32,000 bases of DNA from Paucimonas sp. (GCA_036677325.1 JAKFBY010000019.1:807-32806); one strand, 5' to 3'. Numbered from the stretch's first letter, positions 1-32,000 are shown. The notes: a model not told the origin generated them from the letters alone. Translations and numbers: made by a program.

Positions 1-759
1 AAGGTTAGCGGCTTCGGACGCGGTGTTAAAGAGTTTTTTACTGAAGATATTCCGAACCTTCCTGCGGGGGTCAAAGCATTAGTGACCGATCCAATAAATA
101 CCTTGGAAGCGGGCGCCTTACAAATGCAGAATGAGGCACGAGGTGCGTTCCTAGACGCTCGTGGGGGTAATTTCCGTACCATCGGAGAGCTGGAAGGGAA
201 CATGATGGGGAAAAGCGCCGCCGGAACGGTACTTGGGGTCAGTGGTGGCCGTATTGTTGACGGGATAATAGAGAGCGCTTCATCCTCAGCAAAAAGTGTA
301 GCGGTAGCTACTGCAAAGACACCGGATTCGGGTACAACAAGTATCCCAACATATACGGAGTTACAAGATCTTGCAGCTAATACACTAGACTTTAGTACGA
401 AGCCAAATGGTGCGGTATTTTGGTCTGGCGCGGACAACATGAATGTGGCTCAATGGTGGGCTAAACTAACTGGTAAGACAACCCTTGAGCAAACAGTTGG
501 TGGTCAATATCTCAACAGCTTGAAATTGTTTGACAATTTGCCCGGCTCAGATGCTGCACAGATATGGGATATAGCATCTGTACGATTTGCAAATGGCGCT
601 AGTGGCAACGTCAACGTATTCAATAAGGGTGCTACGCAATTTGGCGCTTATGGAGAGCGAACTTGGTGGAGATTGGAGCAACCTGCTTTGCAGACCAATC
701 CAAACGTAACAAAGATTCGACAGTGGAATTGGACTATGGATCCGAAAAAGTTACCATGA
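1..759 (+). CDS. C-terminal end of a larger polymorphic-toxin-type protein (open at window start). The last ~140 aa resemble the ADP-ribosyl cyclase / CD38 NAD-glycohydrolase fold.
   Basis: Frame 1 has no stop from nt 1 to TGA 757-759, so the listed ORF 82..759 is only the tail. A Ser/Ala-rich linker is followed by the ordered motifs FWSG, TLEQT, YLNSL, IWDIASVRFANGASGNVNVF and RLEQPAL. These parallel the conserved blocks of Aplysia cyclase and CD38 (recalled from memory, not searched). The DNA is AT-rich. Confidence 0.6.
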   Translation, partial: KVSGFGRGVKEFFTEDIPNLPAGVKALVTDPINTLEAGALQMQNEARGAFLDARGGNFRTIGELEGNMMGKSAAGTVLGVSGGRIVDGIIESASSSAKSVAVATAKTPDSGTTSIPTYTELQDLAANTLDFSTKPNGAVFWSGADNMNVAQWWAKLTGKTTLEQTVGGQYLNSLKLFDNLPGSDAAQIWDIASVRFANGASGNVNVFNKGATQFGAYGERTWWRLEQPALQTNPNVTKIRQWNWTMDPKKLP

Positions 760-1112
760 TTAGTAGATTGTTAAGAATATTCTTTCCTCGCTGGTATATC
801 CTTAAAGAGGAGGTTGCGCGTCAACATACAGGGCCTTACGCTGAAAGGAATAGTGCTGGATACACTGTTGCAATCATATGCAGAGGTGAGCAATTACTAT
901 ACACGGACGAGAATGGTGCATTAGTTTTGGAAATAAGTATTCCTGGTAAGTGGGTCGATGCGGCTTCGATAAAAAAATGGGATGAAGTTGGTAATGTTTC
1001 AGAAGATCAGCGCTCGATGATTATCGAGCGTGTTCAGAAATACTTTGAAACAGTACAAGGCTTTAGTATAAAAATCATAAATGGTAACGGATATTCTGGA
1101 GCCTCAAATTGA
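756..1112 (+). CDS. small protein translationally coupled to the toxin tip; candidate cognate immunity protein (family not recognised)
   Basis: ATG 756-758 overlaps the toxin stop as ATGA. The 118-codon frame is in frame with listed ORF 663..1112, whose upstream part overlaps the toxin CDS. The immunity role is inferred from position only. Confidence 0.5.
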   Translation: MISRLLRIFFPRWYILKEEVARQHTGPYAERNSAGYTVAIICRGEQLLYTDENGALVLEISIPGKWVDAASIKKWDEVGNVSEDQRSMIIERVQKYFETVQGFSIKIINGNGYSGASN

Positions 1113-1726
1113 CTATCAACGTTATTAAAGCAAATTTACGTAAGCGGCTTCTTTGCTGTGCTAATTTCGAAGATTTTATGTCCGAAGATTCGGATTTGGG
1201 CACCGCACTCAAAGAGAGTAAAATTAAAAGCAGCAATGACCTTTGTGAACGATTGAAGGATTTATTTGATAGCGCTGGCAGTGTTAGGGAGAAAATTCAG
1301 ATACTCACCCTTTGCCGTGATAAAAATTGCCCAATGCCTGATGTGAGTAGGGAGCAACTTATAGGGGTTGTAATTGAGTTTGCTACTGAGTTTGGTGTTG
1401 ATGCACTTGCAGTATATTCGGACTTGCAAGGAGCATGGTATGACGGCAAAGAAAATAGTCTTTTAGAGTTTGTTGTTTCGGATCGAAAGCAGTCGGTTTA
1501 TCAACAGTTGCGTGACGCAATTACTCACGGAATTCAAAAAGCCACTTCGCACCCAACGGATGTTCCCCCTCCGCCGCCGCCAGGTTATATCTTGATTAGC
1601 TTCCTATCGGCGAATGGAATTGCATTTGGAATGGGAGCTAGTCGTGATCTTGCGTCCGATAACGTCGGTGGGCCAATAATTCATGCTGCTTTGGAGTTGC
1701 GAAAAATTATTCTAGGGATCAATTAG
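1109..1726 (+). CDS. hypothetical protein, third gene of the toxin cassette (second immunity or accessory candidate)
   Basis: TTG 1109 overlaps the previous stop as TTGA, and GGAG at 1098-1101 lies 7 nt upstream. An alternative ATG is at 1178. The protein contains a PPPPPPGY stretch. No family recognised. Confidence 0.5.
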   Translation: MTINVIKANLRKRLLCCANFEDFMSEDSDLGTALKESKIKSSNDLCERLKDLFDSAGSVREKIQILTLCRDKNCPMPDVSREQLIGVVIEFATEFGVDALAVYSDLQGAWYDGKENSLLEFVVSDRKQSVYQQLRDAITHGIQKATSHPTDVPPPPPPGYILISFLSANGIAFGMGASRDLASDNVGGPIIHAALELRKIILGIN

Positions 1727-1860
1727 CGGTGTAGTGTAGATGGTGTCACCCATTAGCCTTCCGTAGTCAACAGTACGAACACAATACTCGCGGAGTTCCG
1801 CAATAAGCAAGAAAGGGGTCAGGTCTAGCAATGTAGCATTTCCATGTTATATTCCGCTCC

Positions 1861-2634
1861 ATGTCACGCCCCCTGCGCATCGAATTCCCCGACGCCCTCT
1901 ACCACGTCACTGCACGCGGTGACCGGCGCGAAGCGATCTTCGAGGATGACGCCGACCGGCATCTTTTTCTGTCGACCTTGGAACAAGTCATCAGTCAATT
2001 CAACTGGGTTTGTTATGCCTGGTGCCTGATGGATAACCATTACCACCTGATGATCCAGACGCCGGATGCCAATTTATCCAAGGGCATGCGTCAGCTCAAT
2101 GGTGTTTTTACGCAAGCAAGCAACCGACGCCATCGGCGCGTGGGCCACTTATTTCAAGGACGTTTCAAGGCGATCCTGGTCGATAGCGATGCCTATCTGC
2201 TGGAGTTGTCGCGCTATGTGGTGTTGAATCCTGTCCGGGCACGCATGGTGAAAAAGCCGGCCGACTGGCCCTGGAGCAGTTACCGGGCGAGCGTGGGCCT
2301 GGAGCAGCCACCGCCTTGGCTGGCTGTCGATGGATTGCTGGCGCAGTTTGCCAGGCGTCGCAGTGTAGCGCAGCAGCGCTATGCGCAGTTTGTCGAGGCA
2401 GGCATCCAGGCCGTTTCGCCATGGGTAGAGTTGAAGGGGCAGGTTTTTTTAGGCGATGAGCAGTTTGTCGAGCGCATGCAAGCCCATCTTCCGTTGAGCA
2501 AGGACGATGTGCAAATTCCGCTGGCACAGCGCCGCGCGCCGCCACGTCCCATCGAAGAAATTGCCGAGGAATCGAAAAACCGCAAGAGCGCCATCTTACG
2601 TGCTTATGCGACGGGCGGCTATTCCTACCAGTAA
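1861..2634 (+). CDS. REP-associated / IS200-IS605-like Y1 tyrosine transposase (RayT-type, COG1943), C-terminally truncated
   Basis: N-terminal LRIEFPDALYHVTARG, the HUH-type motif MDNHYHLMIQ, GHLFQGRFK and YVVLNPVRA are typical of this family. It is much more GC-rich than its flanks. See the finding on in-frame TAA codons. Confidence 0.85.
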   Translation: MSRPLRIEFPDALYHVTARGDRREAIFEDDADRHLFLSTLEQVISQFNWVCYAWCLMDNHYHLMIQTPDANLSKGMRQLNGVFTQASNRRHRRVGHLFQGRFKAILVDSDAYLLELSRYVVLNPVRARMVKKPADWPWSSYRASVGLEQPPPWLAVDGLLAQFARRRSVAQQRYAQFVEAGIQAVSPWVELKGQVFLGDEQFVERMQAHLPLSKDDVQIPLAQRRAPPRPIEEIAEESKNRKSAILRAYATGGYSYQ

Positions 2635-3026
2635 ATTGCCGAGTAATTCGAGATGCATTTCACTACTGTGGGCAGAGTTGTTCGAAGCGTTTTGGCTGAG
2701 AGCGGTACTTACTAGATTTTCCCCCAATTTCTTTTCATCGCCGGCCGGCTTGAGCGTAGCGCCTCGGGCGATGTCAGCGGCCACACAGCGGCAACATACC
2801 GCGAAATCGGGGTGGCGGAATTTATAGCCGTTCAGCATGTGGGCATTCCAATCCCCCTTACTTAACAACAACAGGATAACGCGCTTAGCCCGTAATGGCT
2901 TGCCCGCAATTGCAATATTCCACGATTGCAAAGACACACAGTGCACTGCCCACCCAACTTGTTAAATAATATCCAATAGGGCAATATTGCGTAGCATTAA
3001 ATATATTAACTATTTTCAATTTACAA

Positions 3027-3554
3027 ATGAAAAATATCTTCTTATTAATTCTCGTTGGTATATTGACGGGATGCGGGACATATTATGTGTCGCCAAAAAA
3101 CTTGGCTAATCCTGCAAATCTGACTGTTACGCTTGCGTCTACAGATCATTCCGCCCACATGACGGTACAGGTATTTGATAGCCCATCATGCAAAGCGTCG
3201 GCCGGCTATGGTTTGGCTGCAAACATTGGGAATGGACCTTTTATATCGAATAAGCCTGAAACAATTCAAGTCCGTCCAAACGAGAAAATCTATCTAAAAA
3301 TAACGTCGAGCGTAACTTACGCAGCGACAGGTGGATTTCCACGTTTTACTTGCTCAAATCTGGTTAGCTTTACTCCGAAGCAAGACGAGGCATACACACT
3401 TTCGACAAAGCTTTTGCCATATAGTGGTACGTGCTCGACCAGCATCGTAAATAGCCAGGATAAGCAGACTCCCCCCGATTTTGTGCACCTTAAAATTCCT
3501 GATAACTGCAAAGAAAAGGGGCTATTGGACATGTTGGAGTCACGGAAAAAATAG
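3027..3554 (+). CDS. hypothetical lipoprotein
   Basis: Signal peptide plus lipobox (MKNIFLLILVGILTGCGT). AT-rich. No obvious SD and no family recognised. Confidence 0.6.
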   Translation: MKNIFLLILVGILTGCGTYYVSPKNLANPANLTVTLASTDHSAHMTVQVFDSPSCKASAGYGLAANIGNGPFISNKPETIQVRPNEKIYLKITSSVTYAATGGFPRFTCSNLVSFTPKQDEAYTLSTKLLPYSGTCSTSIVNSQDKQTPPDFVHLKIPDNCKEKGLLDMLESRKK

Positions 3555-3821
3555 GATGGGTGGACTGGTGCGAGCGAAGCAGTCGCAGGCATAAAAGGTG
3601 GTGAAGCGTATCGTGACCAGGTTGGAAGAAAACTTGTGCCCATGTTAGGCAATTGGAAGGCAGAGGAGGCTATTCGTGACCAGTTCAACAAGCAGCATAG
3701 AATCGGCAACACTTGCGCGTTGACAAGGACTTCTTAATTAAGATTTCGTCAGGTGTTTGTATCGTATGGCGCGTTGTTAACATGAGAATAAATGAAGCGT
3801 TTATAACAGGGGGAAAATTAA

Positions 3822-4460
3822 ATGGATGCAATCGGCCAAAGAACAAAATTAGTAGCGATCATCATGTTTGCACTAGTCGCATGTGGTTGTGCCTCAACAC
3901 AGCCAATCAGTGACGCTGATCGCGCCAAAGTGAAGACTGTTAAGCTTAACCGTGCTGTAGACAAGGGGGATCTGTTTTTGCTTGCTCCCAGTGGTGCCAA
4001 TATTGGCTTGATGTTCGGAATCGTTGGCGGACTTGCAGCGTCTGGCTCTATCCAAAATTCACAAAATGCATTCGCCGGATTTCTTGATAGAAATTCAATC
4101 GCAATCGAGAAGATTGTGCGCGAGGAAGTTGAGTTGGCCTTACGGGAATCGGGAAAGTCTGCAATTGTCAATGAAGGAGATGGTTCAGTACCGGCGTTCA
4201 ACATCACCATACCTCAGTATGGATTTGGCGTGACGAATCTCGGGGGCTCCAAGGTTGTGCCAGTTCTGTCTATCAAGTGTGAAATAGTTGATAGTGCCGG
4301 TAAAGTGCTTTGGAATTCAAGCGACCGCATGGGGCCCTCAATTGCCAATCCTATAGATTCTATAACTTGGGCGCAAATGCACGACAATCCTAAACTGATC
4401 GAAGAACAGTGGAGGAAGGCGTCTAAATATCTCGCCAAGAAATTAATTGACCAACTTTGA
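3822..4460 (+). CDS. hypothetical lipoprotein with a glycine-zipper-like segment
   Basis: A GGGGGA SD lies 7 nt upstream of the ATG. There is a signal peptide with lipobox-like LVACGC, and the segment GLMFGIVGGLAASG. Confidence 0.65.
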   Translation: MDAIGQRTKLVAIIMFALVACGCASTQPISDADRAKVKTVKLNRAVDKGDLFLLAPSGANIGLMFGIVGGLAASGSIQNSQNAFAGFLDRNSIAIEKIVREEVELALRESGKSAIVNEGDGSVPAFNITIPQYGFGVTNLGGSKVVPVLSIKCEIVDSAGKVLWNSSDRMGPSIANPIDSITWAQMHDNPKLIEEQWRKASKYLAKKLIDQL

Positions 4461-4929
4461 TGCTCCTATCTAAATAGGACGAACACAATAACGTGCCCAC
4501 GCGATGTGTCTGCAACAATTCTGGGGAAGCACATGATGTGATTTATTGACCCGCTCATCAATGATTGGACCTGCTCTCATGCCATTTCCCTGGGAGGAGA
4601 AATAGATGAATTGGTTAAACAAATAGTGGCAACCGGTTATCAAGGGTACAAAATCGAAAAACGGTTTGGCTATCGTGCGATTAGCTTAGATGTCTTGACG
4701 AAGGCGATTCGCCCCGTTACAGGCAAGGTCTTGGGCGCACTTGCGTCTACACCGTTGGTGGGCTAACCGGCGGGACGCCTAATCATGGGAAGCTTGGTAA
4801 GTATGACTTCGATAATGAAAAAGAGCTTGGCCGTTCGTGAATCGATATAAGCTCGTTTTGAGCAAGAAATCGCGGCGCTGGTGAAAGAGTCTATAGAGAG
4901 CCTCGGACTTTGATCGAACCTGCTAAGCT

Positions 4930-4957
4930 CTGCTGAGTAAATCAGCAGGGTTTTTTT
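4930..4957 (+). terminator. intrinsic terminator
   Basis: Stem CTGCTGA / TCAGCAG (4930-4936 / 4942-4948), loop GTAAA, then GG and T7 (4951-4957). Confidence 0.6.
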
Positions 4958-5201
4958 CATTCAGAATGACAGGGATTGCCGATATATTTAGCCAGAGATC
5001 AAGGATGGCGCAACTGAGCTTATGCTCTTTTGTGTCGACTACTATTGATCCGTTGAAAATTATTGCTGCTACGGGCACGGGCCCTGGTTTCCAGTGCTAT
5101 TTATTTACAGGCGTAATATTTTGAAAAGCAGCGTTCCCTATACGAGTGCGGTCAGACTGCTGAGCAAATTAACTGATCACGTCGCACCATAATTGACATG
5201 T

Positions 5202-5603
5202 TTAGCTGCGGCTTAACGATTGCCGAATCAGCGCTTCAATATGGTGACGTATAGCCGGCGGAAGGTTATTAAACCGCAGATTGACGCGGAACTGATGTAC
5301 TTGACCGATCACCTGCATGCTATTGACCACGACAACCGGAAGATTTGCTGACTGACTTGCCATTTGCGCAAGCATCGGCAACATGAATTGCAACGTGCAT
5401 TTTGACTGGGCGGTCACGGCCTGGTGGCAAATAAAGCCTGAACCTCCTACACTCAGATCGCAGACAGTACCCTGCAGTATTTGCAAGCGGTCCTGAAAGC
5501 GCAGGATGGCCTGTATGCTCAATGCTGTACGTTCGGCTTTGCGCCGTTCAGCACCCAGTTGCAGGATGCCGGCATGCGAAACGGGTGTAATCGGCGAGGT
5601 CAT
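5202..5603 (-). CDS. stand-alone PilZ-domain protein (c-di-GMP receptor type)
   Basis: Carries both canonical PilZ motifs: RRKAER (RxxxR) and DLSVGGSG (D/NxSxxG). Confidence 0.8.
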   Translation of the reverse strand: MTSPITPVSHAGILQLGAERRKAERTALSIQAILRFQDRLQILQGTVCDLSVGGSGFICHQAVTAQSKCTLQFMLPMLAQMASQSANLPVVVVNSMQVIGQVHQFRVNLRFNNLPPAIRHHIEALIRQSLSRS

Positions 5604-6132
5604 GGCATGAAGTCTCTACAATGGATGGGAGTTACTCTTTCATCATATCGTAAGAATTCTGAAAAGAACACTAGGGGATCGTTAGCGAATATCTTCCGGC
5701 TAAAAATCTTCCAGAAGAATGTATGAAGTTTCGTGTATAACTTTATTTCACAATTTGGTTGCAGCCTTTGTTTTTTGGATATCGACGGTTGCGCATACCT
5801 TCATCAAAAGTGCACCGGTTTCATAAAAAACGAGAACTACTCTGTGATGGTTGCCACGCGAGGGTCGTCAAGCGGGGAATAAGCTGCCAACCGGTGCTTA
5901 TTCGATACTGGGAAGTCAATTCGTCATTACCGATTACTCGCTGGCTTCTGCTCGCAATGCCCCCTGTTATTTTAAAGATCGCGATCAGAATTACCAGCTA
6001 CTACAGCCATGATTCTGATCTAATAACCACGTTCTTAAATGTGAACTGCAGAAATCACACAGCGTTATAGGAGTAAGAATGATGATGCCGATCGTAATAT
6101 TTGTGTGATCCCTTATCGCGACCGCCGACCGC

Positions 6133-7143
6133 TTATTGCTTCACGGCGATCGCAGATAACACACCTGCGTCGGGAATCGTCGCAGTAGCTCCAACGCCAT
6201 TGCCGTTCAAAGTACTGATGTTATTGATCTGATAGATTTGGTTATTGGCCAATGCGTACAGGCGGTCGTTGGGAATATCAAGCGCAATATCTGTCACAGT
6301 GCCAGAAATTGCAACGCGCATGGATGTGCCGGTAGCTGCCCCGTTGATCGTGCTGGCGTTATCGAATATTACGACCGTTCCCATATGGGTTGCGATATAT
6401 AGCCGATCCTTGGTCGAGTCAATTAACAATCTGTTTACACTGCAAAAATCAATATAACGGTCAGGTGTTACAACGCCATTAATGATGTCGGCATTCTGTA
6501 AAACAGCGATGCGGCATGGAGAACCATTAATTCTCGTGTAGAGGATGTTGCGAGCAACATCCACCGTTAAACCGTTGACAAAACCGGCTGGGAAGCTGAG
6601 CGCTCTGGCGGGAAAGGCATTTGTTGCCGTACTCGCATTATTAAAAATGTAAACTGATTGAGCATGAGGATCAGCGACATACAAACGGTCATTGAGCCGG
6701 TCAAGAAAAGGGGATGAGTAATGCGCTGTCGTTGAGGAGGCAAGCACACGTGGAGCCACATTGCCGTTGGCTAAACCAGCGTTATCAAACACGAGTATTT
6801 TAGTGTCTTGAGTTACATAAAGGCGGTCGGCAATGGAGTCGAGTGCGAGTCCATTTATTAAACTAGTCAGTTGTGTGCCAGCTCCCATGATGACACGGTC
6901 TACAACTGTCGTACCCGCTACGAGGTTGGCATTCGCAACAGAGCCAATCGCCTTGTTGGAAGAGTCAACGGCAAATAGCTTGCTCGAGGCAGACGCGGTC
7001 GTAGTGGTGATTGACCCTGCAGTCGTTGTTGTATTCAGCCCCAAATCGGCGCCGAGGCCCCCATTAGTCGCACTTCCACCGCCCCCACATCCAACTAAAA
7101 TAAATGACATGAACAAGCCAAGAGCAGGAGAAAAGATTTTCAT
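6133..7143 (-). CDS. beta-propeller-repeat lipoprotein
   Basis: Lipobox MSFILVGCGGGGS followed by a Thr/Ser-rich linker. Then five visible repeats of the pattern DRLY[VIA]...[VI]F[DN]NA...NG (DRLYVTQD, DRLYVADP, NILYTRIN, DRLYIATH, DRLYALAN). Confidence 0.75.
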   Translation of the reverse strand: MKIFSPALGLFMSFILVGCGGGGSATNGGLGADLGLNTTTTAGSITTTTASASSKLFAVDSSNKAIGSVANANLVAGTTVVDRVIMGAGTQLTSLINGLALDSIADRLYVTQDTKILVFDNAGLANGNVAPRVLASSTTAHYSSPFLDRLNDRLYVADPHAQSVYIFNNASTATNAFPARALSFPAGFVNGLTVDVARNILYTRINGSPCRIAVLQNADIINGVVTPDRYIDFCSVNRLLIDSTKDRLYIATHMGTVVIFDNASTINGAATGTSMRVAISGTVTDIALDIPNDRLYALANNQIYQINNISTLNGNGVGATATIPDAGVLSAIAVKQ

Positions 7144-7339
7144 TTTTAGGGTTCGTAGATTTGCAAAAATATAAGGGATGACAAGCCGATAATGGAATGT
7201 TAATTATATTGCATTTTTAATATCAATAAACTCCCATATTTATGGGATGCGGGCACCGAAACCATGGCGCCAAGATTTGGCTTCGGTACACGATTCTTAG
7301 CAGGTCACTCAACCTAAAAAACCATTCCGTCTAGTCTCA

Positions 7340-7735
7340 ACAAAATCCTCGCTGGTAATGGCAATCGCCAGATCGCGCGGTAAAATATTTTTCCCATTTC
7401 GAAGCAACACGGGACCGATGCCTTCTCGAATCATCTGTTTCATGCGATGTGGCGACAGCGTCATCAGCATCCAGATCGCCTGAGTGCCTATAGGCGCACG
7501 CTGGAAAAACTGAAGCTGGATGTCCTGTACGAACCGCGCGCAAGCCCCAATCGCTACGCTTGGATAAGGGATACGACTACGATTAAGTGTGTGCGCTGGG
7601 GGCCGAGTTTGGCTTTACTGCGCATATTCATGCGCAGGGAGAAGATACGCAGGAAATCTAGCACGAAGCCGGCATAAGCGAGTCTGCAAGACTTCTGCAT
7701 CACGTAATCTGCTGGCTGGTTTTTTGGAAAAGTAA
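7340..7735 (+). mobile_element. degraded IS5-family (DDE) transposase remnant
   Basis: One frame reads RKPQSLRLDKGYDYD*VCALGAEFGFTAHIHAQGEDTQEI*HEAG (7545-7673). This matches the recalled conserved block ...LDKGYDYDEVR.LV.EFGFTAHIR.RGEE...EAG, with two in-frame stops. A shifted frame then ends ...RNLLAGFLEK*. The 5-prime extent is uncertain. No inverted repeats were identified. Confidence 0.6.
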
Positions 7736-7739
7736 CTGC

Positions 7740-8144
7740 TCAGGTAAGCATAAAAGCACGTATCAACGGATCTGGCCGAATTTGTGCACTATCGGACTGA
7801 AGTGTTAATAACGTGCTTTCAATCAAATGTAAATTAGCAATCTTGCTCTGAATCGTCGCCAAGTATGCATTGGTGTGACATTGCAATTCTCGCACCTTTG
7901 GCGAGTCATTTATTCCAAGTAACTCTGTTATTTGTTCGAGTGAAAATCCTAATTCTTGCACGCACTTAATAAAACGGATTCTCGCAACGAGTTCAAAAGG
8001 ATAGCGCCGGTAAGTACCACACTTAAATTCGTTGACTGGGATTAATAATCGGCTCTGGTAATACCGTATTGTTTCAACGCCCACATTAGCTGCTTTGGCA
8101 AGCTGACCAATTGTAAGACTATTGTTATTCTTCTTATCTTCCAT
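7740..8144 (-). CDS. MerR-family transcriptional regulator
   Basis: N-terminal HTH LTIGQLAKAANVGVETIRYYQSRLLIP followed by a coiled-coil region. ATG at 8144 is preferred over the TTG at 8174. AT-rich. Confidence 0.85.
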   Translation of the reverse strand: MEDKKNNNSLTIGQLAKAANVGVETIRYYQSRLLIPVNEFKCGTYRRYPFELVARIRFIKCVQELGFSLEQITELLGINDSPKVRELQCHTNAYLATIQSKIANLHLIESTLLTLQSDSAQIRPDPLIRAFMLT

Positions 8145-8446
8145 TGCATACGTCCATTTTGAAGAGCCCACCAAGTTGCGACAACATTATTCGCCGATGT
8201 TTCATAATTGTAATTTATAAAAAGGCAATGCTATTGTTCTCTAAAGAGGCTGATGCTGTTTAAAATTCAGTACAGCTACTTGCGACATTAAAAAAGGTAA
8301 GGACAGCTTGGGGGAAAGTGTAACGACTACCATTCCGCTGTCGCGGCTCCTCTCATTTTATGGCAAATAAGAGAACCGACAACCAAGCCCAACGCGTTTT
8401 TAAGCATTATTTATCATCAACGTGCACAGAATACCGGTGTGGAGAA

Positions 8447-8671
8447 GCACGCTGCGGCATCATCGTCAACGTGACGCCGTTCGAGCCGGAGTGGGAAGGC
8501 TACGTGACACTGGAGTTTTCCAACACCACGCCATTGCCGGCCAAGATCTATGCAGGCGAAGGCTGCGCGCAGGTATTGTTCTTTGAAAGCGATGAAGTAT
8601 GCGAGGTTTCATACAAGGATCGCGGCGGCAAATACCAGGGGCAGCACGGCGTGACCTTGCCGAAGGCATGA
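8447..8671 (+). pseudogene. dcd: 3-prime fragment of dCTP deaminase (last ~75 codons only)
   Basis: [74 protein letters not shown] is the C-terminal part of the ~188-aa Dcd of betaproteobacteria (recalled). The first 29 codons of listed ORF 8360..8671 are unrelated AT-rich sequence. The base composition changes here. Confidence 0.85.
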
Positions 8672-8678
8672 ACAAAAA

Positions 8679-8706
8679 ATGCCGCCCGGACTGCACCGGA
8701 CGGCAT
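8679..8706. terminator. hairpin between the convergent dcd fragment and the PEP-CTERM gene (possible bidirectional terminator)
   Basis: ATGCCGCCCGG (8679-8689) pairs with CCGGACGGCAT (8696-8706) with one mismatch. An A6 run lies upstream and a T6 run about 9 nt downstream. Confidence 0.5.
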
Positions 8707-8737
8707 TGATCCAGTTTTTTCTTGCAGGCTGTGTCGC

Positions 8738-9517
8738 TTATGCCTTGCGGCGGCGAGCCAGGCCAAATCCAATCAGGCCAAGGCCAACCAGCAGGGCCGA
8801 CATCGGTTCTGGCACATCATTGGTGATTTCCCGGATCAGCTTGCTTTGGATTGCCGCGCCAAAGTCATCGAAGCTGTCAGCCTGCGTAACAAAAGCGTTG
8901 ACGCCACCCATGACGAAGTTCGTGTAATGCGCTAACAATCCAAATTCGTTACCGATGGTGATGCCATTGATGGTATCCACACCTGCTGCCAATGCGGCAT
9001 TACGGCCTGTGGTACCTGTCAAACCGACATTGCTTGCGCCGTCGCCGGAGACGTCGATTACCTGGCGCAGTGACTCAAAACCATTGGCTGCACCGCCGGT
9101 TTCTGTGCCAAAAAGCGGCGCGGCGGAAAAGAGCGCGGATTGGATGCCGGTTGAGCCATTGAAAGTTCGGGTGACCCCGCTGAGGGCGCTGGCAAAGCTG
9201 TTAGCGCTGGCAATGCTGTCAATTAATGCCCAGCCTACCTTCTGGCTAAATTGACCAACACCCGACCATTCCACATAGGTTACGGCGATGCCGCCACCTT
9301 GGCTGCCCAGAATGGCATTCTGAACGGCTGCGCTTTGAAACGCGTTGACATAGCCAGTCTTTTGCAGCGCATATTCAGTGTTATCGACGCTGCCGGAGAC
9401 GTCCACCAGCAACACCAGCTCCAGACCAACTGGCACCGCCGATGCTGCGCCAGATGCGAATACAGCGCAGGCGACTACTGCCAACTGCGTGATGAGTTTT
9501 TTGGTAAAGGATGCCAT
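8738..9517 (-). CDS. DUF1194 / vWA-like protein with a C-terminal PEP-CTERM sorting signal
   Basis: Signal peptide, then LVLLVDVSGSVD (vWA MIDAS-like DxSxS) and AVTYVEWSG as in DUF1194. The C-terminus VPEPMSALLVGLGLIGFGLARRRKA has the PEP motif, a TM helix and a basic tail. ATG at 9517 is preferred over 9532. Confidence 0.8.
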   Translation of the reverse strand: MASFTKKLITQLAVVACAVFASGAASAVPVGLELVLLVDVSGSVDNTEYALQKTGYVNAFQSAAVQNAILGSQGGGIAVTYVEWSGVGQFSQKVGWALIDSIASANSFASALSGVTRTFNGSTGIQSALFSAAPLFGTETGGAANGFESLRQVIDVSGDGASNVGLTGTTGRNAALAAGVDTINGITIGNEFGLLAHYTNFVMGGVNAFVTQADSFDDFGAAIQSKLIREITNDVPEPMSALLVGLGLIGFGLARRRKA

Positions 9518-9575
9518 GCAAGTTGCTCCCATTAGGTTGAGTTATCAAGTAACAAAATTTAACAGTCGGCATATA

Positions 9576-9591
9576 TGCATGATGCGTGCCA
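9576..9591 (-). promoter_or_regulatory. candidate sigma-54 (-24/-12) promoter for the PEP-CTERM gene
   Basis: The minus strand reads TGGCACGCATCATGCA, versus the consensus TGGCACG-N4-TTGCW. The GG and GC are correctly spaced. The site lies about 60-75 nt upstream of ATG 9517. Confidence 0.45.
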
Positions 9592-9765
9592 AATAAACAA
9601 CTCTTTGATTTATTTAGAAAAATTTTGTCATTTCATTAATGTGGAATTTTATTTGTAAATTTTTTCGACGAAAAATTCGGCACTCAATTCGACTCAAACC
9701 GTTGATGAACTATCTCCGCCCTTGATCGGCTTCACCCGGCCCGGCCAATCCGGGCACCAGCAAAT

Positions 9766-9793
9766 AAAACGCCCGCGAAAGCGGGCGTTTTTC
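9766..9793. terminator. bidirectional intrinsic terminator downstream of the decarboxylase gene
   Basis: GCCCGC GAAA GCGGGC (9771-9786), flanked by AAAA upstream and GTTTTT downstream. Confidence 0.7.
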
Positions 9794-9920
9794 TAGATTT
9801 TTGCAACAAGGCGTATAGTGCGTTGCGACGGTCTAACCAGACGATTTCGGCAGTTTTCGGGACGATCCAACAGCGTTCGAATCCGGTTCCTTCCAGCGGT
9901 TTCGCCGATTGAGCACGACC

Positions 9921-12170
9921 TTACTTGACGCAATCGACAAAATAGCCGCGCTTGCCATTGACTTCGCGTGTGACAAGGCCATGCACATCGGTCTCAAAAC
10001 CAGGGAACTTCTCGTTGAAGTCGCGGGCGAATTTCAGGTAATCGACGATGGTCTTGTTGAAGCGCTCGCCCGGGATCAGCAAGGGGATGCCGGGTGGGTA
10101 GGGCGTGAGCAGAATCGACGTGACGCGGCCTTCAAGCATGTCGATTGGCACTCGTTCGATTTCGCGGTGCGCCATCTTGGAAAAGGCATCCGATGGCTTC
10201 ATTGCCGGCTGCATGTCAGACAAGTACATTTCCGTGGTCAGGCGCGCCACATCGTACAGCTTGTACATGTCGTGGATCTGCTGGCACAGGTCGCGCAGGC
10301 CGACGCGCTCGTAACGCAGATTGGCGGCGGCGAATTCCGGCAGGATGCGCCAGATCGGCTGGTTCTTGTCATAGTCATCCTTGAATTGCTGCAGCGCGGT
10401 CAGCAGCGTGTTCCAGCGGCCCTTGGTGATGCCGATGGTGAACATGATGAAGAATGAATACAGGCCCGCCTTCTCGACGATCACGCCATGCTCGGCCAGG
10501 TACTTGGTCACGATCGAGGCCGGAATGCCATTGTCGCCGAACTTGCCGTCCAGTGACAGGCCCGGAGTAATGATGGTGGCCTTGATCGGGTCGAGCATGT
10601 TGAAGCCCGGTGCGAGCTTGCCAAAGCCATGCCAGTCATCTTCGGCGCGGATCATCCAGTCGTCCTGGGTGCCGATGCCGTCTTCGGCGAAGTTGTCCGG
10701 GCCCCAGACCTGGAACCACCAGTCGAGTCCGAATTCCTGGTCAACCTTTTTCATTGCACGGCGAAATTCCAGCGCTTCCAGAATGCTTTCCTCGACCAGT
10801 GCGGTCCCGCCGGGCGCTTCCATCATCGCCGCGGCTACATCGCAGGAGGCGATGATCGCGTACTGCGGCGAGGTCGACGTATGCATCAGGTAGGCTTCAT
10901 TGAAGGTGTCCCGGTCGAGCTTCACTGTTTCGGATTCGCGCACCAGGATTTGCGAAGCCTGCGACAGGCCGGCCAATAATTTGTGGGTTGACTGGGTCGA
11001 GAAGATCAGCGATTCCTTGGCACGTGGACGATCCTTGCCGATTGCATGCATGTTCTTGTAAAAATCGTGGAAAGTTGCGTGCGGCAGCCAGGCTTCGTCG
11101 AAATGCAGCGTGTCGATTTTCCCGTCGAGCATTTCCTTGAGCGTCTCGACGTTGTAGATCACGCCATCGTAGGTCGATTGGGTAATGGTCAGAATGCGCG
11201 GCTTCTTGTTGACGGCTTCGCGCGCAAACGGATTGGCCTGGATTTTCCGCTGGATGCTTTCAGGGGTGAATTCCTCCAGCGGAATCGGGCCGATGATGCC
11301 AAGATGGTTGCGGGTCGGCATCAGGAACACCGGAATAGCGCCAGTCATGATGATCGAGTGCAGAATCGACTTGTGGCAGTTGCGGTCAACCACCACGATA
11401 TCGCCGGGTGCAACTGTCGAATGCCAGACCATCTTGTTGGAAGTCGAGGTGCCGTTGGTGACGAAGTAGCAGTGGTCGGCATTGAAGATGCGCGCTGCAT
11501 TGCGCTCGCTTGCTGCCACCGGACCCGTATGGTCGAGCAACTGGCCGAGTTCCTCGACGGCGTTGCAGACGTCGGCGCGCAGCATGTTCTCGCCAAAAAA
11601 CTGGTGGAACATCTGGCCTATCGGCGACTTCAGAAACGCCACGCCACCGGAGTGGCCGGGGCAATGCCAGGAATAGGAGCCGTCCTGCGCGTAATGCACC
11701 AGGGCGCGGAAGAAGGGTGGCGACAGGCCGTCCAGATAGGATTTTGCCTCGCGAATGATATGGCGCGCGACAAACTCCGGCGTATCTTCAAACATGTGGA
11801 TGAAGCCGTGCAGTTCGCGCAGGATATCGTTGGGGATATGGCGCGAGGTGCGGGTTTCACCATACAGGTAGATCGGGATGTCGGAATTCTTGTAGCGGAT
11901 TTCTTCGACAAAGGCGCGCAGCGATTTCAATGCCTTGTCGGTTTCCTCATCGCTGCCGGCACCGAACTCCTCGTCGTCGATCGACAGAATGAAGGCGGAA
12001 GCGCGCGACTGCTGCTGCGCGAATTGCGACAGGTCGCCATAACTGGTCACGCCAAGGACTTCCATGCCCTCGGCTTCCATCGCATCGGCCAGCGCACGAA
12101 TGCCCAGGCCGGAAGTATTTTCAGAGCGGAAATCTTCATCAATGATGACGATTGGGAAACGGAATTTCAT
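9921..12170 (-). CDS. PLP-dependent Orn/Lys/Arg decarboxylase (large, wing-domain type)
   Basis: 749 aa. The N-terminal receiver-like wing is MKFRFPIVIIDEDF, the PLP-lysine motif is STQSTHKLL, and the family architecture is typical. ATG at 12170 is preferred over the TTG at 12182. Confidence 0.9.
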   Translation of the reverse strand: MKFRFPIVIIDEDFRSENTSGLGIRALADAMEAEGMEVLGVTSYGDLSQFAQQQSRASAFILSIDDEEFGAGSDEETDKALKSLRAFVEEIRYKNSDIPIYLYGETRTSRHIPNDILRELHGFIHMFEDTPEFVARHIIREAKSYLDGLSPPFFRALVHYAQDGSYSWHCPGHSGGVAFLKSPIGQMFHQFFGENMLRADVCNAVEELGQLLDHTGPVAASERNAARIFNADHCYFVTNGTSTSNKMVWHSTVAPGDIVVVDRNCHKSILHSIIMTGAIPVFLMPTRNHLGIIGPIPLEEFTPESIQRKIQANPFAREAVNKKPRILTITQSTYDGVIYNVETLKEMLDGKIDTLHFDEAWLPHATFHDFYKNMHAIGKDRPRAKESLIFSTQSTHKLLAGLSQASQILVRESETVKLDRDTFNEAYLMHTSTSPQYAIIASCDVAAAMMEAPGGTALVEESILEALEFRRAMKKVDQEFGLDWWFQVWGPDNFAEDGIGTQDDWMIRAEDDWHGFGKLAPGFNMLDPIKATIITPGLSLDGKFGDNGIPASIVTKYLAEHGVIVEKAGLYSFFIMFTIGITKGRWNTLLTALQQFKDDYDKNQPIWRILPEFAAANLRYERVGLRDLCQQIHDMYKLYDVARLTTEMYLSDMQPAMKPSDAFSKMAHREIERVPIDMLEGRVTSILLTPYPPGIPLLIPGERFNKTIVDYLKFARDFNEKFPGFETDVHGLVTREVNGKRGYFVDCVK

Positions 12171-12335
12171 CGAGGACTCCAACAGCGTGGTGGCAATGGT
12201 TTACATGAGGGCACAGAGGTCGGACTCTGTTACTGTGCACCGTAAAATTTGAAAGAATGGATTTTCGCAGATATGGCGCCGCTGTGGGAGAAAACCGCCG
12301 GGTTCTGCCAAGTCTGTCGGCTGTTTTAACCCTGA

Positions 12336-12839
12336 TCAGGCGGGCAGGGTGCGGCGTTCATAGGTAACAAAGGCGAAATTGCAGGCATTGGCCTCGGAAT
12401 GATGGGTTTCCCGGGCGGTTTCCTGCCACTGTTGCGGATCGAATGCCGGCAGAAACGTGTCGCAGTTAAATGTCTTGTCGATTTCCGTCACAATCAACCG
12501 TTGTACTTTTGGCAGCGCTTCGGAAAAGATCTGGGCGCCGCCAATCACGAATGCGTCTGCGTCGCCGGCCAGGGCGGCAGCTGCCGCCAGCGAGCTGGCC
12601 ACTTCGACGCCTTCATGGCGCCAGTCGGGGTTGCGAGTAATAACAATGTTGCGACGGTTTGGCAGTGCCCGTCCGATCGAATCGAAGGTTTTGCGGCCCA
12701 TGATGATCGGATGACCGGTGGTCGTGCGCTTGAAAAATGCCAGATCTTCCGGCAGGCGCCAGGGCAGAGCATTGTTGATGCCGATGCCGCGCTGGGTATC
12801 GATCGCGACAATAATGGTCAGGCGAGGTGAAAAAGACAT
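12336..12839 (-). CDS. folA: dihydrofolate reductase
   Basis: IVAIDTQRGIGINNALPWRLPEDLAFFKRTTTGHPIIMGRKTFDSIG and VIGGAQIF are classic DHFR motifs. Confidence 0.92.
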   Translation of the reverse strand: MSFSPRLTIIVAIDTQRGIGINNALPWRLPEDLAFFKRTTTGHPIIMGRKTFDSIGRALPNRRNIVITRNPDWRHEGVEVASSLAAAAALAGDADAFVIGGAQIFSEALPKVQRLIVTEIDKTFNCDTFLPAFDPQQWQETARETHHSEANACNFAFVTYERRTLPA

Positions 12840-12864
12840 TATTTTGTGAGAAATGAATAAAAAT

Positions 12865-12912
12865 TTGCCGGCAATCTGGTTCCAAATGCAAGTTGGGCCA
12901 GGTTGCCGGCAA
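12865..12912. repeat. 15-bp-arm inverted repeat between phaC and folA (terminator and/or operator candidate)
   Basis: TTGCCGGCAATCTGG (12865-12879) pairs with CCAGGTTGCCGGCAA (12898-12912) at 14/15 positions, with an 18-nt loop. Each arm contains the self-palindrome TTGCCGGCAA. On the minus strand it is followed by ATTTTTATT. Confidence 0.5.
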
Positions 12913-12964
12913 TGTTATGCCATTTTGCGCGCCAGCGTATCGCTGGTCACCGATTTTTCAGTAT

Positions 12965-14629
12965 TCAGGTTTCCAGTACGTAGGCGCCGGGCGCAGCGCA
13001 CAAGACCGGATAATCTGGCTGGCCAATCACAGGCGGCGCCTTCATCGGGCCACAACCTTCATGCAGCCATGCAGTCCAGTCGCCCCACCAGGAGCCGGCC
13101 TGCTTGGTCTGGCTTGCCAGCCAGGTTTCGTTTTCGGTTTCGCCAGACGCATCGCCGACCCAGAACTCGCGCTTCGAGGTTGGGCTGGGCGGGTTGATGA
13201 TGCCCAGAATATGGCCCGAAGTTGACAACACATAGCGCACCGGCCCCTTGACCATGCTGGCAGTCTTGAAGGTGCCGGCCCAAGGGGTAATGTGGTCTTC
13301 GGTGGTGCCGACAGAATACAGCGGCTGCTTGATGTTGGCCAGGTCGATTTTTTGACCGCCAAGCACCAGCGCATCTTTTTTCACCAGATTGTTTTCGACA
13401 TAGAACTGGCGCAAGCAGAACTTGTGCATGGCACGCGGCAGGCGGGTGCTGTCGCCATTCCAGAACAGCACATCCATCGATGGCGGCGTTTCGCCATACA
13501 GGTACTTGTGCACGACGTAATGCCATATCAGACTGTTCGGGCGCAGCATGCGGAAAGCCGACGACAGTTGCTTCTTGTCGAGGAAACCCTGCTTGTCCAT
13601 GATCTCGTCGATCGTAGCCAGGCTATTTTCATTGATGAAGGCCTCGATCTCACCTGGACGCGAAAAATCGGCCAGCGACGACAGCAGGGTCCAGTGCGCT
13701 ACCGGCATGTCTGCCGCCTTCGGGAATTTGCGGCTTAGCAGCGCCATCAGCGCGGTCAGGCCGGTGCCGCCGATGCAATATCCGGCCGCATGCACCTGCG
13801 GTGCCTTGGTAATGTCGCGCGCCGCATCGATGGCAGCCAGCATGCCCTTCAGCAGATACTTCTCGAAAGTATTGTCGGCCATGTCGGCGCCCGGATTTTT
13901 CCAGCTGATCATGAATACCGTGAAGCCGTCTGCCACCAGGTGGCGCACCATGCTCTTTTTCTCGGTCAAATCCATGATGTAATACTTGTTGATCCAGGGA
14001 GGAACGATCACCACCGGCATCGCGCGGACTTTCTTGCCGACCGGATGATACTGGATCAATTCCAGCAATTCATTGCGAAATACGACCGAACCAGGCGTGG
14101 TGGCAACTTCCTTGCCGAGAGTAAACGCCGTTTCGCTGCCCATCATTTGGACGTCGCCGGCTTTCATGTCCGCCATGAAGTGCTCGATGCCCTTGGTCAG
14201 GCTGGCGCCACGGGATTGCATGGCTTTCTGGATGGCGACCGGATTGGTCAAAAGGAAATTGCTGGGAGACAGGGCATTGAACCATTGGCGGGTCCAGAAT
14301 GCGCCGGCATGCCGATCCTTCTTGTCCACGCCCGGCGTATCGTAAATCGTGCGTTCCAGCCAGCGGGTATAAGCCAGGTAATTCTGGACGACCAGCGAAT
14401 TGCCCAGACTTGCCTGCCATTCCGGATCTTGAAAGCGCTCGTCACCTTCAGCAACTTTTTCAGTGTTCTTGCCCTGACCGCCGGCCATCGCCGTGAATGC
14501 ATTCAGGTTCAATGTCCATAGGCTGGCTGCCAGTTCGCGCTGTGCTTCCAGTTGTTCTTGCGGATGGCTGATCCATGCTTTTTGTATTTTGAGGAAGGTA
14601 TTGCCTATGCCAAATGGATCTAATTGCAT
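12965..14629 (-). CDS. phaC: class I poly(3-hydroxyalkanoate) synthase
   Basis: 554 aa. Has the lipase-box variant GYCIGG, plus WINKYYIMDL and other PhaC blocks. Confidence 0.9.
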   Translation of the reverse strand: MQLDPFGIGNTFLKIQKAWISHPQEQLEAQRELAASLWTLNLNAFTAMAGGQGKNTEKVAEGDERFQDPEWQASLGNSLVVQNYLAYTRWLERTIYDTPGVDKKDRHAGAFWTRQWFNALSPSNFLLTNPVAIQKAMQSRGASLTKGIEHFMADMKAGDVQMMGSETAFTLGKEVATTPGSVVFRNELLELIQYHPVGKKVRAMPVVIVPPWINKYYIMDLTEKKSMVRHLVADGFTVFMISWKNPGADMADNTFEKYLLKGMLAAIDAARDITKAPQVHAAGYCIGGTGLTALMALLSRKFPKAADMPVAHWTLLSSLADFSRPGEIEAFINENSLATIDEIMDKQGFLDKKQLSSAFRMLRPNSLIWHYVVHKYLYGETPPSMDVLFWNGDSTRLPRAMHKFCLRQFYVENNLVKKDALVLGGQKIDLANIKQPLYSVGTTEDHITPWAGTFKTASMVKGPVRYVLSTSGHILGIINPPSPTSKREFWVGDASGETENETWLASQTKQAGSWWGDWTAWLHEGCGPMKAPPVIGQPDYPVLCAAPGAYVLET

Positions 14630-14797
14630 GCTCTCACTCTCGGTCGTATATATGGTGAACGAAACAGTCCCAACTCAATGTGTATCGACTGCCCTCCCTT
14701 TTATTTCCTTTTGGAAAGTCGATCGATAAATATTACTCTGAATCAATGAAATTGTTGAAAATTTCGGGAAATGCGTCATTTTTGCGACATTAAGGCC

Positions 14798-14840
14798 AAA
14801 AAAAACCGCTTGAACCGAGTTTTCCCGGAAGAAGCGGTGT
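14798..14840 (-). terminator. intrinsic terminator downstream of the tandem USP gene
   Basis: The minus strand reads ACCGCTTCTTCCGGGAAAACTCGGTTCAAGCGGT followed by a T-run (the A-run at 14798-14805 on plus). A second GC hairpin, GGCGGTGG CTG CCACCGCC, lies at 14871-14889. Confidence 0.6.
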
Positions 14841-14925
14841 GGGAAACAGTAGCGTGATGTCTGCCTCCGGGGCGGTGGCTGCCACCGCCTCTCGCTGTAT
14901 GTAAAAAGCTAGCCTTGATCGATGC

Positions 14926-15765
14926 TCAGTGCGACATCAGTACCGGGATCGTCATGGCGGCCAGCACGGTTCGGGTCACGCCTCCCAGAATGATTTCGCG
15001 GAAACGCGAATGACCATATCCACCCATGACGATCAGGTCGGTCGACAGATCCACCGCCAGTGACAGCAGGGCATCGCCGACTTCGGTGCTGGTAAGCCCG
15101 GGCAGCAGCTCGACCTTGATGCCATGGCGCGCCAGGTATAGTGCAATGTCGGTGCCCGTGATCGGCTCCTGTGTGGTGCTCACGACGGTCTGATTGTAGA
15201 CCGCCACCTGCACCAGGTCAGCGCGCTTGAGCAGCGGAATGGCATCGGTAACCGCGCGGGTGGCGGCGCGGCTGCCATCCCAAGCAATCAAGATGCGCTT
15301 GCCGATCGTGTTCACGGCACCGGAATAGGGAATGATCAGTGTCGGTCGGCCCGCATTAAAGACAATAAATTCGGGGAAATTGGACAGAATGGCTGCCACC
15401 GGTTCGTTTGGGTCGGTTTGGCCGATTACCACCAAGTCGCTACAACGTGCTTGCAAGGCAATTCCATCCAAAGGGTCATCCTCAACCAACCGTGGTTCAA
15501 ACGATGCGATGCCGGCTTGCCGTGCAACCGGCTCCGCAAGTTCAAGCGCTTGCTGCGCACGTTTGCGCAAGTAATCCAGATGCACGGCCAGATTCGGGTC
15601 GGTCTGCATTGCCTCGCCACCTTGAAACGCGAACCGCGAAATGCCGGTCATGGCCGCACCAATCAAATGAGCGTCATAGTCTGCTGCAAGTTCAGCAGCA
15701 ACACGAATACGGGTCGCTGCATGTTTTGCATCATCCACATGCACCAGAATAGTCTTGTAAGTCAT
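14926..15765 (-). CDS. tandem-domain universal stress protein (UspA family)
   Basis: Two Usp domains (MTYKTILVHVDD...; ...GGYGHSRFREIILGGVTRTVL). An AAGGTG SD lies upstream. Confidence 0.85.
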   Translation of the reverse strand: MTYKTILVHVDDAKHAATRIRVAAELAADYDAHLIGAAMTGISRFAFQGGEAMQTDPNLAVHLDYLRKRAQQALELAEPVARQAGIASFEPRLVEDDPLDGIALQARCSDLVVIGQTDPNEPVAAILSNFPEFIVFNAGRPTLIIPYSGAVNTIGKRILIAWDGSRAATRAVTDAIPLLKRADLVQVAVYNQTVVSTTQEPITGTDIALYLARHGIKVELLPGLTSTEVGDALLSLAVDLSTDLIVMGGYGHSRFREIILGGVTRTVLAAMTIPVLMSH

Positions 15766-15884
15766 GATTGCACCTTATTATTCATGGCCGACCGATCATT
15801 GGCATGTTCTGAATATACCGACAACCCGGCTCATTTTCACTGCGAATCGACACTGAATTTTTTACATTGGCAATGTTCCAATTT

Positions 15885-15899
15885 TGGCACTGTTTTGGC
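15885..15899 (+). promoter_or_regulatory. weak sigma-54-like -24/-12 element
   Basis: TGGCACTGTTTTGGC has GG-N10-GC spacing, but the -12 element is TGGC rather than TTGC. It lies about 420 nt upstream of the phasin ATG. Confidence 0.25.
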
Positions 15900-16163
15900 G
15901 CCGTGTCATATTGATCTTGATGCATCGACTGCTACATCATCTGAAATAGGGGATGAGCGCACGCTGGCGATAAAAATCAAGGATCGACTGCGCTGAAAAA
16001 TCGATCCTCGCAGTTTTCAAGTACTGCCCATGTGCAGTCAGCGGTGGGAAGCATCGGTTGGCCGGAAACCACTTCAGGCGAATTTTCGAGCAGTCAACGG
16101 AGTTAAAGCCAGTTTCCACTCCCAGGGTATCAAGCATGTACGGCATTGGCCGGGGTGACCGCT

Positions 16164-16177
16164 TTGAGTACCATCAA
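16164..16177. promoter_or_regulatory. FNR/CRP-type box upstream of the phasin gene
   Basis: TTGAG-TACC-ATCAA matches 9/10 positions of TTGAT-N4-ATCAA. It lies 138-151 nt upstream of ATG 16315. Confidence 0.4.
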
Positions 16178-16314
16178 GGTTCACTACGGGTTCGATGCGA
16201 AAATGGACTGCATCACTCGACGACAAGTCCGCTTGCCTTGCAAATAACCATGCACATGGTGACGCTCCGGATGGCTGCCAGCGGATCATCTTTCCATTTA
16301 TCAGGAGAGCTACC

Positions 16315-16929
16315 ATGCAGAATATGCACCAAGTCTTTAACCCAATCGCGACGGTCTACCAAACGCAGCTGGAAGCGTCACGGCAATTTGCCGATGCACT
16401 ATTTGCCGGTACGGAGAAAATCGATCATGTCTTGCTTGAAGCAACTCACCGGGCCTTTGCTGAGCAGTTGAAGTTTGCCCAATCCCTGGTCGCGGTACGT
16501 GATCCGCAGGGTGTCGCCAATGCACAGTCCACTTTTTTTTCTCAACGGCCCGAACGGGCGATGGACTATCAGCGCGAGCTGGTTCGCGTCATTGCAGAGG
16601 TGCAAAATGACCTCGGTAATTCGATGCGCCATTACATTGAGCAGTTAAGCAATACCGCGGGCAGCAGCGCTGCCGCATCGATCGATGCGTCGGATCAGCA
16701 GGCACGGGATGCGTTCAATCCGATAACCGGCATGTTTTCATTTTGGGAATCTGCATTTCGGGAAGTGAGCTCACTCGCCAGCAAAAATATGCAGGCAGCA
16801 CGTGATTCCTTTGAACATACCGCAGATGCCGCCTTCTCGGAAGTTGCTGACGCAGCAGACGAGGCCGCGGCAGGTACGTCTGGCCATGCCAGAAAATCGG
16901 CTGCGGCCAGTCATGCCAAGCGTAAATGA
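16315..16929 (+). CDS. phaP: phasin-family PHA-granule protein
   Basis: MQNMHQVFNPIATVYQTQLEASRQFADALFAGTEKIDHVLLEATHRAF... is phasin-like (TIGR01841 type, recalled). An AGGAGAG SD precedes ATG 16315. The upstream part of listed ORF 16195.. is unlikely to be coding. Confidence 0.85.
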   Translation: MQNMHQVFNPIATVYQTQLEASRQFADALFAGTEKIDHVLLEATHRAFAEQLKFAQSLVAVRDPQGVANAQSTFFSQRPERAMDYQRELVRVIAEVQNDLGNSMRHYIEQLSNTAGSSAAASIDASDQQARDAFNPITGMFSFWESAFREVSSLASKNMQAARDSFEHTADAAFSEVADAADEAAAGTSGHARKSAAASHAKRK

Positions 16930-17220
16930 ATTACGAAGCCTGGATTGTCAAAGCTGAATGATAAAAAATTTGGAGCGCGTCACTGGCGCAATCTGGGCAA
17001 CCGTGCGCTTGCACCAAACGTCACCGCTGAGGCGGCCATCGCATATCAGCATCTTTGCCGGTTAATGGCTTTAATTTCCTCATCGGGCTCGGTCTGTAAT
17101 TCTGTCCGTAAGTAATTCGGTTTTGCCGCCGTATCAAGATATACAACAATTGCGCTGGCCAGGATATGGACGAGGCAGTCCTTTCTGCAATGAAGCATGC
17201 GATAAATAGCATGCCTGAAT

Positions 17221-17254
17221 AAAAAGGCCCGGTTCACCAGAACCGGGCCTTTTT
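17221..17254. terminator. bidirectional intrinsic terminator
   Basis: A5, then a perfect 10-bp stem GGCCCGGTTC / GAACCGGGCC with loop ACCA, then T5. It lies 40 nt downstream of the Crp/Fnr gene stop. Confidence 0.8.
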
Positions 17255-17293
17255 GCTTGTTGCTGAAGGTAGTCAGTCTGGATCAGTCGTAGC

Positions 17294-18172
17294 CTAGGCT
17301 GCCACCATCTGCGGTGCTTCCGGTTTTTCTGCTGGTGCGGACGCCGCCGCGGCCTTTAGCTTGCGGGAAGCGAGTTGTTTGGCGCGCGAACTGGACGGCG
17401 GCAAACGACGCAGTGTTTTAAGCGCGTCAATATCCTTGATGCCAATCGAGCGCTGGTCGACGCTGATCAAGCCAATTTCATTGAAAGCGGATAGGGTACG
17501 GCTGACCGTTTCCAGTGTCAGCCCCAGATAACTGCCAATTTCGTGGCGCGTCATGCGCAGGTTGAACAGCTTGCTGGAATAACCCATTTCCGCATAGCGG
17601 TCTGACAGCGACACCAGAAAGCGCGCCACCCTCGCTTCGGCGGAAAGAGCGCCAAGCATGCTGACCATACTTTGTTCACGAACCAGTTCGCGGCTCATGA
17701 CGCTGTACATCGCATGTTCAAATTCGGCATGGGTGCGGCCAAGGGCAGTCAATTTTTTAAATGGCAACAGAATCAGATCACAATTTGATAGCGCGACGGC
17801 TTCCGACGCATAGCGCTTGGTATGGATGCCGTCCACCCCGAACAAATCGCCTTTCATTGGAAAACTTAATACCTGCTCGTTACCAAATTCGTCGATCAGA
17901 ACAGTTTTTAAAAAGCCGGAATGAACGACATAAAGGGTATCGAAGGGTTGCCCGATTGTATGCACACGTTGGCCAGTCTTGAACTGTACATGTTGAAACA
18001 GCAGCTCTTCATCCGCAACCGAAGCGGCCGAAGGAATGCGCAGAAGGTCACATAATTCCTTTAAATTCGACCAGAGCTTTCCCTGGCGCTGCCAACCCGT
18101 TTCATGAGGGGAGGCATGCAATGCTGAATGGGAAGAATCGCCCCGGATTTCCGATGGTTGCGTGGACAACAT
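17294..18172 (-). CDS. Crp/Fnr-family transcriptional regulator
   Basis: Has a cNMP-binding-like beta-barrel (GQRVHTIGQPFDTLYVVHSGFLK...GDLFG) and the C-terminal HTH RHEIGSYLGLTLETVSRTL. It lacks an N-terminal Cys cluster, so it is not a classical [4Fe-4S] FNR. Confidence 0.85.
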   Translation of the reverse strand: MLSTQPSEIRGDSSHSALHASPHETGWQRQGKLWSNLKELCDLLRIPSAASVADEELLFQHVQFKTGQRVHTIGQPFDTLYVVHSGFLKTVLIDEFGNEQVLSFPMKGDLFGVDGIHTKRYASEAVALSNCDLILLPFKKLTALGRTHAEFEHAMYSVMSRELVREQSMVSMLGALSAEARVARFLVSLSDRYAEMGYSSKLFNLRMTRHEIGSYLGLTLETVSRTLSAFNEIGLISVDQRSIGIKDIDALKTLRRLPPSSSRAKQLASRKLKAAAASAPAEKPEAPQMVAA

Positions 18173-18810
18173 AGCATCTCCTATACCAAAAATTAATTCA
18201 TTTACTGTGGTAGCTCAAAAGAGCCACCGCCAATCCTCCAGGCGCTGCGGAATTTTCTCGGGATCGATTACTCGAACCGTCTGAAAATACCATCCGCTCC
18301 TGCGTTCTTTGCGCTCTATACGGTGCGCGTCCGTTTGCAAATCCGAACTTGGCCAACAGATGGTTCGAGCAGATCTGCTGAATAGACAGATTTGCGGGTC
18401 AGTAAATGAAGCATTAGCTAAGCAGCGCTTTGGTCATCCTTGCATGGAACGATGCTGGAATGATGGCAGAGAAGACAAGAATCCCCATGTCGCAGGATAG
18501 TGGCCTTGATCCCTTCTGCAGTCACTCATGGCAGAATTCGTAGATGCTTTTGCGAATTCCGTCGCTCCATATTTCCTGCAAATACAGGAAACAAATGGCT
18601 GACTAAAAACTGTATTGCACGCGTCAATTACAAGTGAAAAGTATGGGGGGCGGGACTCTTATTTACTATCGGTATGTGCTGAATAGACGAGTAGGCAGGG
18701 AGTGTGAGGCGTAAGGATTTCCTTACAAGGAAGGCACGATAAAACAGAGTGTATTTGCCGCAGAGCATGCCCGACAATTCTCATTGGACCAGGCAATCGT
18801 CCTAAGGAGG

Positions 18811-19455
18811 CTAAATCTTGAGCGGTGTCAGCAGCCGATGTTCCACCGCATATTGGACCATTTCAGCCAGTGAATGCATATCCATCTTGTACAGGATGCG
18901 GGTCTTGTGAGTACTGACCGTTTTGGCACTTAAGTGCAATAATTCGGCGATTTCTCCGATGGTCTTGCCGCCAACCAATAAGCTGAATACCTCGAATTCC
19001 CGGTCAGAGAGCTTTTTATGGGGGAAGTCTTCGTTTGACGGCATCGCATCCATGGCCAGCTGTTCTGCGACTTCAATGCTGATATAGGGTCGGCCCGAGG
19101 CAACTTTTCGAATCGCGCTCAATAATTGTGTACCGGCACTTTCCTTGGTCAGGTAACCGCGTGCGCCGGCACGAATCGCCCGAATCGCGTACTGGTCTTC
19201 TTCATGCATGGTCAAAATCAGAATCGGCAACTTGGGCGCTTCATCCTTGATTTGGCGGATCAACTCGACGCCGCTACGGCCGGGCATTGACAGGTCCAGC
19301 ATCAGCAGGTCAAAGCCGCCTTTGCGGACATGGGCTAGCGCTTCAAAGCCATCGACCGCTTCCCCAACGACTTCAATATCGTCAGCGCCATCGAGAATGC
19401 GCTTCAATCCTTCGCGCATGATGGTGTGATCATCGGCAATGACTAGGCGAATCAT
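18811..19455 (-). CDS. NarL/LuxR-family response regulator
   Basis: The REC domain has the DD pair, LDLSMPG, T and K. The C-terminal LuxR HTH reads LSDREFEVFSLLVGGKTIGEIAELLHLSAKTVSTHK. Confidence 0.92.
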   Translation of the reverse strand: MIRLVIADDHTIMREGLKRILDGADDIEVVGEAVDGFEALAHVRKGGFDLLMLDLSMPGRSGVELIRQIKDEAPKLPILILTMHEEDQYAIRAIRAGARGYLTKESAGTQLLSAIRKVASGRPYISIEVAEQLAMDAMPSNEDFPHKKLSDREFEVFSLLVGGKTIGEIAELLHLSAKTVSTHKTRILYKMDMHSLAEMVQYAVEHRLLTPLKI

Positions 19456-19472
19456 AAAATAAAAATTCCCGG

Positions 19473-20594
19473 TTAGACTTGGAACGGTATCGACGCATGG
19501 ATCGTCAAACCGTGCGGTTCACTACTTTTGATGGAGAGTGTACCGTCCAACATATAAATTCTTTCCCGCATGGCACTTAACCCATGGCAGCCTGACTTGT
19601 CCCGGCTGTTTTCATGTAATCCAATCCCGTCATCCTCGATTGTCACATGGAGGTGTTGATCAGTGTGCCATAAACGGATTGTGACATGCCTTGCCTGTGC
19701 ATGGCGCTCCACGTTTAAAAGACTTTCCTGCAAAACGCGAAAAACCGCCGATTCGACCTGGTCACCCGGGCGGCTTGGCACGCCATGATTGATCAATTGG
19801 CAGGCAATTCCCGTTTTTTTGCCAAACGCATCCACCATCCATTCCGCTGCCGCCAACAAGCCGAAATCATCAAGGATAGACGGCCGCAGAGTAGACGCAA
19901 TGCTTTTGGTACGGATAATGATGTTATCCAACAAATGCTGCATTTGAGCAATACGCGTCGGAATGGTCAAATCGGTCAAAGGACTATTTTCTAGCCAGTC
20001 CAGATCCAGCTTCAGCACACTGAGGCGTTGGCCGAGATCATCATACAATTCTTTAGAAAACCGGCGTTTTTCAATTTCAGTGGCTTGCTGGGACGATAAG
20101 GCCAATTTGCGCAAGGTCGATTGCGCCAGTGTCAACCGGACATCCGGCAAGGTACGTTCGAGTAATTCGCGCAGAATAATTGCTAAATATACACGCTCAT
20201 CGATAATCACGCGTGCAATAGCGGCATTAATCAAAATTTCCTGGCCAGCAGCATGCAGACCCTGCAGATCGAGTCGGATGCGCAAGCGCCTGCCACTGAC
20301 TTGGGCGACCGCAAAATTCTTGATTTGAGCACGTTGTTCTGCTCTTGATGCAACCGGAAACAGTATGTCTATCATCTCGCCCGGTAATTGTTCAGCAGGA
20401 TAGCCGAACATGCGCCCGGCTTCCCGATTCGATAAAACGATGCGTGCGGCGGCATCGACCACCAGCACGCCATCCAGTGAAGACTGGATGACGGCCGATA
20501 ACCAGGTGCCGATTTTTTCAATCGGAAAATCAGCGGCTGTGCTGATCGAGGCGGCCACTGATACCGATGATGGATGCACAGATTCAAACATCAC
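19473..20594 (-). CDS. cytoplasmic PAS / HisKA_3 / HATPase sensor kinase with Tyr at the phospho-acceptor position
   Basis: Has a PAS domain (LDGVLVVDAAARIVLSNREAGRMFGY). The H-box region reads KELYDDLGQ instead of ELHDxxGQ. The N box (LLNVERHA), G1 (EDDGIGL) and G2 (GCHGL) are intact. Confidence 0.85.
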   Translation of the reverse strand: MMFESVHPSSVSVAASISTAADFPIEKIGTWLSAVIQSSLDGVLVVDAAARIVLSNREAGRMFGYPAEQLPGEMIDILFPVASRAEQRAQIKNFAVAQVSGRRLRIRLDLQGLHAAGQEILINAAIARVIIDERVYLAIILRELLERTLPDVRLTLAQSTLRKLALSSQQATEIEKRRFSKELYDDLGQRLSVLKLDLDWLENSPLTDLTIPTRIAQMQHLLDNIIIRTKSIASTLRPSILDDFGLLAAAEWMVDAFGKKTGIACQLINHGVPSRPGDQVESAVFRVLQESLLNVERHAQARHVTIRLWHTDQHLHVTIEDDGIGLHENSRDKSGCHGLSAMRERIYMLDGTLSIKSSEPHGLTIHASIPFQV

Positions 20595-20633
20595 TGGAGC
20601 GACTCCTGTAAATTTCCGAAGCAGTAGGCCAAT

Positions 20634-21113
20634 CTATTTTCTGCCTGTGGTGCCGGGCGGCTGCTTGGCCATCCGATAAACCAGAACTGGAATCTGGCAT
20701 GAGGACAAAACCTTGCTAGTGGTGCTGCCCAGCAGCGCTTGACCCCAGCCACTCCTGCCATGCGAGCCGATAAAAATCAGGTCGCAGGCGTGCTGCTCGG
20801 CGACATGAACGATCTCACGTGCTGCTGCGTCAGAAAAGACCGTGATGCCGGACGATTGCACGCCAGCTGCCTTGGCGGCATCGGCAATCGTCTGCAAATG
20901 AATTTCCCCCACTTTGCGCATCGAAGCCAGATATTCATCCTCGGATGGAAAATTAGGCGGAATGATTTCAATGAATACCGGGTATTGATATTCGGGCGAG
21001 ACAAACAAGCCGATCACTTCCGCACCCAGTTGCTGCGCAAATTCGACGCCGGCACGTGCCGCGGCGTTGGAAATGTCGGATCCATCGGTCGGAATCAGAA
21101 TTTTTTTATACAT
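20634..21113 (-). CDS. universal stress protein (single domain)
   Basis: MYKKILIPTDGSD...GSHGRSGWGQALLGSTTSKVL is a typical UspA-type ATP-binding motif. Confidence 0.9.
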   Translation of the reverse strand: MYKKILIPTDGSDISNAAARAGVEFAQQLGAEVIGLFVSPEYQYPVFIEIIPPNFPSEDEYLASMRKVGEIHLQTIADAAKAAGVQSSGITVFSDAAAREIVHVAEQHACDLIFIGSHGRSGWGQALLGSTTSKVLSSCQIPVLVYRMAKQPPGTTGRK

Positions 21114-21165
21114 ATGGCCCCCTGAAATGAAACAAAATTAACAGTCCATTGGAAAGTTCACTTGA

Positions 21166-21179
21166 TATAGCGCAAGCAC
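21166..21179. promoter_or_regulatory. weak FNR/CRP-type box upstream of the USP gene
   Basis: TTGAT-ATAG-CGCAA has a perfect first half-site and a second half-site matching 3/5. It lies 53-66 nt upstream of ATG 21113. Confidence 0.3.
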
Positions 21180-21409
21180 TATACAAACAATTGCACTTCA
21201 TAAACATATCAAAATGTCATCTTTTGTATTGTAAGCCAGCCGCTGCGATATTCCTACTGTTTGTAAACTTTCCTTTTCTATTGAGAAAGGGCGGCATTTT
21301 GCATGCTGTTGCTACTTGCCGTGCATTTTGCCGGGTGAAGACAAGTTGGTCGACCGGCCAAACACCGAAACCAACCGGTGCTGCAGGCGACCTGGTTATT
21401 GGCAGTTAT

Positions 21410-23155
21410 TCACCCGGATTCTACGGATGTACCGCCTTTGACGGGAAGGGTGATTTGCAGTGTCGTGCCCATCTCTGGCGTGCTGTCGATGCGAATCTCG
21501 CCATCCATGGCTGCGACCCGCTCCCGCATCGCAATCAGGCCAAACGAACCGGGCGGGCATCGGTTATTGGCGGCAAATCCCCGGCCGTTGTCAATGATGT
21601 CGATGGTCAGGCAGGCATGCTGGCAATTGATCCGGATATCGACCCGGGTTGCGTGAGCATGCTTGGCAACGTTATTCAGGGCTTCCTGCACCAGGCGGTA
21701 GATCGGCAATGAGTGCGCATCATGCAATGGCGGCATCGGTTCGACAATGTCGAGCCGGCAGGTGATGACTGGATGCTGTTTCGAGAAGCGGGCCGTCAGC
21801 AGTTCCAGTGCGTTGCGCAAGCCATTGTCATCCAGGTCTGTTGGCGGCAGGTCGGCAATGATACGCCGCATCGAAGTCATCATGCTGCCGATCAAGCTAT
21901 CAATGCCGATTGCCAGTTGTGCCAATCGATAGTCGCCCGGCGGCAGATGCTCCCGTAGCGTGACCAGATCCATCTTCATCGCAATCAGCAACTGTCCGAA
22001 ATCATCATGCATTTCCTGCGCGAGCCGCTTATGTTCCTGCTCTCTGAGCGTTTCAAGCTCTGCGATCATCCGGTGCAGGCGCTGACGCGACTGCTCCAAT
22101 GCCTGCTGGGTCTGTTTGCGTTCGGTGATGTCAAGCGCCACCCCTTGCAGGAACATTGCTTCGTTTTGGGCATCGGTGATTACGCGCGCTTCATCGCGCA
22201 GCCACAGTAGATTGCCATTGCGGTGATATATCCGGTACTCGATGCTGAAAGCACTTTTGGATGCCTGTGCTTCGGCAATGGCATGCAACACCCGTTGCCT
22301 GTCTTGCGGATGTAGCCGCGAAATACGCAGGTCGCGATTGCCTGCCCATTCATCGGTGCCAAACCCCAGTAACGACTCCAGCCTGGGACTGACATACATC
22401 GTGCCGCAATTTTTTTTCAGGCTCGCCAGGTAAGGCACGCCGGGTAGCTGATCAATCAGTGCCTGAAACCGGGTCGCAGCTGACAGGCGCTCCCGGTCAG
22501 CATCACGATGCTTGGTAAGGTCGTAACGGAAGCCGTAAAGTAGCTGTCTGCCTGCGGTATCGGAGTCGCATTGCATCCAGTCGTATAAGTAAAGGGTGGC
22601 GCCATCTGGCCGGACGACACGATATTCGCAGCTTGAGCTGCCACCATCCCGAAGCAGTCGTTCCAGCGTGGCCCGAACCTGATGGCGGTCTTCAGCATGC
22701 ACTGTCCGGTTGACATAATCCTCTACTGACGACGCGGGGTCGCTGCCACAGCGTCCAAGCAGCATGCGCATGCCTTCCGACCAGATCTGGCTTTGATGGC
22801 CGGACGCTAAATCGACCACGATTTCATACTGGCCGATACCGGCAACGGTTTCAATTTGTTTTAAGCGCTGATCCTGTACTGGTTTGGCGGTGCCGTCACG
22901 TTTCACCGAAGATGATTGGAAGCCTGCCCGAACCAGGCAAAACAGGGCCAGGCTGATGGCGATGCCGATCAAGGCGGCAGGAATGGGCTGGCGAAGAGCG
23001 CTCAGGACGCTGGCGCCGAGCGACAGTGCCAGGATGCTCCACACCAGCGGCACGCGATCAAACTGGCTGAACTGGCGCGTGCGCAAGAAGTGAAAAACGG
23101 ACGATGACTTAGGCATACTTTCGTTAGCATTAACAGCTGGCGCCTGATCAGTCAT
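21410..23155 (-). CDS. membrane-anchored PAS-PAS / HisKA_3 / HATPase sensor kinase
   Basis: Two N-terminal TM segments and two PAS-like regions. The canonical H box is QEMHDDFGQ. Also has an N box (ALNNVAKHA) and G boxes. Confidence 0.88.
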   Translation of the reverse strand: MTDQAPAVNANESMPKSSSVFHFLRTRQFSQFDRVPLVWSILALSLGASVLSALRQPIPAALIGIAISLALFCLVRAGFQSSSVKRDGTAKPVQDQRLKQIETVAGIGQYEIVVDLASGHQSQIWSEGMRMLLGRCGSDPASSVEDYVNRTVHAEDRHQVRATLERLLRDGGSSSCEYRVVRPDGATLYLYDWMQCDSDTAGRQLLYGFRYDLTKHRDADRERLSAATRFQALIDQLPGVPYLASLKKNCGTMYVSPRLESLLGFGTDEWAGNRDLRISRLHPQDRQRVLHAIAEAQASKSAFSIEYRIYHRNGNLLWLRDEARVITDAQNEAMFLQGVALDITERKQTQQALEQSRQRLHRMIAELETLREQEHKRLAQEMHDDFGQLLIAMKMDLVTLREHLPPGDYRLAQLAIGIDSLIGSMMTSMRRIIADLPPTDLDDNGLRNALELLTARFSKQHPVITCRLDIVEPMPPLHDAHSLPIYRLVQEALNNVAKHAHATRVDIRINCQHACLTIDIIDNGRGFAANNRCPPGSFGLIAMRERVAAMDGEIRIDSTPEMGTTLQITLPVKGGTSVESG

Positions 23156-23679
23156 TGCGGATGGTCTCGAACGGGTGTGGGTGGTGGGACTAGCGAATCA
23201 GCAAAAAATGCTGCGCTGCGCCATAAACTGGCAAGCATAATATTATTAAATCTACAATAAAACAACTATTGGTTCGACGGGTTGTTTACCTGTGGTTAAT
23301 AACCCCTTATTTGTGAAAGCTCAATGCAGCTCGTCGATTTTGAGGGCAGAAAAAATTTTCAATGTGAATCTGGCTAATCGCTGGGCTTGGTGCCAGTGTG
23401 CGCAGATCACGAATGGAAATGGCAGGTAAGGCCTTCAATTGAAAGAAAAAGTGCTGGTTGGGATGGGTGCTAAGCTTGGCCGCGGTTATCCACGCCTTGC
23501 AGGAGGGCCGATGTCGGGGAAATGATACTTCTGAACTCGGGACAGGCGACAGTACCCAGCCAATCGTTGGCCTTTGGGACTGGAGCCAAAGCGTCTTGGT
23601 CGAGAACGGCTAAGCGCTGCAGTGCAACGTTTCATGCAGGGCTGGCAACGGCGTTAATTTTTCCGGTTAAGAAGCCCTT

Positions 23680-24435
23680 TTAATAGGCGACTCGATAGCG
23701 GTATCCCCGGTAATTGAACACGGCGGCCTTGGGCAACATGGCTTCCAGAATCACGCCTGGTGCGGCTTCTTCGCCTTCATGAACCAGGCGTCGATTGATC
23801 AGTAATTGTCGTTCGCGCTGGTTTTCAGAATAGATGTAGCCGCCAATGGTAAAGCCAGGCAATTCGCGTTGAATCTGCTCGGGCAACTCTCGCTGGGTGA
23901 TGACGGCCGATAGCGGATTATTCTGGGTTAGTGCCGTACTCAGCTTCAGGTCGCCATCGCTTGCGGCGGCTGACGGGGCCGGGGCTTTTGGCGCTTGGGC
24001 GGTGACTGGCGTGACCGGGGCGGCTGGCTTGGCGACAGCCTGGACTTTCTTGTGTTTGGTTGCCGGTACCGGATTAACCGGCGCCGGTGGCGGACTGATG
24101 GCGATGATTTCCGGGGCAGAGGCGGCCGCGTTGTCTGCGACCGGCGGCAAGGCTGGTGGTGTAACCGACGCCACTGCCGATAAAGGTGCTGGCAGCGGCT
24201 GGATCGGCTGCGCTGCCGGTGACGTGTCACGCCATGCAGATTGCCAGGGCTGGAACCAGACCAACGCAGCACAACCGGCCAGCAGCACACCTGCAACCAG
24301 CAGCACTGTCTTTTTGGTGTGCAATGGAACGACATCGACCGGTAACGCTGCAGCTGGCTGTGCATGCAAGTGAGGGATGCTACCCAGGTGACGCTCGGCT
24401 TCTGCCTTTTTCAGGGCATCAAGAATATAAGACAT
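23680..24435 (-). CDS. gspB: GspB/ExeB-like general secretion pathway protein
   Basis: N-terminus MSYILDALKKAEAER, one TM segment, a Pro/Ala-rich linker and a conserved C-terminal block ...LINRRLVHEGEEAAPGVILEAMLPKAAVFNYRGYRYRV. It starts 3 nt after the exeA stop. Confidence 0.75.
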   Translation of the reverse strand: MSYILDALKKAEAERHLGSIPHLHAQPAAALPVDVVPLHTKKTVLLVAGVLLAGCAALVWFQPWQSAWRDTSPAAQPIQPLPAPLSAVASVTPPALPPVADNAAASAPEIIAISPPPAPVNPVPATKHKKVQAVAKPAAPVTPVTAQAPKAPAPSAAASDGDLKLSTALTQNNPLSAVITQRELPEQIQRELPGFTIGGYIYSENQRERQLLINRRLVHEGEEAAPGVILEAMLPKAAVFNYRGYRYRVAY

Positions 24436-24438
24436 GGT

Positions 24439-26232
24439 TTATTTCCCTGGCACGGCAGCCGCGACTGCCTGATTGAGGTATAGCCGGGGCTCACTGACGC
24501 CTAGCGCGCCATTCAGTAGCATCAGGGTTTGGGCGCCGGCGATGCCGTCCGCCTGCAGTCCGTGTGCCGTCTGGAATTCCCGAACTTGTCGTGCCATGGC
24601 AGCGCCGAACGGCTGGCCGTTCGAAGTTTCGATGCTGCCCTGCAGTCTGCTCAGTTGCGCGGCCAGCCAGTCGACAGATTCGCCCTGGTCGCCGACACTG
24701 ATGGTCTGCGCAAATCCGGGCGGCGCCCGCCAGAAGGTCACGAATTCGCCGCGAAAATGCGGGGTCAGTTCCGCCAGGCTGACTTGAACATTCTGCAGGC
24801 TGCCGGCAATGCGCAACACCGCAGTCGATTCTGTCAGTCCCATCAGCAGCGCATAGTGCATCGCCTGCCTGTCGTCGCGCAGGTGAACAATGGCGGGGCG
24901 GTTCAATCGCCGCAGCTCCGCGAGTCCGCCACTGCTTCGGTAGCAGGCTACATTTCTGGTTTGCGCCAGCTGGCATGGGTCGCCCTGTTTCAGCGAGATA
25001 CCCCATAATTGCCCGAGCAGGCGATAGGCTTCAGGTTCGTCGCGCATGGCGGGCGAAAACAGCTGGTTCAGGTCGGGCAGTATGACACTGCTAGCCGAAA
25101 TCATCGCCTCCGAGTCAGTCAAGCCCGTGCTGGCAGTCGGCTGCCCGGACCGTGGCGGCGCGACAGGAAAGCGCTTGGCCGGATCGGCGAACGATGAGGG
25201 CAGCCGGCTATGAAGTGAAGTGCTGTCCTGGGCAAGGCTGCGTGCGAGCTTGAACGAACCTGGCTGAAGTGCAAGGGCCGGGGAGGCCGCATGCGGTGTG
25301 GTGTCATAATGGGCAACGCCCCAGGCTATCGCCGCGACCGCGATGGCGCCGGCAGCCGCGCCTGCCGCGGCGAATTGCCATCGCTGGCGCGTTGCAGATA
25401 AGCCCCGCAGTTTTTCGCCAAAGACTTCGCGGGCTGCCTTGTCGAGAATGGCCGAGGTGACTTCGGTTCTGTTGGCGGCATAGGCGCCCAGCAAGGCGCG
25501 ATCGCATAACAAATTGATCCGGCGCGGTACGCCCCGCGTCAGCCGGTAAATCTGCGGCATCAGTGCAGACGGAAACGGCATTGCCGCAATTGCGCCGGCG
25601 ATCGACAGCCGGTAATGGATATAACCGGCGGTTTCCTGCAACGACAGCGCACCCAGATGGTAGCGCGCGATGATACGCTGCGCCAGCTGTTCCAGTTCCG
25701 GACGGGCCAAGATCGTGCGCAGTTCCGGCTGGCCGATCAGAATCACCTGCAGCAGCTTGCGCTCGCTGGTTTCCAGATTGGTCAGCAGGCGCAGCTGTTC
25801 AAGCACGTCTGCCGCCAGATTTTGCGCTTCGTCGATGATCAGGACATTGTTTTTACCTTCGGCATGGCTGCGCAGCAGATAGCCATTGAGTGCATCGACA
25901 TAATTCTTTGCCGACAGCGAGCCGGAGCTCTGGGCAGGAGGCTCGATGCGAAATTCGTCGCAAATCGACTGCAGCAATTCGTTGACTGACAGCTTCGGGT
26001 TGAAAATATAGGCGACGCGGCAGTTGTTTGGAATCTGTTCGAGCAGGCAGCGACACACCGTGGTTTTGCCTGCGCCGATTTCTCCGGTGAGCAGCACAAA
26101 GCCGCCGCCACTTCCGACGCCGTACAACAGATGCGCCAGTGCTTCCCGGTGGCGCTCGCTCATGAACAGGTAGCGCGGGTCGGGGGCGATGGAAAACGGC
26201 GCCTGCTTGAGCTGAAAAAATTGCGTATACAT
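24439..26232 (-). CDS. exeA: ExeA/GspA-like AAA ATPase with a C-terminal peptidoglycan-binding domain
   Basis: MYTQFFQLKQAPFSIAPDPRYLFMSERHREALAHL, Walker A GEIGAGKTT, and a C-terminal PG_binding_1-like VREFQTAHGLQADGIAGAQT. ATG at 26232 is preferred over the listed 26304. Confidence 0.88.
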   Translation of the reverse strand: MYTQFFQLKQAPFSIAPDPRYLFMSERHREALAHLLYGVGSGGGFVLLTGEIGAGKTTVCRCLLEQIPNNCRVAYIFNPKLSVNELLQSICDEFRIEPPAQSSGSLSAKNYVDALNGYLLRSHAEGKNNVLIIDEAQNLAADVLEQLRLLTNLETSERKLLQVILIGQPELRTILARPELEQLAQRIIARYHLGALSLQETAGYIHYRLSIAGAIAAMPFPSALMPQIYRLTRGVPRRINLLCDRALLGAYAANRTEVTSAILDKAAREVFGEKLRGLSATRQRWQFAAAGAAAGAIAVAAIAWGVAHYDTTPHAASPALALQPGSFKLARSLAQDSTSLHSRLPSSFADPAKRFPVAPPRSGQPTASTGLTDSEAMISASSVILPDLNQLFSPAMRDEPEAYRLLGQLWGISLKQGDPCQLAQTRNVACYRSSGGLAELRRLNRPAIVHLRDDRQAMHYALLMGLTESTAVLRIAGSLQNVQVSLAELTPHFRGEFVTFWRAPPGFAQTISVGDQGESVDWLAAQLSRLQGSIETSNGQPFGAAMARQVREFQTAHGLQADGIAGAQTLMLLNGALGVSEPRLYLNQAVAAAVPGK

Positions 26233-26378
26233 GATCAAGGTGAAAATTAAGCGTACCAGCCGCCGATACCGACTGTTGCAGCCGACCAGCGGCAAGGCTA
26301 GCATAAAGATTTGCCTTGCGGCTAACAGTTATCGCAAACTATTGTGCAATACCGGGGCACGATTGCAGTCTTGCTGGT

Positions 26379-27440
26379 TTAAGGGGTTGCGGCAAGGCGC
26401 GCCAGCATGTCTCTGATAGCAGCCATTTGCGGTGCCCGTTTTGAGTAGAAATCCGGCTGATAGGGATTGATGCTGGCGTATCCCCAGAAGTCCCAGCAGC
26501 CTGCCGGATTGTAGGGATACAGTGAGCTGGTACGCACCTGGGGATACAGTACGATCAGCTGGTTGGTATCGGCCAGTTCATTATAGCCGGTGGAGCGGAC
26601 GAAGCGCTCGCCGATGGCATCCTCTGACTGGCCGCAGCCGTGAAAGGCAATGTGTACCGCGCACGAGGCGCGTTCACAGGCTTTGGGAATATAGGCATAG
26701 GCTGCCGGCGCCATGCCAAGCTTGGCCACCGGCGCAAACTCCGACTGGTCAAAGCGCAACAGCGTGCCGCGGGCGGTGGGTGCAGCCGGTTTCAGATTCG
26801 GGTACAGGTGCTTGAGGATGTCATGCGACTGCATGAAGCCGCAGCCATTGATATAGGGAGAATCGGTCAGGGCGCAGCCGACATCGCTCTGATTATCGGT
26901 AAGAATGGCATGGCCGGCGTTGACGTCGCGTACATAACGGATGTTTTTTGCCGGTACGCCTGCCGCCCGGTAGAAGGCGGCCGTCTGGTCGACTACACTG
27001 GTATTGACGACACGATCGGCCATGCCGCTAAACAGATACACCTTGTGATTTTTCAGATTGTGCAACTCATCGATGCGCCCTGTCCTGGCAAAAATTTGTG
27101 CCTGGCGCACCAGACGTTGCGCATCCGGTCCGCTGCCATAAGGTCGCATGCACGTTGTCATCGCCGTGATCTGGAATGGCTTGCCGGTTGCGCTGCCTGC
27201 GCAATAGTACGGACCGCCAGCAATCAGGCCGGCACCAACGACGATGCTCGAATAGGCAATATGGAATTGCGCCGCCATGAAGGCACCCGAAGAAATGCCG
27301 GATACCGTCGTGCGTGACAGGTCGACCCGATAGGGTGGCAGTTCAGGAAGGTCGGCTGCTAATCCGATCAGCGGGACCATCAGCAGTAATGTAAGCAACT
27401 GCTGCAGGCAGGATAAAGAAATTTTGACGGTTAGGCGCAT
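26379..27440 (-). CDS. secreted PHB-depolymerase-family esterase (lipase box near the N-terminus; catalytic domain only)
   Basis: Signal peptide MRLTVKISLSCLQQLLTLLLMVPLIGLAA, then VSGISSGAFMAAQ (GxSxG) soon after. This resembles type-2 extracellular short-chain PHA depolymerase catalytic domains (recalled). ATG at 27440 is preferred, because the listed 75-aa extension would bury the signal peptide. Confidence 0.65.
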   Translation of the reverse strand: MRLTVKISLSCLQQLLTLLLMVPLIGLAADLPELPPYRVDLSRTTVSGISSGAFMAAQFHIAYSSIVVGAGLIAGGPYYCAGSATGKPFQITAMTTCMRPYGSGPDAQRLVRQAQIFARTGRIDELHNLKNHKVYLFSGMADRVVNTSVVDQTAAFYRAAGVPAKNIRYVRDVNAGHAILTDNQSDVGCALTDSPYINGCGFMQSHDILKHLYPNLKPAAPTARGTLLRFDQSEFAPVAKLGMAPAAYAYIPKACERASCAVHIAFHGCGQSEDAIGERFVRSTGYNELADTNQLIVLYPQVRTSSLYPYNPAGCWDFWGYASINPYQPDFYSKRAPQMAAIRDMLARLAATP

Positions 27441-27503
27441 TGTCTGAAGTCCCGTGATAAGTGAGCGAGTACGATGAACCGCTGTTGAAACCGGTTGCCA
27501 TCC

Positions 27504-27518
27504 GCATCCCGCGTGCCA
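27504..27518 (-). promoter_or_regulatory. candidate sigma-54 (-24/-12) promoter for the depolymerase-family gene
   Basis: The minus strand reads TGGCACGCGGGATGC, with GG and GC correctly spaced. It lies about 64-78 nt upstream of ATG 27440. Confidence 0.45.
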
Positions 27519-27868
27519 GACGGCAAAAAGTTGCCTATTGTCAGGTTGGCGCTGCCATTCTAGCTGGTCCACGCATGGATTGCCTGCTGCGGCGCAAGCA
27601 TTGAGCATCACTTTGCCTGATTCAAGCCAAAGCTGATGAAGTGCATCCCTGAGACCATCCATTTACAGTATTAAGAGCTAGATCTGCAATCTGTGTCGTG
27701 ACCAGTGTCAGACACCGTTCAGGACAGAAAATATTGGCTGGCTCGAAATCACGAAGTTTTTCCGCTTTTGCAGGAATGTTTTGGGAGACCCTGGTCTAAC
27801 TTCTAAGGATGGCAATTGGGCATCGGGTAGTTTTTGTTTTTTACAGTTATAGGAAAGTGAACGCCGAT

Positions 27869-28081
27869 ATGAAGAATCCTTGGACCAAAAAAAATCCCTT
27901 TTTGAGCATGTGGTTAAGTGGCGCCAATGCGGCTGCAGGCACTGCGCGTAGTCGCATTACAGCCGAGAGCAAGCGCCAGGCAGCGACAATGATGACGCAG
28001 GGCAGCAAACAAATGGCTGATCTGTGGGCCAGTACCTGGCTCGCCCCGCCAAAGGCAAAGAGAAGGAAAAAAGTACGTTGA
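27869..28081 (+). CDS. small basic hypothetical protein (70 aa)
   Basis: MKNPWTKKNPFLSMWLSGANAAAG...KAKRRKKVR. Internal ATG 27869 was chosen. I recall similar small proteins in Burkholderiales but did not verify this. Confidence 0.45.
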   Translation: MKNPWTKKNPFLSMWLSGANAAAGTARSRITAESKRQAATMMTQGSKQMADLWASTWLAPPKAKRRKKVR

Positions 28082-28246
28082 CCTGGGAGTTGTTGCGCAT
28101 GGTTTGATCTTGTCCTTTTCAATCGATCTGCGTGGCTCGGGCCACAACAGGCCCGCCCCAAGGCAACAATTCGTCTCATCCGATACGCTTCGGCATTGTG
28201 GCAGGTTCGCTATGCCATCCCATTCAAGATTGCAGGAGAAATATTC

Positions 28247-28672
28247 ATGAAACGTACCGCAACGGCCATCTGGAATGGCGGCTTTAAGGATGGAAAAGGC
28301 AGTGTCTCAACTGAGAGCGGCTTGCTGGACAATGCCCAGTATGGTTTTTCGACACGTTTCGAAAATGGTGCCGGAACCAATCCGGAAGAGTTGATCGCCG
28401 CGGCCCATGCCGGCTGCTTTACGATGGCGCTGTCGGCACAGTTGAGTGAAGCTGGAATGACCGCTGAGCGACTGGCAACCACTGCGGCCGTCACACTTGA
28501 AAAGCAAGCTGACGGCTTTGCCATCACTGCTGTGCACCTCGATCTGGTTGCCAAAATTCCTGGTGCCGATCAACAAGCTTTTGACACTGCAGCCAATAAA
28601 GCCAAGTCCGGATGCCCAGTGTCGAAATTGCTGAATGCTTCCATTACGCTGGACGCAAAACTCGAGACGTAA
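28247..28672 (+). CDS. osmC: OsmC-family peroxiredoxin
   Basis: MKRTATAIWNGGFKDGKGSVST...NPEELIAAAHAGCFTMAL...KSGCPVSKLL carries the two conserved Cys. A GGAG SD lies upstream. Confidence 0.9.
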   Translation: MKRTATAIWNGGFKDGKGSVSTESGLLDNAQYGFSTRFENGAGTNPEELIAAAHAGCFTMALSAQLSEAGMTAERLATTAAVTLEKQADGFAITAVHLDLVAKIPGADQQAFDTAANKAKSGCPVSKLLNASITLDAKLET

Positions 28673-28957
28673 TAGTTGTTTCAGACAGGCTGGCGTCAAA
28701 CCAGCGGTTTATTTAAGCCGCCGCTATATCGGCAGCCAAGCGTTGATGGCAAATTGCTGCAGAAATAACCGTTATCAAAAACGAACGAGAATCGTAAAAT
28801 TTAAAATTCCCATTCCATTTTTTCAGGCAATCCCTTTGTTTGAACAGGTACGTAAGGATGAGATAGGCGCTGCCATAAATTATTGACGTGCATGAACCAG
28901 CGACGTTCGTTGCCATCTGACGCAGGCTGGCCTTAGGTGGCAACAAGAGAGGAGCAC

Positions 28958-29401
28958 CTAGCGCGATTGTGTCGCTGGACGCGGGGGCTGGGAATTGCGC
29001 AACATTTTTTCATGCGTTAATTCTTCGCTGCTCGGTATGGCGATCGGATCACTGGCAGGAAAGGTCATTTCAATCGCCTCATCCAGTGAATCTTCTTCTT
29101 CGTCAGCGCCATGCACATAGGGGGTGTATCCATGTGTGGCCGGCAGCTCGGCGAGCGGATCGCTGGCTGGAAAAGTCTGATCAACTGCTTCGTCCAGCAA
29201 CGCTTCATCATGCTCGTCCTGGTCGCGGGAAGAAATATTGCGTGCAGACCGGTCGGCCCAAGACGCATCCTTTGGCGAAATATCCTTCGGCGTCACTTCT
29301 TTGGGCGAATCGCCCGTTGAGGAAGGCAGGTTGGATGAGGTCGATGCATCATGCCCCGCTCGCGCCAGGGACTTTTGCTCATCTTTTCTGGATTCAGTCA
29401 T
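28958..29401 (-). CDS. acidic, probably disordered protein with two LDEA-x3-TFPASDP repeats
   Basis: LLDEAVDQTFPASDPLA and SLDEAIEMTFPASDPIA. It starts 21 nt after the stop of the TrxR-like gene. Confidence 0.65.
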   Translation of the reverse strand: MTESRKDEQKSLARAGHDASTSSNLPSSTGDSPKEVTPKDISPKDASWADRSARNISSRDQDEHDEALLDEAVDQTFPASDPLAELPATHGYTPYVHGADEEEDSLDEAIEMTFPASDPIAIPSSEELTHEKMLRNSQPPRPATQSR

Positions 29402-29422
29402 GATTTCCTCCTGTATGCATCG

Positions 29423-30325
29423 TTATAAATGGTGATGGATGGCAGTCGCCGCAATTGCCGCATGGCCAGTTGCTACACATATCTGGCTTAATCCATGGAC
29501 TACATCACCTGCAGCATATAAGCCTGTGACCGAAGTTTGCATCCCCTTACTGACAATTAAATCTTCCTGATCGTCGCATTGCGCGCCCAGCATCAATGCC
29601 AGATCAGAGCGTACCTTGGAACCCAGTGCCGAATACATGGTGTCGAACTGCAAGACTTCTCCATTACCTATTGTCAGCCCGGTAATACGAGTACCTTCGG
29701 TTTGTATCGATATGATCGGCTCATCAATCAATTTGATATTTGCTTCATATAAAAGGTTTCGATCTTTCTCGCTTAATTTCATGTCCTTTCCCAAGCTCAA
29801 TAAAGTCAGGTCCGACGTATAGTGGCGGATAAACAATGCTTCGGTCACCGCATGCCGGTCATGCCCGATCACGGCAACTTTTTGGTCAATGACTTCATAG
29901 CCGTCGCAAATCGGGCAGTGGCGCAGAAATCCTTGCTTGATCGCATCTTTCAAATTCGGCAAATCCGGTTCGATATCAATTGCGCCGGTTGCAAGCAGAA
30001 TTGTTTTTGTATGCGTGGTCTGACCGTCGTAATGAACAACAAAACTATCATCCGGTAACTGTTCTATCGACGCGACGCGCGCAAAGGTAATCTCGGCGCC
30101 ATAGTGGCCTGCCTGGGTGCGCAATCGCATCAGTAATTCATTGCCGCTGATGCCTTCAGAAAAGCCCGGGTAGTTATGCGACATCGGAATCAGCATCGCG
30201 CGACTGTTGCCGGCATCAATCAGTTGAACAGTTCTGCGAAAGCGTTTCAGATAAATCGCTGCGGTCAATCCTGCAGGGCCAGCGCCGATGATGACGCAAT
30301 CTATTGGGAATTTGTCATTTTTCAT
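29423..30325 (-). CDS. thioredoxin-reductase-like NAD(P)/FAD-dependent oxidoreductase
   Basis: FAD motif CVIIGAGPAGLTAA, redox CxxC in HCPICDG, and the C-terminal GLYAAGDV. ATG at 30325 is preferred over the listed 30400. Confidence 0.85.
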   Translation of the reverse strand: MKNDKFPIDCVIIGAGPAGLTAAIYLKRFRRTVQLIDAGNSRAMLIPMSHNYPGFSEGISGNELLMRLRTQAGHYGAEITFARVASIEQLPDDSFVVHYDGQTTHTKTILLATGAIDIEPDLPNLKDAIKQGFLRHCPICDGYEVIDQKVAVIGHDRHAVTEALFIRHYTSDLTLLSLGKDMKLSEKDRNLLYEANIKLIDEPIISIQTEGTRITGLTIGNGEVLQFDTMYSALGSKVRSDLALMLGAQCDDQEDLIVSKGMQTSVTGLYAAGDVVHGLSQICVATGHAAIAATAIHHHL

Positions 30326-30674
30326 GCATGGTTGGAGGCCCGCCTTGCCGGTTGGTTCGACTTCTACACGGCATTTTTTGGCCTTCTTTATTGCGGTCAC
30401 GCTGCTCGCACTGGCAGGGGAAATACAGATACACGAAGGATGGGCGAGAGGGGCGACTTAGGGGCTGCATCGAGACGTCTCCAGACGTATCGAGTCGCCT
30501 CGACATCGTGGCGAGGCGGCAGAGTGAGCGGCAGGCTGGGTAATGACATTGCAGAAGAACGGCAATCGTGCAGCTGACGTCGTGCAGGACGGCCCGGTGC
30601 GGCTGCATCGGCAATTGACTTGGTGACCGCGTATTTGCCGGGGACCGGCAACTTAAATCAGGTTATTAGCGTGT

Positions 30675-31874
30675 TTAAAAAAACTGTGCCCATTCCTCGA
30701 TCCAGCCGGGCAGCGCCTTGTATTCCATTGGCTTGGCAATGAAATACCCTTGAGCATTGGTGCAGCCGAGCTTGTGCAACAAATCCCAGTCTTGCCGTGT
30801 TTCAACGCCAACCGCCGTTGATTCGCGCTTGAGCTTATGGGCAAGATCCAAACTGGAGCTGAGCGCCATGCTGATGGCCTCATTGCTGGCGGCGCCAACC
30901 ACGAATGAGCGGTCAATTTTCAGTTCCGAAAACGGGATGCGCAAATGATGGTGCATGCTGGCGTCGCCAGTGCCATAGTCGTCGACTGCCAGCACAAATC
31001 CCTTCATGCGCAGCCTGGCCAGATTTTCCAGAAACATCGGCACGTCGATCTTGGAAGCGGACTCGGTAATTTCAATCGTAATGTACTGTGGTTCCACCTT
31101 GTGCCTGGCCGCGCAATCGGTAAAGCGGTCGGCAAAATCGAGCTCGCCCAGCGGTGCTGATGCCAGGTTGATCGACACCGATATCGGATGACCGCAATCG
31201 TGCAATGCGCGGCAGGCCGCCGCTGATTTATTGATCATGTCCCAGGTCAGCAGGCTAATCTGGGCACTTTTTTCCAGAAGCGGCAGAAAAGCCAGCGGTG
31301 AAACCAGCCCGTGCTGGGGGTGGTGCCAACGGGCAAATGCTTCCACACCCTTGACCTTGCCGGTAGCAAGCTCTACCTTGGGCTGAAAGTAGGGAGAAAA
31401 CTGATCATCCTGCAATCCCTGCAGGATTTCCGCAAGCGACAGTTGCGGCTGGTCGACGGCGACTTTTACCGCACGCGCTTCCGGCGGCAGGTAGCGCGCT
31501 ATCAGAGTTTCGAGTACTTCCGGCGTGGCCGGCTTGACGATCGTGCCGAGCAGATTGACGCCATAGGCCTGCGACATGGTTTCGACCGAAAACACCAGCG
31601 ATGGATCGAGCGCACTTGCGAGGATGATCGAAACCGGATTGTCGCTCTTGGCCATATGGCGGATCAATTCCATGCCATCCATGCCGGGTATGTTCAAGTC
31701 AATGAAGCAGATGTCGACACCCTGGCTGGCATCTTGCAGAATATTCAGCGCGGCAAGGCCATCGCTGGCTTCCAGGATGTTTTTTGCGCCCAGGTTGCTC
31801 AGCATCGCCACCAGCCAGCGGCGCTGAAATTCATTGTCTTCGACTACCAGATAAGTAAGTTCGGCGAGCGGCAT
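30675..31874 (-). CDS. response-regulator receiver + EAL-domain c-di-GMP phosphodiesterase
   Basis: REC (LVVEDNEFQ..., FIDLNIPGMDG) plus EAL-domain blocks YFQPKV, GVEAFARW, EITES, AVDDYGTG and LKIDRSF. Confidence 0.9.
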   Translation of the reverse strand: MPLAELTYLVVEDNEFQRRWLVAMLSNLGAKNILEASDGLAALNILQDASQGVDICFIDLNIPGMDGMELIRHMAKSDNPVSIILASALDPSLVFSVETMSQAYGVNLLGTIVKPATPEVLETLIARYLPPEARAVKVAVDQPQLSLAEILQGLQDDQFSPYFQPKVELATGKVKGVEAFARWHHPQHGLVSPLAFLPLLEKSAQISLLTWDMINKSAAACRALHDCGHPISVSINLASAPLGELDFADRFTDCAARHKVEPQYITIEITESASKIDVPMFLENLARLRMKGFVLAVDDYGTGDASMHHHLRIPFSELKIDRSFVVGAASNEAISMALSSSLDLAHKLKRESTAVGVETRQDWDLLHKLGCTNAQGYFIAKPMEYKALPGWIEEWAQFF

Positions 31875-31900
31875 TGAATTAAATTCCTTATTTGTTTCGG

Positions 31901-32000
31901 TTATTGCATTGCCACCTTGCCGATGATTGTCTGCATGCTGCGATCTTCCGCAGCTTCAGCGGCCGCAGCCAGCCGTTTGGCCACTTGTTTTTTGTCGGAA
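31901..32000 (-). CDS. 3-prime end of an upstream minus-strand gene (partial, function unknown)
   Basis: The stop-free frame ...SDKKQVAKRLAAAAEAAEDRSMQTIIGKVAMQ* runs to the window edge, with its stop at 31901-31903. Only 33 codons are visible. Confidence 0.3.
   Translation of the reverse strand, partial: SDKKQVAKRLAAAAEAAEDRSMQTIIGKVAMQ

Follow-up and report, generated by a model that had tools for sequence, protein, structure and literature searches.

A Probable Tox-ARC Toxin Tip Followed by Two Putative Immunity Genes in Paucimonas sp.

Introduction

The window analysed here, a stretch of 32,000 nucleotides of Paucimonas sp. DNA (GCA_036677325.1 JAKFBY010000019.1:807-32806), begins within an open reading frame that is followed immediately by two small overlapping ORFs. 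The locus raises the question of whether the C-terminal tip of this truncated protein is an enzyme of the ADP-ribosyl cyclase (ARC) type, how it is linked to the protein that carries it, and whether the genes behind it belong to the same system.

Tox-ARC tips were predicted in 2012 on carriers linked to T2SS, T5SS, T6SS, and T7SS, with Imm74 as the primary and Imm63 as the second immunity protein (Zhang et al., PMC3482391). The initial annotation of the window had regarded such tips as essentially uncharacterised biochemically in bacteria, a view that is outdated, as structures, mutagenesis, product analysis, and immunity data have since been published (PMC12356396, PMC12605009). Tac1, an LXG toxin of Streptococcus parasanguinis linked to T7SSb, has been solved at 1.4 Å (9OUF; Colautti et al. 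2025, PMC12356396); the entry is named "Ribonuclease" by its depositors but is listed as the Tac1 structure in that paper. Tac1 turns over approximately 12,000 NAD(P)+ per minute, hydrolysing them to linear ADP-ribose, E573 being essential and the exchange E516A leading to release of cADPR. Its inhibitor Tci1 is an Imm74 protein, and some T6SS-linked ARC toxins are accompanied by an unrelated immunity protein (PMC12356396). The same study describes Nac1, a bacterial ARC enzyme that releases cADPR and carries Ala at the position of Tac1 E516; Nac enzymes stand alone, with no immunity gene (PMC12356396). The structure of the PAAR-fused T6SS toxin ARCtox of Pantoea ananatis (PANA_2924, with ARCimm encoded by PANA_2923) has been solved as well (9RO8; Martinkus et al. 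2025, PMC12605009). ARCtox depletes NAD(P)+ in vivo, is toxic to E. coli and yeast and is neutralised by ARCimm, and approximately 1,075 homologues are found on PAAR, Rhs, FIX, LXG, TPS, and other carriers (PMC12605009). For both Tac1 and ARCtox the product is linear ADP-ribose with no detectable cADPR (PMC12356396, PMC12605009).

Results and Discussion

The 3′ End of the Toxin Gene

Nucleotides 1–759 of the + strand form one open frame (frame 1), which ends with a TGA stop at 757–759 and represents a partial CDS of 252 amino acids (aa), open at nt 1. All motif blocks named in the initial annotation were located in this peptide in the order claimed, and their coordinates were checked against the DNA. 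A Ser/Ala/Thr-rich linker, ESASSSAKSVAVATAKTPDSGTTS (aa 91–114, nt 271–342), is followed by the blocks FWSG (aa 140–143, nt 418–429), TLEQT (aa 161–165, nt 481–495), YLNSL (aa 170–174, nt 508–522), IWDIASVRFANGASGNVNVF (aa 188–207, nt 562–621), and WWRLEQPAL (aa 222–230, nt 664–690), all on the + strand. The tip contains no cysteine, and none is visible across the whole 252-aa translation. The open frame, the quoted motifs, and the cysteine-free peptide were thereby confirmed by translation.

An exact-protein look-up with ORF2 retrieved only a Logan contig of 3,972 nt (L001), in which ORF2, ORF3, and the transposase gene are again present. This contig lengthens the toxin frame by 474 nt upstream, adding 158 aa, so that the gene encodes at least 410 aa with its 5′ end still open. 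Further searches for the 5′ end gave no match in E. coli genomes and no exact match in genome, metagenome, or viral contigs, and a look-up with the neighbouring 175-aa ORF likewise gave no match. Previously the protein had been described as large, which is unproven for a gene of at least 410 aa that is open at its 5′ end and has relatives of 400 to more than 5,900 aa.

The C-Terminal Tip Has an ARC Fold

The last 142 aa of the protein (aa 111–252, nt 331–756, + strand) were assigned to the ARC (CD38-like ADP-ribosyl cyclase/NAD(P)+ glycohydrolase) toxin domains using AlphaFold2, Foldseek, phmmer, and Pfam. Searching the sequences of the PDB with phmmer yielded Tac1 (9OUF, E = 1.5e-7) and ARCtox (9RO8, E = 2.9e-6), with weaker matches to CD38 and BST-1. 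The Pfam family PF02267 (Rib_hydrolayse, ADP-ribosyl cyclase) was matched by aa 186–239 with E = 2.9e-5 and 24.0 bits, the alignment covering profile positions 131–183 only and missing the gathering cut-off of 25 bits by 1 bit. The closest homologue (P0001) lies above this cut-off with 25.8 bits, and the scores of all sequences scanned against the profile ranged from 17.5 to 25.8 bits.

The AlphaFold2 model of aa 111–252, for which nine sequences served as input, reached a pLDDT of 86.5 and a pTM of 0.83 and consists of four strands and six helices. A Foldseek search of the PDB with this model resulted in 56 matches at E ≤ 1e-3, led by 9RO8 (E = 8e-8) and 9OUF (E = 8.5e-7), both with a probability of 1.00, after which the Vibrio MARTX NADase domain, Aplysia cyclase, CD38, and BST-1 follow in this order. 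The best 50 of the 56 matches are without exception ADP-ribosyl cyclase/CD38/BST-1 structures, the two bacterial ARC toxins, or the NADase domain of Vibrio vulnificus MARTX. The TM-scores are modest (0.52–0.63, with an rmsd of approximately 4–6 Å), and the part of the metazoan chains covered by the tip amounts to only about a third to 40% (target-normalised TM 0.33–0.40).

These data clearly demonstrate a resemblance to ARC enzymes well beyond chance. The minimal, cysteine-free domain of CD38/ADP-ribosyl-cyclase fold that had been proposed was borne out by phmmer, PF02267, and AlphaFold2 combined with Foldseek, the profile search and the structural comparison with CD38 and Aplysia cyclase both returning matches. 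Fold, catalytic residues, synteny, and modular exchange were established in the present analysis. We consider it very probable that nt 331–756 encode a Tox-ARC domain, that is, a minimal disulfide-free CD38/ADP-ribosyl-cyclase fold located at the C-terminus of a polymorphic toxin as its exchangeable tip, with product, toxicity, and delivery predicted by analogy.

Among the known systems, ARCtox/ARCimm provides the best structural match and shares the arrangement of a polymorphic-toxin tip followed by a small immunity-type gene. In contrast to the PAAR-fused ARCtox (PMC12605009), to which the tip is approximately 26% identical, the available part of the Paucimonas protein shows neither a PAAR nor a transmembrane module, the junction module differs, and the cassette comprises three genes. 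Tac1/Tci1 likewise combines an ARC core of approximately 140 aa, cysteine-free where the two proteins align, with a position at the C-terminal tip and an Imm74-type partner, and conversion of NAD(P)+ to ADPR via a cADPR intermediate would be expected for both (PMC12356396). However, the identity to Tac1 is only about 26% (Foldseek), the Paucimonas carrier is not of the LXG type, its neighbours look Gram-negative, ORF2 matches Imm74 only below threshold, and ORF3 is an additional conserved gene. With approximately 26% identity to either Tac1 or ARCtox, the tip represents a divergent subfamily that extends the bacterial ARC NADase toxins characterised recently.

The Genes Downstream of the Tip

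ORF2 (nt 756–1112, + strand, 118 aa) is a candidate cognate immunity gene. Its ATG (756–758) overlaps the toxin stop by 4 nt in the sequence ATGA (756–759). Of 24 related loci that were searched, 15 carry an ORF2 homologue directly 3′ of the ARC tip, as do L027/L028 and L031/L032. In the Pfam scan, ORF2 matched Imm74 (PF15603) with 13.6 bits and E = 0.074, below the cut-off of 27.1 bits. Independent matches to the same family, again below threshold, were obtained for seven out of 18 members of the ORF2 family (best E = 0.0056), and no other family was recurrent. Judged by synteny and by these sub-threshold matches, ORF2 is a distant relative of Imm74 and not a formal member of PF15603, and we read it as a divergent Imm74-like immunity protein with a putative protective function.

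ORF3 (nt 1109–1726, + strand, 205 aa) belongs to an unannotated conserved family. Its TTG start codon (1109–1111) overlaps the stop of ORF2 by 4 nt in the sequence TTGA (1109–1112); this start was chosen because homologues share the N-terminus encoded from there. ORF3 has no match in Pfam, NCBIfam, or PADLOC. The AlphaFold2 model of ORF3 was poor (pLDDT 55) and Foldseek gave no match at E ≤ 1e-3 (best TM 0.29), so that the fold is uninformative. ORF3 follows tip and ORF2 in L007, L027/L028, L031/L032, and L002/L006, and in L016, a Rhs giant of Lysobacter, it is the sole gene downstream of the tip. The linkage between ORF3 and the tip was found in five divergent contexts. Orphan copies of ORF3 adjoin T6SS genes (DotU, TssF), and one is located within a small-gene array that contains a true Imm74 gene.

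Linkage to the tip, the lone position in L016, and the occurrence of orphan copies correspond to the behaviour of an immunity gene, which argues for ORF3 encoding a second, non-homologous immunity protein. ORF3 is thus probably an alternative immunity protein unrelated to ORF2. The published Tox-ARC/Imm74/Imm63 scheme likewise places tips on carriers of the Rhs, haemagglutinin-repeat, and T6SS types and assigns primary immunity to Imm74 (PMC3482391). Unlike the second immunity protein of that scheme, ORF3 shows no match to Imm63 in the Pfam scan at E ≤ 1, and it may therefore represent an immunity family not yet catalogued. An "alternative immunity" was inferred by Colautti et al. for part of the ARC toxins linked to T6SS, and ORF3 is a candidate for it.

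The architecture of a polymorphic toxin with downstream immunity-type ORFs, as suggested in the initial annotation, was borne out by the comparative loci, and the overlaps ATGA and TTGA are as described there. Promoter and terminator scans of nt 1–3100 remained at background level, Rfam gave no match in the window, and repeat searches detected nothing relevant. The GC content of the cassette is 0.43 and 0.40 over nt 501–1500, compared to 0.50–0.60 in most of the remaining window.

Carriers, Putative Junction Module, and Exchange of the Cassette

The linker extends up to the boundary at which the tip recombines. Tips with 83–84% identity to that of the window are present on three kinds of carrier: a haemagglutinin-repeat protein of Zoogloea (at least 3,475 aa), Rhs+LysM giants (2,793 aa or more, with a called length of 5,988 aa for one), and the fragment L031. 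Homology to these carriers starts exactly at the tip boundary, "SG..IP(T/S)Y"; for the Zoogloea and metagenome carriers it sets in abruptly at "SG(T/A)..IP(T/S)Y". More distant tips (52–65% identity) are located on Rhs proteins of approximately 1,400 aa with DUF6531 in Flavobacterium, Chitinophaga, Enhygromyxa, and Cellvibrionaceae (representing Bacteroidota, Myxococcota, and Gammaproteobacteria), on a 457-aa protein with a weak match to the PAAR-like DUF4280, and on complete proteins of 400–580 aa with no known domain. The carriers of close tip homologues are Rhs, Fil_haemagg_2, and possibly PAAR-like proteins, and the upstream sequence of the window itself differs from all of them. Tip, ORF2, and ORF3 are a low-GC cassette that is transferred between unrelated carriers of the Rhs, haemagglutinin-repeat, and short types, with exchange spanning Betaproteobacteria, Gammaproteobacteria, Bacteroidota, and Myxococcota.

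Just upstream of the tip, nt 7–306 (+ strand, window aa ~3–102) encode a rare conserved segment, "SGFGRGVKEFFTEDIPNLP...LDARGGNFRTIGELEG...AAGT", which also precedes unrelated C-terminal tips elsewhere. An exhaustive phmmer search of 1.84 billion representatives with this segment of approximately 100 aa returned only 12 matches. The best one (55% identity) comprises residues 5979–6062 of a 6,228-aa protein, 170–250 residues from its end, and the remaining matches are to proteins of 278–3,464 aa, the C-termini of which differ or are unrelated in the five that were read (278–767 aa). The segment is also 43% identical to a 517-aa Undibacterium paralogue that is part of an array and bears a different tip. 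We interpret it as a putative junction (pre-toxin) module. A relationship between the upstream region and the N-terminal domain shared by the Undibacterium paralogues was considered and rejected (hhalign probability 0.6%).

The extension provided by L001 also bears on the delivery module that was expected further upstream. Within the 268 aa preceding the tip, 158 of which are contributed by L001, no delivery domain was found by Pfam; a word-indexed homologue search of this region was empty, and exhaustive phmmer retrieved the junction module only. Neither a VENN motif nor the Rhs-core motif DPxGL was seen by eye in the L001 translation, and its N-terminal 136 aa have no detectable relatives. 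On the other side of the cassette, a gene encoding a REP-associated tyrosine transposase is located at nt 1861–2634, 135 nt beyond ORF3. A scan of the 25 largest ORFs of the 31 kb on this side uncovered no secretion genes that would serve toxin delivery. The larger ORFs encode ordinary chromosomal functions (PilZ, a DUF1194/PEP-CTERM protein, Orn/Lys/Arg decarboxylase, DHFR, PhaC, and phasin), accompanied by a Crp-family regulator, two-component systems, type II secretion accessory proteins, and an EAL response regulator.

The lack of a delivery domain and of relatives of the N-terminal part, the adjacent transposase, the downstream neighbourhood with no toxin-delivery secretion genes, and the orphan copies of ORF3 at other loci would all be compatible with a stranded cassette, in which a displaced tip and its immunity genes are left with no working secretion or trafficking module and serve as a recombination reservoir or are kept for immunity only. 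Nevertheless, the frame is intact over 410 aa or more, its 5′ end being still open, every catalytic residue is intact, and the tight coupling through ATGA and TTGA has been kept. Moreover, the complete relatives of 400–580 aa also have no known domains and are located in non-secretion neighbourhoods, which indicates that a missing recognisable module is common in this subfamily and is no proof of non-delivery. We therefore regard a stranded cassette as unlikely and favour the tip of a polymorphic toxin.

For this toxin tip, the class itself is known, having been predicted in 2012 and characterised in 2025, and only the ORF3 family and the junction module may be new. It is conceivable, although we put this forward only tentatively, that ORF3 represents an uncatalogued family of ARC-toxin immunity proteins unrelated to Imm74, in which case two structurally different inhibitors of one NADase would form a dual-immunity module moving as a unit among Rhs, haemagglutinin-type, and short carriers, and that "SPHLTLGDVG...LDARGGNFRT" is a new pre-toxin junction domain that marks where recombination takes place, in a similar way to the VENN and PT-TG motifs. 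Both would be modest additions that leave the understanding of ARC toxin systems unchanged.

Active Site and Predicted Product

Residue equivalences were derived from the phmmer alignments to PDB sequences together with the numbering in PMC12356396 and PMC12605009. Trp141 of the FWSG block (codon 421–423, + strand) aligns with the active-site Trp W273 of ARCtox. Glu163 of TLEQT (codon 487–489, + strand) corresponds to Tac1 E516, ARCtox E299, and CD38 E146, the glutamate promoting hydrolysis of cADPR, and Trp189 in IWDIAS (codon 565–567, + strand) to Tac1 W540 and ARCtox W323. Glu226 of RLEQP (codon 676–678, + strand) aligns with the essential catalytic glutamate, which is E573 in Tac1, E356 in ARCtox, and E226 in CD38. 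The two glutamates singled out in the initial annotation, those of TLEQT and RLEQP, were consequently well chosen. The residues equivalent to this W/E/W/E set are required according to mutagenesis in Tac1 and ARCtox (PMC12356396, PMC12605009), and all four residues required in ARCtox (W273, E299, W323, and E356) are conserved in the Paucimonas tip. E163 and E226 are invariant in all sequences aligned, including 20 tips of the subfamily. The position of W141 is occupied by Trp in 22 out of 23 aligned sequences and in 19 out of 20 subfamily tips, the exception being Tyr in L024, and that of W189 by Trp or Phe in all aligned homologues (Phe in two).

Enzymatic activity and its product, toxicity, protection by ORF2 and ORF3, and the route of delivery are inferred from the analogy to Tac1 and ARCtox, on the basis of which we propose the following mechanism. 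The carrier would deliver the tip into a neighbouring cell, where NAD+ and NADP+ would be bound via W141 and W189 in the cleft that separates the helical lobe from the four-stranded sheet. E226 is predicted to catalyse the release of nicotinamide, and E163 to promote hydrolysis of the cyclic intermediate, resulting in linear ADP-ribose (or its 2′-phosphate) as the main product; this preference for ADPR over cADPR follows from one residue rule, derived from Tac1 and Nac1. The rapid loss of NAD(P)+ would then stop growth. The producer would be protected by the Imm74-like ORF2, which is translationally coupled to the toxin and probably plugs the active-site cleft, and probably also by ORF3 as a second, unrelated immunity-type protein.

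An enzyme of the Nac1 type, on the other hand, would form cADPR, or a different nucleotide derived from NAD, either for signalling or to interfere with NAD-based immune signalling, with no killing by NAD depletion. Aplysia cyclase cyclises efficiently despite the glutamate of its TLEDT block. The glutamate rule is thus not absolute, and Nac1 itself is an example of a bacterial ARC enzyme from which cADPR is released. However, the position equivalent to Tac1 E516 is a glutamate in the Paucimonas tip (E163) and Ala in Nac1, and the domain is fused C-terminally behind a junction module and followed by immunity-type genes, whereas Nac enzymes stand alone with no such gene. A defence-system signature is missing as well, PADLOC giving no match for the toxin, ORF2, or ORF3. 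We consider a non-toxic cyclase very improbable. The earlier suggestion that the product interferes with NAD-derived immune signalling is unsupported, given the lack of a PADLOC match and the linear ADP-ribose, with no detectable cADPR, formed by both characterised relatives.

A fortuitous similarity of short motifs in a low-complexity region of a protein with another function, for which the PF02267 score below the gathering cut-off and the identity to CD38 of only about 20–25% might be quoted, is effectively refuted by phmmer, Foldseek, and residue conservation, as independent sequence and structure searches concur, the four catalytic residues are conserved in register, the closest homologue passes the PF02267 cut-off, and the immunity-type partner comes from the family published for Tox-ARC.

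The tip has its catalytic cleft, both glutamates, both tryptophans, and the motif order in common with the metazoan enzymes CD38, BST-1, and Aplysia cyclase (PF02267), which differ in their size of approximately 250 aa with extra helices, compared to 142 cysteine-free residues in the tip. Conserved disulfides are present in these metazoan proteins, which are ecto-enzymes or signalling enzymes, whereas the Paucimonas tip would act as a toxin in the cytoplasm. The RID-dependent transforming NADase domain of Vibrio vulnificus MARTX (8KA1), fourth in the Foldseek list, is also a bacterial toxin domain with an ARC-like fold; in contrast to the tip described here, it belongs to an anti-eukaryotic effector, was solved with a calmodulin-binding domain, and would not be expected to have an immunity gene. 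Within the subfamily alignment, one tip has four cysteines and every other tip has at most one. The small cysteine-free build therefore looks general to bacterial ARC toxins and is not special to the protein of Paucimonas sp.

Junction Segment and Carriers of the ARC Tip

A rare junction segment, located at positions 7-306 of the window and recurring in the homologous proteins P0019-P0030, precedes C-terminal domains that are unrelated to each other, in host proteins ranging from 278 to 6,228 aa. The segment follows the pattern 'SPHLTLGDVG..F.T.DIPN.P...LE.G.L..Q..AR.A.LDAR.GNFRT.GELEG', and belongs to no Pfam family. In the giant Rhs carriers, a LysM domain (aa 2646-2699 in L016 and aa 1949-1995 in L027) lies between the Rhs repeats and the ARC tip, the CD38-like toxin domain. 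The N-terminus of P0007, a 400-aa relative, appeared LysM-like by eye; a Pfam match to LysM was not obtained for it.

Three paralogues of 469, 517 and 579 aa are encoded in an array in Undibacterium pigrum (L011, NZ_QJKB01000007.1, 3031-10809). They have in common an unannotated N-terminal region of approximately 110 aa ('MxNFQRIFGDDGLPYLIDTS...GYGQDMARFREF') and differ in all three C-termini, one of which is an ARC tip. A GH108/PG_binding_3 gene is located close to the array, and no secretion genes adjoin it. The paralogues may form a family of polymorphic toxins whose trafficking domain has yet to be described.

Probable Immunity Genes and Cassette Boundary

An orphan homologue of ORF3, the probable second immunity gene of the cassette, was detected in L030 (Logan SRR26153296, 202-4512), where it directly follows and is overlapped by a TssF-annotated gene (321 aa). 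On its 3′ side lies a run of small ORFs including a Pfam-positive Imm74 gene, and the arrangement as a whole looks like a T6SS-linked polyimmunity island.

In the window itself, a gene for a REP-associated tyrosine transposase (1861-2634, plus strand; NCBIfam NF047646, E = 6.6e-27; Pfam Y1_Tnp) is located 135 nt downstream of ORF3, where the low-GC cassette gives way to DNA of higher GC content.

ARC Homologues and Other Window Genes

The ARC homologue P0008 (40% identical, 248 aa, from a Logan contig of 1,000 nt) has a signal-peptide-like N-terminus and, in contrast to the toxin tips, many cysteines. It might be a secreted, disulfide-bonded enzyme, either Nac-like or of the eukaryotic type. 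A tip 84% identical to that of the window was observed in a Zoogloea MAG; taken with the DUF1194/PEP-CTERM protein and the PhaC and phasin genes of the window, it hints that the DNA comes from a floc-forming betaproteobacterium. PDB 9OUF is the ADP-ribosyl cyclase/hydrolase Tac1, yet the PDB sequence file names the molecule 'Ribonuclease', a label that could mislead automated annotation.

Further along the window, two plus-strand ORFs (3027-3554 and 3822-4460), both without a Pfam family, begin with N-termini judged lipoprotein-like by eye, containing the motifs …LTGC… and …LVACGC…, respectively. The minus strand encodes, at 8738-9532, a DUF1194 protein whose C-terminus carries a PEP-CTERM sorting signal, and PhaC and phasin genes are also present in the window.
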